Source of the DNA: Candidatus Hadarchaeales archaeon
Lineage (GTDB): Archaea > Hadarchaeota > Hadarchaeia > Hadarchaeales > WYZ-LMO6
Length of the DNA: 64,000 nucleotides
Direction: 5' to 3'
NCBI GenBank assembly: GCA_038736355.1
Contig: JAVYML010000001.1
Span: 180,908-244,907, forward strand
Shown: positions 1-64,000 of the stretch, piece by piece
Layout: the number at the start of each line of letters is the position of its first letter
Position numbering within the stretch: the stretch's first letter is position 1
Notes under the pieces: model-generated
The model's database searches: none
What the model was told of the DNA's origin: nothing
Seen by the model: the letters and a program-made list of their open reading frames with translations, nothing else
Program-made: the position numbers and the translations under genes

Positions 1-755
1 ACCCTCAGGTAACCGTGCTCCCAGAGCCATCTCACCTTCTCTTCCATCATCTCCTTCAGGAGGGAGGAAAGGGGTGAGTATTCCTGCGGTAGGGGGAGCC
101 TGCATGGAACTACTTCCACAGGATAAACGTAAGGACTCACATCAGCATCCCATTCCGTCCTGTACTCCACATGCTCTATTCCGAGGGCCCTGCAAATGGC
201 CTCCATCCTCTCCGGAGTGGAGCCCGGGGAGGCGGTGAGACCCAGGATGAGAGGATGCGGACACTCCTCGAGATACCTCTGGGCCACCAGCGTGTAGGCG
301 TAATCCTTCACCGCCCTATGGCACTCATCGAAAACCAAGAGGATGAACTCCCTTAGCCTCAACCTTCCGGCCTCTACGTCGTTCCTCACCACTTCGGGAG
401 TGGCGAAGAATACCCTTCCCTCCTTCCAGGCCCTCTCCCTTCTCTCCGGTTCCACCCTTCCCGTGAGCACCCTGAGCTCGGAGGGAAGGAGGCGGACGGA
501 GAGGACGAAGCTGTGGGCATGCTGAATCACCAGGGGGCGGGTGGGAGCCATGATCAGGATCTTCCCCCTCCTATAGCGGTGAAGGAGGTGGACGGCCACC
601 AAGACGAAGATCACCGTCTTGCCCAGCCCCGTAGGTAGGACTACCAGCGTGTTCCTTTTCACCGCTTCCCCCACTATTTCCTCCTGGTACTTCCTGTACC
701 TGAGGACCCCGGGTCTGAGCAGGGGATGCTCGAAGAACTCCTTCACTTCCTGCAT
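1..755 (-). CDS. hef: Hef-like DEAD/DEAH-box helicase (XPF/ERCC4-associated helicase), N-terminal part; C-terminus runs off window start
   Basis: Minus-strand translation from ATG at 755: MQEVKEFFEHPLLRPGVLRYRKYQEEIVGEAVKRNTLVVLPTGLGKTVIFVL... (Walker A PTGLGKT), later VFFATPEVVRNDVEAGRLRLREFILLVFDECHRAV (DECH box). Not in ORF track because it has no stop inside window. Confidence 0.7.
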   Translation of the reverse strand, partial: MQEVKEFFEHPLLRPGVLRYRKYQEEIVGEAVKRNTLVVLPTGLGKTVIFVLVAVHLLHRYRRGKILIMAPTRPLVIQHAHSFVLSVRLLPSELRVLTGRVEPERRERAWKEGRVFFATPEVVRNDVEAGRLRLREFILLVFDECHRAVKDYAYTLVAQRYLEECPHPLILGLTASPGSTPERMEAICRALGIEHVEYRTEWDADVSPYVYPVEVVPCRLPLPQEYSPLSSLLKEMMEEKVRWLWEHGYLR

Positions 756-1135
756 TTTCCCTTCCTCTCTAGCCAGGTGTCGAGGGGTTCCCCATCCCCC
801 CGCTCCAGCCTGTAGCTCTCACCCCCACTCTTCCTGAGTTTCCCCAACTCACAAACCAGCGGGGAAGTCCTGCGGAAACCAAAACAGAGAAGGGGTTTGG
901 CCCCCATTCCTTTGGCCTCCCTCTTCAGTTCCTCCACCTCTCGCAGGGGGATGTAGAGACGATCCCCCATGGTCTTCTTGCACGATACCAGGAACACGGG
1001 TTTTCCCCCCTTCGTGATGAGCAGATCGTAAACACCCAAGGAACTCCCCGATCTCTTCCATTCGTAACCCCAACGCTCGAACCTGTGGGCCACCCTGTAC
1101 TCCCACCTCGTCCCCCTGCTCTTCGGGGTCACCAT
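743..1135 (-). CDS. hjc: Holliday junction resolvase Hjc (archaeal PD-(D/E)xK nuclease)
   Basis: 130 aa; aligns to Pfu/Sso Hjc over the catalytic core (E..D..xK; here WEYR, YDLLITKGGKPVFLVSCKK, LYIPLREVEEL). Stop lies 9 nt upstream of the hef ATG, so the two genes look operonic. Confidence 0.6.
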   Translation of the reverse strand: MVTPKSRGTRWEYRVAHRFERWGYEWKRSGSSLGVYDLLITKGGKPVFLVSCKKTMGDRLYIPLREVEELKREAKGMGAKPLLCFGFRRTSPLVCELGKLRKSGGESYRLERGDGEPLDTWLERKGKCRK

Positions 1136-1156
1136 CTCTCAGAGTTTTCTCTTCTT

Positions 1157-1894
1157 CTATAAAGAAGGAAGCATCTCCGACAGGGTCACGAACTCAGCCC
1201 TTCTTCCCAACCAGAGAAGGAGCTCCCTGAGCCTGCGCAGGGAAACCTTACCCGTCGAAAACTTCAGGTCCCACCTCACCCCCTCCACCTCCACCGCTTC
1301 CCAAACATGGTAATCGAGCACGGTGAGGGGGAAATGACGCACACACCATCCCACGATCCTCCTCGAGAGGGAAAGGGGAAGACGGAGAATGGAAGAAGGT
1401 AGGGTGTTGGGGAACTCGGGGAGCTCGGGGAGCCTGAGTCCTGGATAGAACTTGTAGATCGCGAGGGAGGAATCGTAGGAATAACCCAAGCCCTTCACCT
1501 CCTCCAGCACTTGGGTAGTGGGCTTGAAGTTGGGGGCCCTGAAGCCCTTGGGCCTCCATCCCAGCCTCCTCATTTCCTCCGTGGCCTTCCTCACCCTCTC
1601 CCTTCCCTCCTCGGGGGAAAGGTGGTCCAGCCTCTCGTGCGAGAAGCCATGACATCCCACCTCTTCCCCCCTCATCTCCTTCGGAAGTTTCCTGGCGGCC
1701 TCGGCAGTACAGAAGAAGGTGGCCTTTACCCCCACTTCTTCCAGGAGTTCCAGGAGAGAGGGAAGACCTTCCTCCATTCCCCTCCAAGTGCTGAGGAAGG
1801 GAGGGGCATCTCCCTCCACATCCACCGTAAAGGCCACTTTCCTCAAGCGATCTCCTCGTAAAGACGAAGGGTTAACTCGGCCGTTTTTTCCCAA
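1157..1894 (-). CDS. polysaccharide deacetylase (NodB/CE4 family)
   Basis: 245 aa; NodB-like motifs TVDVEGD, HGFSHERL, RAPNF. Confidence 0.65.
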   Translation of the reverse strand: MGKNGRVNPSSLRGDRLRKVAFTVDVEGDAPPFLSTWRGMEEGLPSLLELLEEVGVKATFFCTAEAARKLPKEMRGEEVGCHGFSHERLDHLSPEEGRERVRKATEEMRRLGWRPKGFRAPNFKPTTQVLEEVKGLGYSYDSSLAIYKFYPGLRLPELPEFPNTLPSSILRLPLSLSRRIVGWCVRHFPLTVLDYHVWEAVEVEGVRWDLKFSTGKVSLRRLRELLLWLGRRAEFVTLSEMLPSL

Positions 1895-2949
1895 GTGAAT
1901 TTCCTAGCCGTTTCCAAGCCACCACGGCGGAGGTTCTTGATCAGTGCACTATCGGAAAGGAGCTTGAGGAGGACCTCCTTCAGGGAGGAAGGGTTGCCGG
2001 GTTCGAAGAAGAGGCAGTTGTAGCCCTCCCTGGCGAACTCTAGGATACCGCCAGCCCTGGGACAGACCACTGGTGTTCCCACCGCCATGGCCTCCACCGC
2101 CGCCAGACCGAAGGCCTCCAAAGAAGAGGGAAGGACAAAAACATCCGCACCCGCCATGAGCTTGGCCACCTCCGGATAGGGAAGGCGGCCGAGCATCTTT
2201 ACCCTACCCTTCAATCCCTCCCTCTCCACCTCCCTCCTCAACCTCCCCTCCTCCGGTCCTTCCCCTGCTATCACCAGCTTGACTCCGGGCACTTCCCTGC
2301 TCACTTCCTCGAAGGCTTTGAGGAGCAAGTAAGGTCCCTTCCTCTTCACCAACCTTATAGCCGTGGCCACCAACCTCTCTCCATCTCCCACACCCACCCT
2401 CCGCCTGAACTCCCTACCGTCCACTCCCTCATGGAAGAGGGAGAGATCCACACCGTTGGGGATTACCCTTATCTTCTCCTCCGGAACACCCAAGGAAAGA
2501 CAGAACTCCTTGGAAGCCCCGCTCACCGCCACCACCCTGCTTGCCCGCTTGAGGAAGGAGGAGAGGGGTAGGTAGGCGGCCTTCCAGAATCCGGAGGAGG
2601 AATGGACGGAATGACAAGTGAGGACGGAAGGTATTCCTTTCCCCCGAGCAAAACGGGAAGCCGCCAAGGCAAGGGAGGAATACATGTCCACTCCATGCAC
2701 CACCGAGAAGTCCCCCGAACGCAGATACCTCCGGAGCTCGGCGAAGGTGAAGGGGGAGAGGAAGCGATTTTTCACGGAAAAACCCTTCAAACCCCTCACC
2801 TCCACCCCCTCCCTCTCCTCCGCTCCTTCCCTCGTGAAGACCACCACCTCCACCCCCAGCTTGGAAAGGAAGGAACTCAGTTCAGCCGCATAGGTAGCCA
2901 CCCCTCCTGTCAGGGGAGGGTATTCATCACCCACGAGCGCCACCCTCAT
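1843..2949 (-). CDS. glycosyltransferase family 4 (GT-B fold)
   Basis: 368 aa; GT4 hallmark EAMAVGTPVV, N-term GGVATYAAEL, C-term E-x7-E region. Confidence 0.8.
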   Translation of the reverse strand: MRVALVGDEYPPLTGGVATYAAELSSFLSKLGVEVVVFTREGAEEREGVEVRGLKGFSVKNRFLSPFTFAELRRYLRSGDFSVVHGVDMYSSLALAASRFARGKGIPSVLTCHSVHSSSGFWKAAYLPLSSFLKRASRVVAVSGASKEFCLSLGVPEEKIRVIPNGVDLSLFHEGVDGREFRRRVGVGDGERLVATAIRLVKRKGPYLLLKAFEEVSREVPGVKLVIAGEGPEEGRLRREVEREGLKGRVKMLGRLPYPEVAKLMAGADVFVLPSSLEAFGLAAVEAMAVGTPVVCPRAGGILEFAREGYNCLFFEPGNPSSLKEVLLKLLSDSALIKNLRRGGLETARKFTWEKTAELTLRLYEEIA

Positions 2950-2978
2950 CTTCCGCCTCCCGAAGAGGAGAGGTGAAT

Positions 2979-4031
2979 TTAGCCTTTTTGACGTTTAAAG
3001 GAAGAAGGTCCTGCCAGACCGAGATAGGAAAGGGCCCCCGCCCCCACCAGCGTGCTCAGGAGGAGGGAAATGGTTCTCTCGAGCACCGTGGCCGCCACGG
3101 CCGTAGGCAGCGGCACCCTGAAGAAGGTGAAGACGGAGAGCATGGTGGCCTCCACCAGCACCAGCCCTCCCGGTAGGAAGGGGACTAGACCGGCTATGGT
3201 GGGGAGGGTGGTGGCCAGGAGGAGCATGGGGAGAGAGGGGTAGTATCCTAGGGAAAGGAAGATCAGGTAGAGCCTGAGGAGGTCCAAGGACCAGATGAAA
3301 AGGGAGAAGAGGAATAGGGAAAAAACACATCTCCAGTTGGAGAGCACGGAACTGGAGCTCCGGTACATCTCCCTAATGGAGGAGAATAAGTCCTTTTTCT
3401 TCCCCACCAACCTGCCCAAGCGATTCATCCATCTCCCCAACATCCTTGCCCCCACCTCCTTTTTCACCATTCCAAAGACTAGGGAAGGGGGGAAGAGGAG
3501 GAGGAAGAGCCATAGGAGGAAGAACCAGGGAAAGGAAAAGGGAAGGGAAACCCCAAACCAAAACCCGAACAGAAGGAAGGAAATCACGACGGGAAAATCG
3601 AAGAGATGATCCACCATCGTGGTGGAGATGGCGAAGGAATAGGGAATCCCCTTGAGCTTACCCAGCAAATAAACCCTTCCAAGGGGATCTGCTCCCCCCC
3701 TCAAGAAGGGGGTGATGTTGTTGATGAAGATGCTCCCCGAAAGGATCAAGTAGAGCTCTTTCAGGGTCACCCCAAAACCAAGATAGGAGAGGGAGACCCT
3801 CCATCTAAGGGCCCACAAGAAGATGCTTCCGAAGTATAGGGCCACCGCTGCCACAAACCATCGAATCCTCACCCTCCTGAGCATCCAAATCGCGGAGTAA
3901 AGGTCTTCCCTCCACCAAAGGAAGAGAAGGGAGAGGACCAGGAAGAGCAACAGGAAGAGGAGAACCCTTTTCCAGCTTTTTTTCATCCTCTCCATATTTA
4001 TCTCATCCCTAAAAACTGAAGAGTATGGCAT
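2979..4031 (-). CDS. polytopic membrane protein, flippase-like (lysyl-PG synthase TM-domain / UPF0104 family)
   Basis: 350 aa, about 8 predicted TM helices, conserved RxRW motifs (RVRIRWFVAAVALYFG, WALRWRVSL). Sits next to the GT4 gene. Confidence 0.5.
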   Translation of the reverse strand: MPYSSVFRDEINMERMKKSWKRVLLFLLLFLVLSLLFLWWREDLYSAIWMLRRVRIRWFVAAVALYFGSIFLWALRWRVSLSYLGFGVTLKELYLILSGSIFINNITPFLRGGADPLGRVYLLGKLKGIPYSFAISTTMVDHLFDFPVVISFLLFGFWFGVSLPFSFPWFFLLWLFLLLFPPSLVFGMVKKEVGARMLGRWMNRLGRLVGKKKDLFSSIREMYRSSSSVLSNWRCVFSLFLFSLFIWSLDLLRLYLIFLSLGYYPSLPMLLLATTLPTIAGLVPFLPGGLVLVEATMLSVFTFFRVPLPTAVAATVLERTISLLLSTLVGAGALSYLGLAGPSSFKRQKG

Positions 4032-5413
4032 CCGTTCTTTTCATTTACCCCCCCATAAGCTTCGAGGAGAGGAGTGCCCTCTCCGCCTACGCTCCTCCCC
4101 TGGGAATCCTCTACTTGGCCTCCATTCTCCAAAGGGCTGGACACAGGGTACAGGTGATAGATGCCGAGGCCGAGCACCTTTCCCTAAAGGAGCTGGGGGA
4201 AAGGATCGAGGAAGCAAGACCGGATGTGGTGGGCCTAACCTGTTTGACCCTTACGCTGGATTCATGCAAGAAGATCGTGAGGGAGGTCAAGAAGAGGTCC
4301 AAGGCCTACGTGGTGGTGGGCGGACCCCACATTTCCGTTTCCCCTCCCGAATACCTGAAGGAGATAGGGGCGGATGCCTATGTGATGGGGGAGGCGGAGG
4401 AAGAGATCCTCAGGATCGTGGAGGAAAGGCCCTCCGGGATCCTGCAGGTGAAGGAGCCCCAGGACCTCGATTCCCTCCCCCTTCCGGCCAGGGAATTGGT
4501 GAAACACGTCGAGTACGGCCAATTCTACGGAATGAAGATGATGGGGAAGATCACGGGAATCCTGACCTCGAGGGGATGTAGATACGGTTGCACCTACTGC
4601 AACCGTCCCAAGAAGCTTGGCTTCCGCTCCCGCTCTCCCCAGCAGATCTTGGAGGAGCTGAAGGTACTGGATAGGGAAGGTTTCGATTCCATCTGGATTG
4701 CCGACGACAACTTCACCAACGATCCCAAGAGGGTGATCAAGCTGGCGGACCTCATGAAGAGGGAGGGTTTGAAGTTCCACTTCTTCGGTCAGGCGAGGGT
4801 GGACACACCCAGCAAGGCCCTCTACAAGGCCATGAGGGAGATGGGGGTGCTGGCCCTGAGCTACGGTGTGGAGTCGGTGGTGCCCAAGGTGGTGAAATGG
4901 TATGGCAAAACCCCCCATCCCGAGCGCTGGCCCTACTACGTGAGGCGCACCCTAGACCTCTGCAAGGAATACGACATCATCTTCCTGGGAAGCCTGATCT
5001 TCGGGGCTCCCGTAGAGACCAAGGAGGACATGATACGCTCGATCGAATTCTTGGAGAAGGGGGGGGCGGACTTCATCAACGGAAACATCCTTCTCTACAT
5101 GGTGGGCTCGGCCATCTGGAACTGGGCTAGGAGGGAAGGAAAGCTGCGTCCGGACCAGTTCGTGGCCACCGCTCCCGAGCTGGGTCTCACCCCCTACTCG
5201 AAGGAGGAACTTCAGGAACTCTGCAACCGTTGCGCCGATTTCTCCAAGAGGGAGGGATGGAAGAGCGCCTTCAGGAAAATCCTGAGAAGGAAGGAGTTCG
5301 GGCTGATATGGATGGGTCTGAAGAAGTACGTGGGGGACTATCTGAAGATCAGGAAGGTCAGGAGGGAAATCTACGGGTATGGGTACGGAAAGAGATATAC
5401 CACCAGGATATGA
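4025..5413 (+). CDS. B12-binding domain radical SAM protein
   Basis: 462 aa; N-terminal B12-binding Rossmann region (VLFIYPP...GILYLASIL..VQVIDAE), radical SAM cluster motif SRGCRYGCTYCNRP. Confidence 0.8.
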   Translation: MASVLFIYPPISFEERSALSAYAPPLGILYLASILQRAGHRVQVIDAEAEHLSLKELGERIEEARPDVVGLTCLTLTLDSCKKIVREVKKRSKAYVVVGGPHISVSPPEYLKEIGADAYVMGEAEEEILRIVEERPSGILQVKEPQDLDSLPLPARELVKHVEYGQFYGMKMMGKITGILTSRGCRYGCTYCNRPKKLGFRSRSPQQILEELKVLDREGFDSIWIADDNFTNDPKRVIKLADLMKREGLKFHFFGQARVDTPSKALYKAMREMGVLALSYGVESVVPKVVKWYGKTPHPERWPYYVRRTLDLCKEYDIIFLGSLIFGAPVETKEDMIRSIEFLEKGGADFINGNILLYMVGSAIWNWARREGKLRPDQFVATAPELGLTPYSKEELQELCNRCADFSKREGWKSAFRKILRRKEFGLIWMGLKKYVGDYLKIRKVRREIYGYGYGKRYTTRI

Positions 5414-5422
5414 GGGGAAAGG

Positions 5423-5617
5423 GTGCCGATCAGCAGGGAACTCTTGAAGATCCTGGCCTGTCCCCTCTGCAAGGGAGAACTGAAGCTGAAGGGGGAGGAG
5501 CTGGTATGCAAAAAGTGTTCCCAGAGGTACCCCATCGTGGACGACATTCCCTACCTCCTTCCCCCGGAACTCATGCCCAGGAAGTTCAAGAGATCTAAAA
5601 CTCCACCTCGATCGTGA
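5423..5617 (+). CDS. Trm112-like small zinc-finger methyltransferase activator
   Basis: 64 aa; ILACPLCKGEL...LVCKKCSQRYPIVDDIPYLLP matches the Trm112/UPF0434 pattern. Confidence 0.7.
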   Translation: MPISRELLKILACPLCKGELKLKGEELVCKKCSQRYPIVDDIPYLLPPELMPRKFKRSKTPPRS

Positions 5618-6014
5618 TTTCCAGGGGAAGGGCCTTCCTGAGGAGGTTTACGAACTCCCTCGAGAGGTGAAGGGCGGCCCTATCCGCCCTCACCGCCAAA
5701 GTCCTCCCGCAGAGGAAGGAGCTCCTCCTCACCACCATGTCCGTCGGATGATCCAGGGAGAGGGAGGGATGTCCCCAGGCATGGACCTCCTCCACCCATC
5801 CCTCCACCTCCATCCTCACCACCACCCTCCCTCCCCTCCTTATTCCCTCCTTCACCCCCTCGCTCAAATCCCGGACGGACTTGTCCGCTCCCACGGCCAC
5901 GATGCAGTCCCCCCTTGGCCCCACCTCCTCCTCCCTCGTGATCATCAGGGTGGTGGGATGGAGGGCGGTGAGGAGCGGGTGTCCCCTCGCCCTAACCCTC
6001 TCCCTTTTTTTCAT
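5595..6014 (-). CDS. conserved archaeal hypothetical protein (DUF371-like)
   Basis: 139 aa; ALHPTTLMITREEEVGPRGDCIVAVGADKS resembles DUF371 proteins. Convergent 23-nt overlap with Trm112. Confidence 0.45.
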   Translation of the reverse strand: MKKRERVRARGHPLLTALHPTTLMITREEEVGPRGDCIVAVGADKSVRDLSEGVKEGIRRGGRVVVRMEVEGWVEEVHAWGHPSLSLDHPTDMVVRRSSFLCGRTLAVRADRAALHLSREFVNLLRKALPLEITIEVEF

Positions 6015-6071
6015 TTCCCTCCCTCATTTCTTGGGGGGATATTTCTGGATTTCGAGAAGGAAAGGGAGAGG

Positions 6072-6698
6072 ATGGTGGAAGAGCTGATCAGATGGGGTTA
6101 CCTCCGCACCCCTTCCATCATAGAGGCTTTCAGAAAGGTTCCGAGGGAGGAGTTCGTTCCTCCCTCCTTCAGGAAGCACGCCTACGAGGACCATCCCCTT
6201 TCGATAGGTTATGGACAGACCATCTCCGCTCCCAGCATGATAGCCCTGATGCTCGAGTCCCTGAAGGTGGAAAGGGGACAAAGGGTGCTGGAGGTAGGAA
6301 CGGGCTCCGGATACAACGCCGCCCTGCTCGCGGAACTGGTGGGGAGGGAGGGGAAGGTGGTTTCGATCGAGCGCATCCCCGCCCTCGCCTCCTTCGGGAG
6401 GGAGAACCTCAGGAAGACGGGATACGAGTGGGTGGAGGTGGTGGTGGGGGATGGCACCTGCGGCTATCCTCCCGGAGCCCCCTGGGACCGGATCCTCATC
6501 ACGGCCTGTTCCCCAGGCTTCCCTCCCCCCCTCCTAGAACAGCTGAAGGTGGGTGGAAGGATGGGGGCGCCCGTGGGGCATTTCTATGCCAGCCAGGTGT
6601 GGAAGGTGGCGGAGAAGACGGAGAGGGGAATAGAGGTGGAGAATTATTCACCCTGTTCCTTCGTCCCCCTGCTGGGGAAGTATGGATGGAAGGAGTAA
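6072..6698 (+). CDS. pcm: protein-L-isoaspartate O-methyltransferase
   Basis: SAM-MT motif VLEVGTGSGYNAALLA; PIMT motifs GYGQTISAP, ELIRWGYL. The ORF track extends it to 5667 through His/Pro-rich low-complexity sequence; the ATG at 6072 with an upstream GGAGAGG is the likely start. Confidence 0.85.
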   Translation: MVEELIRWGYLRTPSIIEAFRKVPREEFVPPSFRKHAYEDHPLSIGYGQTISAPSMIALMLESLKVERGQRVLEVGTGSGYNAALLAELVGREGKVVSIERIPALASFGRENLRKTGYEWVEVVVGDGTCGYPPGAPWDRILITACSPGFPPPLLEQLKVGGRMGAPVGHFYASQVWKVAEKTERGIEVENYSPCSFVPLLGKYGWKE

Positions 6699-6837
6699 AG
6701 GTCTTGGATCGAAGGAAGGAGACCCCCCAGATGATGAGATTCGGTTGTGGAAGCAGCCCCCCCATCACTTAGGGGCTGGAAGAACCCGAACGGAGGGGTA
6801 AGGGGGAATGGCTTCGAAGAAAAAGCGGGGAAATGGA

Positions 6838-7845
6838 CTAAAACCACTTCTCCAGGGAGCTCTGCCTTCCCTCCCTCCCCCTCAGGAGCTTCTGAATGCC
6901 CGACTGGACCCTGTCCTCGGAGAAATCATGTTCCTCGCAGAGGAACTCCTTTATCCCTTCCACATCGGGTTGGCCCCACTCTATCCTGTAGGTATCCGAA
7001 ACTTCTGGCTCAAGGAAAATCTTTCTGATCTCCTCGAAGTCCTCCACCCTCACCTCCTCCATCCCCTCCAAAGAACCGTACTTCTTCACGAGTTCCAGCG
7101 CCCTCTTGGGTCCTATCCCCTTCACCCCCTCGTTGAAATCCGTGCCCACCAGGATCCCCACATCCACCAACTGCTCCCTCGTGATCCCCAGTTCGGATAA
7201 AACCCTCTTAAGTTCCACCACCTCTGGCTTCACCTCGACATAGACGTCCTTGCCCGGAAGCTTCCTCCTCCCCGTGATGGCCAGATTCCTGACCAGAACG
7301 GGGGAACCGAAGAGGAGGCTGTCGAAGTCCTGACTCGCCACCGCCCAGGCATCCCCCCTCCTCACCAAATGGGCAGCTTGGGCCTCTCCCTCGGCGGGAG
7401 CCTGGACGAAGGGAACCCCCATCAATCTCAGCAGGTGCTTGGCATCCTCCACCACCTGCTCCTCCACCGTCGCCGCTTGGGCCGCATACCTTCTGGCCTC
7501 CTCCAGCCTTCCCTCCTTCAGGGCTCTCTCCCATTCCTCTGCAGCCTTTTCCCTCAACAACCTCCTTTCCTCCAGCGTCCTCCTCTTCAACTCGGGGGGC
7601 TTCCCATCGAAAACGTAAATGGGGTAGATCTCGGTCTCCAAAAGGTTGGCAGTACGGTAAAAGAGTCCCGAGAGATGGGAGGTGATCCTCCCCTTGGAAT
7701 CCCTGAGGGGTTCTCCATCCCTCTGCCTGATGATGGCCAAAAACTGGTAGAGGAAGTTCAGGGCATCCACCGCCACCCTTTTCCCCCTGAGCTCCTCCAG
7801 CTCCACTTCCGCTTTGGGGATGATGGGCCCAAGCTGAACTCCCAT
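6838..7845 (-). CDS. fen: flap endonuclease FEN-1
   Basis: 335 aa; MGVQLGPIIPK...VAVDALNFLYQFL...YVFDGKPPELK, and an H3TH region. Confidence 0.9.
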   Translation of the reverse strand: MGVQLGPIIPKAEVELEELRGKRVAVDALNFLYQFLAIIRQRDGEPLRDSKGRITSHLSGLFYRTANLLETEIYPIYVFDGKPPELKRRTLEERRLLREKAAEEWERALKEGRLEEARRYAAQAATVEEQVVEDAKHLLRLMGVPFVQAPAEGEAQAAHLVRRGDAWAVASQDFDSLLFGSPVLVRNLAITGRRKLPGKDVYVEVKPEVVELKRVLSELGITREQLVDVGILVGTDFNEGVKGIGPKRALELVKKYGSLEGMEEVRVEDFEEIRKIFLEPEVSDTYRIEWGQPDVEGIKEFLCEEHDFSEDRVQSGIQKLLRGREGRQSSLEKWF

Positions 7846-7893
7846 CTCCGAAGATTCGGAGGGTGGAGTTAAAAGCCAAGAGGGCTAGAGACG

Positions 7894-8454
7894 GTGATGG
7901 AAAGGATCAAACTGGAGGAAGTGGCAGAAGAAGAGGAAAGGGAAGACCTGGTGGTGGAACACGAGCTGAAGGGTGTGGAGCCTGAAATGATCGATTGGTT
8001 CTGGATCTACCTAACGGAGGGGGCCATGCAGGGCAGGGAGGAAGCGACTAGGAGATACAAGCTGTGGCATCCCAGGGACCATCTTTCCTTCGAGGGGGAA
8101 GAAGGGTGGATGATCCACAGGGTGGTGGAGAGGATCGGGGAAACCCTTCCCGTGGAGATGAGGATGAGGGTGGAGAATCCGGACGAAACACCCATTCCCC
8201 GCTCCACTTCCTATACACATGCCGTGGCCAGTTGTATTCTGGGAAAGAACGACAGACCCATAGGATGGGTCCTCCACGAATACGATCGAATGCCGGGAGG
8301 AACCAAAATGCGCTCCACCTTCAGACTTCCCAGAACCCTCCTTTCCATGGTCGGGGAAAACCTGCGGCGCCATTGTCTGGAGGAGATGGGGGAGTTCACG
8401 CATTTTCTTCCCAAACTCTACGGGGAAAGAAGGGAGTCAGGATTCCCCGGGTAG
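7894..8454 (+). CDS. hypothetical protein (possible metal-dependent hydrolase; distant PhlG-like WHPxDH motif)
   Basis: 186 aa, codon usage like its neighbours; [11 protein letters not shown] motif. No confident family assignment. Confidence 0.4.
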
Positions 8455-8667
8455 TTCCCTGAGTACGGTGATGGGACAAACACCCTTCTCGAACTCGTAG
8501 AGGGCTATTTCTACCGAGCTTTTGAGGTGCTTGGGAACTTCCACCAGTACGGGTGCCCCCATGGAAATCTGGAGGGCACGGGCCCCTATGATCCTCGCCT
8601 TTTCAAACTTGGTATATTTTCTTACGGTGAAAATGCCCAACCCCCCCTTCAAACCAACGGTTTGCAT
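8437..8667 (-). CDS. rpoK: DNA-directed RNA polymerase subunit K (Rpb6 homolog)
   Basis: 76 aa; [24 protein letters not shown] is the RpoK/Rpb6 signature. Confidence 0.8.
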
Positions 8668-10329
8668 TCAGAATTCAGGGGAGGGGGGGGAGCTCTCTCC
8701 CTTCTTCTCCTTTCCTTCCTTCTCCTTCTCCTCCGTCTTCACGGCCGCGATAACGTCGTCAATCCTCAAAATCATTTCCGCGGCTTCGCTTGCAGACTTA
8801 ATGGCCTGGAGCTTAACCCTGAGCGGCTCCACCACTCCCTTTTCCATCATGTCCATGATCTGCCCACTCACCACCTCTATTCCCTTATACTTCCCATCGG
8901 GTTTCTCATGCTCTGCACGGAGTTTCACCAAGATGTCGATGGGATCGAGACCGGCATTCTCCGCCAACGTCCTTGGGATGATTTCCAAGGCCTCGGCGAA
9001 GGCGTTTACGGCCAGGGCTTCCCTTCCGCCCAGCTCCTTGGAGTAGTCACGGAGTTCCTTCGCCAGCTCCATCTCACAGGCCCCTCCTCCTGGCAGGATC
9101 CTCCCATCCTCGAGGGCCACACAGGCCACAGAAACACCATCGTGTACGGCTCTCTCCAGCTCATCCACCACGTGCTCCGTGCCTCCCCTCACGAGAATGG
9201 TCACGGCCTTCGGGTCCTTGCATCCCTCCACGAACACCATTTCCTCCCCAGCCACCTTCCTTTCCTCCACCAACTCCGCCGAACCCAAATCGGAGGGACT
9301 CAGGTCCTTGAGGCTCATCACCACCCTTCCACCGGTGGCCTCCGCCAGCTTCTGCATGTCGGATTCCTTAACCCTCCTCACGGCCAAGATACCAGCCTTG
9401 GCCAGATAGTGCTGGGCCACATCGTCTATACCCTTCTGGCAGAGGACCACGTTGGCGCCCACCCTCTTCACCTGTTCCACCATATCGGCGAGCATCTTCC
9501 TCTCCTCATCCAAGAAGCTCTTCAGCTGCTCGGGGTCGGTGATGTTGATCTTCGCATCCGTCTCCGTCTTCTCCACCTCGAAGGCGCTGGCGATGAGGGC
9601 TATCTTGGCATTCTTCACCCTCTTGGGCATGCCCGGATGGACCACCTCCTTGTCAAGCACTATACCCTTCACCAGCTGGGAGTCGGAGGAAGAACCACCT
9701 ATCTTCTTCTCCAGCTTGATCTTGTCCCTATCCGCCTTGATCTTTCCGTTCTCCTCACGGGCTATCTGCCTAGCCGCTTCCACGATGAGGTTCACCAGCT
9801 TGTCCCCTTTGATCTCGGATCCCTTGCTACTTATGGAAGTGGCCACGATCTTCTTCAGCGTCTCCACATCATCCTTGGAAATCGGGCGGGCGATTTTCTG
9901 CAGGACCTCCTGAGCCTTGGCCGCGGCCTTCCTATAACCGCTGGCAATGACCGTGGCATGGATATCCTGATCCAGGAGTTCCTCCGCCTTCTTCAGTAGT
10001 TCCCCCGCCAACACCACGGCCGTGGTGGTCCCATCCCCCGCCTCATCCTCCTGGGTTTTCGCGATCTCCACCATCATCTTGGCGGCGGGGTGCTCCACAT
10101 CCATCTCCTTCAGGATGGTAACACCATCGTTGGTGATCGTGATGTCCCCCAGACTGTCCACCAACATCTTGTCCATCCCCCGCGGACCTAGGGTGGTGCG
10201 AATGGCCTCAGCTATTACCCTGGCTGCCATGATGTTCATGTGCTGGGCATCACGCCCCAAGTACCTGATGGCCTTCTCTGGAAGGACCAGTACGGGAGTA
10301 CCACCTAGTTGGGCCACCGGCGCTGCCAT
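8668..10329 (-). CDS. ths: thermosome subunit (group II chaperonin)
   Basis: 553 aa; [34 protein letters not shown]-terminal GGM-less acidic tail. Confidence 0.95.
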
Positions 10330-10441
10330 CTCACCACCTCACAAATTCTTAGAATCAATTAGTGTAGTTAGGGTTTCCCTATAAAAGATTTTCCCCTCGC
10401 CCAACCCCTTTCTATTTAAATTTCGGGAGGAAAGATGAAAC
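10330..10441. promoter_or_regulatory. divergent promoter region with two TATA-like boxes
   Basis: CCCTATAAAAG (10377-10387; reads TTTTATAGGG about 45 nt upstream of the thermosome ATG on the minus strand) and TATTTAAATTT (10413-10423) about 25 nt upstream of the GTG start at 10442, with GGGAGG just before the start. Confidence 0.45.
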
Positions 10442-11128
10442 GTGGACCTCCAAGCCCTCAAAAAGCTTAGCTACGGGTTATATGTACTGACTTCGAAAGA
10501 CGGGGAAAAGCTCAACGGACAGATCGCTAACACCGTTTTCCAAGTTACCTCCGAGCCCCCACAGGTAGTGGTCTCCGTGAACAAGAAAAACCTCACCCAC
10601 GAGTTCATCAAGAAAAGCAGGATTTTCGCCGTCTCCATCCTCTCCAAGGAAACCCCTCTGAAGTTCATAGGGCACTTCGGCTTCAAGTCCGGAAGGGAGA
10701 AAGACAAGTTCGCCGAGGTGAGGTACAAGATGGGGAAAACGGGGGCACCTCTCATACTAGACCACGCCCTTGCCCACATAGAGGCGGAGGTGGTGGGGGA
10801 GATGGATGCGGGCACCCACACCCTCTTCGTGGGGAAGGTGGTGGAGGCGGAAGTGGTGAGGGAGGGAGAACCCATGACCTACGCCCACTACCAAGAGGTG
10901 AAGGGTGGGACCACCCCCAAGACCGCGCCATCCTACGTGGAGAAACCGCCCGAGGTGAAGAAGATGGACAAGTACCGGTGCTCCGTCTGCGGGTACCTGT
11001 ACGATCCGGAGAAGGGAGATCCCGAGGGTGGTATACCACCTGGCACACCTTTCGAGATGTTACCTGAAGGATGGGTCTGCCCCGTATGTGGGGCGGATAA
11101 GTCCCTCTTCAGGAAGGTGGAGGTTTGA
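10442..11128 (+). CDS. flavin reductase-like (FMN split-barrel) domain fused to C-terminal rubredoxin
   Basis: 228 aa, GTG start; N-terminal flavin reductase fold ([22 protein letters not shown]); C-terminus CSVCGY...WVCPVCG rubredoxin. Confidence 0.8.
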
Positions 11129-12315
11129 TTCCCAGGGAGATAGCCCCTGGCGTCTACGCCGTGGGGGCAGTGGACTGGGAAAGGAGGCTGTTCGACGGCC
11201 TCATTCCCCTGCCACAAGGAACGAGCTACAACTCCTACCTGGTGAGGGGAAAAGGTGGAACGGTACTCCTGGACACGGTGGACCCTTCCAAGCGGGAGGT
11301 GCTGCTGGAGAACCTCCGGGAGCTTGAGGTGAAGGAGTTGAACTATGTAGTGGTCCATCACGCCGAGCAGGACCACTCGGGTTCCCTACCGGCGGTGCTC
11401 GAGGAGTATCCCGAAGCCAAAGTGCTGGCCCACCCCAAGGGCAAGGAACTATTGCAGCTCCTCCTCCATGTCCCCGGTGAGAGGGTGAGGGAGGTGGGGG
11501 ACGGGGAAATCCTATCGCTGGGAGACAAGACCTTGCAGTTCTTCCACGCCCCCTGGGTCCACTGGCCCGACACCATGTTCACTTACCTGAAGGAGGAGAG
11601 GATCCTCTTCACATGTGACTTCCTTGGCTCCCACCTAGCCACCTCCGCGCTCCAGGCCGATGAAGTAGAGGTTTACCCGGCGGCCAAGAGGTACTACGCC
11701 GAAATCATGATGCCCTTCAGGAGCCAGGTGAGGAAGAACCTGGAGAGGGTCAGAGAGCTGGAGGTGAGGCTCATCGCCCCCAGCCATGGGCCCCTACATT
11801 TCAACCCGGAGTTCATCCTCAGGGCCTACGAGGACTGGAGCTCCGACGCCTTGAAGAATGAGGTGGTCCTCCCTTACCTTTCCATGCACGGGAGCGTGAA
11901 GAGAATGGTGAAACACCTGACGGAAGCTCTGGTGAGGAGAGGAATCACCGTGAAGCCCTTCGACCTCACCGTCACGGATGTGGGTGAGCTGGCCATGGCG
12001 CTGGTGGACGCGACCACGCTCCTCGTGGGTTGCCCCACCGTTCTGGGTGGTCCCCATCCCGTGGTCCTTTACGCCGCCCAGCTGGTGGCCGCCCTACGCC
12101 CCAAGCTCAGGTTCTTCGGGGTGGTGGGCTCCTACGGGTGGGGAGGCAGGACGTTAGAGGTGCTCTCGGAGGTTCTCTCCAGAACGGGGGCGGAAGCCCT
12201 TCCACCCGTCATGATCAAGGGGTATCCCTCGGAAAAGGACCTGAAGGCCTTGGAGGAGCTGGCTGAGCTCGTCGCCAGCAGGCACCGCGGACTGGGGCTG
12301 GAGGTGAGCCGATGA
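11125..12315 (+). CDS. fprA: flavodiiron protein (metallo-beta-lactamase + flavodoxin; O2/NO reductase)
   Basis: 396 aa; di-iron ligand motif [11 protein letters not shown]; C-terminal flavodoxin-like domain. 4-nt overlap with the upstream gene. Confidence 0.85.
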
Positions 12316-12779
12316 ACCTGGAGGAGTTCATGAGGGAGATGGTGAGGAGGGAAGAGGAAATCGTGATCTCCCTCAGGGAGAGCCTGGGAAAGATTTCCCA
12401 CCCTGCCGTGAAGGGGGTGCTGGAGGGGATTTCCCTGGACTCCGTGAAGCATGGGCGCATGTACGAGGCCGCCCTGAAGCTCCTGCATGGGATGAGGGAA
12501 GAGGTGAAGGAGGAACAGCTCAGGGAGCAGGAGGAGCTCCTGAGGAAGCACCTGAGATGGGAGGAGGAGCTGTTGGAAAAAATAGATTCCATGCTGCCAG
12601 AGGTAAAGGATGAAAAGGTGAGGATGCTCCTGCAGGCCATCCGCGAGGACGAGAGGAGGCATCACCTCCTCCTGAAAAGGGTGATGGAACTCCTCGTGAG
12701 GAGGGAAACCGTAACTAGCGAAGATCTCTGGGATCTCCTCTGGAAGAACGTTCCCTTCCACGGTACCCCAGGAGGATGA
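12312..12779 (+). CDS. hypothetical helical protein, possibly ferritin-like/diiron four-helix bundle
   Basis: 155 aa; overlaps the fprA stop (ATGA). ExxH-like pairs ([26 protein letters not shown]). Assignment is weak. Confidence 0.35.
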
Positions 12780-14902
12780 CTCCCCTGAGGGGAAGCCACG
12801 CACACCACGGTGCGGGACACGCACACCATCCCGGTGACTTCAAGCGCAGGCTGCTGGTCTCCGTTGCCCTGACCCTACCCGTCCTCCTCCTCTCGGAGAT
12901 GATCCAGGAATGGGCTGGCTTCAGCCTGAGGATACCCCTGCACGAGGGCGTCATGCTGGTGCTCTCCGGTGTCATCTACTTCTACGGGGGCTGGCCCTTC
13001 CTGAAGGGACTGGCGGAAGAGGTGAGGGGGAGAAGACCGGGGATGATGACGCTGGTGGGGACTGCCCTCTCCGTGGCCTTCTTCTATTCTTCCCTCACCC
13101 TCCTCAGAGGGGGGGAGGACTTTTTCTGGGAGCTCGCCACGCTGGTGGACCTCATGTTGCTGGGGCACTGGATGGAGGCAAAGAGCCTGCTGGGGGCCTC
13201 GAGGGCCCTGGAGAAGCTCGCCAAACTGATGCCCGTCCAGGCCCACCTCCTCGTAGGGGAGGAAATCAGGGAGGTAGCCGTCTCAGAGCTCAAGAAGGGA
13301 GACCTGGTACTGGTCAGACCTGGGGAAAAGGTGCCTTCGGATGGAAGGGTGGTGGATGGACTTTCTTCCGTGAACGAGGCCCTTCTCACCGGGGAGTCCA
13401 GGCCGGTGCCCAAGCGACCCGGAGACAGGGTAATAGGGGGATCCCTCAACCTGGAGGGCGCCCTGAAGGTGGAGATCGAGAAAACTGGGGAGGAGAGCTA
13501 CGTGGGCAGGGTCATGGAGATGGTGAGGAGGGCACAGGAGAGCAAGAGCAGAACGCAGGAGCTGGCGGACAGGGCTGCGGCCCTCCTCTTCTACGTCGCC
13601 CTAGGAGTGGCCCTGCTCAGCTCCCTCTACTGGTACCTCTCGGGCAGACCCTCCTTCGCTTTCGAGAGAGCGGTGACCGTGATGGTGGTGGCCTGCCCGC
13701 ACGCGCTCGGTCTGGCCATCCCCCTGGTGGTCTCCCTCTCCACCTCCCTTACCGCCAGGAGGGGAATCCTGGTGAGGGAGAGGAGGGCCTTCGAGAACCT
13801 AAGGAAGGTGGGGGTGGTGGTCTTCGACAAAACGGGGACCCTCACCTCTGGAACCCTGGAGGTCTCGGATTACCTTTCCCTCCTCCCGGAGGGAGAACTC
13901 CTCTCCCTAACCGCAGGAGTGGAGAAAAATTCCGAGCACCCGATAGCGAAGGCACTCGTGGAGTTCGCCGAGAGGAAAGGAGTGAAGGTGCCGGAGGCGG
14001 AGGACTTCCAGGCCCTGCCAGGAAGAGGGGCAAGGGCCAGAGTGCTGGAGAAGGAAGTGTGGGTGGGAGGAGCTACCCTCCTGAGGGAAAGGGGGGTGGA
14101 GCCCCCGGAGGAGAAGGAGGAATGGAGGGGCAAGACGGTGGTCCACGTGGTGGTGGAGGGAAAGCCTGCTGGATCCTTCGCCCTCTCCGACAGGGTGAGG
14201 GAGGAATCGAAGGAAGCAGTGGAAAGGCTGAAGGAAAAGGGAATGAAGGTCATGATGATCACGGGTGACGGGGAGGAGGCTGCAAGGGAGGTGGCCAGAG
14301 AACTGGGGATAGAGGAGTACCGGGCCCAGGCTTCGCCGGAGGAGAAGGCCGCGTGGATAGAGGAGCTGAGGAAAAGGGGAGAGACCGTCGCCATGGTAGG
14401 GGACGGGGTGAACGACGCCCCCGCGCTGGTGGCGGCGGATGTGGGCATAGCCATAGGGGCGGGAACGGACGTGGCCGTGGAGAGCGCGGACCTCGTGCTG
14501 GTGAGGAACGACCCGCGAGACGTAGCCTACCTGATGGAGTTCTCCCAAAGGAGCTACTCCAAGATGGTTCAGAACCTCTGGTGGGCGGCAGGGTACAACG
14601 CCCTCACCATCCCCCTCGCCTCCGGTATGTTCCAGGGATGGGGCCTCACCCTCAGCCCGGCCGTGGGTGCGCTTCTGATGTCCCTGAGCACCATCGTGGT
14701 GGCCTTAAACACCCAAACCCTCAGGAGATACGAGCAGGAGGGGGTGGAAGAGACGTTCGTGGACCCCGTCTGCGGAATGGAGGTGGAGCCCTCGAGCGCT
14801 GCCGGTAAAGTGGAGTACAAGGGCAGGATGTTCTATTTCTGCTCCAAGCGGTGCGAGGAAACCTTCAGGAAGGATCCGGAGAAATACGCGAAGGGCGGTT
14901 AG
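12776..14902 (+). CDS. heavy-metal (copper) translocating P1B-type ATPase with N-terminal His-rich segment and C-terminal TRASH/YHS domain
   Basis: 708 aa; CPH ([11 protein letters not shown]), [17 protein letters not shown]; N-terminal [16 protein letters not shown]; C-terminal DPVCGMEV...[11 protein letters not shown] (TRASH). Confidence 0.9.
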
Positions 14903-14939
14903 CTGCAACCTAAATTAGGCTGCGGGAGGAGGAGAGAGG

Positions 14940-15482
14940 ATGACGGTGCTCGGAACCTTCCTCTCCTCCGTCTGGTTCATCCTCCCAGCCTACGCCGCCA
15001 ACATGACACCCGTGGTGGCGGGGGGAGGGAGGCCCATCGACGGGGGGAGGAAGTTCGTGGATGGGAAACCACTGCTGGGCCCGGGCAAGACCGTTCGGGG
15101 GTTCTGCTGGGGTCTTCTCGTGGGGTTCTGCGTGGGACTGGTACAGGCCCTCCTCCATTCCCCTCTCGAAACCCACCTCACCCTCCTCTTCGGAAGTCCC
15201 CTGGAAACGGTGTTGGGGGGTCTCCTGCTCTCCCTCGGCGCCATGGTGGGGGACCTGGCGGGAAGTTTCTTCAAGAGGAGGGCCGGGGTGGAGAGGGGAG
15301 AACCCTTTCCCCTGCTAGACCAGCTGGACTTCGTGATCGGGGCCCTCCTCCTCTCCCTTCCGCTGGTCCTGTCACGCCTCACGTGGGAAATCCTAGCCGT
15401 CCTCTTCCTCCTCACTCCCCCCCTCCACCTCCTCACCAATTACGCCGGGTACAGGATGGGTCTCAAGAACAGACCCTACTGA
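14940..15482 (+). CDS. carS: CDP-archaeol synthase
   Basis: 180 aa; ILPAYAANMTPVV..GGGRPIDGGRKFVDGKPLLGPGKTVRG matches CarS (DUF46). Confidence 0.8.
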   Translation: MTVLGTFLSSVWFILPAYAANMTPVVAGGGRPIDGGRKFVDGKPLLGPGKTVRGFCWGLLVGFCVGLVQALLHSPLETHLTLLFGSPLETVLGGLLLSLGAMVGDLAGSFFKRRAGVERGEPFPLLDQLDFVIGALLLSLPLVLSRLTWEILAVLFLLTPPLHLLTNYAGYRMGLKNRPY

Positions 15483-15513
15483 CATCCTTTTTAGGGGAAA
15501 GGAGAGGTAGGAT

Positions 15514-16089
15514 GTGGAAGGGTTCCTCCATTTGAGTTGGGGGGAAGTCCAGCTCCTTTGTGAAAGACTTTCCAAGAAGATCGTTGAAGCGGGATACCGT
15601 CCAGACCTCATAGTGGCGGTGAGTAGAGGGGGCTTCCCGGTAGGCAGGATCCTTTGCGACCTGCTGGGAGTGGAGGAGCTGGCCTCAGTACAGGTGAAGT
15701 ACTATAGGGGGCCCGGGGAAACGGGGAAGAAACCCGAACTCCTACATCCTCCCAACGTCAAGATGGAAGGGAGGAAGGTGCTGGTGGTGGACGACGTGGC
15801 GGACACAGGACATTCTTTGGCCTTCATCCGCGACCTCTTCTCGGGAAAGGGTGAGGCGGGGTTCAGGGTAGCCACCCTTCACTACAAGCCCTGGAGTATC
15901 TTCAAACCCGACTTCTACGTGGAAGAGGTGAGGGAATGGGTGGTCTATCCCTGGGAGGTGAGGGAAACCATTCTGAAGCTGGTCCAGAGGCTCAGGGGGG
16001 AAGGAAAGGGGGAAGGGGAGATAATCTCGATCCTGGAGGGATGGGGCTTCGAAAGGGGTGAAGTGGAGGAGGTAGTGAAGGGTATTTAA
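15514..16089 (+). CDS. purine phosphoribosyltransferase (type I PRTase)
   Basis: 191 aa; PRPP-binding VLVVDDVADTGHSL. Confidence 0.8.
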   Translation: MEGFLHLSWGEVQLLCERLSKKIVEAGYRPDLIVAVSRGGFPVGRILCDLLGVEELASVQVKYYRGPGETGKKPELLHPPNVKMEGRKVLVVDDVADTGHSLAFIRDLFSGKGEAGFRVATLHYKPWSIFKPDFYVEEVREWVVYPWEVRETILKLVQRLRGEGKGEGEIISILEGWGFERGEVEEVVKGI

Positions 16090-16113
16090 CGGGGCACTGA
16101 ACACTTCTCAGGG

Positions 16114-16284
16114 ATGGGGAGGCTAACGGAAACTTGCGAACTCTGCGGGGGCACCACTTCCGAGCTCCGCCGCTGTCGCATCTGTGGCACGGCGGTATGC
16201 CTCAGGTGTTACTCCCCGGAAAGCGGGTTGTGCAAGAAATGCCTCTCCAAGGGATTGTGGGTGGAAAGGGAAGAAGAGGAGTGA
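16114..16284 (+). CDS. small double zinc-ribbon protein (8 Cys), unlisted in ORF track
   Basis: ATG at 16114; translation MGRLTETCELCGGTTSELRRCRICGTAVCLRCYSPESGLCKKCLSKGLWVEREEEE (56 aa), four CxxC pairs. Stop lies 6 nt before the Toprim gene. Confidence 0.5.
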   Translation: MGRLTETCELCGGTTSELRRCRICGTAVCLRCYSPESGLCKKCLSKGLWVEREEEE

Positions 16285-16290
16285 GCCGAA

Positions 16291-16680
16291 GTGAGGGAGG
16301 AAACCCTAGAAGAGCTCGAAGAAGTGTTACGGGAGCTCAGGATGGAAATTCGGGATGGAACACCCATACTGGTGGAGGGGAGGAGGGATAGGGAGGCCCT
16401 TCTCTCCCTGGGTATCGAAGGGAGGATTGTACACCTGAACAGGAACGGGAGTTTGTTGGAACGGCTGGAGGGGTTGGGAGGATACGAGAGGGTGGTGGTG
16501 CTCACGGACTTCGACCGAGAGGGGGAGGAACTCGCTCTGAGATGTTCCAAATACCTCAGGTTAATGGGGGTGGAGCCCCTCCTCGAACCTAGGGAGAAAC
16601 TGAAGAAACTGCTGAGGAAGGAAGTGAAGGATGTGGAGGGAATGGTCCATCTCCTCCGGTTCCTACGCGAAAAGGGATGA
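16291..16680 (+). CDS. small Toprim-domain protein
   Basis: 129 aa; ILVEGRRDREAL...VVVLTDFDREGEEL is the Toprim E / DxD signature. Confidence 0.6.
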   Translation: MREETLEELEEVLRELRMEIRDGTPILVEGRRDREALLSLGIEGRIVHLNRNGSLLERLEGLGGYERVVVLTDFDREGEELALRCSKYLRLMGVEPLLEPREKLKKLLRKEVKDVEGMVHLLRFLREKG

Positions 16681-16683
16681 ACC

Positions 16684-17118
16684 TTGCCCCCCCTCTGGCT
16701 CTTCCCCCTCCTCTCAGCCTTCCCCTTCTTCGAGGGCAGGTACGCCCTTCCCCTCGCCATCCTCTGGGGTCTCTCCCCCCTCACCGCCTACTTCCTCTGC
16801 ACCCTTCCCAACCTAGCCGTCATCCCGGCCATCCTGCTTGCCCTGGAGAGGATGGTACCTCCCCTGAGGAGGAGGTGGGAATGGGTGGACAACTTCTTCA
16901 GGCTGATGGTCAGGAAAAAACTCAGGAAAAAGCACTTCCTCGCCCTCTTCACCTTCGTCTCCCTACCCCTTCCAGGAACCGGGGCCTACACCGGAACGAT
17001 CCTAGCCTTCATGCTCGGGATGAGGGGATGGAAACCCGCTCTCACCGTGGCCCTGGGAGTGCTCACTGCCAATGCCCTAACCGCCCTCCCCGCCACCGGT
17101 CTCTCCCTCTGGCTTTAA
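16684..17118 (+). CDS. small multidrug-export-like membrane protein (Sm_multidrug_ex family)
   Basis: 144 aa, 4 TM; conserved LPLPGTGAYTG motif. Confidence 0.55.
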   Translation: MPPLWLFPLLSAFPFFEGRYALPLAILWGLSPLTAYFLCTLPNLAVIPAILLALERMVPPLRRRWEWVDNFFRLMVRKKLRKKHFLALFTFVSLPLPGTGAYTGTILAFMLGMRGWKPALTVALGVLTANALTALPATGLSLWL

Positions 17119-18195
17119 CCTGCCCCTCCCGTACTTGTACTCGATGGCACAGGAACCCTCCGAAGAAACCATGCACGGTCCCACCGGGCTCCTGGGTGTA
17201 CAGACCTTCCCGAAGAGGGGACAATCGGGGGGATCGAGGAGACCCCTCAGCACCCTGTCGCACCTGCAGGAGGGATGGGGCTTGAACTCCCTTCCCTCCA
17301 GCTCCTTCAGCTCGTCCTCGTACCTCTTCCTGGCATCATACTCTTCGAATTCCTCCTTGAGGGCCATGCCAGACTTCGGAATCACGGGAAAGCCCCTCCA
17401 GTCCAGATCGAAGGGCTCGAAAACTTCCTCCATTACCCTGAGTGCCTTCACATTGCCCTCCGGTCTCACCGAGCGTGTGTATTCATTTTTGACCCCCACT
17501 TCCCCCTTTTGGATCATCCTCGCCAGGAGGTAAACCCCCATCAACAGGTCGAGGGGTTCGAAACCCGCCACCACCTGGGGGATTCCGTACTTCTCCGCTA
17601 TCTCCTCGTAGGGCTTGGTACCTATCACGGTGGAAACATGCCCCGGTTCTATCAGCCCCTGAATCTTGGTCTCACCCATCTCCAGGAGGGCCTTGATAGC
17701 CGGGGGGATGTAACGATGACAGCAAAGGATGGAGAAGTTAGGGGGAGGTCTTCGGAGGAGGGTGACGGCCGTGGAAGGGGCGGTGGTTTCGAAACCTATG
17801 GCCAAGAAAACCACCTCCTTCTTCGTTTTCTCCGCAAGTCCCACCGCATCCCTGATGCTGTAAACCACTCTCACCTCTGCCCCCTCTCCCCTGAGCCCCG
17901 CGAGCGAACCACTTTCCCCCGGCACTCCCACCATATCCCCAAAAGTTGCCACCACCTTTCCCTTCCTTGCCAGCAAGAGGGCCTCCTCTATCTCCCTCTG
18001 GGTGGTCACACAAACGGGACATCCTGGTCCCTGCCTTATCTTGATCCCACAGGGTTCCAGAAGGCGATCCAAACCGTACCTCACGAGGGTATCCTGGTGG
18101 GTCCCGCACACGTGCATCAGGAAGAGGTTCAACCCCATCTTCCTGAGTTCCCCCACGATCCTGCTCGCGGTCTCCCTATCCCTGAACCTGAACAT
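17077..18195 (-). CDS. hypD: [NiFe]-hydrogenase maturation factor HypD
   Basis: 372 aa; CGTHQ, GPGCPVCVT, C-terminal CxxC...CPVC motifs. Confidence 0.9.
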   Translation of the reverse strand: MFRFRDRETASRIVGELRKMGLNLFLMHVCGTHQDTLVRYGLDRLLEPCGIKIRQGPGCPVCVTTQREIEEALLLARKGKVVATFGDMVGVPGESGSLAGLRGEGAEVRVVYSIRDAVGLAEKTKKEVVFLAIGFETTAPSTAVTLLRRPPPNFSILCCHRYIPPAIKALLEMGETKIQGLIEPGHVSTVIGTKPYEEIAEKYGIPQVVAGFEPLDLLMGVYLLARMIQKGEVGVKNEYTRSVRPEGNVKALRVMEEVFEPFDLDWRGFPVIPKSGMALKEEFEEYDARKRYEDELKELEGREFKPHPSCRCDRVLRGLLDPPDCPLFGKVCTPRSPVGPCMVSSEGSCAIEYKYGRGRLKPEGETGGGEGG

Positions 18196-18197
18196 GC

Positions 18198-18416
18198 TCA
18201 GCCCTGCGAGAGGAGTTCCTGCCAGAGCCTCAGGCTCTCCCTCGCCTCCTCCTCGTCTAAGACTTGGATGGCAAAACCGGCATGGACGATCACGTACTGC
18301 CCCACCTCCACCTCCACGAGGGAGATGTCCACTTCCCTCAGGGTGCCATCCCCGAAGTCCACCTTGGCGAGCTCACCCTTCTTCTCCACCACCCTCGCCG
18401 GAATGGCCAGACACAT
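18198..18416 (-). CDS. hypC: [NiFe]-hydrogenase maturation factor HypC
   Basis: 72 aa; starts MCLAIP. Confidence 0.9.
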   Translation of the reverse strand: MCLAIPARVVEKKGELAKVDFGDGTLREVDISLVEVEVGQYVIVHAGFAIQVLDEEEARESLRLWQELLSQG

Positions 18417-18917
18417 CTACCTTCCCTCCCCTTCCCCGCATAAATCCCTCAGCACGAGGGAGAGGGTATCGGCCAGCCTCTCGGCCGCCTCCTCCAGCTC
18501 CCTGGTCATTCCTTCCCCGAAATCCGTATCCCCGGGCTGGACACAGAGGAGGGCCACTTTGCATCCCACCACTTCCCTCACGTATTCGCAGAAGATCCTG
18601 AGGGGGAGGAGATGCGTGGAAACGGTTTCTACGGGTAGCTCTTCCGAAGTCAAGAACCTGCTTTCCCCCGGTCTCAGCCCCAAGAGGGCTGCGTCCACGA
18701 GGAGGAGATGGCTGGGCCTGACCCTCTCCACCTCCTCCAAGAAATTCTCCGCCACCGTTTCGCATTCCAGCAATTCCACCCCCTTTCCCACCCTTCCTTC
18801 CATCTTCCTCACAACCTCCAGTCCCACCGCGTCGTCCTTTCTGAGGGGATTACCTATTCCCATCACCATGGCCTTTCTGCAACCCGCAAACCATTCCCTG
18901 AGCTCCCTCTCCATCAT
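18417..18917 (-). CDS. hydrogenase maturation endopeptidase (HycI/HyaD family)
   Basis: 166 aa; MGIGNPLRKDDAVG motif. Confidence 0.85.
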   Translation of the reverse strand: MMERELREWFAGCRKAMVMGIGNPLRKDDAVGLEVVRKMEGRVGKGVELLECETVAENFLEEVERVRPSHLLLVDAALLGLRPGESRFLTSEELPVETVSTHLLPLRIFCEYVREVVGCKVALLCVQPGDTDFGEGMTRELEEAAERLADTLSLVLRDLCGEGEGR

Positions 18918-18947
18918 AGAAGGGGGTAGGAAGGAAGGAAAAGACTT

Positions 18948-20405
18948 TCAGGGTCTCTTGAGGGTGTAAAGGAGGTTGCGGTCCTTATCGTAGATCTTTA
19001 CCTCTAGGGGCATCTTGCCCAGGGCGAAGTGGGTGGCACAGGCGTAGCAGGGATCGTAGGCCCTGAAGGCCATTTCAATCATGTTCAAGATCCCATCCGT
19101 GACCTTCCCTCCAGAAATGAGGGCCTTGGCAGCATCCCTTATGGACATGCAGATGGGAGCCACATTGTTGGTGGTGGCCACGATGAGGTTGGCCTTCTTG
19201 ATCAAACCTTCCTCCGTGAGTTGGTAGTGATGGTACAGGGTCCCCCTGGCCGCCTCCACTACCCCCACACCTTCCCCTGGAGTCCCCACCGGATTCCTCA
19301 CTTCCTTGCTGGTGATCTCAGGATCCTGGGCAAGCTCCAGTGCCCTCTCGCAGGCATAGAGGAGCTCTATCAGCCTGGCCCAGTGGAAGGCCAGGGTGGA
19401 GTGTACGGGTTTTCCTCCCAGCGTTTCGTACATCCTCTCGTACTCCTGCTGGGCAAGGGGTGTGGCCATCCCATCGGCGGCATTTAACCTTGCCAGTGGA
19501 CCCACTCTGTAAATACCGCTGTCGGGACCGTCCACCAATCCCTTCCACCCCACCTTCTTCAAGTAGGTGAACTTCACGTAAGTCCACTCCTCCACGTGCT
19601 CCCCTATCACATCCAGGTACTGGGATGGTGCAAACTTTACAAACTCCCTGCCATTGGGATCCACCACCCTGATCTTCCCGTCGTAGAAGTTCACGCGGTT
19701 CTTCTCATCGACCAATCCCATGTAGTAGGTCCTCAGGGTGTAGGCATCACTCTTTATCAGCTCCACGTATTTCTGGTTCTTCAAAACGACCTGATCGAAG
19801 ATCTGGAGGGCCTTTTGGGCAAAGTCCACGCAGGACCTGGCCATCTTCTCTATTTCCTTCCTCTCTTCCTCGCTCAAGGGTTTGCTCACCCCTCCGGGCA
19901 AGCCGCACACGGGATGGGTGGCCTTTCCACCCAGGATGGCCGTAATCCTCTGACCATAGGCCCTGTGTTTGATCACTTCCTTCCCCACTTCCAGCCCCAC
20001 CTTCTTGATCACTCCCAGGATGTTCCTCTCGGCCGGTGGAGCATCCGGACCCACCACGAAGTCTGGTCCCCCTAGATAGAAGAAGTGCAGGGTGTGGTCG
20101 TAGATGTAATAACCCGAATAGATCAGCTCCCTGAGCTTCTTGGCCGCGGGCGGCGGATCCACGTGGAAGGCTGCATCCAGGGCCTTCGTGGAGGCCATGT
20201 GGTGGGCCACCGGACAGACACCACAGATCCTGGAGGTGATTTGTGGCATCAGTTCCGCCCTTCTTCCCTCACAGAAACGCTCGAAGCCCCTCAGCTCTGG
20301 AACCTGGAGGTAAGCGTTTGCCACGTCACCCTTCTCGTCCAAGAAAATCGAGATCTTTCCGTGGCCTTCGAGTCTGGTGATGGGATCTATGGTGATGACC
20401 TTCAT
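18948..20405 (-). CDS. [NiFe]-hydrogenase large subunit (cytoplasmic group 3-like)
   Basis: 485 aa; N-terminal RLEGHGKI...RICGVCPVAHH; C-terminal DPCYACATH followed by a cleavable tail. Confidence 0.9.
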   Translation of the reverse strand: MKVITIDPITRLEGHGKISIFLDEKGDVANAYLQVPELRGFERFCEGRRAELMPQITSRICGVCPVAHHMASTKALDAAFHVDPPPAAKKLRELIYSGYYIYDHTLHFFYLGGPDFVVGPDAPPAERNILGVIKKVGLEVGKEVIKHRAYGQRITAILGGKATHPVCGLPGGVSKPLSEEERKEIEKMARSCVDFAQKALQIFDQVVLKNQKYVELIKSDAYTLRTYYMGLVDEKNRVNFYDGKIRVVDPNGREFVKFAPSQYLDVIGEHVEEWTYVKFTYLKKVGWKGLVDGPDSGIYRVGPLARLNAADGMATPLAQQEYERMYETLGGKPVHSTLAFHWARLIELLYACERALELAQDPEITSKEVRNPVGTPGEGVGVVEAARGTLYHHYQLTEEGLIKKANLIVATTNNVAPICMSIRDAAKALISGGKVTDGILNMIEMAFRAYDPCYACATHFALGKMPLEVKIYDKDRNLLYTLKRP

Positions 20406-21394
20406 TTCTTCTTCACCCTCCTTCCCAGCACGGAAGCCGGTAGGGTATACATGTAGAAGGTTCCCACGGGATCCACTATCTGATCCACCAACTTCTGGGG
20501 ATCATACCCTGCCTCTCTTTCCCCCTCCACCCCGAGAATGGAGGAAAGGGCGCTGATCATGGCCGCCCCCTGGTCAACCTCATTGGGGCAGGGACCATGG
20601 CATCCGGTGCACGGCATGTTGCCGTTTAAGCACCTGGCCTCGCACCCACCCCTAGTAGCCGGACCCATGCAGATGATACCCTGGGCGAGGAAACACTTCT
20701 CCGGATCCAGCTCTACCTCGTAAGGTCTTTTCACCTGAGAAATCGAGAGTTTCTCGGGCTTCGTCTTGTTCCTAGGACACTCATCACATACAGACTTCAG
20801 GGGAGCCAGTACCGACCCCCTCGGTGGGAGTTCACCCTTGGCTATGGCCTCCACCGCCTTCAGGATGAGGTTGGGAGGAGGCGGGCAACCGGGGAGGTAG
20901 TAATCTACCTCCACCGTTTGATCCAGGGTTTTGACCGTGTCGTAAAACTCCGGAAGCTTCAGCTCACCCTCCTTTACCCTGGTGGAAGTCTTGGGGACTA
21001 TTCGCTGGGGATTCTCGGTGGAGGGGGATTCCAGATAGGCCCTCGCAAAGATCTCCTCCCTGTCCGCCAAGTTGGCGAGACCAGGGACTCCTCCGGTGTA
21101 GGAACAGGCCCCAAAGGCCACCAACACCTTTGACTTTTTCCTGAGGAGCTTCGCCAGGTGCTCCTGCTCTTCCGTCCTCACAGCTCCGTTGAAGAAGCAA
21201 ACGTCTATGAAGCCATCGGGCATGGCTTCTACATCCTTGTACTTCACATCGAGGGCCACAGGCCAAAAGACGATGTCGGCCAACTCCACCACATCAAGAA
21301 TTTTTTCATCGATATCCAGAACCCCTATCTCACAACCCCCACAACTGGCCGCCCAGTAGAAGGCAAACTTCAATTTCTGCTTCGGCTTGGCCAT
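20402..21394 (-). CDS. [NiFe]-hydrogenase small subunit with extra C-terminal [4Fe-4S] region, no Tat signal (MvhG-like)
   Basis: 330 aa; FYWAASCGGCEI proximal cluster motif; C-terminal Cys-rich CDECP.../CMGPATRGGCEARCLNGNMPCTGCHGPCP. Confidence 0.85.
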   Translation of the reverse strand: MAKPKQKLKFAFYWAASCGGCEIGVLDIDEKILDVVELADIVFWPVALDVKYKDVEAMPDGFIDVCFFNGAVRTEEQEHLAKLLRKKSKVLVAFGACSYTGGVPGLANLADREEIFARAYLESPSTENPQRIVPKTSTRVKEGELKLPEFYDTVKTLDQTVEVDYYLPGCPPPPNLILKAVEAIAKGELPPRGSVLAPLKSVCDECPRNKTKPEKLSISQVKRPYEVELDPEKCFLAQGIICMGPATRGGCEARCLNGNMPCTGCHGPCPNEVDQGAAMISALSSILGVEGEREAGYDPQKLVDQIVDPVGTFYMYTLPASVLGRRVKKK

Positions 21395-21457
21395 CCCTAT
21401 CCCCGTCCAATTTTAACGCAAATTTTTGCTAATCCTTCTTTTAAACTTTATGGTAGG

Positions 21458-22453
21458 TCAGGAGATGTCGTTCATGTAAAGCAGCTTGTTCTGGGGGAGG
21501 TAGGTAATGGTCATGGCATCCCCTATCACCAAGGGATCTTTCATCTCGAACTCCAGCACATCCCCAGGGGAGAAGTCGATCCACGTCTCTCCCCGTACCC
21601 ACATCCTGAGATTTCTGATCCTGTGCTCGGTGTTATCCCCACCCGCCCTAGCCCCCCAGCCGAAGAGACTCTTTCCCTTCCTGTTGGCCGCCTTGTAATC
21701 AATGTACCTAATCCTGTTATCCAAGCGGTTGTCCAGGTACATCTCTATGACCATTCCATCGAAAACGATCCTGGCTTCGTGCCACCGGTTATCATTGATG
21801 GAGTGCATGTTGTCCGCCGCCAGTCTTTCCCCTCCATACCAAACCTCCAGCTTATCGCTGTTTTCGTTGTAAGCGAACACGTACCCCCCGGCTGGGGGCC
21901 AATTCTCGTTCTCGGGAGTAACACCACAATAGGCGTAAAACCATGTCGAACCCTCTCCCCGACCTCCCCCTGCCCAGAATTGAAATTCCACCACGAAACT
22001 GGAGGGGGGTGGGGACAAAGTGTACTCCAGTTGTCCGTTCTCTCTGGCGGAAAGGGTGAGCCTAACCCATCGGTTCTCCGGAAGATAGAGGGCACTGCGC
22101 TTGAGGACCCCCAAAGGTGGGGAGTCCATGTCCTCGTAAATGAGATACTCAGCCCTTTTGCCATTGAGGCGTGGATAAAGGGCTTCCACTTCCCTTCCGC
22201 TCTTCTTCACCACCAAATCCCCCCAGTAGAAGGCCCCGTCCCTTATGAGGAAGGCGTTCCTTATGATGTCTCCCCCTAAGTGGTGGATGACCAGTCTTTG
22301 GCTTCTCCATTCAAATCCATCCACACCCAGCTTGGCATCTAGAGTCCTCACTGAAAAGCTCACCCCACCCAGAACCACGATGACCGCCGTTGCGATGGAA
22401 AAGACTATGGCGATGAGGATGATCTCCGCGATGAGGGGGGAGACTCCCTTCAC
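21458..22453 (-). CDS. type IV pilin-like (class III signal peptide) protein with ConA/LamG-like beta-sandwich domain
   Basis: 331 aa; N-terminus MKGVSPLIAEIILIAIVFSIATAVIVV is an archaeal prepilin-type signal; C-terminal WHEARIVFDGMVIEMYLDNRL-type lectin/LamG pattern. Confidence 0.55.
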   Translation of the reverse strand: MKGVSPLIAEIILIAIVFSIATAVIVVLGGVSFSVRTLDAKLGVDGFEWRSQRLVIHHLGGDIIRNAFLIRDGAFYWGDLVVKKSGREVEALYPRLNGKRAEYLIYEDMDSPPLGVLKRSALYLPENRWVRLTLSARENGQLEYTLSPPPSSFVVEFQFWAGGGRGEGSTWFYAYCGVTPENENWPPAGGYVFAYNENSDKLEVWYGGERLAADNMHSINDNRWHEARIVFDGMVIEMYLDNRLDNRIRYIDYKAANRKGKSLFGWGARAGGDNTEHRIRNLRMWVRGETWIDFSPGDVLEFEMKDPLVIGDAMTITYLPQNKLLYMNDIS

Positions 22454-22512
22454 ATTTATCCTTTCTCTCGCCCGATTAGAAGTTTTTTATAGGGGAAGTC
22501 TATATACAAACG

Positions 22513-24228
22513 ATGGTTACCTACAGTGACCGTCCATGGATTAAAATTTATGAGCAAATAGGTCTTCCCTATAAATTCGACTATCCCAAGATACCACTTT
22601 TCGAACTCATCGATCGGGCGGCTGCGGAGTATCCCGAAAGCAAAGCCATGGTGTACTTCGATAGGGAGTATACCTATGCCCAGTTGAAGTCCTACACGGA
22701 TCGGCTGGCCACGGCCCTTAGCAAGAAGATGGGGATAAAGAAGGGGGATGTGGTGGGAGTACAGCTCTTCAACTCTCCCCAGTTCATCATAGGAGTCTAC
22801 GGTTCCTTAAAGGCCGGGGCCATTGTAGCCCTCATGAGCCCCCTCCTCCCCACCCCGGAGTTGGAGTACGAGATCAGCACTTCTGGCGCTAGGGTGGTCA
22901 TTACCGACGAGTCCAGAGTGGAGGAAATAAAGGCCATGAAACACCGCACCAAGCTGGAACAAATCATTGTTACCTCCGTGAAGGATTTCTCTCCCTCGGA
23001 AGATCCCGTGCCTCCGAAGGTGGAAGGAGCCATCCAACTGCGCCAACTCCTCTCGGAAACGGAAGCGGACCCGCCCAAGCTGGAAATAGATCCGGTAGAA
23101 GATGTTGCCCTCCTCTTCTTCACCGGGGGTTCCACCGGCATTCCCAAGGGGGTGATGCTCACCCACTACAACCTCACCACCAACATCGTCCAAACCTTCG
23201 GTCCTACGGCGGCAGGTATGCTGGAACCGAACAAAGGAAACTTTTCGGTGATGGGATGTCTGCCCTTCTTCCACATTTATGGTTTCACTTGCGCCATGAA
23301 CGTGGCCCTTTATTGGGCGGGATGCCTCCTGCTCGTTCCCGATGCCAGAGATACGAAGATGATTTACGAGCTACTGGTAAAATACCGTCCCCTTTTGATG
23401 CCCGGGGTTCCTACCCAATTCATGAGGTTGCTCCAAGAAAAGAATGTGGACCTTTCCGAACTGAAGGGATGTGTACCCTATAGCGGTGCTGCTGCCCTTC
23501 CCCCAGAGGTTTCCAAACAATTTGAGGAGAAAGCGGGTGTATTGGTCAGCGAGGGTTATGGGCTTTCGGAAGCCAGTCCCGTCACCCATTCCAACTTCGT
23601 GGCCATCCTCAAGGGTGCGGGGATCGATCTTGGGTTACCGGTAAAGCTGGGATCCATAGGCATACCCGTGCCCGATACGGATGTTAAAATAGTGGACATA
23701 GAAACGGGGACGAAGGAAATGCCCGTGGGGGAGCCAGGGGAAATGATCATCAAAGGACCACAGATAATGAAGGGTTACTGGCCCACCCCGGGCAGTGGTT
23801 TAAGGGATGGATGGCTGTATACGGGGGATGTGGCGAAGATGGACGAAGATGGCTACTTCTACATCGTCGACCGCACGAAAGACATGATCAACGTCTCGGG
23901 TTTGAAGGTCTATGGAAGGGTGGTGGACGATGTTCTCTACGAACATCCGGCTGTGGCCAAGGCAGCTGCTGTGGGCATACCCGATCCCGAGCGCCCCGGA
24001 AGCGAAAGGGTGAAGGCCTTCATCGAACTAAAGGAAGGATACGAACCCAGCGAGGAGCTGAAGGAGGATATTCTCAGACATTGTAGGGAGAGGCTTCCGC
24101 CCTACGCCGTCCCCAAATTCATAGAATTCAGGAAGGAACTTCCCCTTACCGTTACAGAGAAGGTTTTCAAACGGAAGCTCAGGGAAGAAGAAATAGAGAA
24201 GATGAAGAAGGCTGGGCTCCTTAAGTAA
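22513..24228 (+). CDS. AMP-dependent acyl-CoA synthetase/ligase
   Basis: 571 aa; AMP-binding motif FFTGGSTGIPKGVMLTHYN, YGLSE, GWLYTGDV. TATA-like TTTTTTATAGGGG sits about 40 nt upstream. Confidence 0.9.
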   Translation: MVTYSDRPWIKIYEQIGLPYKFDYPKIPLFELIDRAAAEYPESKAMVYFDREYTYAQLKSYTDRLATALSKKMGIKKGDVVGVQLFNSPQFIIGVYGSLKAGAIVALMSPLLPTPELEYEISTSGARVVITDESRVEEIKAMKHRTKLEQIIVTSVKDFSPSEDPVPPKVEGAIQLRQLLSETEADPPKLEIDPVEDVALLFFTGGSTGIPKGVMLTHYNLTTNIVQTFGPTAAGMLEPNKGNFSVMGCLPFFHIYGFTCAMNVALYWAGCLLLVPDARDTKMIYELLVKYRPLLMPGVPTQFMRLLQEKNVDLSELKGCVPYSGAAALPPEVSKQFEEKAGVLVSEGYGLSEASPVTHSNFVAILKGAGIDLGLPVKLGSIGIPVPDTDVKIVDIETGTKEMPVGEPGEMIIKGPQIMKGYWPTPGSGLRDGWLYTGDVAKMDEDGYFYIVDRTKDMINVSGLKVYGRVVDDVLYEHPAVAKAAAVGIPDPERPGSERVKAFIELKEGYEPSEELKEDILRHCRERLPPYAVPKFIEFRKELPLTVTEKVFKRKLREEEIEKMKKAGLLK

Positions 24229-24246
24229 AAAAAGAAAGAAAAAAGT

Positions 24247-24818
24247 TCAAACGTATTCGTCCACGAAGATCGTTGGCACTTGTGAAGCGATCTTTCCCAT
24301 CTGTTGCGTCGCCTTGATGTACCTCATCACCTTGCTCATGTCTCCCTGGAGTTTCATCTTGCCAGTGAGCACCAGCTTGGTGGCATCGCTCTCGGCCTTC
24401 GCCAGCTTCTTCCAAGAATCGTAAGAACCTATCAGTTTGAAGCCCACCTGCACCTCGTTGGGATCCTTCAGCAGGCGCATACCCGTGCACTTCCCATCCT
24501 TGAGCCCGACGTACACATAGATGGTCTTCCCTTTCAGGTATTCCTTCATGACGGCCTTGAATTCCTCCTGGATTTTCTTGGCCTCCTCAAAGGTAATTCC
24601 TGCCTTTTCCGCGAGCTGCTTGATTTCCGCATCAGACATCGTTTCCGCCTTCTGCAACTTTTCCACGGGGACCTCGTCTATCTGGAAGATGAAATCTCCG
24701 TTCCATCCCACGCCCCATCCCTTGCCAGCCTCGGCCATTACCGGATCGCTGTTAAGTCTTTTGACATATTCCTCGTTCCAAGCTTGGGTTCCAAAAGCCA
24801 ACTTTGTCATTCTCATCC
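24247..24818 (-). CDS. SCP2 sterol-carrier-like domain protein (paralog A)
   Basis: Start taken at MRMTKLAFGTQAW (ATG 24818); the track ORF extends to 25077 through an unlikely His/Gly-rich extension. Shares GKGWGVGWNGDFIFQID...LTGKMKLQGDMSKVMRYIKATQ with paralog B. Confidence 0.6.
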
Positions 24819-24908
24819 CCCTTTTAGGCTTCCTACACCTCCATAAATACCCTTCGGGACTCCCCTCTGGAACTTCAAGGGAAAAAAGAAAAAAGGGAAA
24901 AACTATGT

Positions 24909-25406
24909 TTAGACCATCTCGTCCAAGAATTCCGTCGGAATCTGTGAAGCGATCTTTCCCATGAGCTGCGTCGCCTTGATGTACCTCATCACCTTGCTCA
25001 TGTCTCCCTGGAGTTTCATCTTGCCAGTGAGCACCAGCTTGGTGGCGTCTGCTTCTCCCTTCGCCAGCTTCTTCCAAGATTCATAGTCTCCTATTAGCTT
25101 GAAACCGGCTTGCACTTCGTTGGGATTCTTAATGACCTTCGCACCCGTACACTTCCCATCCTTCAGACCTATCCAAGTATATACCGTGGTACCAGAGACA
25201 TACTTCTCCATCATTTCCTTCATGTACTTCTTCAGATCCCCTTCGGGCAGTTGCTCTATTTTCTCCACTGGCACCTTGTCTATCTGGAAGATGAAATCTC
25301 CGTTCCATCCCACGCCCCATCCCTTGCCTGCTTCTTCCAGTTCTTTGCTCTCATTCAGTTTCTTGACATATTCCTCGAGCCATTCAGGTGTCGGAAAAGG
25401 TACCAT
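24909..25406 (-). CDS. SCP2 sterol-carrier-like domain protein (paralog B)
   Basis: 165 aa; two exactly identical DNA tracts of about 80 nt and 52 nt shared with paralog A (24305-24384 vs 24967-25046; 24676-24727 vs 25278-25328). Confidence 0.6.
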   Translation of the reverse strand: MVPFPTPEWLEEYVKKLNESKELEEAGKGWGVGWNGDFIFQIDKVPVEKIEQLPEGDLKKYMKEMMEKYVSGTTVYTWIGLKDGKCTGAKVIKNPNEVQAGFKLIGDYESWKKLAKGEADATKLVLTGKMKLQGDMSKVMRYIKATQLMGKIASQIPTEFLDEMV

Positions 25407-25469
25407 TCGTCCACCTCTTTTTTTGGTTTACACTTTTCTTTCAGTCCATCCTCTATAAAACCTTTCCCT

Positions 25470-26078
25470 TCAAACTTTCTCTTTAACCAAAAGTTTGGGA
25501 AGGAGTTTCATGAGGGGCGCAAGCCTCATCGCGTCTGCTACCTTACCTTCCACCTTGTATCTACCCATTAAAGCACCCCAGATGGGATCCACCTTTCCCG
25601 TCAGGAGCCCCATCAAATCCGCGGTAGAGGCAAAGACGGTGAGATCTGCCATCATCGCTCCCCTTCCACCCCCAGACAGTTTTCCCTCACTCACCTTGAA
25701 GTGACCAACCATGGGAGAATCCGTTGCTTTGAAGTTCACAATGAGAGTTTTCATTTCCTCTAGCTTTTTCCTGATCTCGGGATCCTCCTCAGCCAAAACC
25801 CCCAATCCTTCCCAAAGCACATCCAGAAATCTGGAGGAGGCTTGAGGTACTTCCCTCACAAAGCTCGCCAAATCCAGCGTTTCCATCTTCTCCACCATCT
25901 TGGAGAGGAGATCGGGAACGGCCCTCAGGAATTCCCTCACCCCTACGCTCTGAATGGTATCCATCAAAAAGGAAAGACTAGACTTCAGTTCTTCCTCTGA
26001 TAGAGTTAGGGCCCCTTCCACCACCGATCTGAGGTCCTCCCCCACTCTCTCCGATAGGATTAATTGGCGCCTCCTCAT
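25470..26078 (-). CDS. helical N-domain + C-terminal SCP2-like domain protein
   Basis: 202 aa; C-terminus GKLSGGGRGAMMADLTVFASTADLMGLLTGKVDPIWGALMGRYKVEGK is SCP2-like. Confidence 0.5.
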   Translation of the reverse strand: MRRRQLILSERVGEDLRSVVEGALTLSEEELKSSLSFLMDTIQSVGVREFLRAVPDLLSKMVEKMETLDLASFVREVPQASSRFLDVLWEGLGVLAEEDPEIRKKLEEMKTLIVNFKATDSPMVGHFKVSEGKLSGGGRGAMMADLTVFASTADLMGLLTGKVDPIWGALMGRYKVEGKVADAMRLAPLMKLLPKLLVKEKV

Positions 26079-27302
26079 TTTATCGTTGTGGAAAAAGGTA
26101 GATTGGGAGCCTCGCTGATGTATGCTGCCATCTTTGCCGGAGGGGGAATCATAGGTTCGCTTGCCTCCTCCTTTTTCCTCATGATGGAAGACCTAGGAAC
26201 CAATCCACTGGGAATGGGCTTTCTAGCCATCGCCCCCCTTTTGGGTCTTTCCCTGCTCGGTCTCTCCCTGATGCTCTGGTGGAAAAGACTCGTCACGAAA
26301 GAAGGTTTTGGAAGGATGGTGGCCTTGCTCATGGCTGGCACCGCCCTAGCTGGTCTCTCCTGCCCTCTAAAGAATTTCTGGCTCCTAGGAGCCTCCAGAA
26401 TCCTTCTCGGAACCTGCTCTATGGGACTCGTCCTCCTCCTCCTGGTGCTGAGCCTAGAGTGGTTCATGGAAAGACTCAACCTCATGGTACTCATGGGCAT
26501 CCTCTCCCTGCTCCTCGGCACACTCTTCTCATCCTTCTTTGGTTCCCTTATCACCCATCTGCTTGGAGGCTGGGAGAAACTCCCCCTCTTTTTGGGATTG
26601 CTCGCAGGGGGATGTTTTCTCCTCTGGCTCCTCCTCGGACCCTTCCTCCCTCCCCTCCCAGATGGGGGCCATACAACAACCGAAACCTTTCAAACCCTCA
26701 AGAATCCTTCCCTTTTCTATTCTTCCCTTATGCTCTACACCCTTCTGGCCTACCTGGGAGTCTTCTCCTTCATCTTCGTGAAACTTCCAGGGAGCTGGGA
26801 ACTGGCCCTTTTGAGTAAGGAGATGATCTTTTCCCTTCCCTTCTATTTGGCAGCGGCAGCCCACTCCCTTCTGGTGGTCCTCGCCTCTCCCCTCTTCCTC
26901 TCCCTCGCCTCCGAAAAGAAGAGGAGAAGATCCATGTGTCTGATCTCGGGCTTACTCTCACCCCTTTTCGGTCTCCTAACCTTCAACCTACCCTTTTCAG
27001 ATGGCTGGATGATCCTCATCCTAGAAAGCATAACGCTGGCCCTCCTCCAACTCTCCATCCTTCTCCCCCTCTGGATTCTCCTGTTGCAGGAACTGCCCGG
27101 CGTGAGTCTAGAAAACTTCATCCCCTCCATGGGCGGCATCCTTTTCCTTTCTGGAGCCATGGGGGGCTCAGCCACCCTAATCCTGGGATGGGCTCTTTTC
27201 CAAAGCTGGTCAACCTTTCGGATGGTGATCAACCTACTCGTCCTGAGCTGGGGGGCCAGCGCCCTAGGCGGATATTTCCTCACTAGGGAAGGAATAGAGT
27301 AA
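26064..27302 (+). CDS. polytopic membrane transporter (MFS-like)
   Basis: 412 aa, about 12 hydrophobic helices; the true start may be the internal MYAAIFAGGG. Confidence 0.5.
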   Translation: MAPPHFIVVEKGRLGASLMYAAIFAGGGIIGSLASSFFLMMEDLGTNPLGMGFLAIAPLLGLSLLGLSLMLWWKRLVTKEGFGRMVALLMAGTALAGLSCPLKNFWLLGASRILLGTCSMGLVLLLLVLSLEWFMERLNLMVLMGILSLLLGTLFSSFFGSLITHLLGGWEKLPLFLGLLAGGCFLLWLLLGPFLPPLPDGGHTTTETFQTLKNPSLFYSSLMLYTLLAYLGVFSFIFVKLPGSWELALLSKEMIFSLPFYLAAAAHSLLVVLASPLFLSLASEKKRRRSMCLISGLLSPLFGLLTFNLPFSDGWMILILESITLALLQLSILLPLWILLLQELPGVSLENFIPSMGGILFLSGAMGGSATLILGWALFQSWSTFRMVINLLVLSWGASALGGYFLTREGIE

Positions 27303-27334
27303 ACTTTTTTTTATCCCACCGCAAAGAAACTACG
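27303..27334 (+). promoter_or_regulatory. TATA-like box (TTTTTTTTTATCCC) immediately upstream of aor; the transcript is probably leaderless
   Basis: AT-rich hexamer run 20-30 nt before the ATG at 27335 in an otherwise GC-rich context. Confidence 0.4.
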
Positions 27335-29191
27335 TTGCCCGGATATATGGGGAAGCTCCTGAGGGTGGATCTCTCCCACGGAAAGATAGTGGAAGAAGAG
27401 GTCAAAGAAACTGAAGTGAGAAAGTTTTTGGGTTGCAGGGGTCTGGGGGCCCGCTATCTCTTCGAAGTCAGAAAGGGAGCAGATCCCCTGGGACCCGAGA
27501 ACAAACTCATTTTCATGACAGGTCTTCTCACGGGAACAGGCTTTCCTACCGCTGGAAGATACGATGTGGTTTCCAAATCTCCTCAGACGGGTTTTTACGG
27601 TCATGCCAACTCCGCCGGTTTTTGGGGAGTGGACTTCAAGCGCACGGGTTTCGATGGCATCATCTTTGAGGGGATTTCTCCTAACCCCGTCTACCTGTTC
27701 GTGGAGGACGGGAGGGCTGAACTGAGGGATGCCAAGCATCTTTGGGGCAAGGGTGTGCATGAAACCACCAGAATGTTGAAGGAGGAGCTGGGTGAGAGGG
27801 TCAACGTGGCAGCCATAGGGCCTGCGGGGGAGAACTTGGTCAGGTATGCTTCCATCCTCAACGATTACAACAGGGCCGCGGGGAGATGCGGCATGGGGAC
27901 AGTGATGGGCTCCAAAAAGCTCAAGGCCGTTGCCGTGAGGGGAACGAAAAAAGTGGAAGTGGCAGACCCAGACAGGTTGAAGGAGCTGACCAAGGAAGTC
28001 ATAGAGTTGGCCGGTCAAAACATGTTGAAGACCAGTCTGGAAACCTTTGGAACCAACTCGGGCTTCGATTTGGTAAACGCCATGGGTGGAATGCCCACGA
28101 GGAACTGGCAGGAAGGAGTCTTCCCCGCTGGGGAAAAGATCAACGGACCTGCCCTTTCCGACAAGGTCTTGGTGGGAACCAAAGGATGTTATGTCTGCCC
28201 CATCCATTGCGCCAGACTCTCGGAGGTGAAAAGTGGACCCTACGCCTGCAAGACGGAGGGACCGGAGTACGAATCGGTTGGGGCCTTGGGATCCATGTGC
28301 GGGGTGGATAGCATGGAAGCCATCACCTATGCCCACCACCTGTGCAACGATTATGGGATGGACACGATAAGCACGGGAAGCACGATCGCCTTCGCCATGG
28401 AATGTTTTGAGAAGGGCATCCTGACGAAGGAGGATACTGGCGGTTTGGAGCTGAGGTTCGGTGATGCCGATACCATGGTAAAACTGGTACACCTGATAGC
28501 CCGCAGGGAAGGAATAGGGAACCTTCTAGCCGAAGGAACGAAGAGGATGTCGGAGAAACTGGGGAAGGGATCGGAGAGGTTCGCCATGCACTCGAAGGGA
28601 CTGGAGTTCGCGGCCTATGATCCAAGGGCGGCCAAAATCGTGGGGCTCGCCTATGCCACCTCCAACAGGGGAGGATGCCACATCAATGCCTACGTCCAGC
28701 TTCAAGCCTTCATAGGAGCCCCACAGCCCCTGCTTCCCGAAGACATAAGAGAACCCTTCTTCGATCCCCTCTCGGAAGACCCCATTTTGGGAAGGGTGGT
28801 GAAGGAAACTGAGGATGCCTATGCCTTCGTGGAGGCACTTGGGATGTGCAAGTTTCTGGGCTGGATGATAACCGCCGACAAGGTGGTGGAAGCCGTGGTG
28901 GCTGCTACGGGATGGAAGGATTTCGATGAAAGGGAACTGAGGAGATGTGGGGAAAGGATCTACAACTTGGAGAGGATGTTCAACGTGAGGGAAGGTTTGA
29001 ACCGTTCCCACGATTCCCTACCCAAGCGGCTACTGGAAGAACCCCACCCCTCCGGACCGGCCGCTGGACAGGTGGTACATCTGGAGCCCATGCTCGATGC
29101 CTATTATCAATACCGTGGATGGGACAGGAACGGCATACCCACCAAGGAAAAGCTGGCGGAGCTCGACCTCCTAGACCTTCCGATGGCCTGA
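27335..29191 (+). CDS. aor: tungsten-containing aldehyde:ferredoxin oxidoreductase
   Basis: 618 aa; N-terminal MGKLLRVDLSHGKIVEEEV...FLGCRGLGARYLF, AOR_N plus catalytic domains with the pterin-binding motif region. Confidence 0.9.
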   Translation: MPGYMGKLLRVDLSHGKIVEEEVKETEVRKFLGCRGLGARYLFEVRKGADPLGPENKLIFMTGLLTGTGFPTAGRYDVVSKSPQTGFYGHANSAGFWGVDFKRTGFDGIIFEGISPNPVYLFVEDGRAELRDAKHLWGKGVHETTRMLKEELGERVNVAAIGPAGENLVRYASILNDYNRAAGRCGMGTVMGSKKLKAVAVRGTKKVEVADPDRLKELTKEVIELAGQNMLKTSLETFGTNSGFDLVNAMGGMPTRNWQEGVFPAGEKINGPALSDKVLVGTKGCYVCPIHCARLSEVKSGPYACKTEGPEYESVGALGSMCGVDSMEAITYAHHLCNDYGMDTISTGSTIAFAMECFEKGILTKEDTGGLELRFGDADTMVKLVHLIARREGIGNLLAEGTKRMSEKLGKGSERFAMHSKGLEFAAYDPRAAKIVGLAYATSNRGGCHINAYVQLQAFIGAPQPLLPEDIREPFFDPLSEDPILGRVVKETEDAYAFVEALGMCKFLGWMITADKVVEAVVAATGWKDFDERELRRCGERIYNLERMFNVREGLNRSHDSLPKRLLEEPHPSGPAAGQVVHLEPMLDAYYQYRGWDRNGIPTKEKLAELDLLDLPMA

Positions 29192-29200
29192 GGGAAGAGG

Positions 29201-31117
29201 ATGAATCCCTTTCCCGTTCTCTTTTCCCCTATTTCCATAGGTAGGATGGTGGTGAGGAATCGCATCGTGATGCCCGCCCTCACCACCGGCTATGCCTTTG
29301 GGGAGGTCACGGACCAGCTCAAGCACTATTTCGAGGCCAGGGCAAAGGGAGGAGCAGGTCTCATCGTGGTGGGAATAGCCGCCGTGGAAAAGGGAACGGA
29401 ATACGTGATCTCTGCCTCCGACGACTCCTACATCCCCGGTCTGAGGGAACTGGCGGAGACCATCCACGCCCACGGGGCCAAGACCGCCCTCCAGCTTTGG
29501 CATCCAGGAAGGTATGAGTTCGTGGAGATCACGGGGAGGGAACCCGTCTCTGCCTCCGACGTCCCTCCCCCCATCTTCAGTAGGGTGAAGCCCAGGGCCC
29601 TCACCGTTCCGGAAATCAAGAGGATAGAGGAGGAGTTCGCACAGGCGGCGGGGAGGGCGAAGGAAGCTGGCTTCGATGCGGTGGAATTCATAGGTTCAGC
29701 AGGCTATTTGATAAGCCAGTTCCTCTCCCCCGTCACCAACAGACGCACCGACGAATACGGTGGATCCTTGGAAAACAGGATGAGGTTCCTCCTCGAAATC
29801 GTGGAGCTGACCAAGGAAGTGGTGGGAAAGGACTTCCCGCTGATGTGCCGCCTCTCCGGGGACGAACTCATCCCGGGAGGGAATACGCTTTCCGAGATGA
29901 AAATAGTGGCCAGGAAGCTGGCGGAAGTGGGCATTTCCGCCATCAACGTTACCGCGGGATGGCATGAATCGAGGGTTCCCATGATCACCATGGAGGTCCC
30001 GAGGGGAGGATACGTGTACCTGGCGGAGGGTATCAAAGAAGCCCTGAAGGGAACGGAGGTGAGGGTGGCGGCCAGTAACCGCATCAACGAGCCCTTCCTA
30101 GCCGAAAGGATCCTGAGGGAGGGAAAGGCGGATTTGATCTCCATGGGAAGGGCACTGGTAGCCGATCCCGAGTTCCCCAGGAAGGCACAAGAGGGAAGGG
30201 TGGAGGACATCGTCACCTGCGTGGCCTGCTGTCAGGGTTGTTTCGACAGGCTCTTCGAGGGAAGGCCCCTAACGTGCATGGTCAACCCTGGTGTGGGAAG
30301 GGAGGCCGAAGTGAAGGTGGAACCGGCGGTCAAGAAGAAAAGGGTGCTGGTCGTGGGGGGAGGACCGGGAGGACTGAAGGTGGCGGAAATGGCCGCCCTC
30401 AGAGGCCATCAAGTCATCCTCTGCGAGGAAGATGGGGAGCTGGGAGGACAGCTCAACTTGGCTTCCATCACACCAGGAAGGGAGGAACTGGGAACGGTGG
30501 TAAGGGAACTGGCCCTCCATGCCAAGAAGGCTGGAGTGGAAATAAGGCTGAGAACGAAGGTGGATGCCGACATGGTGGAGGAAATAGAACCGGATGCCGT
30601 GGTATTGGCCACCGGTGCTCTGCCCATCGTTCCTTCTTTCCCCGGCGTTGACCTTCCCCACGTAGTACAGGCTTGGGAGGTTTTGAAGGGGAGGGAAGTG
30701 GGAAAGAGGGTGGTGGTAGTGGGAGGAGGAGGGGTGGGATGCTATACTGCCCATTACCTCTCTTCCAGGGGAAGGGAAGTGACTCTTCTGGAAATGCTGG
30801 AGAAAGTGGCTGGTGATGTTGGTATCACCACCCGTTGGATCCTGAGGGAGAACCTGAAGAAGGGAGGCGTGAGGATCTTCACTTCCACCAAAGTGAAGGA
30901 AATCCGCCCCGAAGGGGTGGTGGCCACGAGAGGGGAGGTGGAAGAGGTTTTCCCAGCGGACTCGGTGGTGCTGGCCGTGGGGTCCAGACCCAACTCGGGT
31001 TTGGTCGAGGAACTGAGGGACAAAGTGGAGGAACTTTACCTAGTGGGGGACTGCCTCCAACCCAGAAAGGCCTTGGATGCCATTCGCGAAGGGTGGGAGG
31101 TGGGTCTCAAGCTCTAG
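29201..31117 (+). CDS. Old-Yellow-Enzyme-like FMN oxidoreductase fused to FAD/NAD(P)-binding domain (2,4-dienoyl-CoA reductase / NADH oxidase family)
   Basis: 638 aa; OYE TIM-barrel N-terminus (FSPISIGRMVVRNRIVMPAL, HAHGAK..QLWHPGR); C-terminal dinucleotide motifs VLVVGGGPGGLKVAE and VVVVGGGGVGCYTA. Confidence 0.85.
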   Translation: MNPFPVLFSPISIGRMVVRNRIVMPALTTGYAFGEVTDQLKHYFEARAKGGAGLIVVGIAAVEKGTEYVISASDDSYIPGLRELAETIHAHGAKTALQLWHPGRYEFVEITGREPVSASDVPPPIFSRVKPRALTVPEIKRIEEEFAQAAGRAKEAGFDAVEFIGSAGYLISQFLSPVTNRRTDEYGGSLENRMRFLLEIVELTKEVVGKDFPLMCRLSGDELIPGGNTLSEMKIVARKLAEVGISAINVTAGWHESRVPMITMEVPRGGYVYLAEGIKEALKGTEVRVAASNRINEPFLAERILREGKADLISMGRALVADPEFPRKAQEGRVEDIVTCVACCQGCFDRLFEGRPLTCMVNPGVGREAEVKVEPAVKKKRVLVVGGGPGGLKVAEMAALRGHQVILCEEDGELGGQLNLASITPGREELGTVVRELALHAKKAGVEIRLRTKVDADMVEEIEPDAVVLATGALPIVPSFPGVDLPHVVQAWEVLKGREVGKRVVVVGGGGVGCYTAHYLSSRGREVTLLEMLEKVAGDVGITTRWILRENLKKGGVRIFTSTKVKEIRPEGVVATRGEVEEVFPADSVVLAVGSRPNSGLVEELRDKVEELYLVGDCLQPRKALDAIREGWEVGLKL

Positions 31118-32285
31118 CCCTCCCCACCTTCGAAAGAGCAGCGGAGAAAAGGGAAATCGCGCAGAAAATGGCTCCCAAGAAGAGGAAGGCTGGATCGTAA
31201 CCTCGCTTGGAAAGGGGACTGAAAAGGGCCACGGTGATCACGAGGCCTCCGAGGTTGCCCGAGGTGAGGATCACACCCGAAGCACCACCACTGTATTTGG
31301 GTCCTATCTCCGGCAGGAGGGGAGGATAGGCCAACAGGAGGGGAGGAACACCTCCCGCCATCACACCTCCCACGAACACCAGCAACCAAGTGGAAAAACC
31401 ATAGGCCTCAAGCCAAGCCAAGAAGAGGAGGGGGCCGGAGAGGAGGGAACAGAGAATGAGGAAGGCCCTGAACTTTCCCGTTCGGTCCGCCAGGGGAGGC
31501 CATATCAGGTTTCCCACCACCATTCCCACCACGGCAAGGGCGGAAAGGGCTCCTGCCTCCCCGGCCCCTACCCCAAAAACTTCCTGAACGGCGTGGGTCA
31601 AACCACCCGTGTAGGAAACGAAGGCTCCGAGGAAAAGGAACTGGGAAAAAGCGAGCAACCAGACGTTGCGACTCCTCATGGCGTGGGATAGGCTTTCCTT
31701 TAAAGGTACACCCCTATGCCCACCCGTGGGTGGTTCTCTCGCGAAGAAAAACCAGAAAAGGGAGGAGAAGAACATTCCCATTCCCGTACAGAAGAAGGCC
31801 CATCTCCAAGAGGGAAAGAGGGCACCCGTGAAGAGTCCCGCGGAGATTCCTAGCCCCATCGAACTCACGTATATTCCTGAGGCCGATCCCGTTTCCCCTT
31901 CGGGGAACCATTCCCCCACCATCTTGGGAAGGTTGGGTACCACCAAACCCATCGAAGCACCTACCAGAAAAGTTAGGAACCAGAGGAGGAGGAAACTCTG
32001 GGAAAGGGCCCTAGCCGTTGCCACCACCGAGCCCAGCAGGATGCCCGCGAGAACCGTTCTCCTCACCCCGAGCTTATCCCCCACTGCCCCTCCCGGTATG
32101 CTGCTCAAGGCTGCTGCCAGCGTAGGGGCGGTGAGGAGGAGGTAAAGGTGATCCGTGGAAAGGCCTAAGGAAGAGGAAAGCTCTTCCTCCAAGGGAGGAA
32201 GGATGTACCAGCTGTAGTTTACGAAGAAGATCAAAAGCCATGCCAGCGTTAGGATGACCCATCTGTATGGAGAGGCTTTCAACAT
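31107..32285 (-). CDS. MFS transporter
   Basis: 392 aa, 12 TM, MFS-like GDKLGVRR loop motif. Convergent 11-nt overlap with the upstream gene. Confidence 0.7.
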   Translation of the reverse strand: MLKASPYRWVILTLAWLLIFFVNYSWYILPPLEEELSSSLGLSTDHLYLLLTAPTLAAALSSIPGGAVGDKLGVRRTVLAGILLGSVVATARALSQSFLLLWFLTFLVGASMGLVVPNLPKMVGEWFPEGETGSASGIYVSSMGLGISAGLFTGALFPSWRWAFFCTGMGMFFSSLFWFFFAREPPTGGHRGVPLKESLSHAMRSRNVWLLAFSQFLFLGAFVSYTGGLTHAVQEVFGVGAGEAGALSALAVVGMVVGNLIWPPLADRTGKFRAFLILCSLLSGPLLFLAWLEAYGFSTWLLVFVGGVMAGGVPPLLLAYPPLLPEIGPKYSGGASGVILTSGNLGGLVITVALFSPLSKRGYDPAFLFLGAIFCAISLFSAALSKVGRARA

Positions 32286-32329
32286 TATCCGTGGATCTAC
32301 CTCCTTTTATCCCATGCCCCCGGAAGTAG

Positions 32330-32701
32330 TTGGGGATGAAATCCTTCAGGTACAAGCAAGTAATGGTCGTAAGGGAAGATCTGTCCATGAGTAGGGGAAA
32401 GCTTGCCGCCCAAGTAGCACATGGGGCCGTGCTTGGAGCGGAGGAATGTAGGAAAAAGAAGGAGGAATGGTTCAGGGGATGGATGGAGGAAGGACAGAAA
32501 AAGGTGGTGGTTTCGGTTCCTGGGGAAAACGAGTTGAGGGAACTCTTCAGGGAGGCAAAGGAGCTCGGATTGCCCGCGGGACTGGTGGAGGATGCCGGAC
32601 TTACCGAACTTCCTCCTGGAACGGTCACAGTGCTGGCCGTCGGACCGGCACCCTCCGAGTTGGTGGACAGGGTCACGGGAAAACTGCCCCTCTTGAGGTG
32701 A
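32330..32701 (+). CDS. pth2: peptidyl-tRNA hydrolase, archaeal type
   Basis: 123 aa; KQVMVVREDLSMSRGKLAAQVAHGAV. Confidence 0.9.
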   Translation: MGMKSFRYKQVMVVREDLSMSRGKLAAQVAHGAVLGAEECRKKKEEWFRGWMEEGQKKVVVSVPGENELRELFREAKELGLPAGLVEDAGLTELPPGTVTVLAVGPAPSELVDRVTGKLPLLR

Positions 32702-32704
32702 AGG

Positions 32705-33652
32705 ATGAAGCTGAGCGAAGTGGGGGAAAGGGAACTCCTCAAAGAGGTGAGGAGGCTCTTTCCCCAAGCCCCCTGGGTGGAGGTGGGGATAGGGGACGAT
32801 GGAGCCGTCCTCAAACCCATGAAGGAGAAACTGGTGGTCTGTTCCGACATGCTCACTTCCAGCAGTGACCTCCCCAAGGGGATCGACCTCTTCTATCTGG
32901 GCTGGAAGGCGGTGATTTCCAATCTCAGCGATTTGGCTGGCATGGGGGCTAGACCCATCGCCCTCCTCTTCTCCCTCGGTTTCCCCTCCGAGTTGGAAAG
33001 GAGGGAGGCGGAGAGGGTGCTGAGGGGAATAAAAGAGGCCTCTTCCCTTTACGGGGTACCCGTAGTGGGGGGGGATTTCAGTGGGTGCGAAGAGGTGGTG
33101 GTGAGTGGGACGGGAATAGGCGCCGTGAAAAGGGCCCTGCTGAGGAAGGGGGCTTCACCCGGTGACCTCCTCGCCCTAACGGGGGAGGTGGGAAAGGCGG
33201 CTGCCGGCCTGGAGATCCTACGAAAGCGGAAAAGGGGATATACCGAACTCGTGAGAAGCTTCCTCCAACCCAGGGCAAGGGTAAAGGAGGGGAGGGTGCT
33301 GGCAGAAGGAGGGGCGACCTCGGCCATCGATCTCTCGGATGGTCTGGCCCAAGCCCTCTGGAGGCTGGAGGAAGAGAGCAGGGTGAGGCTGGTGGTGGAC
33401 TCCCTCCCCCTCTCTCCCCTCCTGAAGGAATTCTGTGAGGAAGAAGGCCTTTCCCCCCTGGATTTCGCCCTCTATGGTGGAGAGGATTTCGAGCTCCTCT
33501 TCACCCTTCCCCCCGTGCGCTGGAGATCCGTGAGGAGGATGCTCGAAGGGATGGGGTGCCAGGCCCATCTACTCGGAAGGGTGGAAAGGGGGAGGGGGGT
33601 CTTCTTGGGAAAGGAAAAACTTCCCGACAGGGGATACGAGCACTACCGCTAA
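32705..33652 (+). CDS. thiL: thiamine-monophosphate kinase (AIR-synthase-related fold)
   Basis: 315 aa; ERELLKEV...GIGDDGAVL; PurM-like N- and C-domains. Confidence 0.8.
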   Translation: MKLSEVGERELLKEVRRLFPQAPWVEVGIGDDGAVLKPMKEKLVVCSDMLTSSSDLPKGIDLFYLGWKAVISNLSDLAGMGARPIALLFSLGFPSELERREAERVLRGIKEASSLYGVPVVGGDFSGCEEVVVSGTGIGAVKRALLRKGASPGDLLALTGEVGKAAAGLEILRKRKRGYTELVRSFLQPRARVKEGRVLAEGGATSAIDLSDGLAQALWRLEEESRVRLVVDSLPLSPLLKEFCEEEGLSPLDFALYGGEDFELLFTLPPVRWRSVRRMLEGMGCQAHLLGRVERGRGVFLGKEKLPDRGYEHYR

Positions 33653-34539
33653 AAGACCCGACGCCAGCTTTTCCTATAGACCGCCCTGTACTTTCCGTGC
33701 TTTCTGGGTCTGCCGCGAGGAGGGGTGAAGCCCCTCCTGCAATCCGGACAGAGGAGGATGGGTCCGTCCTCGAACTCGTAGAGGGAAATGAAGGGGGAAG
33801 AACATATGAAACACTCCCTTCCCAAGGAATCGAGCTCCTCCTGGAGCATCTTCAAAGCCCCAGGAACCTCACGGATGGAGGGAACCACCGCGTCCGCTTC
33901 CGCCTGTTTGGGGGTGTGTGGGCTCAGGAGGACGAAGCGCATTCCCACTCCCTTGGCCCCCTTTCCATCTATTTCTGGACGATCCCCCACATGCACGGCC
34001 CTTTCCGGAGGAACTTCTAGTTCCCTGAGGGCCCTGAGGAAGATCTCCGGATGGGGCTTGCGATAACCTACCTCACCCGAAACCAGGATGGTCCTGAAGT
34101 ATTTTCCCAGGCCCCTTTCCACCAAGAACTCCTTCGGAGCGGGACTCATGGAGTTGGAAATGGCTCCCAACCTGTAGGAGTTTGCCAGCTCCTCCACCAC
34201 CCTCTTCGCTCCCCTCTTCAGCCGACGGGGGAAGGAAGAGAGGTAGAGGGAAAGCATCCTTTCCAGCAACTCCTCCTCCGGTTTCACCCCCACCGCGAAG
34301 AGCTGGAGGGAGGAAAACTCTTGAAAGGACATCTCCAGGCCCTTCTCCCTCCTGAGCCTCAACTGGAGGAGGGCCTGGGAGGTGGCCCTTTTCCATTCCT
34401 CCTCCCTTACCGCGAAACCAAGGGAGGAGAGATGGGAAAGAACCCTCTTGGCATAAAGTCCGTGATCGGGTTTTCCTTCCGCCAGCGTTCCTCCCACGTC
34501 GAAGGTAATGGCCTCTATACCCCCTTCAGCCTTTTCCAT
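33649..34539 (-). CDS. HAD-superfamily hydrolase with C-terminal zinc-ribbon and basic tail
   Basis: Start taken at MEKAEGGIEAITFDVGGTL (HAD motif I) at 34539; the track's N-extension (MGVRNRG...) is Gly/Arg-rich and implausible. C-terminus CFICSS...CPDCRRG. Confidence 0.65.
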   Translation of the reverse strand: MEKAEGGIEAITFDVGGTLAEGKPDHGLYAKRVLSHLSSLGFAVREEEWKRATSQALLQLRLRREKGLEMSFQEFSSLQLFAVGVKPEEELLERMLSLYLSSFPRRLKRGAKRVVEELANSYRLGAISNSMSPAPKEFLVERGLGKYFRTILVSGEVGYRKPHPEIFLRALRELEVPPERAVHVGDRPEIDGKGAKGVGMRFVLLSPHTPKQAEADAVVPSIREVPGALKMLQEELDSLGRECFICSSPFISLYEFEDGPILLCPDCRRGFTPPRGRPRKHGKYRAVYRKSWRRVF

Positions 34540-35246
34540 AGCTCGTAGGCCCTCTCGTATCCCTTTTCGAGCACGAGGTCGACGAACCTCAGATGCTCCC
34601 TCACCAGTTCCCTCACTTCTTCCTCCTCCAGCTTTCTTCCCCCAAACATCTCCTCCCTCATCCTCCCCAGGAGGAGATCCAGGGGCCTGCAGGGGGGATC
34701 CACCGTTCTCACCTCGGTTTCGAACCCCCATTCCGAAAGGAGGCGGACGAGTTCGGGGGTAGCATCCAGGCAGGCGTTCTCTTCTCCAGCCTTCGAGGCT
34801 ATGAAATCGGCCTCGAGTTCAGCCACCTGAAGCCTGTTTTGTATTTCCCTCCTGAGCACCTCCTTCCATTCGGTCGTCGCTATCCTCCCCAGTTTCGCTC
34901 TGATGGTCAGACGCAGGAGGGCCAAGGCCGTTTCCCTTGAAAGCCTGTAGGAGGAGAGGTCCCTGTAACCGAAGACCTTGATCTTCCTTCCCCTCAAGAC
35001 CCCCAGCAACCCCTCAAGGGCCCTCAGTTCCTGGAGATCCTCGGGTATCATCACTTTTCCTCTCCTCTCCATTTCCTCCACCACCTTTTCAGGATCCTCC
35101 CCCCCGATCATCCTGCCCACGTACTCCGTGTGGTCCATCGGGAGATCGAGGAAGAGGCACTCGCAGGAAGGGGGGAGCATGAGCCCTGCCCTCCCCTTCG
35201 AGGAGCGCGTCTCGGCCGTTACCAGGACTTCCATCCTCCTGGCCAA
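34515..35246 (-). CDS. hypothetical protein
   Basis: 243 aa, protein-like composition and codon usage. Sits between the radical SAM gene and the HAD gene; no family recognised. Confidence 0.4.
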   Translation of the reverse strand: MARRMEVLVTAETRSSKGRAGLMLPPSCECLFLDLPMDHTEYVGRMIGGEDPEKVVEEMERRGKVMIPEDLQELRALEGLLGVLRGRKIKVFGYRDLSSYRLSRETALALLRLTIRAKLGRIATTEWKEVLRREIQNRLQVAELEADFIASKAGEENACLDATPELVRLLSEWGFETEVRTVDPPCRPLDLLLGRMREEMFGGRKLEEEEVRELVREHLRFVDLVLEKGYERAYELWKRLKGV

Positions 35247-35265
35247 GTTCTCCCCAATTTTTCTC

Positions 35266-36312
35266 TCACTTCCTTCCCAAAAAGGTTGGAAGCTTCCCCA
35301 CCAGGGGGATCTCCCTCCCGCAGCGCGGACACCTCCTTCCCTTCAGCCTGCATTCCTTCAGGGAAAGACCGAAACGCCTGAGGAGGAGCTCCCCGCAGGA
35401 AGGACAGTAGGTATTTTCGTACCTGTGTCCGGGAACGTTTCCCACATATACAAAATCCACCCCCTCCCTCACCGCCAGCTCCCGTGCCCTTTCCAGGGTG
35501 GAGACGGGTGTGGGTGGAACGGTGAACCTGAAGGAGGGATAGTAGGCGGTGAAATGCAGGGGTGTCTCCGGTCCTGCCTCCTTCAGGTGGCGACGGATTA
35601 AGGAAAGCAACTGGTCCTCCCCATCGTTCAGTCCCGGAATGATGAGGTTCACGACCTCCACGTGTAGGCCCAACCTCCTGGCCAAGCCCACATTCCTCCA
35701 GACCTTTTCCACATCCGCTCCGCAGTACTTTCTCACGACCTCTCCATCCCCCTTTACGTCTATGTTGATGGCGTCCAGTCCCGCATCCGCCAAGGCCCTC
35801 AGGGCCTCTTCGGTCATGTATCCGTTGCTCACAAAGGTGTTGTACAGTCCCCTTTTCCTCGCCAGCGGAAAGACCTCCAGGGCCCATTCGAAGAGGAGGG
35901 TAGGTTCGTTGAAGGAGAGGGAGGTTCCCTCGCATCCCTCCCTCAGGGTGAGTTCTACGAACTCCTCCGGACTCAGGTAGTTGGCCCTTTCAGGCTTGGG
36001 TTTACTCTTGGAAAGGGTCCAGTTCTGACACCATCCGCAGGTGAAGTTGCATCCCCAAGTTCCCACCGTGAGGGCCACGGACCCCGGCCAGAAGTGGTAG
36101 AAGGGTTTCTTCTCTATGGGATTGGCCGAAAGGGAAGAAATATCACCGTAGACGAGCGTCCTGAGTTCTCCATCCATGTTCTTCCTCGTCCCGCAAAAGC
36201 CCTCCTTTCCCTCCCCTATCTCGCACCTCCTCTCGCAAAGCCCGCACCTTACCCTGTTCCCTTCAAGCTTTTCCCAAAGGAGGGCCCTTCTTACGGTGGG
36301 AAGGGACTCCAT
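35266..36312 (-). CDS. AmmeMemoRadiSam-system-type radical SAM enzyme (PFL-activase-like) with C-terminal zinc ribbon
   Basis: Start taken at MESLPTVRRALLWEKLEGNRVRCGLCERRCEI; motifs GTWGCNFTCGWCQN and N-terminal CGLCERRC; C-terminal CPSCG...CPRCG. The start at 36375 in the ORF track would overlap the tRNA-Asp gene. Confidence 0.8.
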   Translation of the reverse strand: MESLPTVRRALLWEKLEGNRVRCGLCERRCEIGEGKEGFCGTRKNMDGELRTLVYGDISSLSANPIEKKPFYHFWPGSVALTVGTWGCNFTCGWCQNWTLSKSKPKPERANYLSPEEFVELTLREGCEGTSLSFNEPTLLFEWALEVFPLARKRGLYNTFVSNGYMTEEALRALADAGLDAINIDVKGDGEVVRKYCGADVEKVWRNVGLARRLGLHVEVVNLIIPGLNDGEDQLLSLIRRHLKEAGPETPLHFTAYYPSFRFTVPPTPVSTLERARELAVREGVDFVYVGNVPGHRYENTYCPSCGELLLRRFGLSLKECRLKGRRCPRCGREIPLVGKLPTFLGRK

Positions 36313-36342
36313 CCCCTTACTTGGAGGATGGAGTATAAGCAG

Positions 36343-36448
36343 TGGCGCCCTGGCCGGGATTTGAACCCGGGGCACAGGCTCGACAGGCCTGTATGTTTGG
36401 TCTCGGGAACTCCTCGCCCCCGATTAGACCGGGCTACACCACCAGGGC
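36343..36448 (-). tRNA. tRNA-Asp(GUC) with about 28-nt insertion (non-canonical intron) in the D-loop; CCA encoded
   Basis: Minus strand: GCCCTGG-TG-GTGT-[AGCCCGGTCTAATCGGGGGCGAGGAGTTCCCGAGACCAA]-ACAT-A-CAGGC-CTGTCGA-GCCTG-TGCC-CCGGG-TTCAAAT-CCCGG-CCAGGGC-G-CCA. All stems pair; the anticodon loop is CTGTCGA (GUC). The insertion folds as GGTCT/AGACC + CGGG/CCCG helices with an AAT bulge. Confidence 0.7.
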
Positions 36449-36512
36449 GCCAAACTTCCTTCCTCCACGCGATTAAAGAAATTTTCCCGCCCGGGATTGG
36501 CCTTTGGCCAAA

Positions 36513-36638
36513 GGTGGTTGGCGGCGTCCTGGAGTTCCCGTCCGCTTCCGCAGGACAGTACAGTCCAGATCGCTGGCGGGCTTAACTTCCGGGATCGAAC
36601 GAGACCGGGTGTTTCCCCGCCGCTATGGCCGCCAACCA
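36513..36638 (-). rRNA. rrf: 5S ribosomal RNA
   Basis: Minus strand GGTTGGCGGCCATAGCGGCGGGGAAACACCCGGTCTCGTTCGATCCCGGAAGTTAAGCCCGCCAGCG...GGACGCCGCCAACC; universal 5S loop-C/helix-III motif CCCGGAAGTTAAGCC and a complementary helix I. Confidence 0.85.
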
Positions 36639-36671
36639 AAAGGAAATGGGGGGAGAGTTATTTTAGCTTTG

Positions 36672-36923
36672 CTAAGGCTCCATCTCCACCTTCACGAGTT
36701 CCCTCAGCTTTTCCGGATGGTTGGAGCTGAGATGTCTTAGGGCGATGGAGAAGAGAACCAGATCCTTGGCGAAGGAGGGATCCTGCCAGCTCACCTCCCT
36801 GAGTAGCCCCAGTGCTTCCGAGAGTTGCCTTTTCACTTCCTCAGGCAACTCTTGGATCCAGGAAAGCTGGGAACCCCTGAAAAGCACCTCACCACAAATC
36901 CCACACTTCACGACCACTTCCAT
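36672..36923 (-). CDS. small hypothetical protein with N-terminal CxxC
   Basis: 83 aa; MEVVVKCGICGE...; sits directly upstream of 5S on the same strand. Coding status is uncertain. Confidence 0.3.
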   Translation of the reverse strand: MEVVVKCGICGEVLFRGSQLSWIQELPEEVKRQLSEALGLLREVSWQDPSFAKDLVLFSIALRHLSSNHPEKLRELVKVEMEP

Positions 36924-36971
36924 TCCTTTACCTTAGTTGACCCTCCTTTAATTACCCAGCTCAAACCATCG

Positions 36972-38087
36972 ATGTTGGTGAGACTCAAAATAACGAAAAT
37001 GGGGGAAGAAGGGGAAGGACTGGCGGAATGGGAGGGAAGGGAGATAAGGGTGCTCAACGCCCTCCCAGGAGAGGAGGTGGAGGCGGAGTTCCTCACGAGG
37101 GGGAAGACCCCCATAGCCGTGGCAAAGGAAATCCTCTCCCCCTCCCCCGATAGGAGAGAACCTCCCTGTCCCCTTTTTCCCCGTTGTGGGGGATGCCAGT
37201 TCCAGCACCTCAAGTATCCCAAACAACTCGAGCTCAAGAGGAGAAGGATCGAAAAAGTCCTGGGGGAAAGGGTGGAACCACCCATAAGCAGGGGTGAACT
37301 GGGCTACAGAAACCATGCCAGACTAACGGCTAGAAGGGGGGAAGTGGGCTTCGTGAACAAGTTCACCCACGAGTTCGTAAGGGTGGACCGCTGTCTCCTC
37401 ATGTCCCCTCTCATAAACGAGTTGCTTTCCAAAGTGCAGGGGAGGTGCTTCAGCACCATGGCTTCCATCAGGGTAGGAATAAGGACGGGAGAATACCTCA
37501 TCCAGCCCGACCTCTTCTTACAGGATCTGCCCACCGGACAGTCCTTTTATCACGAGATCCTGCTGGGAAGGAGGTTCAGGATTTCGGCTTCTTCCTTTTT
37601 CCAGACCAACACTGAAGGTGCGGAGGAGATGGTGAGGATGGTGAGGGAATGGGTGGGAAGCGCCGGAAAAGTGGTGGATGCTTATGCCGGGGTCGGGGTT
37701 TTCGCCGCCCTCCTTTCGGACCTCGCCTCGGAGGTCTTGGCAATAGAGGTCTCATCCTCCGCCGAAAAGGATGCGCTGCACAACCTAGGAGGATTACCCA
37801 ATGTGAAGTTCGTGAAGGGAAGAGTGGAGGAGATACTTCCGCTGGAAAACGTGGATGTTCTCCTTTTGGACCCTCCCAGGGAGGGATGCTCCGGGAGGGT
37901 CATAGAAGCCATCAACCTCTCTCCCCCCAGGAGAATCGTTTACGTCTCCTGTAACCCCACGACCCTGGGGAGGGATCTGGCCAAATTGAAGGGCTTCATC
38001 CTCGAGAAGGTCCAGCCCATAGACCTCTTTGCCCAGACCAAACATGTGGAATGCTTGGCCCTCTTGAGGAGGGAGGACCTACCCTAG
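36972..38087 (+). CDS. TRAM-domain RNA (uracil-5)-methyltransferase (RlmD/TrmA family)
   Basis: ATG at 36972 (MLVRLKITKMGEEGEG is the TRAM start); Cys cluster CPLFPRCGGCQFQH; SAM motifs VVDAYAGVGVFA, DVLLLDPPREG. The track start at 36825 is a TTG. Confidence 0.8.
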   Translation: MLVRLKITKMGEEGEGLAEWEGREIRVLNALPGEEVEAEFLTRGKTPIAVAKEILSPSPDRREPPCPLFPRCGGCQFQHLKYPKQLELKRRRIEKVLGERVEPPISRGELGYRNHARLTARRGEVGFVNKFTHEFVRVDRCLLMSPLINELLSKVQGRCFSTMASIRVGIRTGEYLIQPDLFLQDLPTGQSFYHEILLGRRFRISASSFFQTNTEGAEEMVRMVREWVGSAGKVVDAYAGVGVFAALLSDLASEVLAIEVSSSAEKDALHNLGGLPNVKFVKGRVEEILPLENVDVLLLDPPREGCSGRVIEAINLSPPRRIVYVSCNPTTLGRDLAKLKGFILEKVQPIDLFAQTKHVECLALLRREDLP

Positions 38088-38169
38088 CGGATCGGCTACT
38101 CCTCCCAAGACCAGACTAGAAAATGGCTTTGGGAGAAGGACCTTTCCATCTGGCTCCGAAACCTTTGAT

Positions 38170-38260
38170 TGGTCCCGCGGGGGAGATTTGAACTCCCGAC
38201 TTGCCGGTCTCGGCCTTGGGTCTACAGCCGGCCGCTCTAACCAGGCTGAGCTACCGCGGG
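38170..38260 (-). tRNA. tRNA-Tyr(GUA) with 13-nt canonical (37/38) intron; C1:G72; CCA encoded
   Basis: Minus strand CCCGCGG-TA-GCTC-AGCCTGGTTA-GAGC-G-GCCGG-CTGTAG[ACCCAAGGCCGAG]A-CCGGC-AAGTC-GGGAG-TTCAAAT-CTCCC-CCGCGGG-A-CCA. The C1:G72 pair is the archaeal/eukaryal Tyr identity element. Confidence 0.8.
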
Positions 38261-38294
38261 ACCTATTTTTCCTTGGACCTTTCCAGATAAATCC

Positions 38295-39401
38295 CTAACC
38301 CACCAAACCCGCCAATCTCCTGAGGGCCTTCAACTTTTCCTCCCTGTCCACCTTGGCCTCTTGGAGGGTGAGCTGCAGGAACTCCACCACCTCATCGTAA
38401 TGCTTTCTGTTGATGGGATAGGGCACACCATCCTTTCCACCCACGGTAAAGGAATACCTCACGGGATCCTTCCAGGAGGGTGGTTTACCATAAATGAGGG
38501 TGGAAAGGAGGGCCAAGGCCCTGACGGTCTTAGGTCCCACTCCCCTGATGGCTACCAGTTCTTCGTAATCCTTGGGATCCACCTCCCTAACCCTCCTCAG
38601 CACGGAGAGGGTCTCCCTCGTAAGCCTCGAGATGCCATGTTCTCGGGGCATGATGAGCCTCGCCCTTTGGGGAAGACCGAGGTATTCGTCCAGGGAAGAC
38701 TGTTCCGCTTCCCTGCTCAGGGCGAGGAGATCCTGGGGATCCTGTTTTGCCAGCTCCAAACTCCCTTTCCTTGCCCCCTCGCTCTCCCTCGCCGTCATGT
38801 CGAGTACCACCTCCTCCCTCTTCTCCCCCGCTATTCCCGAGTGGGGTTCCTCCACGAAGCTCTTCACCACCTCCGAGACCCAGTGGTACCTACGGGCCCA
38901 TCTCTCCCTCATCCCCTGCTGGACCACCGCCCAGTCTCCGTCCTCCGTGAGGATGAAGCTGTGATGGTAGAGCTGATAGCCATCCTGCACGCAGGCGTTG
39001 TCCACTTTAGCCGCCATCTTACTGGCGTACTTGAGTCTTTGGACTCGGTCCGAACTCAAAGAGAAGAGTTCGGAAGCCCTTTCGATCTCCTCTGGTGTTT
39101 TGCGAGAAACTTTGCCCTTCCCCCCACAGACCAGGATACCAAGCTCCCCCGTTTTCAGGGCCTCTTTCAGCGCCCCTGTGAGGGTGGTAGTCAGACCGGA
39201 GGAGTGGTAGTCGAATCCCACCGCACAACCGAAGGATTGGAAGAAAAAAGGATCGGCCATCCTCCTCAAGAACTCCCTCTTCCCGTACTCCATCAGGATG
39301 ACTTCCGTCACCGCCCTGGAGAGTTTGACCATCCTTTTGAAAAGCCAAGCTGGACACTCTCCGGAATGTAGGGGCAACTCGGTGATTCCAACCCTTTTCA
39401 T
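38295..39401 (-). CDS. DUF763-family protein with helix-hairpin-helix motif
   Basis: 368 aa; N-terminal GITELPLHSGECPAWLF (DUF763-like); HhH AIRGVGPKTVRALALL. An AT-rich TTTATTTTTTTAAAG box lies upstream. Confidence 0.55.
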   Translation of the reverse strand: MKRVGITELPLHSGECPAWLFKRMVKLSRAVTEVILMEYGKREFLRRMADPFFFQSFGCAVGFDYHSSGLTTTLTGALKEALKTGELGILVCGGKGKVSRKTPEEIERASELFSLSSDRVQRLKYASKMAAKVDNACVQDGYQLYHHSFILTEDGDWAVVQQGMRERWARRYHWVSEVVKSFVEEPHSGIAGEKREEVVLDMTARESEGARKGSLELAKQDPQDLLALSREAEQSSLDEYLGLPQRARLIMPREHGISRLTRETLSVLRRVREVDPKDYEELVAIRGVGPKTVRALALLSTLIYGKPPSWKDPVRYSFTVGGKDGVPYPINRKHYDEVVEFLQLTLQEAKVDREEKLKALRRLAGLVG

Positions 39402-39505
39402 CCCATGAGGTTTCGGGCTCTTTCCTTATTATGGTACCATCTTTAAAAAAATAAAAACAGGAACCGCTAACCCAGCAGGAAGAAAAGCCTCCTTTCCCGG
39501 AGCCT

Positions 39506-39721
39506 TCACTTGAGTAGGTAATACCCGGCGGCCTTCTCCCTCGCCACCCTCTTGGCATATCCCTTGTTCACGAGCTCCATCAGGGAATTGTTAACCATCC
39601 CCTTCGGAAGCTTCGCCGCTCTCATCACGTCGTCGGCAGTCTTCAGGGTGTTGGGAGAAGTGGCGCCGAGTTTTTTGAGCGCCTCATACACCTTCTGGGC
39701 ATTCGCTGACAGTCCCTCCAA
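39506..39721 (-). CDS. small winged-helix DNA-binding protein
   Basis: 71 aa; helix-turn-helix pattern KLPKGMVNNSLMELVNKGYAKR. Confidence 0.5.
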   Translation of the reverse strand: MEGLSANAQKVYEALKKLGATSPNTLKTADDVMRAAKLPKGMVNNSLMELVNKGYAKRVAREKAAGYYLLK

Positions 39722-39761
39722 ATTTTCACCCTTTTAGGATGTTCACCCTTTCCTTTTTAAC

Positions 39762-40637
39762 CTATCGTTCTATCTCCAGACTCATGTCCACGGCCAGCGC
39801 CCTAAAGGTCATGTAGCTGGAGGAAAGAACATCCACCCCCGTTCTGGCATATTCCTGCAGGTTTTCGGGGGTAATTCCACCCGAAACCTCCACGATAACC
39901 CTTTCCCTCAACCCGGCCTTCTTCAACTCCTCCACCGCCCTCTTCACCTCGGAGGGGGAAACGTTGTCCAACATCACGATGTCCGCTCCCGCCTTGGCCG
40001 CTTCCAGGGCCTGCTCCGCCGTCGTGACCTCCACTTCTACTTTTTTCGTAAAGCTCGCCCCTTCCCTAACCTTCCTTACCGCCTCCGTTATGGAATCCAC
40101 TAACTGGAGGTGGTCCTTCTTCACCAGCACCCCATCGTCCAGTCTCCACCTATGGGGGTCCCCACCACCCACCACCACTGCCCTCTTGTCGAAATAAGTG
40201 AGGAGGGGAAGGGTTTTCCTGGTGGCTGCTACCCTCACCTTTGGTGCCACCCGCCTTGCCAGCTCTACCATTTTCCTGGCCGCAGTGGCCACCCCACTCA
40301 TGCGCATGAGGAGGTTGAGGGCGATTCTCTCGGCCTTCAGCACCCCTTGGGCCGGGCCCTCCACTTCCATCACCACATCTCCCGGTTCCAGTTCCTCACC
40401 ATCTTCCTTCGACTTCAGCGTCCTCACCCCCATTTCCTCGAAGGCTATCCTCGCCTCCTGAACCCCTGCCAAGATCCCCTTCTCCTTACATACTATCCTT
40501 GCCCTGATCACCTTCTTCGGGTCAACCAAGATTTCGGTGGTGAGATCCCCAAAGCTCAGGTCCTCCGCCAGCATCTGTCTGATCTTTTCCCTCACGTACG
40601 GATTGAGACCCGAACCCTTTGGAAGGGCGTTCAACAC
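39762..40637 (-). CDS. nadC: nicotinate-nucleotide pyrophosphorylase (quinolinate PRTase)
   Basis: 291 aa; QPRTase N- and C-domains (DLTTEIL..., ATRKTLPLL, GADIVMLDN). Confidence 0.85.
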   Translation of the reverse strand: MLNALPKGSGLNPYVREKIRQMLAEDLSFGDLTTEILVDPKKVIRARIVCKEKGILAGVQEARIAFEEMGVRTLKSKEDGEELEPGDVVMEVEGPAQGVLKAERIALNLLMRMSGVATAARKMVELARRVAPKVRVAATRKTLPLLTYFDKRAVVVGGGDPHRWRLDDGVLVKKDHLQLVDSITEAVRKVREGASFTKKVEVEVTTAEQALEAAKAGADIVMLDNVSPSEVKRAVEELKKAGLRERVIVEVSGGITPENLQEYARTGVDVLSSSYMTFRALAVDMSLEIER

Positions 40638-40664
40638 CCGCTTTTCTTCCCTCTGGATTTAATT

Positions 40665-41429
40665 TTACCGTTGTTCCTCCAGCCACTCCTCTATGGGGGA
40701 GGGCCAAGGGGAAGGAGAGGGCAGCCTCTTCCCCTCCAGCAGTTGGAGGGGGGGAAGCCTTCCCATTGCCCCCACCTTCCCACCGTAAAGGATCAGGCAG
40801 CCCCTTATCCCCTCTATTTCCTTCGCCTTCTCCAGTCCCTTCCCTATTCCTTCCTCCGCTTCCCCCTTCACCTCGTTACAAATGGAGGTGGCTGCTGCAT
40901 CCGAAAGGGAGGCTTCATCCGAAACCACCGTTACCGCTTCCGCCCATCCCAAACTGAGGGAAGGTCCCACCTTCCCCGAACTCGTGCAAACACCAGCTGG
41001 AAGCTCCCCGGGACCCAGGGCAAGGGCTATCCTGCCCGAGAGGGGATGCCCCCCTGCGAAAATCCCCACCAGGAACCTCCTCCTCCCGTCGAGCGCTATA
41101 TCCCCTCCGTTTTCCACCACCACGTTGATCCCTCCCGCTTCCTTCGCCCCCTCCAAAGCCAGCTGGGCTATTGCCCCCGCCACCGAGGCGAAAGGACCAA
41201 CACCCGCCGCTTCTCCCGCCCTCACCATCAACTCCACCACCCTTGGCAGCTTCTCACCCGGGAAGGAAAGGGGCTCAAGGGAATACCTGAACTCGGGATG
41301 AGTTATCATGAACCTCTCTATGTCCCTCCTCGCCCTGAAGGCGGCGTGCACGGCGGCCTTGGCCACCTCGTGGGTATCGGCCTTCACCAGAAGCCTAGTT
41401 TCCTTATAGGACCAAGTGAGGGAAATCAT
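40665..41429 (-). CDS. conserved archaeal protein (UPF0280 / ApbE-related fold?)
   Basis: 254 aa; Gly/Ala-rich core GVGPFASVAGAIAQLALEGAKEAG. Family call is tentative. Confidence 0.45.
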   Translation of the reverse strand: MISLTWSYKETRLLVKADTHEVAKAAVHAAFRARRDIERFMITHPEFRYSLEPLSFPGEKLPRVVELMVRAGEAAGVGPFASVAGAIAQLALEGAKEAGGINVVVENGGDIALDGRRRFLVGIFAGGHPLSGRIALALGPGELPAGVCTSSGKVGPSLSLGWAEAVTVVSDEASLSDAAATSICNEVKGEAEEGIGKGLEKAKEIEGIRGCLILYGGKVGAMGRLPPLQLLEGKRLPSPSPWPSPIEEWLEEQR

Positions 41430-41836
41430 TCGAAGCTCCTTACCGTGATAGCCCTCACCGGACAGGCAGGAACGCAGACCTCACAGCAAACACACTTCTC
41501 CTCTTCCACCTGAAGGGAGTAGTCCTTTCCCAACCTGAGGGCCTGCGTAGGACAGAGGGAAATGCAGGCCCCACAGTCAAAACATTTTTCCCTATCCACC
41601 CTGATCGCCTTCCTCACCTCCACCGCTTCCACTCCCTTCTTCCTGAAGAGGGCCATCATCCTCTCCACCTGCTCCGGAGGAGCATCCACCCCTATGAGGA
41701 TCTCCCCTCCCCTCGCCCCTATGCTGGAGTAAAGGATGTTGGCCAGAATCCCCGTCTCCAGAAGAACGGAGGCGAAGACGGGCTCCTCCGCCATCTCCGC
41801 TGGGTACCTCAAAAGGATCTTTTTCTTCATCACCAC
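41426..41836 (-). CDS. NIL-domain + 2x[4Fe-4S] ferredoxin-domain protein
   Basis: 136 aa; NIL-like N-terminus (VFASVLLETGILANILYSSIG); CFDCGACISLCP and CVCCEVCVPACP. Confidence 0.7.
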   Translation of the reverse strand: MVMKKKILLRYPAEMAEEPVFASVLLETGILANILYSSIGARGGEILIGVDAPPEQVERMMALFRKKGVEAVEVRKAIRVDREKCFDCGACISLCPTQALRLGKDYSLQVEEEKCVCCEVCVPACPVRAITVRSFE

Positions 41837-41880
41837 ACTCTTTCCCTCTGGTTAAATATTTCCCCCTCCCGAGTAGGGGG

Positions 41881-43089
41881 ATGGGAGCCCCTGCTCCGGA
41901 GCGTCTCTCCCGATACAGGAAGCTCGAAAGGGAGTTCGGGAGGGAGGGAATCATCAACCTGAACCCCATTCAGAGGGGAGGCATCCTCACCCCCGAAGCC
42001 AGAAGGGCCTTGATGGAGTTCGGTGACGGATACTCTGTCTGCGACTGGTGCCCACCCAAGACCCCAAGGCTGGATCGAATCGAAAAACCACCCATTGCAG
42101 ACTTCCTCGAGGACCTGGCGGAGTTTCTCCACTTGAAGGTGGCAAGGGTGGTTACGAGGTGCAGGGAAGGAAAATTCATCGCCTTTTCCTCCCTGGCCTC
42201 ACCGGGGGACTGGGTGGTGGTGGACAGTCTTGCCCACTACTCCACTTACCTCGCCGCCGAACTCGCCCATCTGAAGGTGAGGGAGGTTCCCCATTCGGGC
42301 CCTCCGGAGTTCAGGATTTCCCCCGAAGCCTACGGGGAGACAATAGAGAGGATAAAAAGGGAAACGGGAAAGCCCCCCGCCCTCGTCCTCCTCACCCATG
42401 TGGATTCCTTCTATGGCAACCTAGCACCGGCGGAAGAGGTGGGAAAGCTCTGCCAAGAACAGGGTATCCCCTTTCTCCTGAATGCCGCCTACACCGCAGG
42501 GGTGATGCCCGTGGATGGGGAGAAGTTGGGGGCGGATGTCCTGGTGAGTAGTGGACACAAAAGTTGGGCTGCCAGCGCACCCACGGGTATCCTGGCCCTA
42601 GGGGAAGGAGTAGCGGAGAGGGTCCTTCGAAGATCCGAGATCAAGGGGGACTGGAGCGGCAGGTCCTTCCCGGAGAAGGAGCTGGCCCTTTTGGGATGTA
42701 CGGTAATGGGAGCACCCCTCGTTACTCTCATGGCCTCTTTTCCCCATGTGGTGGAAAGGGTGAGGGGCTGGGAGGAGGAGGTGAAGAAGGCAAGGTATCT
42801 CGTGGGGGAGCTGGAAAGGATAGAGGGAACAAGACAACTGGGAGAAAGACCCAAGAGGCACACACTGGTACAAATGGAATCTGAGGGTTTCTACAAAGTT
42901 TCCCAGAAGCATCGCAGAAGGGGTTTCTTCCTCTACGAGGAGCTGAGGGAAAGGGGAATCGTGGGAATCCAACCGGGGCTCACGAGGCACTTCAAGCTCA
43001 ACACGTACGGGCTCAAATGGGAAGAGGTGAAGTTCGTGGCGGAAAGCTTCTTGGAAATAGCCAAAAAATATGGCCTTGCCATCACCTAA
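41881..43089 (+). CDS. PLP-dependent fold-type-I enzyme, probable Sep-tRNA:Cys-tRNA synthase (SepCysS)
   Basis: 402 aa; INLNPIQRGGILTPEA N-terminal motif and SSGHKSWAASAPTGIL (PLP-Lys) resemble SepCysS. A cysteine-desulfurase-like alternative is not excluded. Confidence 0.55.
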   Translation: MGAPAPERLSRYRKLEREFGREGIINLNPIQRGGILTPEARRALMEFGDGYSVCDWCPPKTPRLDRIEKPPIADFLEDLAEFLHLKVARVVTRCREGKFIAFSSLASPGDWVVVDSLAHYSTYLAAELAHLKVREVPHSGPPEFRISPEAYGETIERIKRETGKPPALVLLTHVDSFYGNLAPAEEVGKLCQEQGIPFLLNAAYTAGVMPVDGEKLGADVLVSSGHKSWAASAPTGILALGEGVAERVLRRSEIKGDWSGRSFPEKELALLGCTVMGAPLVTLMASFPHVVERVRGWEEEVKKARYLVGELERIEGTRQLGERPKRHTLVQMESEGFYKVSQKHRRRGFFLYEELRERGIVGIQPGLTRHFKLNTYGLKWEEVKFVAESFLEIAKKYGLAIT

Positions 43090-43919
43090 GTGCCCACGAG
43101 GAGGATTTCTACAAGGTCCCTGAGCCTCATGATGGCGGAAAGGGCGGCGAGATAGCTCGTCTTCGGGTTGCCGGGGGAGGGGATGTTCCTCGCTATCGTT
43201 ATCATTTCTCCTGCCTCCCCCACCACCCTCAACTCGTGCACGTTCTTGTCCAAAGAGGGATCCGCTATGATCTTCACCTTCAATTTGTCGAAGCCTATTC
43301 CTGCCAAAGCCAGGGTGGCGGCGATGTTCACGCTTTCCGGAAAGGCCTTGACTGCCTCCCTCGCCGTCCCCTCGAAGACCACCGTTGGTTCCCTCACCCT
43401 CGAGAGATCCATTCCCCTTTCCCTCAGATAGGGACTGTAGGAGAGGGCAACGGGTGGTTTCCTCGTGATGAGCTGTGCCTCCTTAATACCCACGAGCTGT
43501 GCGGCCTTAACCCCATCCACCCCCAAGATGGATCCGGAAGGAAGATGGATCCTGCTTCCCCCCTTCCTCGCTGCTTCCAGTAGTCTTTTGAGCAACCCCT
43601 CATCGGCAAGGGCACCCACGCTCATCACCATTAAATCCTTTCCCGCTTCTAGGATGCGCTCTCCGTATTCAGCCACGGCGGCTTGGGAGGCTGCTTCCAC
43701 TACCACGTTGGTCCCGGGATCGGAAAGGATCTCCTGCAGGTCTCCCGCCACCCTGAACCCCAGCTCTGAAGCCAACTTCCTGCTTTTCTCCCCATCCCTG
43801 TCGAAAAGGAATCTCAATTCCACCCTTCCCGCCCTTCCTTCCTTGATTGCCCTAGCCAAGACACTCCCTATTTCCCCACATCCTATGAGGGAAACTCCAA
43901 GGTACTTAGAAGAGACCAA
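43086..43919 (-). CDS. nadX: L-aspartate dehydrogenase
   Basis: 277 aa; Rossmann N-terminus VSLIGCGEIGS, DUF108 core. Confidence 0.8.
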   Translation of the reverse strand: MVSSKYLGVSLIGCGEIGSVLARAIKEGRAGRVELRFLFDRDGEKSRKLASELGFRVAGDLQEILSDPGTNVVVEAASQAAVAEYGERILEAGKDLMVMSVGALADEGLLKRLLEAARKGGSRIHLPSGSILGVDGVKAAQLVGIKEAQLITRKPPVALSYSPYLRERGMDLSRVREPTVVFEGTAREAVKAFPESVNIAATLALAGIGFDKLKVKIIADPSLDKNVHELRVVGEAGEMITIARNIPSPGNPKTSYLAALSAIMRLRDLVEILLVGT

Positions 43920-44647
43920 AGCCCCTCACCTTCATCCTTCTATCTATCCTTCTTTAATCCTACCGTTTTGAAGGAAACGGGCTTTTCTAGGAAAAAGCGC
44001 CGAGAGAGCAGGGGTAAGGAAGGGATCCTCTTGCACCCCAGTACCACAAAACCCGACATGGACGAAACCGGAGAATATAAGGGCAATCTTCAGGATAGCC
44101 GAAACCTTCTAAGATTTCTGGCGAGAAGGATTGAGCCCCTTCTCCAACCGGAGTTTTCTTCGGTGGACTCCAAAGGGATCCCGACGAACTCCTACGGCAG
44201 GAAGAGGAGGGTCCTGGGGTAGAGAGGAAGAAGGTTTTCAAGCTCTGCGCTCGTCGGCTGCTCTCTTGAAGAGCCCTTTTCATCAAGCCTCTGTAACGGG
44301 AGAAAGTTGGCAAGACCTCACGCAGGTCGGATGCTGCTCGAAGCGACGGAAGACCACTTCTTGCGGACTCCACTTACGATCATCTCTCTCCCAGGCTTGC
44401 CAAGGACCGCGCGGGCTTGGGGATGGTTGGAAGCTTAGACCTGAACTTATAGACTGAAAAAGGTTGCGGAGGGGCTTTGCAACCAGATACCTTCCAAGGA
44501 TAAGATACCAGGCTCCTCACGCTCAGGAGTGCTCCATTCTCCTGATGGCCGTTGGGGGCTGCCAAGAACAAAATTAGAGGCTTGCTCAAACTAGCCCTAA
44601 ACTAATTTTTCGACAGACCTTTAAATTTAAATACCCCTGAAAGAGTT

Positions 44648-47600
44648 TTGTTTGTGCAAGCAAGAATTAAAAATGATAAGCTGAGCATCCTTTTTGCATT
44701 ACTTTTAATATCGCTTCTCTCCCTCTCTTCTCTGTTCTTGACTCTGTCCTCTGTGAGAACGGTTTCCGCATCTCCGGACCCACATGCTCCGATATACATA
44801 GAGGGGGATGGAAATTTCAAACCGGCAAACGGCGTTCGCAGTGGTTCTGGAACCAAAACCGATCCCTACATCATCGAGAACTGGGAAATCGATGCTTCCA
44901 ACGCCCACGGGATCCACATTAAAAACACCACCGCGTATTTCGTGATCAGAAATGTGCTGGTTGAGAACGGGAAGACTACTTACCATGGGATTTTTCTGGA
45001 AAATGTGGTCAACGGCAGGATCGAAAACGTGGTGAGCCGGAAAAACTCTAGAGGCATCTTTCTCTCTTACTCCAACAACATCCGCCTCTCAACCAACACC
45101 GTGGAGAACAACAAATACGGCATCTATCTCTACTGCTCCTCCAGAAACGAACTCTGGAACAATATCGTGAGGTACAACGAAAATGGCAACATCTATCTCC
45201 TCTCCTCCAACAACAACACCTTCTTCTCCCCCAACACCGCGGGAAACGGCAGATACGGCATCTACCTCCACTCCTCCGACAACAACACCTTCCTCGGCAG
45301 CACCGTGGAGAACAACAGATACGGCATCTATCTCTACCACTCCTCCAGAAACGAACTCTTGAACAATATCGTGAGGTACAACGAAAATGGCAACATCTAC
45401 CTCATCTCCTCCAACAACAACACCTTCTCCCACAACACGGTGAGGAATGGCGGGAGCATTTATCTCGACTTCTCCGACAACAACACCTTCTCAACCAATA
45501 CCGTGGAGAACACCTTCATAGGTATCCACCTCCACTCCTCCGACAACAACACCTTCTCAACCAATACCGTGGAGAACAACACCTACGGCATCTATCTAGA
45601 CAATTCCGGCAACAACACCCTCGCTAATAACACCGTGAAAAACAACCGGGGACATGGCATCCGTCTCGACTCCTCCGACAACAACATCCTCACCAACAAC
45701 ACCGTGGAGAACAGCGAGGAGGGCATCTACTTCCGCTCCTCCGACAACAACACCCTCACCAACAACACCATGAAAAACAACTGGTCGGAGGGCATCTATC
45801 TATACAACTCCGACAACAACACCCTCACCAACAACACCGTGGGAAACAACGGGTCGAAGGGAATCTATCTCAACTCCTCCGACAACAACACCTTCTCAAC
45901 CAATACCGTGGAGAACAACGCCCGTGGCATTTATCTCTATTACTCCTACAGAAACACCCTCTCAAACAACAAGGTGGAGAATAACTCTACAGGTATCTAT
46001 CTCGACTCCTCTGACAACAACACCCTCACCAACAACACCGTGGGAAACAACGGATCGGAGGGCATCTACCTCCGCTCCTCCGACAACAATACCCTCACCA
46101 ACAACAGGGTGGAGAACAACTTTATGGGTGTCTACCTCGTAGGCTCCTCTAATATCACAATGGACAACAACGTAATGAGGTCCAATCGCTGTAACTTCCT
46201 GGTATTCGGTGATAAGCTCTCGCACTTCATCCACGACATCGACAATACTAACACCGTGAACGGGAAGCCAGTCCTCTACTTAACCGGGACCGAGAACAAC
46301 CTCGTGATAAATCAGGATAACCGGGTAGGCTGGCTGGGTGTGGTAAATTCCAACAACATACAGGTGGAGAACCTCGTGGTCGAGACTGTTATGCTTGCGT
46401 TCACGCACAACACCAGGGTAGAGAATGTGATCGTCGAGAACTCATTAGTTGGCATCTATCTCTTCTCCTCCTCCAACAACTTCCTCTTAAATAACACCGT
46501 GGGGAACAACATGGAGGAAGGCATCCATCTCCACTCCTCCCACAACAACATCCTCTCAAACAACATCGTGAGGAACAACCAGTTGGGAATTGGAGTTGAG
46601 AATGGCAATCTGTTGGTTATTTCCCACAACGTTATTGAGAACAACTTGATCCGGGATATCGAATTTGATGGAAAAAATTCGGTTTTTGAGGCCAACGTCT
46701 ATACAACAGCAAGAGGCATTCCCCATATACATTCAGTTTGTGTTACAGACATCACGCAGACATCCGCAACGATAACCTGGGCTACCGATAAGAACTCAAC
46801 AAGTGTTGTCGAATACGGCCCAACAGCGGCATACGGATACACGGCCACGGACGGTGTGACGACCAACCATCGGGTGGACCTCTCCAACCTTTCACCCGGA
46901 ACCTATCACTTCCGCGTCCTTTCAACCGACAGCGAAAACAACCTCGAGATATCGGGGGACTTCACCTTCACGACGATTTCCCTACCAACATCCATAACGC
47001 TCGAACCATCCTCCTTCTCCCTGGTCTCAGGAGGTTCCAGGGAGATAACGGCCATCCTGAGGGACAACGGGGGAAACCCACTTTCCGGAAAGACGATATC
47101 GTGGAGCACAACCGCTGGAACAATAACCCAGACAAGCATGACGGACAATCTTGGGAGGGCAACCGCAACCTTCACGGCTCCCGTCGTCACGCAAATGGAG
47201 AATGTGACGATTACGGCAACCTTCGCGGGGGATGCCGGCTACGGGGGGAGTCAGGAAAATGCCTTATGTACGGTCTCTCCCGTTCCCTCCACCCCAACAA
47301 CCTTGACGGTTTCACCGTCAAGTTTCACCGTCAGAGTTGGCGGAAGGATAACCCTAACCGCAATCCTCTTGGATAACGCTGGAAATCCGCTCCCAGGAAA
47401 GCAGATAGTTTGGAGCACGACTTCCGGTTCGATTGAACCTATGATAGGTCTCACGGACAACCACGGGAGGATGGAGGTAACGTTTTTCGCACCATCGGTC
47501 AGCGGGTCCGTTGAAATCGGAGTTATTTTCCAGGGAGATTCAGTGCATGCCAGAAGCCAGGCGATAGGTGTGGGTACCGTGTCCCAGCCTCGACCGGGGA

Positions 47601-47680
47601 CCAGGCCATGGATTCCGGTAGCTGTGATCGTCATCATAGTCCTCCCCACTGTTTTCTTTTTCCTCAGGAGAAAGAGGTAA
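44648..47680 (+). CDS. large secreted/membrane-anchored surface protein: signal peptide, about 20 parallel beta-helix (PbH1) repeats rich in N-x-S/T sequons, FN3 domain, two Big-like Ig domains, C-terminal TM anchor + RRKR
   Basis: 1010 aa; N-terminus MFVQARIKNDKLSILFALLLISLLSL...; 22-aa repeats SSDNNTFSTNTVENNxxGIYLxx; FN3 SATITWATDKNSTSVVEYGPT; Ig-like LTVSPSSFTVRVGGRITLTAILLDNAGNPLPGKQIVWSTT; C-terminus PRPGTRPWIPVAVIVIIVLPTVFFFLRRKR. Lower GC than its neighbours; TTG/GTG start. Confidence 0.85.
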   Translation: MFVQARIKNDKLSILFALLLISLLSLSSLFLTLSSVRTVSASPDPHAPIYIEGDGNFKPANGVRSGSGTKTDPYIIENWEIDASNAHGIHIKNTTAYFVIRNVLVENGKTTYHGIFLENVVNGRIENVVSRKNSRGIFLSYSNNIRLSTNTVENNKYGIYLYCSSRNELWNNIVRYNENGNIYLLSSNNNTFFSPNTAGNGRYGIYLHSSDNNTFLGSTVENNRYGIYLYHSSRNELLNNIVRYNENGNIYLISSNNNTFSHNTVRNGGSIYLDFSDNNTFSTNTVENTFIGIHLHSSDNNTFSTNTVENNTYGIYLDNSGNNTLANNTVKNNRGHGIRLDSSDNNILTNNTVENSEEGIYFRSSDNNTLTNNTMKNNWSEGIYLYNSDNNTLTNNTVGNNGSKGIYLNSSDNNTFSTNTVENNARGIYLYYSYRNTLSNNKVENNSTGIYLDSSDNNTLTNNTVGNNGSEGIYLRSSDNNTLTNNRVENNFMGVYLVGSSNITMDNNVMRSNRCNFLVFGDKLSHFIHDIDNTNTVNGKPVLYLTGTENNLVINQDNRVGWLGVVNSNNIQVENLVVETVMLAFTHNTRVENVIVENSLVGIYLFSSSNNFLLNNTVGNNMEEGIHLHSSHNNILSNNIVRNNQLGIGVENGNLLVISHNVIENNLIRDIEFDGKNSVFEANVYTTARGIPHIHSVCVTDITQTSATITWATDKNSTSVVEYGPTAAYGYTATDGVTTNHRVDLSNLSPGTYHFRVLSTDSENNLEISGDFTFTTISLPTSITLEPSSFSLVSGGSREITAILRDNGGNPLSGKTISWSTTAGTITQTSMTDNLGRATATFTAPVVTQMENVTITATFAGDAGYGGSQENALCTVSPVPSTPTTLTVSPSSFTVRVGGRITLTAILLDNAGNPLPGKQIVWSTTSGSIEPMIGLTDNHGRMEVTFFAPSVSGSVEIGVIFQGDSVHARSQAIGVGTVSQPRPGTRPWIPVAVIVIIVLPTVFFFLRRKR
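45060..46150 (+). repeat. in-frame tandem 66-nt coding repeats (beta-helix rungs), several copies near-identical at the DNA level
   Basis: Recurrent ctcctccgacaacaacaccttctcaaccaataccgtggagaacaac and ...ccctcaccaacaacaccgtgg... units. Confidence 0.75.
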
Positions 47681-48186
47681 GGATGAAAATTGAAAGACCT
47701 CAAAAACAGTTTTTAACACTGACTGGATGATGGACTGAAGAGAATTACACGAAAAGGGAAATGATAAAAACACATTCGAGTCTGGCGTGACGATTTTTTA
47801 CGAAATTCATTTTGACAAAATCCGAAGAGGCTGAAGCTTTTATAAGGGCGATACCCCTCGATACAGAAGCGGAGCTTGAAAGGAGGTCTATTTTGAGGTA
47901 CCGTTTCGGGTAGCTTTTGAAAATTTAGACGAAAGGGTGAATTGGGTGATGTTGCTAGGCTGTATACTAAAATCCAAGGGAGGGACCGTGGGCTCAAAAG
48001 GGGGAAGTGGGACTCAACCTGAGGATCTGTGCTGAGATTGATGGCAGGGCAGGATACGGGAGCGAGTTAGCCGTTCTACCTCTCAAAATACGTCCTTTTT
48101 TCCTGAGAATCGAGGCGGAAAGTCTGAGCTCGAAGGAAACGAATAAAAAAAGCTGATTCAAAATAGGAAGGGTACAGAGGGAAAAG

Positions 48187-50502
48187 ATGGGTCTGTACAT
48201 CCAAAGGCTGGAGGAACTGGGAAAGGAAGACTTGCCCAAAGTAGGGGGAAAGGCCGCCAACCTGGGGGAAATGTATAACGCGGGACTACCCGTTCCCTAC
48301 GCCTTCGTGATAAACACCAGGGCCTACCAGGAGTTCGTGGAGAAAAACGGCCTCTGGAAGAAGATCAGGGAAATCCTCACGAATACGGACGTGGACAATC
48401 CCTCGGAACTGGAGAAGAACACCGAAAGGCTCCGTTCCATGATAGAGAGTTCGCCCATTCCTCCCGAGATAAAGGAGGAAATCCTTGAGGAGTACAGAGA
48501 ACTCTCGAAGAGGTTCGGGAAGGAAGAAGAATACGTGGCGGTGAGGAGCTCCGCCACGGCTGAGGATGTCCCAGATGCCTCCTTTGCCGGGCAGCAACTT
48601 ACCCTCCTCAACATCAAAGGGGAAGAGGAACTGCTGGAAGCCGTGAAGAAGTGTTGGGCTTCCCTCTTCACCTCCCGAGCAACCTTCTATAGGGCCAAGA
48701 AGGGTTTCGAACACGAAAAGGTGCTCATCGCCCTCGTGGTGCAAAAACAGCTGGGGATGCTGCGGGAAGAGGAATACCTACAGGGAAAGTACAAGGCCGG
48801 AGTGGGTTTCACCCTCCACCCCTCGACTGGGGATAGGAACAAAATCGTGGTGGAGGCCTCTTGGGGTCAGGGAGAAGCCGTGGTTTCAGGATTGGTGACA
48901 CCCGATACCTACGTTTTGGATAAAAAAACGGGGAAGGTGGTGGAGAAGCACATCTCCTTCAAATCCAGAATGGCCGTGGTCTCCCCCGATGGTGGCCTGA
49001 GGAAGAGGGAGGTACCGGAGGGGATGGCCGAAGGGGAATGTCTGACTGAGGAGGAACTCAAGCAACTCTGGGAACTCGCCCTAAAGTTGGAGAACCACTA
49101 TCGCACCCCCCAGGACTTCGAATGGGCGAGTGAGAACGGCAGGGTTTTCCTGCTCCAAACCAGGCCCGTGACCGTCTTCTACGAGGAGAGGGCGATGGAG
49201 GTGGAAGTAAAGCATCCTCCCCTCCTGAAGGGCCTTCCCGCTTCACCCGGGGCGGCCATAGGAACCGTGAGGATCGTGAGGAGTCCGAGGGAGGCCTCCG
49301 AGAAACTCAAGAGGGGAGAAATCTTGGTCACGGAAATGACTTCTCCGGACTGGGTACCTTACATGAAGATAGCCTCCGGCATCATCACCTCCGAGGGAGG
49401 GATTACCTCCCATGCCGCCATCGTCTCGAGGGAACTGGGGATCCCATGCATCGTGGGGGCAAAGGATGCCCTGAAGGTCCTCTCCGATGGAATGGTGATC
49501 ACGCTCGATTCCAGGAAGGGGCTAGTCTATGCGGGTGAAATCCCCGAACTGATCGCGAGGGAAAAGGCCCTAGAAGTATCACCGGAGGAAGTGAGGGGAC
49601 TCAAGACCAAGACCAAGATCCTGATGAACTTGGGCGAACCGGACGAGATAGGGAGGTACAAGGACCTCCCCTTCGAAGGCATAGGACTGATGAGGGTAGA
49701 GTTCATCATAGCCAGCTGGGTGGGAAAACATCCCAATTATCTGTTGGAAGAGGGTAAGGGGGAGGTCTACACCGAAAAGCTGGCCGAGGGAATAGCGAGG
49801 GTGGCGGAGGCCATCTATCCCAGGTTCGTGGTGGTCAGGTTCTCCGATTTCAAAACCAACGAATACAGGGAACTGGAGGGTGGGGAGAAGTACGAACCCA
49901 TGGAGGCCAACCCCATGCTCGGCTGGAGGGGGGTTTCCCGCTACATCAGTCCCCAGTTCGAACAGTCCTTCAGGCTGGAGTGCAGGGCCATCAAGAAAGT
50001 GAGGGAAAGGGGACTGGACAACGTTTGGGTAATGCTTCCCTTCGTGCGCACCGTTTGGGAAGTGGAGAGGTGTTTGCAAATCATGAGGGAGGAAGGACTG
50101 GAAAGGGGGGAGAACTTCAAGGTCTGGTTGATGGCGGAGGTTCCAAGCATCGTCTTCCTGGCGGAGGAATTCTCCAAGTTGTGTGATGGCTTCAGCATAG
50201 GGAGCAACGATCTAACCCAGCTGGTCTTGGGTGTGGATAGGGACTCCGGGATCTTGGCCAACATGGGATATTTCGACGAGAGGAACGAGGCCGTGAAGAG
50301 GGCGATCGAGGAACTGATAAGGAAGGCCCATGCAAATGGGGTGACGGTCTCCATCTGTGGTCAGGCCCCCAGTGTTTATCCGGAGTTCACGGAATTCCTG
50401 GTGAGGTGTGGAATAGACAGCATTTCCGTCAACCCAGATACCGTGGCCAAAACCAAGCTCCTGGTATATCAGGTGGAAGAGAAGTTGAAGTCCGAAAAAT
50501 GA
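48187..50502 (+). CDS. ppsA: phosphoenolpyruvate synthase (pyruvate, water dikinase)
   Basis: 771 aa; N-terminal ATP-grasp KVGGKAANLGEM; phospho-His domain ITSEGGITSHAAIVSRELGIPCIVG; C-terminal PEP-utilising TIM barrel. Confidence 0.9.
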   Translation: MGLYIQRLEELGKEDLPKVGGKAANLGEMYNAGLPVPYAFVINTRAYQEFVEKNGLWKKIREILTNTDVDNPSELEKNTERLRSMIESSPIPPEIKEEILEEYRELSKRFGKEEEYVAVRSSATAEDVPDASFAGQQLTLLNIKGEEELLEAVKKCWASLFTSRATFYRAKKGFEHEKVLIALVVQKQLGMLREEEYLQGKYKAGVGFTLHPSTGDRNKIVVEASWGQGEAVVSGLVTPDTYVLDKKTGKVVEKHISFKSRMAVVSPDGGLRKREVPEGMAEGECLTEEELKQLWELALKLENHYRTPQDFEWASENGRVFLLQTRPVTVFYEERAMEVEVKHPPLLKGLPASPGAAIGTVRIVRSPREASEKLKRGEILVTEMTSPDWVPYMKIASGIITSEGGITSHAAIVSRELGIPCIVGAKDALKVLSDGMVITLDSRKGLVYAGEIPELIAREKALEVSPEEVRGLKTKTKILMNLGEPDEIGRYKDLPFEGIGLMRVEFIIASWVGKHPNYLLEEGKGEVYTEKLAEGIARVAEAIYPRFVVVRFSDFKTNEYRELEGGEKYEPMEANPMLGWRGVSRYISPQFEQSFRLECRAIKKVRERGLDNVWVMLPFVRTVWEVERCLQIMREEGLERGENFKVWLMAEVPSIVFLAEEFSKLCDGFSIGSNDLTQLVLGVDRDSGILANMGYFDERNEAVKRAIEELIRKAHANGVTVSICGQAPSVYPEFTEFLVRCGIDSISVNPDTVAKTKLLVYQVEEKLKSEK

Positions 50503-51362
50503 GCCCGGAATACCTCAGCGTAAAACCAGGCTTCGGGGGCTTAGAGGGGACCTATGAGGAGGCTAAGGTCGTCTTCCTCGGTATTCCCCTCGATTCCACC
50601 TCTTCCTATAGGAGCGGAGCCCGTTTTGGACCTTCGAGGATAAGGGAGGCCTCCCTCAACCTGGAGACCCATTTGATGTCCTTGGGGGTGGAGCTGGCCG
50701 AAAAGGGGGGGATAGCCGATCTGGGGGACCTCCTCCTCTCCTCCGAACTCCAAGAGGACGGGAAAAGGATAAAGGAAGCCGTGGAAGAGCTGGTGGAGGA
50801 GGGAAAAATACCCGCCCTCCTAGGAGGGGAACATACCCTCACCCTCTTTTCCCTGCAGGCCTTTGGGGACGTGTACGTCCTGCAGCTGGACGCCCACCGC
50901 GACCTCAGGGAAGAGTACCTGGGCAGCAGGATCAACCATGCCACGGTGATGAGGAGGGTACTGGATCATCTTAGTCCCAAGAAGTTGATCCAGCTGGGAG
51001 TGAGGTCCTCCTCCTCGGAGGAGGCGGAATTCGGGAAAAGGGAAGGAATAAGGTATTACACTTCCGAAAGGCTCATGGAGGGGGGCAGGGAGGTCCTGGA
51101 GGAGGTGAGGAAAGAGGTTGGATCTTCCCCCGTTTATCTAACCCTCGATATGGATGTTCTCGATCCTGCCTTCGCCCCCGCCGTCTCCACACCCGAACCG
51201 GGAGGCTTGACCACCATCGACCTCCTGAGGATCCTCAGGGGGCTGAAGGGATTGGACATAAGGGGTTTCGACGTGGTGGAGGTAGTCCCACCCTTCGACT
51301 CCGGTCAGACGGCCTTTGCGGCCGCCAGGGCCATCTACGAGCTGCTCGGAATCCTCCTCTAG
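50499..51362 (+). CDS. speB: agmatinase / arginase-family ureohydrolase
   Basis: ATG at 50499 overlaps the ppsA stop (ATGA); Mn-binding motifs [25 protein letters not shown]. The track start at 50406 is an N-extension. Confidence 0.85.
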
Positions 51363-51865
51363 CCCGTCTTCTCAACCACCATTCTCCACCTGAGGGGGAG
51401 CTTGCTCTTGGCCCTCTCGAGGGCCTCCTTGGCCAGGGGAAGGAACTGTTCCGGGACCCTAACCGTCATCAACTTCTGCTCCGGTTTGACCCTAGCTGCC
51501 GTACCTATCGGCCTTCCGAAGGCCAGGCGCATGCCCTCGGAGACCCTGTCCGCCCCCGCCCCCAAAGCCATCGGATGATCCCTCAGGATCTGGTGGGGGT
51601 AGAGGCGGATCTTGAAATGATAGTTGTTCCTTCCCACCTTCGTTTCCAGTAGACGGTTGGCGGCCATCCTGGCCGCCTCCAAGGCATTGTGCCTGATTTG
51701 CCCCTGTTCCTGGGCCACCAACGAGACCTCCACGGGGAAGTTACCGTTCGGATTCCCCATGTCGAAGAAGGTGATACGTGAGCCCGGTACGCCGTCCACG
51801 AACTCTCTCCTCGTGTAGGCCGGACCGCTAAAGTACCTGTAGCACTTTCCAGGCTTGAGGGGCAT
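51359..51865 (-). CDS. rpl10e: 50S ribosomal protein L10e (uL16)
   Basis: 168 aa; [22 protein letters not shown].... Confidence 0.9.
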
Positions 51866-51900
51866 GTTCTCTCCTCACTTTTCTCCGAATCGCTTAAAGC

Positions 51901-52014
51901 TTATCCCCCGATCTTCCTCTGCCTGAGTCTCCTGAGCTTCCTCCTCATGCGCTTCCTTACCCATTTCCAGCGCATTCTTCCCTTTTTCTTCCACTTCCTG
52001 GGTCTTTTCCCCAT
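51901..52014 (-). CDS. rpl41e: 50S ribosomal protein L41e (unlisted small ORF)
   Basis: Minus-strand ATG at 52014: [37 protein letters not shown] (37 aa). Close match to the archaeal L41e pattern [24 protein letters not shown].... Confidence 0.7.
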
Positions 52015-52044
52015 GGAGATCCTCCCCTTTTTCTCCTTCAGAAA

Positions 52045-53160
52045 TTAAAAAGTAGGATAAATCTCATGCAGGAGTCTCTCCACCTTGGACCTTACCTCCT
52101 TCCTCCTTTCCTCCAGCTCCCTCAAAAAGTCCTTGGCCCTCTCCACCATTCCCTCCTTGCATTCTCCACAGATGATTTCCCCCTTCTCGCACCTTTCCTT
52201 CAACTCCAAGAGCTCCTTGTCCTCAGGCATGAAGTGGTACATACAGAGCTCGTATACCAGACACTTGGAAGGTTCCCCCCCCTTCTCCCTCTGCTCCCTG
52301 GCGGTCGGTCTTCCCCCCGTAAGGGCATCCCAAATCTTTCTCTCCCAAACCTCTGGGGGATCGGTGAGGAAAAGGGCCGAGTCCGGCCTACTGCTGGACA
52401 TCTTTCCCCCGAAGAGATCCCTCATCAACCTATGATAGGTGGAGGAAGGGGGAAGGAAACCATATTCTTCGGAAAATTTGGCCGCCACATCCCTCGCCAA
52501 TCTCAGATGCGGATCCTGATCCACACCCACGGGAACCACCGTGGGTCTGGGACCCCCAAACTTCTCCAGCTGGGGATGGAGGATGTCCGCCACATCTATC
52601 ATGGGATAGTAGAGATGGGAGAGATGTGTCTCTCCAGAAAAGCCGTAGATGGCCCTCACTTCGCTGAAGTTCACCTTCCTGGCCAGGCTGTAGGCCAAAC
52701 CCTGCACTTCCTGGCTCCTGGACTGGAAGTACACCCTGCACCTCTCCAATTCTAGGCCCAAAGCCTCGCAGTTCAACAAATATTCCTCAAACGCTATCTC
52801 CCTACCCTTCTCGTACGGGATGCCCCTAGCGGAGAAGGCCTCCATATCCGCTATGCAAAGGAAGATCTCCCCTCCCTTCCTTTGATACCAGACGAGCTGA
52901 TCCACCACCATCTTGTGCCCCAGATGCATCTTTCCACTCGGCATGAGCCCCGTCATGACCGCATACCTTCCGTTTCCAATCATCCTCTCGAGGACCCTTT
53001 CGAAGTCCCGATGTCCGAAGATTACTCCCCTCCTCATCAGGTGGAGGGGATCGGGGATTCTAGGGAGGAGTTCCTCCAAGGGTCTTATCCCGAATTCCTG
53101 CATGAGTCTGGAGTAGTCTTCGGGTAATCCCGTTCCCCAAGGATCCAGTTTCTCTGGCAT
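52045..53160 (-). CDS. trpS: tryptophanyl-tRNA synthetase (archaeal type)
   Basis: 371 aa; HIGH-type SGKMHLGH; KMSSS variant of KMSKS (typical of archaeal TrpRS). Confidence 0.85.
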   Translation of the reverse strand: MPEKLDPWGTGLPEDYSRLMQEFGIRPLEELLPRIPDPLHLMRRGVIFGHRDFERVLERMIGNGRYAVMTGLMPSGKMHLGHKMVVDQLVWYQRKGGEIFLCIADMEAFSARGIPYEKGREIAFEEYLLNCEALGLELERCRVYFQSRSQEVQGLAYSLARKVNFSEVRAIYGFSGETHLSHLYYPMIDVADILHPQLEKFGGPRPTVVPVGVDQDPHLRLARDVAAKFSEEYGFLPPSSTYHRLMRDLFGGKMSSSRPDSALFLTDPPEVWERKIWDALTGGRPTAREQREKGGEPSKCLVYELCMYHFMPEDKELLELKERCEKGEIICGECKEGMVERAKDFLRELEERRKEVRSKVERLLHEIYPTF

Positions 53161-53693
53161 TACGGTTTTTCCCTCCTGAGGGAGTAATAGGTCACATCCC
53201 CCTCATCGTCCACCACTGCAAAGAGCATGGTCTTCCTAACGGAGTGGGCCAGCCTCACCGCCCTCGCCAGCTCCGGGGGGGAGAGTCTTATTCCTTCCTT
53301 AATGGCATGCACCAAATACTTCGAATGGGCTTCCCCAGGTCTCTCCCCCCTATCGTAAACCCTGAAGTGGGCCCCAAACTTGAGCCCCGTTTTTACCACG
53401 TATCCCCTCGAGCGCAGGTCGGAATAAACGGCATACTTCAGCACCAGTTCCGGATCCAGTTTCGAGAACCTCTTACAAAGCTCCTCCCAGCCCAGCGGTT
53501 TCCCCGACTTTCCATCCACCGCTTCCGCCTTTCCATTCTCCACCAGATAGAGGACTTCCAGAGGGGAGAGCTGTAACTTGCCTCCGCTCAGGGGCTTTCC
53601 AAAGGCCCCCTTTTGGTAAAGCTGGTTGGCCTGGGCTTCCTCGAACACCATCCCCCTATCCCTGTATATTTTTACCTTCACCGGGGGCTCCAT
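53160..53693 (-). CDS. endA: tRNA-splicing endonuclease catalytic subunit
   Basis: 177 aa; YSDLRSRGYVVKTGLKFGAHFRVY...HSKYLVH catalytic motif region. Confidence 0.9.
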   Translation of the reverse strand: MEPPVKVKIYRDRGMVFEEAQANQLYQKGAFGKPLSGGKLQLSPLEVLYLVENGKAEAVDGKSGKPLGWEELCKRFSKLDPELVLKYAVYSDLRSRGYVVKTGLKFGAHFRVYDRGERPGEAHSKYLVHAIKEGIRLSPPELARAVRLAHSVRKTMLFAVVDDEGDVTYYSLRREKP

Positions 53694-53734
53694 CCCATCC
53701 CACCTGGAGCCTCATCTAAAAAAAAGGAGGATGC

Positions 53735-55927
53735 TCAATCCATGAATTCCTCCGGTTTAGGCACCTCCAGCTTCAGACCCTTCCTCTTCCTAGTATTGGC
53801 TATAACCTGGGCCTGGAGTTCTGGGGATAACCTTTCAAAGCGCTCGAATTCCGTAGCCCAAATCGCCCTTCCCTCCGTCTCCGAACGCATCTCGGCCGCC
53901 AGACCAAAGGAATTGGCCACGGGAAGGAGGGCCCTTATGACGGTTACCGCTTCCCCTTCCGGCTCCATGGCGATGATCCTCCCCCTCCTCCCCTGGATCA
54001 CCTTGATCGCCCCTCCCATGAACTCCGTTGGAACGCGCACCTCCAGCCTGAAGAGGGGTTCAAGGATCACGGGATTCGCCATGAGGATGCAGGCTTGGAT
54101 GGGTCGCCTCACCGCGGGTATGATCTGGGCTGGACCCCTATGTACGGAGTCCTCGTGGAGCATGGCATCGTTCACTATCACCTTGACCCCTCTCAGGGGT
54201 TCCCTCATGACTGGACCCTCGTTACAAACCTGCGTGAAGGCCTCCCTGATGTAGTCCTCCACCTCCCCCATGTACTGGACCCCTTTCGTCATGTCCACGA
54301 GGATGTTCCCCCCAACGACCGCCATTACCCCCTTGGCCGCATCGGCGCTCCATCCCAGCTTCCTGAGGATGGAAGCCCTCTCCTTCGGATCCTGCTTGTC
54401 CGTGACCTTCTTCTCGTCTATGGCCTTCAGTACCTCCGGCTCCAAGGGTTCCACACTGATTTGGAACCTGTTGTGCTTGTTGGGCGACTTCCCCTCCACC
54501 GGTCCTGCCTTCCCCGTGATGGTTTCCCTGTAAACTACCAGGGGCTCTGAGGTCTTGACCTCCAAGCCTGCCTCCTTCAACTTGTACTGGACGATTTCCA
54601 AGTGTACCTCCCCCATTCCCGAGATGAGGTATTCACCCGTCTCCTCGTTGATCTTGACCCTCACGTTGGGATCTTCCCTAGCTATCTTGTTGAGTTGGTT
54701 GACCAGCTTGGGAAGATCCTGGAAGTTCTTGGGTTCAATGGCCAAGGTAACCACGGGCTCGCTTATGTATCTAAGTTCCTCAAAACCCGCTGCCCCCTCC
54801 GCCCCCGTCTCCACGAGGGTCTCACCCACTACTGCCTCCTTCATCCCTATCACGGCCGCTATGTTTCCAGCCGGCACCTTTTCCACAATTTCCCTCTTCG
54901 GACCGATGTAGATCCCCACCTGTTGGATGCGCGCCTCCTGCTTAGCACCCACCAGCCTCACGGTCTTACCCTTCTCCACCGTCCCGGAAAAGACCCTTCC
55001 CGTGGAGATCACGCCTGCCTGTTCATCCACGATGATGTCGGTGATGACCATGCAGATCTTTCCATTGGGATCGCAAGAGAGCATGGCCCTTCCCAACTCG
55101 CTGTTCAAATCCCCTTTCCAAAGGATGGGGATGCGGAGCTTCTGAGCCTCGATGGGATTGGGAAGGTGCCTCACCACCATGTCCAAAACCACCTCATAAA
55201 CGGGTGTGCGCTTGGCAAGCTCCTCCCTCTTGCCCTCCTTCGAGGCCTCCAACACATCCTTGAAGGTGATGTTCTTCTTCTTCATCTGGGGAACGGAGAG
55301 AGCCCATTTCTCCTTTGCCGAACCAAAGGCCACCGACCCCTCCTCCACCCTCACCTGCCATTTTTCGGCAAGCTCCTTTGGGGCATACTTCCTTATGAGC
55401 TCGTTGAACTGGGCGATGAGTTTTGCCAGTCTAGCCTGGATGGCCTCTGGAGGTAGTTTGAGCTCGTCTATCAGCCTGTCCACTTTGTTTATGAAGAGAA
55501 CGGGTTTGGTGTACTCCTGCAGGGCCTGCCTGACCACCGTCTCCGTCTGGGGCATGATTCCCTCCACCGCGTCCATTACCACGATCACACCATCGATGGC
55601 CCTGAGGGCCCTGGTAACGTCGCCCGTGAAGTCCACATGACCGGGGGTATCCAAGAGGTTGATCAGGTATTCCCCATCCTCCAGCTCATGTACCAAGCTC
55701 ACGGCAGAGGTTTGTACGGTGATACCCCTCTGCTGCTCTATTTCCAAGAAATCGGTGAAGAGCTGCTCCCCTGCCAGTTCGAAGCTTATGATACCCGAAG
55801 CCGCCACCAGGGAATCGGTAAGGGTGGTTTTTCCGTGATCGACATGAGCCACTATCCCAATGTTCCTCACCCTGGTGGTTTCCCACATGAGCTTTTCCAC
55901 TTCTGAGACGTGCTTGTACCTGTGCAT
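53735..55927 (-). CDS. fusA: translation elongation factor 2 (aEF-2)
   Basis: 730 aa; G1 AHVDHGKTTL; domains II-V; diphthamide-loop region. Confidence 0.95.
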   Translation of the reverse strand: MHRYKHVSEVEKLMWETTRVRNIGIVAHVDHGKTTLTDSLVAASGIISFELAGEQLFTDFLEIEQQRGITVQTSAVSLVHELEDGEYLINLLDTPGHVDFTGDVTRALRAIDGVIVVMDAVEGIMPQTETVVRQALQEYTKPVLFINKVDRLIDELKLPPEAIQARLAKLIAQFNELIRKYAPKELAEKWQVRVEEGSVAFGSAKEKWALSVPQMKKKNITFKDVLEASKEGKREELAKRTPVYEVVLDMVVRHLPNPIEAQKLRIPILWKGDLNSELGRAMLSCDPNGKICMVITDIIVDEQAGVISTGRVFSGTVEKGKTVRLVGAKQEARIQQVGIYIGPKREIVEKVPAGNIAAVIGMKEAVVGETLVETGAEGAAGFEELRYISEPVVTLAIEPKNFQDLPKLVNQLNKIAREDPNVRVKINEETGEYLISGMGEVHLEIVQYKLKEAGLEVKTSEPLVVYRETITGKAGPVEGKSPNKHNRFQISVEPLEPEVLKAIDEKKVTDKQDPKERASILRKLGWSADAAKGVMAVVGGNILVDMTKGVQYMGEVEDYIREAFTQVCNEGPVMREPLRGVKVIVNDAMLHEDSVHRGPAQIIPAVRRPIQACILMANPVILEPLFRLEVRVPTEFMGGAIKVIQGRRGRIIAMEPEGEAVTVIRALLPVANSFGLAAEMRSETEGRAIWATEFERFERLSPELQAQVIANTRKRKGLKLEVPKPEEFMD

Positions 55928-55951
55928 GTTTCCACCTTTGCAACCTTACCC

Positions 55952-57133
55952 CTAGACGGGAATAAATAACTTGTTTGACTCTATTTCCTCCTCCTTTGTG
56001 GGGGGAGGGAAGTCCTTGGGAAGGTCCTTTCCCTGCCCTATCCCTATCGTGTTGCCTATTCCGGCCACTATCACCCAATCCCCAGGCTTGGTCCTCTCCC
56101 TCACGGCCCTCTTCACCCTCTCCACCGTCTCATCCGCGGCCTTGGCAATCCTGCTGTTCATCTGGGTGATGGCCTCCCTGAAGGATTCCTTGATCACGAT
56201 CGCATCCAGCGGGATGCGGTGCTTCACGGCCACCTGTTCTATCTTGTACTTTTCGGTGGGAGGTCCCCCTATGGCTGCACCCACCCCCTCGATCACCTCC
56301 CCGCTCTTCTCCCCCTCTAGCTTCAGAGCAGCATCCACCATGATGATCCTAGCTATCTTCCTCTTCTTGACCAGCTTGCTTATGAGCTCCCCGGGCTTAC
56401 CCACCCTCCCACCGGGTCCTTTGGCCTTCACCACCAATAGCTTTCTTCCCTCGAACTCCACCTCACCCACCACCGTATCCTCCACCAGCTCCTTCACCTT
56501 GGCCCCATCGAAGAGTTTGGCCGCCACCAGGGCTCCCACCCCGTCCCCGATGGGCTTTCCCTCGGAAAACACCTTGGTGGCATCCCTGTAGGCCTTCGCG
56601 TACTCCTTGAAGATGGGCATATACATCTGGATGGCCATCGCCAACTGATAGCTCCTCGTCTTTTCGGCAAGGAGGAGGAAGTGCCTGACTATCCTGTAGA
56701 GGTAGTGGGTGGCCATCGCCCCCTCTATCACCATCTCCAGCGTGGCCGCCTCCTCGGGATCGGCCTTGGGAGCGAAACGGGCCACCGCATCCTCGAACCT
56801 TTTCTTCCTAACATCCAAGATGTGATCGAGTCTCTGGATGACCCCCACGGGATCCTCGGATACGGGCTCTATCGCGAAGAACTCCAGGAAGTTTCCCAGT
56901 TCCTCCTCCAAATCCCTCTTGGTCCTTCCATGCTTCTGGAGGGAAAGAAGGGCTATCCTCTTGGTCTCCTTTGCCCACTCCTCCAGCTCCTTCACCGATT
57001 TCCTCACCTTGGAGAGGAGGAGGCTGGATTGCATGGACATGAGCTGGGGAGTCAGATAGCTCCACAGGACCCCGAAGATGAAGAACATCAACATCCAGAG
57101 CAGCAGGCTATCCACTCCCGCATCCCAAGGCAT
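55952..57133 (-). CDS. conserved archaeal membrane-anchored protein (DUF1512-like?)
   Basis: Likely start MPWDAGVDSLLLWMLMFFIFGVLW (one N-terminal TM), which avoids overlap with nrdJ; the track extends to 57211. Family call is tentative. Confidence 0.45.
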   Translation of the reverse strand: MPWDAGVDSLLLWMLMFFIFGVLWSYLTPQLMSMQSSLLLSKVRKSVKELEEWAKETKRIALLSLQKHGRTKRDLEEELGNFLEFFAIEPVSEDPVGVIQRLDHILDVRKKRFEDAVARFAPKADPEEAATLEMVIEGAMATHYLYRIVRHFLLLAEKTRSYQLAMAIQMYMPIFKEYAKAYRDATKVFSEGKPIGDGVGALVAAKLFDGAKVKELVEDTVVGEVEFEGRKLLVVKAKGPGGRVGKPGELISKLVKKRKIARIIMVDAALKLEGEKSGEVIEGVGAAIGGPPTEKYKIEQVAVKHRIPLDAIVIKESFREAITQMNSRIAKAADETVERVKRAVRERTKPGDWVIVAGIGNTIGIGQGKDLPKDFPPPTKEEEIESNKLFIPV

Positions 57134-57167
57134 CTTCTCTTTTTCTCCTTCCACCCCTAAAACCTTG

Positions 57168-60100
57168 CTAGCCGGGGAAAGGACAGGTCCTCGTGGGGCA
57201 TCCCCCCGCATACTCCGCTTCGGCCGCCACGAACTTCGCCTCCCTTCCTATGTAAAGCACCTGCTCCGGTTTGCTCCCATAGCGGAAAATCGTTACCCCC
57301 TTGCACTTGAGTCTCCAAGCTAGCTCGTAAACCCTTTCCACCTCCTCCACGGTGGCTTCAGAAGGAAGGTTGACGGTCTTCGAAACAGCGTTGTCGGTGT
57401 ATTTCTGGAAGGCGGCCTGCATCCTCACATGCCACTCGGGGGGGATGTCCAAGGCAGTGACAAAGATCCTCCTGAGGTCCTCCGGAACCCCTTCCACCCC
57501 GCGGAGGGATCCGGTCTTGGCTATTTCTTCGAGAAGCTTCGCACTGTAAAAACCCCTTTCCTTGGCCATGAGCTCGAAGAGGGGATGGATTTCGAAGAGC
57601 TTCCTTCCCCCCAGCACCTTCCTAATGAAAGAGAGGGCGAAGATGGGTTCTATCCCGGAAGAACATCCGGCGATGATGCTTATGCTCCCCGTCGGGGCTA
57701 TGGTGGTCACGGTGGCGTTCCGCATGGCCCCATACCTATCCTTCCAGATGCTCCTTTCGAAGTTGGGGAAGGAACCGCGCTTTTCGGCCAATTCCACCGA
57801 CTTCTTGCGTGCTTCTTCCGAGATGAAGCGCATCAATTTCTCCGCCAGCCTCAGTGCCTCCTCCGAATTGTAGGGGATACCCAATTTGATCAGCATATCG
57901 GCAAAACCCATGACCCCCAATCCTATCTTCCTGTTGGCCTTGGTGATTTCCTCTATCTCCCTGAGCGGGTACCTGTTGGCATCTATGACGTTGTCCAGGA
58001 AGTGAACGGCGCTTCTCACCGTCTTTCCCAGTTTCTCCCAGTTCACTTCTTTCCCCTCCACCATCCTCGAAAGGTTGATGGAGCCCAGGTTGCAGGATTC
58101 GTAGGGCAGGAGGGGCTGTTCCCCACAGTTATGCACACAGAAGCCGTTGGCATCGAAGAGGTTCACACCCGGGACCCTAACATCGAAGACCTCTTCTCGA
58201 CCCTTGAAGACAAGGCTTTCTACGGTGGCCAGGAAGCGTCCCCCCTCCATCCCCCCCTTGTAAAGGCTGAGAAGACGTTCCAAGCGTTCCCTTTTCTTCG
58301 GGTCTCCAAAGCCTATTTTCCGGGCGAAAACGAGGAGATCTTCCCCGGAAATAACCAGCTCGCGCACCCTTCCTTTGCGGATTTTCGAATATATCCCGAA
58401 CCTGAGGAGAATGCGCTGTACTGCCCTCAAAATCTCCAAGTTGCTCTGCACCAATCTCACACTAACACCCTTCCGTTTACTTCCCCGAACCGAACCATTG
58501 ACATCGAACAGTCCCCTAACCAAGCCCCTACAGAAGGCCGAAGAGGCCTTTTCCATCGGAACGGTGATCCTCCTTTCTCCTGGCCTCAGCCCCATTTCCC
58601 TCGCAAGTTTCTCCAAGGAATCTGATCCGTTGGGCAGTTTCTTCATACGGGCGTGGGTAAGGTCCTCCACCCTTCCCTCCTTCCCGTCGCCCAAGAAGAG
58701 ACCCACCAAATAGCCTTCCTCGAAGGTGAATTTTCCCTCCCAAGAAGTCACAACCCGGTTGCGGTTCAAAAGTACCTTATCCCCCCTCTCCAGTTTTCCC
58801 GCCGGTACCCACTCCATTTCCCTCGCGCATCCCGTCCTTCCCTTGACCCTGAGAACGGGATGATCCCATGTAAGACAAACCTCGAACCCTTCCCTCGTAA
58901 TCAGCCTGTAAACCGGCCTCACTCCAGTCCTGAAGAATCCCTCCTCCGTAGTTTCCCACTTCCCCCCATTCGCCACGACCACGAACTTTTTCCCGATGAG
59001 GTCCCTTACCTGTCTAGGTCCCTCTTCTGTCATGACCCAAGTGTAGACGGGCACACATGGGTTGGTAGCCTCTATCCTACCCACTCCAGGCGTGGGGTTG
59101 TGGCGGTTGATTTCGTCTATGAAGATCACTCCGGGATCTCCGCTCGCCCAGGCGGACTCTGCCATCAACTTCCAAACGCTCCTAGCCCTCAGTTTCTCCA
59201 CCCTCTCCCCGTTCCTGGGATTGATGAGCCAGTATTCCCCGTCCTCTTCCACCTTTTCCATGAACTCGTCCGTGACGGAGACGGAGAGGTTGAAGTTCTG
59301 TAGAAAGGTGTAATCCCTCTTACAGGTGATGAACTCCAGGATATCTGGATGGTCCACCCTAAGAATCCCCATCATGGCACCCCTTCTCCTCCCTCCCGCC
59401 TTGATGACCTCAGTTGTGATGTCGAAGATCCTCATGAAGCTTACCGGTCCCGAGGCCACACCCATCGTCGATTTCACCAGGTCCCCTTTGGGTCTGAGCC
59501 TGGAGAAGTCGAACCCCACACCCCCACCGCTCTTCTCTATGATGGCCATGTTCCTCACGGCCGTGAGAATACTTTCGAGGGAGTCTTCCACAGGAAGGAC
59601 GAAACAGGCGGAGAGCTGCCCCATTTCTGTCCCTGCGTTGAAGAGGGTAGGGGAATTGGGAAGGAACTCCAAACGCGCCATCATTCCGTAAAAGATTCGC
59701 TCGCTCTCCTCAGGATCCTCACCGTAGTTTCTATCTACCCCAGCTACGGCCTTCGCCACCCTTGAAAACATCTGCTGGGGTGTCTCGACGACTCTTCCCG
59801 TCTCATCCCTCAAAAGGTATCTACTGCGGAGGACCTCCAGGGCATTGACCGTAAGCTTGGGCTCGGGAATCCCGAGGCTCTGTCTCAACCTCCTTATCTC
59901 CTCTTTCTTCTCCCTGTACGATTGATATTCCTCCGCCACCCTTTCATAACCCCTCCTCCTCAGAACCTCCACAACCGCATCTTGGGCATCCTCCACGGAG
60001 GGTATCCTTTCCCTGAACCTCTCCTCCAGCATCCTTACCACCTCCCTGGTAACCTCCTCTGCTTTTTCCCCATCCTCCTGCTCCACGGCTATGAAGGCCC

Positions 60101-60191
60101 TATGAACGGCGTCCCTGATTTTGCTGGGATCGAAATCTACCAGCCTTCCGTCCCTCTTTTTTATCTTCTGAATTGGCATATCCAAAATCAT
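57168..60191 (-). CDS. nrdJ: ribonucleotide reductase, class II (adenosylcobalamin-dependent, NrdJ-like) with N-terminal ATP-cone and one intein
   Basis: 1007 aa; ATP-cone [16 protein letters not shown]; catalytic ATNP^[intein]^[19 protein letters not shown]; C-terminal Cys pair. Confidence 0.9.
58128..59057 (-). mobile_element. intein (310 aa) with LAGLIDADG homing-endonuclease domain inserted in the RNR active-site motif
   Basis: Begins Cys (NP|CVPVYT...), ends ...FCVHN|CGEQ; the C at +1 is the RNR cysteine of the NPCGEQ motif. LAGLIDADG blocks [13 protein letters not shown] and [12 protein letters not shown]. Boundary codons were verified on the sequence. Confidence 0.85.
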
Positions 60192-60246
60192 TCGTTCAGG
60201 TAACCCTAAAAACTGATGTACAGCTTTTTTTTTGTCCCCCTTCCAG

Positions 60247-60769
60247 GTTGAAAGGGTTGGGAAAGGTTTACCTCTTCACGGGAACGGGGCCGGGGAAAAC
60301 CACGAGTGCCCTGGGGCTGGCCCTGAGGGCGGTAGGCCAGGGGAAGAAGGTCGTGATCGTCCAGTTCCTCAAATGGTGGAAGAACACAGGGGAGTATAAG
60401 ATAAGGGAGAGGCTTTCCCCCCACTATGAGATCTACCAATTCGGAAGGAAAGGTTGGATGAAGAAGGAAGAGCTTGGTGAAGAGGACAGAGAACTTGTGA
60501 GGAAGGGACTGGAGTTCGCAGAAAGAATCGCCAAGGAAAAAAAGCCCGATCTCCTCATCCTCGATGAGCTGAACTTAGTGGCTGGATGGAAACTGGTGGG
60601 GATGGAAGAAATACTCAAGCTCCTGGATAACCTGCCCAAGAAAACGGATGTGGTCCTCACGGGAAGGTACGCACCCAAAGGGCTGAGGGAGAAGGCGGAT
60701 GTGGTGGTGGAAATAAGGGAAATCAAAATCCCCGAGCCCTTCCAAGCAAAGAAGGGTATCCAGTACTGA
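60247..60769 (+). CDS. cobA: cob(I)yrinic acid a,c-diamide / cob(I)alamin adenosyltransferase (CobA/CobO family)
   Basis: P-loop FTGTGPGKTTSALGLALRAVGQG, VVIVQFLK. The track start at 60173 is a TTG that would overlap nrdJ; the probable start is the TTG at 60247 (LKGLGKVY). Confidence 0.7.
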
Positions 60770-60777
60770 AAGGCTGG

Positions 60778-60987
60778 TTACTTCAACAGGCCCAATTCCT
60801 TCAACTGCTTTACCAATAAGTAGAGAACGCAGGTATTGGTCTTGACCTCCGAGTTCCTAGCCAATTCCTCCAGAAGTTCCTTTATGGTGGGAGGAAGGTA
60901 CACCACCAGTTTTTGGTTCTTGGGCTCTAGAAAAACCTCTTCGATCGAAACGGGCTGACGTTTAGAGGGTTTCTTGAACCTCATCAC
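60778..60987 (-). CDS. small ribbon-helix-helix (CopG-like) DNA-binding protein
   Basis: 69 aa; beta-strand KLVVYLPPTIKELLEELA followed by two helices. Confidence 0.45.
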   Translation of the reverse strand: MMRFKKPSKRQPVSIEEVFLEPKNQKLVVYLPPTIKELLEELARNSEVKTNTCVLYLLVKQLKELGLLK

Positions 60988-61097
60988 TTAGACTGGAGTT
61001 CCCCTCATAAAACATTCTTCCAACCAACAACGGATACGTTTTCGACTATATCTTCGTTCCAGGATGGTATTTTACCAACTAAAAGGGGAAGAAAGAT

Positions 61098-62960
61098 GTG
61101 GCCGAGGATTACCGAAGATGGGAAAGAAGGGTGAAGGGCAAATTTGGACCCATCAAGACCGGCGCCGTTTTAATCCTCTTTATCCTCCTCACAATCTCCT
61201 CGGGTTGGCTCTGGCTTCGCAGTCCTGGAAGGGAGGTACCCGCTCAGGGATTGATTAAGTTTTCCTCCGAAGCTGAATTTTTCCAGTACCTCTCCAAGTC
61301 ACAGGAATGGCTCAGCGGCTACTGGAGGATGGGGGGGTATCTCTTGGGGAAAACTCCTCTCTCACCCATCAGGGTCCTCGAAGGTAGTGGGGAGAGGGAG
61401 GAGGCCTCCAGAATCTCCGAAACCACGATACAAGTGAAGGGCATAGACGAGCCCGACATCGTGAAGACCAACGGTAGACACCTCTACTTCTCTGGCTACT
61501 GGAGCACGAAAATCATAAGGGCCTTTCCTCCCTCTGAACTTTCGGTGGTCTCCAGACTGGAGAGGAATGGAGAACTGCTCCTTCTGGAGAACCTGTTGAT
61601 CCTCCTCTCCCACGAGGGAATCACCGGCTACGACGTGTCCGATCCCTCCTCCCCAAGAGAACTCTGGAACGTGGAATTGAAAGCTGACCTAGTCTCAGCA
61701 CGTCTTTACCGGGGTAGGATTTATCTAGTCACCAGTACTCCGCTGGGAAGTCCAGTGTCCCTTCCCCTGCAGCCCCTTAAAGCCAAAGATACCGAGGTGC
61801 TGGTGAAAGCCACCGACATCTACCATCCACCCATTCCCATACCCGTGGACTCAGTCTACACGGCCTTTATCTTGAATCCGAGGGAGGGTAGAGTGGAGAA
61901 GAGCGTGAGCTTTGTGGGATACTCAGGCGCCTCGGTGGTCTACATGTCAAGGACTTCCCTCTACCTCGCCTACACTTCCTCTGCCTCGCTCGTCGAGACG
62001 TACTATCACTTCCTCTCCGGATGCCCAGACCTTGTTCCCGCGAACCTCATGAGGAAGGTGGAAAGGCTCATGGGTTACGATCTCAGCGATGCTGCCAAGA
62101 TGGTGGAGCTCGAGGTCCTGCTCTCCTCAGTAGACCTTCCCTGGGAAGAGCTGTGGAAAAGATGGGAAGGATATGTGGCTGAGAGGAAGAGGGAGCTCGA
62201 GACCACCCACATAGTGAAGATAGCGCTGGAAAACTTTGAAATCGTGGCCCAGGCCGAAGTTCCTGGAAGGCTGCTCAACCAGTTCTCTCTGGACGAGGAG
62301 GGCGGGTACCTGCGCCTCGCCACCACCGTGGAACCCTGGATGTTCCGATGGAAGGGGGAAAGCACCAACGACGTGTATGTCTTAGACCATGAACTGAAGG
62401 TGGTTGGCTCCCTTACGGATCTAGGTTCGGGGGAAGAAATCTATGCCGTGAGGTTCATAGGGGATAAGGGATACGTAGTAACCTTTAGGGAAACTGATCC
62501 CCTGCATGTGATCGACCTCTCCCATCCCTCCAAACCGGAAGTGGTGGGTGAGCTGAAGGTGCCTGGCTATTCTTCTTATCTACACCCCATAAACGATAAC
62601 CTCCTACTGGGAATAGGAAGGGAAAACTGGAAGGTGAAGGTCTCCCTCTTCGACCTCTCCTCCCCCTCCCAACCCATAGAGCTAGACAAGCTCCTCTTGG
62701 AGGAGTACTGGTCAGAGATCCTTGAAACGCACCACGCCTTCCTCCTAGACCCCGACCATGAGGTCTTCTTTCTACCGGCCTTTGGAAAGGGGTATGTGAT
62801 TTCCTATGGAGAAAAAGATTTGGAAGTGGTGAGGGTGGTGGAAAACCGTGCCGTGAGGAGAGCCGTCTATCTAGAGGACTACCTTTACGTGATTTCCGAA
62901 GAGAACCTAACCGTACTCAACGAGAGGACCTGGGAAATCGTGAACGAAATCGAGCTCTGA
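61098..62960 (+). CDS. membrane-anchored secreted beta-propeller protein (Beta_propel / PF09826-like)
   Basis: 620 aa, GTG start, N-terminal TM (AVLILFILLTISSGWLWL); C-terminal signature ETDPLHVIDLSHPSKPEVVGELKVPGYSSYLHPINDNLLLGIG. Confidence 0.65.
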   Translation: MAEDYRRWERRVKGKFGPIKTGAVLILFILLTISSGWLWLRSPGREVPAQGLIKFSSEAEFFQYLSKSQEWLSGYWRMGGYLLGKTPLSPIRVLEGSGEREEASRISETTIQVKGIDEPDIVKTNGRHLYFSGYWSTKIIRAFPPSELSVVSRLERNGELLLLENLLILLSHEGITGYDVSDPSSPRELWNVELKADLVSARLYRGRIYLVTSTPLGSPVSLPLQPLKAKDTEVLVKATDIYHPPIPIPVDSVYTAFILNPREGRVEKSVSFVGYSGASVVYMSRTSLYLAYTSSASLVETYYHFLSGCPDLVPANLMRKVERLMGYDLSDAAKMVELEVLLSSVDLPWEELWKRWEGYVAERKRELETTHIVKIALENFEIVAQAEVPGRLLNQFSLDEEGGYLRLATTVEPWMFRWKGESTNDVYVLDHELKVVGSLTDLGSGEEIYAVRFIGDKGYVVTFRETDPLHVIDLSHPSKPEVVGELKVPGYSSYLHPINDNLLLGIGRENWKVKVSLFDLSSPSQPIELDKLLLEEYWSEILETHHAFLLDPDHEVFFLPAFGKGYVISYGEKDLEVVRVVENRAVRRAVYLEDYLYVISEENLTVLNERTWEIVNEIEL

Positions 62961-62966
62961 TTCGAA

Positions 62967-63821
62967 CTACTCGAAGACGATGGTCTTGTTCTCGTAAACC
63001 AGCAGTCTCCTCTCACAGTAAAGCCTCACCGCCTCGCTCAGGAGAATCTTCTCCAAGTTCTCGCTCTTCCTCACCAAGTCGGAAAGGGAATCCTTGTGGG
63101 AAATCCTGACCACATCCTGCTGAATGATGGGGCCCTCGTCCACTTCTTCGTTCACGAAATGAACCGTGGCACCTATGAGCTTCACCCCCCGTTTATAGGC
63201 CTGGGTGAAGGGATCCTTTCCAGGAAAGGCGGGAAGGAAGGAGGGATGCACGCTTATGATCTTGTTCCTGAATTCCTGTACGAAAAGAGGGGAAAGGATT
63301 TTTCCATAGCGAGCCAGCACTACCAGCTCCACTCCCTTTTCTTTGAGGAGGGCTATCTGCTTCCTTTCCCCTTCCTCCCTCTTGTTCAAATCGACAGGAA
63401 TGTACTGGAAGGGAACACCGAACATCCTAGCCACTTCCTCTCCATCTGGTTTGTCCCCTATGACGATGGGGATATCGCACTTCAACCTTCCCTCCTTCCA
63501 CCTCGCCAGCAGGTCGTAGAGACAATGCAGGTATCGGGAGACCATGATCCCCACCCTCGGCCTCTCCGAGCTGAAATGGACCTCCCATTCTGCTTTCAGC
63601 TCCGAAGCCAGTGGATGGAGGGCTTCCCTTATCTTCTCCTTGGGAAGGGCGAAATCCTCGAGCGTCCACTCCACCCTGGCGAAATACCTCCCGAATCCCT
63701 CATCCACATGCTGATCGAAATGAACGATGTTTCCACCGTTCTTCCAGATGAAGGTGGAAATCTTGGCGTCTATCCCCTTGGCATCCGGACAGGAGAGGAG
63801 GAGGATGGCAGTTTCCATCAC
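62967..63821 (-). CDS. purU: formyltetrahydrofolate deformylase
   Basis: 284 aa; N-terminal ACT domain, formyl-transferase core (ISVHPSFLPAFPG, HFVNEEVDEGPII). Confidence 0.9.
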   Translation of the reverse strand: MMETAILLLSCPDAKGIDAKISTFIWKNGGNIVHFDQHVDEGFGRYFARVEWTLEDFALPKEKIREALHPLASELKAEWEVHFSSERPRVGIMVSRYLHCLYDLLARWKEGRLKCDIPIVIGDKPDGEEVARMFGVPFQYIPVDLNKREEGERKQIALLKEKGVELVVLARYGKILSPLFVQEFRNKIISVHPSFLPAFPGKDPFTQAYKRGVKLIGATVHFVNEEVDEGPIIQQDVVRISHKDSLSDLVRKSENLEKILLSEAVRLYCERRLLVYENKTIVFE

Positions 63822-63930
63822 CCTAACTGAGGACCCACGATTAAACCCCTTTCGGTTTCAGAACTCAGTTCATCCCGTCAATCTACCATGTGATAACTCC
63901 GTGATTGAAAGGCTCTATGACTTTGTCCTC

Positions 63931-64000
63931 TTAGGAGGGCTTTAGATTCAAAAGCTTTCCAACCCTTTCGAACTCCTCCAACACCCTTTTATCCCCCCTC
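63931..64000 (-). CDS. 3' end of an unidentified CDS (runs off window end)
   Basis: Minus-strand frame reads ...GDKRVLEEFERVGKLLNLKPS* with the stop at 63931-63933. Confidence 0.3.
   Translation of the reverse strand, partial: RGDKRVLEEFERVGKLLNLKPS

Follow-up and report, generated by a model that had tools for sequence, protein, structure and literature searches.

A class 1 intein with a probably degenerating LAGLIDADG endonuclease in the active-site motif of an archaeal nrdJ

The nrdJ gene in the 64-kb window (the whole stretch of DNA that was analysed, 64,000 nucleotides) encodes a class II, adenosylcobalamin-dependent ribonucleotide reductase (RNR) whose active-site NPCGEQ motif is split by an in-frame insert. 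The insert is a genuine class 1 intein, of the form Cys1...His-Asn/Cys+1. It is very probably a splicing-competent intein with a degenerating endonuclease, which belongs to the allelic family at the RNR radical cysteine and, within the homing cycle, has reached the stage of degeneration. The features of the locus are listed in Table 1.

Table 1. Features of the nrdJ gene and its intein, in the direction of transcription where features do not nest.
Feature	Position	Strand	Evidence
Host gene nrdJ, class II adenosylcobalamin-dependent RNR precursor, 1007 aa	57168..60191	-	ORF; PF03477, PF00317, PF02867, TIGR02504; 1xje match
N-extein, aa 1-378, ends ...GRIEATNP	59058..60191	-	
Intein, 310 aa, Cys1 to Asn310, host aa 379-688, in frame	58128..59057	-	
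HINT N-terminal part, intein aa 1-105, block A (CVPVYT) and block B	58743..59057	-	beta-strands at 2-97 (AF2 model); DnaB and GyrA mini-intein matches
Block B, T63-W-D-H66	58860-58871	-	
Degenerate LAGLIDADG endonuclease remnant, intein aa 106-275	58233..58742	-	PF14528; three deletions; AF2 model; dN/dS 0.64
LAGLIDADG motif 1, LVGLFLGDG, aa 117-125; acidic Asp124 kept (58686-58688)	58683..58709	-	
Deletion 1 junction, GDG^KEGR^VEDL, ~25 aa missing; half-domain 1 beta1-beta2 hairpin in relative P0001	58659..58691	-	
Deletion 2 junction, NGSD^SLEK, ~18 aa missing; half-domain 1 beta3-beta4 in P0001	58608..58631	-	
LAGLIDADG motif 2, VRGLFDVNG, aa 180-188; Asn187 (AAT, 58497-58499) replaces catalytic Asp	58494..58520	-	
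Deletion 3 junction, RKGR^VREL, ~22 aa missing; two inner strands of half-domain 2 extended sheet in P0001	58356..58379	-	
HINT C-terminal part, intein aa 276-310, block F (VFDVRVPG) and block G with His309-Asn310	58128..58232	-	TIGR01443; 4o1r alignment; AF2 model
C-extein, starts CGEQPLL; Cys+1 at 58125-58127	57168..58127	-	alignment to T. maritima NrdJ

The host gene and the insertion site

The host protein contains ATP-cone, all-alpha and barrel domains (PF03477, PF00317 and PF02867), and a profile search with the NrdJ equivalog model TIGR02504 gave a score of 727 bits against a cut-off of 399.95. It matches the structure of T. maritima NrdJ (1xje) with an E-value of 3.7e-133. The passing of this curated model, together with the presence of the catalytic NPCGE loop, identifies it as a class II RNR. 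Analysis at the codon level placed the junctions at IEATNP/CVPVYT and GFCVHN/CGEQPLL, with Cys1 encoded by TGT at 59055-59057, the terminal Asn by AAC at 58128-58130, and Cys+1 by TGT at 58125-58127. A preliminary description, made from the sequence, had reported an intein splitting NPCGEQ of a B12-dependent RNR at 58128..59057, with the junctions ATNP/CVPVYT and GFCVHN/CGEQPLL; both the junctions and the coordinates proved exact to the codon, and the host identification is borne out by TIGR02504.

Removal of the insert restores TNPCGEQ, with GGTAGGATAGAGGCTACCAACCCA and TGTGGGGAACAGCCCCTCCTGCCC on the two sides of the intein-less junction, and yields a spliced NrdJ of 697 aa that aligns without gaps to T. 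maritima NrdJ. NPCGEQ flanks the insertion and the termini are canonical (Cys1, His-Asn and Cys+1); neither an insertion outside NPCGE nor a non-canonical terminal residue was found. A genome scan revealed TNPCGEQ to be uninterrupted in 79 of 80 related loci, a count in which intein-free alleles are over-represented, as the scan puts contiguous matches first. The intein-free allele that the preliminary description had suggested looking for is present in the 12 closest NrdJ relatives (L001-L012, 73-80% amino acid identity), all with the uninterrupted motif.

In an alignment to T. maritima NrdJ (1xje), Cys+1 falls on C322, which we regard as the thiyl-radical cysteine. The position immediately before this cysteine is the most frequent site of contiguous inteins in RNRs (PMC2677866), which documents the earlier statement that the intein occupies a classic position at a conserved catalytic site, and makes the finding an ordinary one. 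RNRs are among the most intein-rich hosts; one survey (PMC4760082) counted 211 of their inteins in bacteria and 43 in archaea. The exact insertion sites of PI-PfuI and PI-PfuII were not recovered from the literature searched, nor was the InBase letter name of the present site, whose identity therefore rests on the description in PMC2677866 and on the NF006207 alignment detailed below.

A conserved corrinoid adenosyltransferase gene adjoins nrdJ. No additional intein was found in the eight large ORFs of the window, and searches with Rfam and ARAGORN found no RNA features at the locus. Two plus-strand ORFs run antisense to the intein (57429..58625 and 58653..59303); they gave no Pfam matches, and were dismissed as mechanical ORFs. 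The GC content is 54.4% for the intein and 55.2% for the extein, with GC3 of 0.65 and 0.72, respectively; the compositional evidence for recent transfer of the intein is weak.

The splicing domain

All of the class 1 splice residues are present (Cys1, the TxxH of block B, His309-Asn310 and Cys+1), and the block B column is conserved as LTxxH among the relatives. The C-terminal intein model TIGR01443 (intein_Cterm) scored 17.6 bits, above its cut-off of 15.6, while PF14890 (Pfam Intein_splicing, 33.1 bits, just under its gathering threshold of 35.8) and the N-terminal intein model TIGR01445 (20.7 against 24.5) fell below theirs, the match being split by the nested domain. The sub-threshold scores are compensated by the homologues of the insert, since a database search returned 74, with E-values down to 1e-83, all within RNR genes. 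Wherever the junction was visible among the 74, it read NP/CV..DTW or FDANG...HN/CGE. NF006207, a curated model for Pyrococcus-type intein-bearing RNRs, aligned contiguously over the intein/C-extein junction.

An AF2 model of the intein was obtained with a pLDDT of 92.4 and a pTM of 0.91. The best Foldseek matches were the TliVMA intein (7qsu, E-value 1e-14), PI-SceI, PI-PfuI and PhoVMA, and matches with a Foldseek probability of 1.00 were found to the mini-inteins NpuDnaB (4o1r), Mxe GyrA (1am2) and gp41-1 (6qaz), as well as to the Hedgehog Hint domain (1at0), in keeping with a HINT fold. Taken together, the profile, homologue and structure matches of the insert lie well beyond chance expectation.

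In the proposed pathway, the nrdJ precursor would be translated with the 310-aa insert, and the unspliced reductase, its NPCGE active-site loop being interrupted, would be non-functional. Excision by the HINT domain (aa 1-105 and 276-310) would then follow the standard four steps: Cys1 would undergo an N-S acyl shift, trans-thioesterification to Cys+1 would come next, Asn310 would cyclise, and after an S-N shift ...TNP-CGEQ..., and hence the active enzyme, would be regenerated.

The endonuclease remnant

Mini-inteins without an endonuclease between the HINT halves are typically about 130-200 aa in length. The nrdJ intein, in contrast, still holds a folded LAGLIDADG remnant of ~170 aa, which rules out a mini-intein, and this remnant is matched by PF14528 (Pfam LAGLIDADG_3) with 63.9 bits and an E-value of 1.7e-17. 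Nor is the intein full-length, as the preliminary description had called it: with 310 aa against 361-377 aa for complete relatives, it is ~50-65 aa shorter, having lost ~25, 18 and 22 residues relative to the allelic family at three points. These deletions were called from the family distribution and AF2 models rather than from a reconstructed ancestor.

The earlier statement that both LAGLIDADG blocks are present holds for the helices, which lie at 112-122 and 173-187 in the AF2 model, with the motifs at aa 117-125 and 180-188, but not for the catalytic residues. Only the first motif ends in an acidic residue, Asp124, while the second carries Asn187 at position 8, where 62 of 65 relatives have Asp. 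Asn at this position also occurs in three other family members, so that by itself it is no proof of inactivity.

The predicted structures point to a more extensive loss. The alpha-beta-beta-alpha-beta-beta-alpha core of each LAGLIDADG half was not found in the nrdJ intein, whose model has no strands between the helices at 112-122 and 173-187 and a truncated sheet in half-domain 2. A modelled full-length relative, P0001, has both sheets, and the segments that are gapped in the nrdJ intein form DNA-contacting beta-hairpins there. The closest relatives of the C-terminal half, P0026 (58%) and P0023 (52%), keep the hairpin and the Asp. The family-conserved segment Y(K/R)RxLNRERF is also altered in the nrdJ intein.

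Selection on the intein and its host

A metagenome scan for decay intermediates returned a sole close relative, the sister-strain locus L084, in which all three deletions and Asn187 are already present, so the scan gave no order for the lesions. Beyond these, L084 has undergone two more in-frame deletions within the endonuclease part, and it conserves the block A sequence CVPVYT. Two contigs break off at codon 67 of the intein. Comparison of nrdJ between the two strains gave dN/dS values of 0.087 for the extein (697 codons), 0.22 for HINT and 0.64 for the endonuclease remnant, values that derive from one sequence pair (~5% nucleotide divergence) with small counts, 31 substitutions in the case of the remnant. 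The difference between endonuclease and extein is significant by Fisher's test (p = 5e-5), and that between endonuclease and HINT has the expected direction but is not significant (p = 0.14). With the strain pair, the relaxation of the endonuclease (0.64) can be gauged relative to HINT (0.22) and to the host protein (0.09). The value of 0.64 lies below 1, so some constraint is left on the remnant, perhaps for folding.

The strong constraint on the extein implies a working reductase, which in turn implies splicing, and we infer from these sequence data that the nrdJ intein is splicing-competent. The endonuclease is predicted to be inactive, both from the sequence and from the models. In the history that we propose, a nested LAGLIDADG homing endonuclease would formerly have allowed the element to invade empty nrdJ alleles. 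Decay would then have removed the DNA-binding beta-sheet surface of half-domain 1, part of the sheet of half-domain 2 and, from the second active site, the Asp that binds metal, with relaxation of constraint. Given the lost sheets, the lost Asp and the relaxed constraint, the element is most likely immobile, a vertically inherited passenger, although the remnant, with its retained Asp124, may be capable of single-strand nicking.

Alternative explanations

The remnant could have been kept for a residual or new role, as a splicing scaffold (HINT-HEN mutualism), a nickase or a DNA-binding module. Such a role would explain why reduction to a mini-intein is incomplete, and is in line with the retention of Asp124, with the preservation of the reading frame through five independent indels and with a dN/dS below 1. 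The remnant is also predicted to fold confidently, its blocks being mostly above pLDDT 85 with only aa 121-150 at ~73, and inteins whose HINT depends on an HEN scaffold have been discussed (PMC8966425). Against this, a dN/dS of 0.64 from 31 substitutions is indistinguishable from near-neutrality, the frame would be preserved whatever the role, as any frameshift would cost the cell the essential C-extein, and the remnant shows no sign of any DNA-binding surface. We therefore regard a retained role as unlikely, though with some chance of being right.

A broader proposal, that the crippled remnant and the cysteine-rich junction (Cys1, Cys307 and the radical Cys+1) together represent something beyond mere decay, be it a conditional switch, scaffold-dependent splicing, or residual nicking or DNA binding, is in our view very unlikely. 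If true, a thermophilic archaeon would have its ribonucleotide reductase activation gated by the intein according to redox or temperature, or the intein would retain a nicking or DNA-binding activity. The switch taken on its own, in which redox or temperature would control splicing, a disulfide between Cys1 and Cys+1 or at Cys307 being one conceivable means, and the RNR would be released only under suitable conditions, has a slim chance of being correct. The +1 nucleophile is the radical cysteine of the enzyme, the intein has extra cysteines at 61, 77, 176 and 307, with Cys307 only three residues from the C-terminal junction, and conditional splicing has been discussed for other replication-related inteins (PMC4760082). 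The sequence, however, carries no specific sign of regulation, the same enzyme operates intein-free in closely related archaea, and Cys307 is common to only some of the relatives.

That the intein is currently mobile by means of an active, double-strand-cutting homing endonuclease is extremely improbable, and the potential activity suggested in the preliminary description is not supported. Both LAGLIDADG helices are recognisable, PF14528 is matched, Asp124 is intact in motif 1, and intein-free targets with a conserved junction, matching at 33-39 of 48 nt, exist in related archaea. We rejected this reading in view of Asn187 at the second catalytic position, the predicted loss of all four beta-strands of half-domain 1 and half of the half-domain 2 sheet, the altered Y(K/R)RxLNRERF segment, and the dN/dS of 0.64 (0.09 for the host) with the extra indels in L084; PhoVMA provides a precedent, in which loss of the catalytic Asp abolishes cleavage (PMC8966425).

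A pseudogene reading, in which the intein has lost its ability to splice, as might be taken from a block A (CVPVYT) departing from the family consensus CVTADT and from the Pfam and TIGR N-terminal intein models below their cut-offs, is almost certainly wrong and was rejected, since the 1007-codon ORF is intact, every catalytic splice residue is present, comparison of the 697 extein codons with a strain that has ~5% nucleotide divergence and the same block A gives a dN/dS of 0.087, and the adjacent corrinoid adenosyltransferase gene is conserved.

Comparison with known inteins

The preferred reading, a splicing-competent intein with a degenerating endonuclease, makes the element one of a known kind, in a textbook state of the homing cycle, and adds little that is new. 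The locus captures the degeneration stage cleanly, as it occurs in nature. For annotation, it should be treated as one intein-containing nrdJ gene whose endonuclease activity is not to be assumed. With its compact size of 310 aa, its native Pro(-1) and Cys(+1) and a host archaeon that is presumably thermophilic, the intein is of possible interest for protein engineering.

We take the allelic class I and class II RNR inteins located directly N-terminal to the thiyl-radical cysteine to be the InBase 'RIR1' inteins at that site. These allelic inteins, including the second intein of the Pyrococcus-type NrdJ (NF006207), share with the nrdJ intein the insertion point (NP/C...HN/CGE), the architecture of HINT with a nested LAGLIDADG domain, the CV..DTW and FDANG..HN ends, and a full-length identity of up to 43% (E-value 1e-83). 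In contrast to them, the nrdJ intein is 50-65 aa shorter, has neither the three beta-hairpin segments nor the catalytic Asp of the second motif, and shows a divergent block A, with PVY in place of TAD.

The PhoVMA intein (PDB 7qst, VMA-b site; Beyer and Iwai 2022, PMC8966425; Foldseek E-value 1.4e-11) resembles the nrdJ intein in coming from an archaeal thermophile, in having kept its splicing residues while losing endonuclease acids, in its partial truncation and in being interpreted as a degeneration stage of homing. PhoVMA lacks the catalytic Asp residues, has a truncated block E and is inactive in vitro, and was rescued by grafted active-site residues (PMC8966425). Its host and site differ, as it resides in the V-ATPase A subunit, and it has lost the acids of both motifs while keeping the HEN architecture, whereas the nrdJ intein keeps one acid and has whole beta-sheets deleted.

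The active enzymes PI-PfuI (Pfu RIR1-1, 1dq3), PI-SceI (1vde, 1lws) and TliVMA (7qsu) have the bipartite fold in common with the nrdJ intein, with E-values of 1e-12 to 1e-14 and TMq of 0.59-0.67, and PI-PfuI likewise occurs in an archaeal class II RNR. Identity is only 12-15%, and the three differ in having 366-454 aa, halves in which the alpha-beta-beta-alpha-beta-beta-alpha arrangement is complete, additional regions for DNA recognition and a pair of catalytic acids. For the natural split inteins NrdJ-1 and NrdA-2, which come from ocean metagenomes (Dassa et al. 2009, PMC2677866), the host is again an RNR catalytic subunit, and the insertion lies at the thiyl-radical cysteine or one residue away from it; these mini-inteins are split and splice in trans, and their endonuclease genes are free-standing, whereas the nrdJ intein is contiguous and carries its endonuclease remnant in frame.

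An intein in the radical loop of NrdJ

The nrdJ product has Pfam matches to the ATP-cone, the RNR all-alpha domain and the RNR barrel, and its TIGR02504 score of 727 bits exceeds the cut-off of 399.95 set for this NrdJ equivalog model. The barrel match is broken up by an insert (aa 379-688 of NrdJ) with the N-side junction IEATNP/CVPVYT and the C-side junction GFCVHN/CGEQPLL, and at codon level its limits agree exactly with those proposed in the preliminary description. In silico excision gave a 697-aa NrdJ that aligned without gaps to Thermotoga maritima NrdJ (1xje, E 3.7e-133). In this alignment Cys+1 coincides with C322, which from established RNR biochemistry we take to be the thiyl-radical cysteine, equivalent to C439 in the N437-P-C439-x-E441 loop of E. 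coli NrdA, and the insert indeed splits the conserved NPCGEQ catalytic motif, as first proposed.

Coordinates of nrdJ, its intein and other features of the window
Feature	Coordinates	Strand	Length	Basis
nrdJ ORF	57168..60191	minus	1007 codons	ORF call
Intein	58128..59057	minus	310 aa	codon-level junctions
Cys1 codon	59055-59057	minus		junction reading
Asn187 codon (AAT)	58497-58499			
Asn310 codon	58128-58130	minus		junction reading
Cys+1 codon	58125-58127	minus		junction reading
DUF1512 gene	55952..57211	minus		mechanical ORF
Adenosyltransferase gene	60173..60769	plus		PF02572, E 4e-47
tRNA	38173..38260	minus	88 nt	Rfam, 56.6 bits
5S rRNA gene	36516..36636	minus		98 bits
Beta-helix protein	44648..47680	plus	1010 aa	

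The insert alone matches LAGLIDADG_3 (Pfam, 63.9 bits, E 1.7e-17), scores above the cut-off of the TIGR intein C-terminal model and reaches 33.1 bits with the Pfam intein splicing domain, slightly below the gathering score of 35.8. The solved DnaB and GyrA mini-inteins and PI-PfuI also match it by sequence. An AlphaFold2 model built from 47 aligned sequences was predicted with high confidence (pLDDT 92.4, pTM 0.91), and its top Foldseek matches in the PDB were the intein-endonucleases TliVMA (7qsu, E 1e-14), PI-SceI, PI-PfuI and PhoVMA, followed by mini-inteins and the Hedgehog Hint domain. The splice residues are complete, comprising Cys1, block B T63-x-x-H66, block F VFDVRVPG, block G His309-Asn310 and Cys+1. 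The insert is thus a real, correctly delimited intein.

RNR genes host all 74 database relatives of the intein, and every relative that includes a junction carries NP/CV..DTW or FDANG...HN/CGE. NF006207, a curated model of Pyrococcus-type intein-bearing RNR, aligns continuously through the junction of intein and C-extein. These observations agree with the position just N-terminal to the thiyl-radical Cys that is the most frequent for contiguous RNR inteins (Dassa et al., PMC2677866). Few host proteins carry as many inteins as RNR, for which one survey (PMC4760082) counted 211 in bacteria and 43 in archaea. The present intein joins a known allelic family at the RNR position where inteins are most common.

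Lesions in the endonuclease domain

The preliminary description considered the intein full-length and its endonuclease potentially active, neither of which is supported. Complete relatives at the same RNR site have 361-377 aa, and alignment with them revealed three gaps, all within the endonuclease domain: about 25 aa directly behind the first LAGLIDADG helix (GDG^KEGR^VEDL), about 18 aa behind PNGSD and about 22 aa behind KIRKGR. The gaps were mapped residue by residue onto a predicted structure of P0001, the closest full-length relative (pLDDT 87.6), in which each half has the canonical alpha-beta-beta-alpha-beta-beta-alpha order. Gaps 1 and 2 correspond to beta1-beta2 and beta3-beta4 of half-domain 1, and gap 3 to the two inner strands of the extended sheet of half-domain 2. 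The beta-sheets of LAGLIDADG enzymes form the DNA-binding saddle; between the LAGLIDADG helices (112-122 and 173-187), the model of the present intein contains short helices and zero beta-strands. Since P0026 (58%) and P0023 (52%), which are most closely related to the C-terminal half, keep the hairpin, the gaps are most parsimoniously read as deletions in this lineage. In addition, position 8 of motif 2 (VRGLFDVNG), an Asp in 62 of the 65 relatives showing the motif, is Asn187, and the conserved Y(K/R)RxLNRERF segment is replaced by a different ten-residue stretch, while Asp124 of motif 1 is kept.

Distribution and selection

A genome scan with the spliced extein as query, covering one genome per GTDB species, returned 80 loci, and the TNPC(G/A/S)E motif is unbroken in 79 of them; the ranking prefers contiguous matches, so this count shows that empty alleles exist, not their frequency. 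Such intein-free alleles, a comparison suggested at the outset, include the 12 closest NrdJ loci (73-80% aa identity), from MAGs that carry the label Bathyarchaeia or Bathyarchaeota and, in several cases, a hot-spring-type isolate name. The identical protein is also present on a 59.7-kb contig of SRR27730027, and the same intein occurs in a sister strain with ~95% nucleotide identity (JGI Ga0105162/Ga0105163 and an NCBI record labelled 'Hadesarchaea archaeon'). Relatives thus carry the intein sporadically, yet members of this shallow lineage share it.

L084, a full-length copy from the sister strain, has the three deletions and Asn187 as well, plus two further in-frame losses at intein positions 135-136 and 207, which likewise affect the endonuclease part. 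For this single sequence pair, Nei-Gojobori dN/dS was 0.087 for the exteins (697 codons; 22 nonsynonymous and 66 synonymous changes), 0.22 for the HINT domain (140 codons; 7.8 and 10.2) and 0.64 for the endonuclease remnant (167 codons; 21 and 10). The endonuclease part is close to neutral; its contrast with the exteins is significant (Fisher p = 5e-5), and that with HINT is not in this one pair (p = 0.14). Both exteins are under strong purifying selection, which indicates that the reductase is in use, and we infer that the intein must splice.

Two JGI sister-strain contigs, Ga0209394_1013086 and Ga0105163_1016395, have 3' ends at the same intein nucleotide, after codon 67 (...LTWDHP), which could reflect downstream strain heterogeneity (different intein variants) or re-assembly of the same data.

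Proposed splicing and fate of the element

The NrdJ precursor would be inactive because its NPCGE loop is split. HINT would then run the standard class-1 reaction, in which an N-S shift at Cys1 is followed by trans-thioesterification to Cys+1, cyclisation of Asn310 and an S-N shift, restoring the TNP-CGEQ loop and the radical cysteine. The endonuclease would have no means to bind or cut an empty allele, so that the element would now be vertically inherited, and nuclease activity has presumably been lost. The remnant may retain a residual nicking or scaffold role, given the surviving Asp124, an omega below 1 and the confident fold of the remnant in the predicted model. It is conceivable that splicing acts as a redox- or temperature-gated switch, with the radical cysteine at +1 and Cys307 three residues away from the junction, but nothing specific supports this and close relatives cope intein-free. 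A still active endonuclease is very unlikely in view of the three deletions, Asn187 and the PhoVMA precedent. That nrdJ is a pseudogene is contradicted by its intact ORF and the low extein omega. The favoured reading is that of an intein caught during endonuclease decay.

Other features of the window

Downstream of nrdJ, the DUF1512 ORF overlaps its 3' end by 44 nt; a later start in the public call (393 aa) removes this overlap. The divergent neighbour encodes a CobA/CobO/BtuR-type ATP:corrinoid adenosyltransferase, a pairing also found in both JGI sister-strain contigs, and plausibly supplies the adenosylcobalamin cofactor to NrdJ. Elsewhere, the tRNA match, spanning more than its 71-position model, is probably an intron-containing archaeal tRNA; ARAGORN found zero tRNAs across the whole window. 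The 5S rRNA gene stands alone, with no 16S or 23S rRNA gene within the 64 kb. A protein with repeated right-handed beta-helix/NosD, purple-acid-phosphatase-N and Big_1/invasin Ig-like domains is probably secreted or at the surface.

Comparison with decay in other inteins

The endonuclease has also decayed independently elsewhere in the RNR-intein family. The half-2 hairpin missing here is missing from P0032 as well, large stretches have been deleted inside P0034 (Syntropharchaeia), and P0070 and P0074 are strongly eroded; Asn also occupies the motif-2 catalytic position in P0035, P0053 and P0074. P0024 from Streptomyces virginiae (388 aa, 109-kb contig) carries the annotation of a free-standing LAGLIDADG homing endonuclease and is homologous to an entire intein: it begins with CVVGSTWV, and Pfam recognises both HINT and LAGLIDADG in it. 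The called protein has no RNR domains and ends in ...FDGNGIVLQT, not His-Asn. It could be a gene fragment that was called wrongly, or an intein-derived ORF that does not splice. Among characterized systems, the PhoVMA intein is likewise partly truncated, is without catalytic Asp residues and is inactive in vitro; its activity was rescued by grafted active-site residues, and it was read as a degeneration stage of the homing cycle (Beyer and Iwai, PMC8966425).
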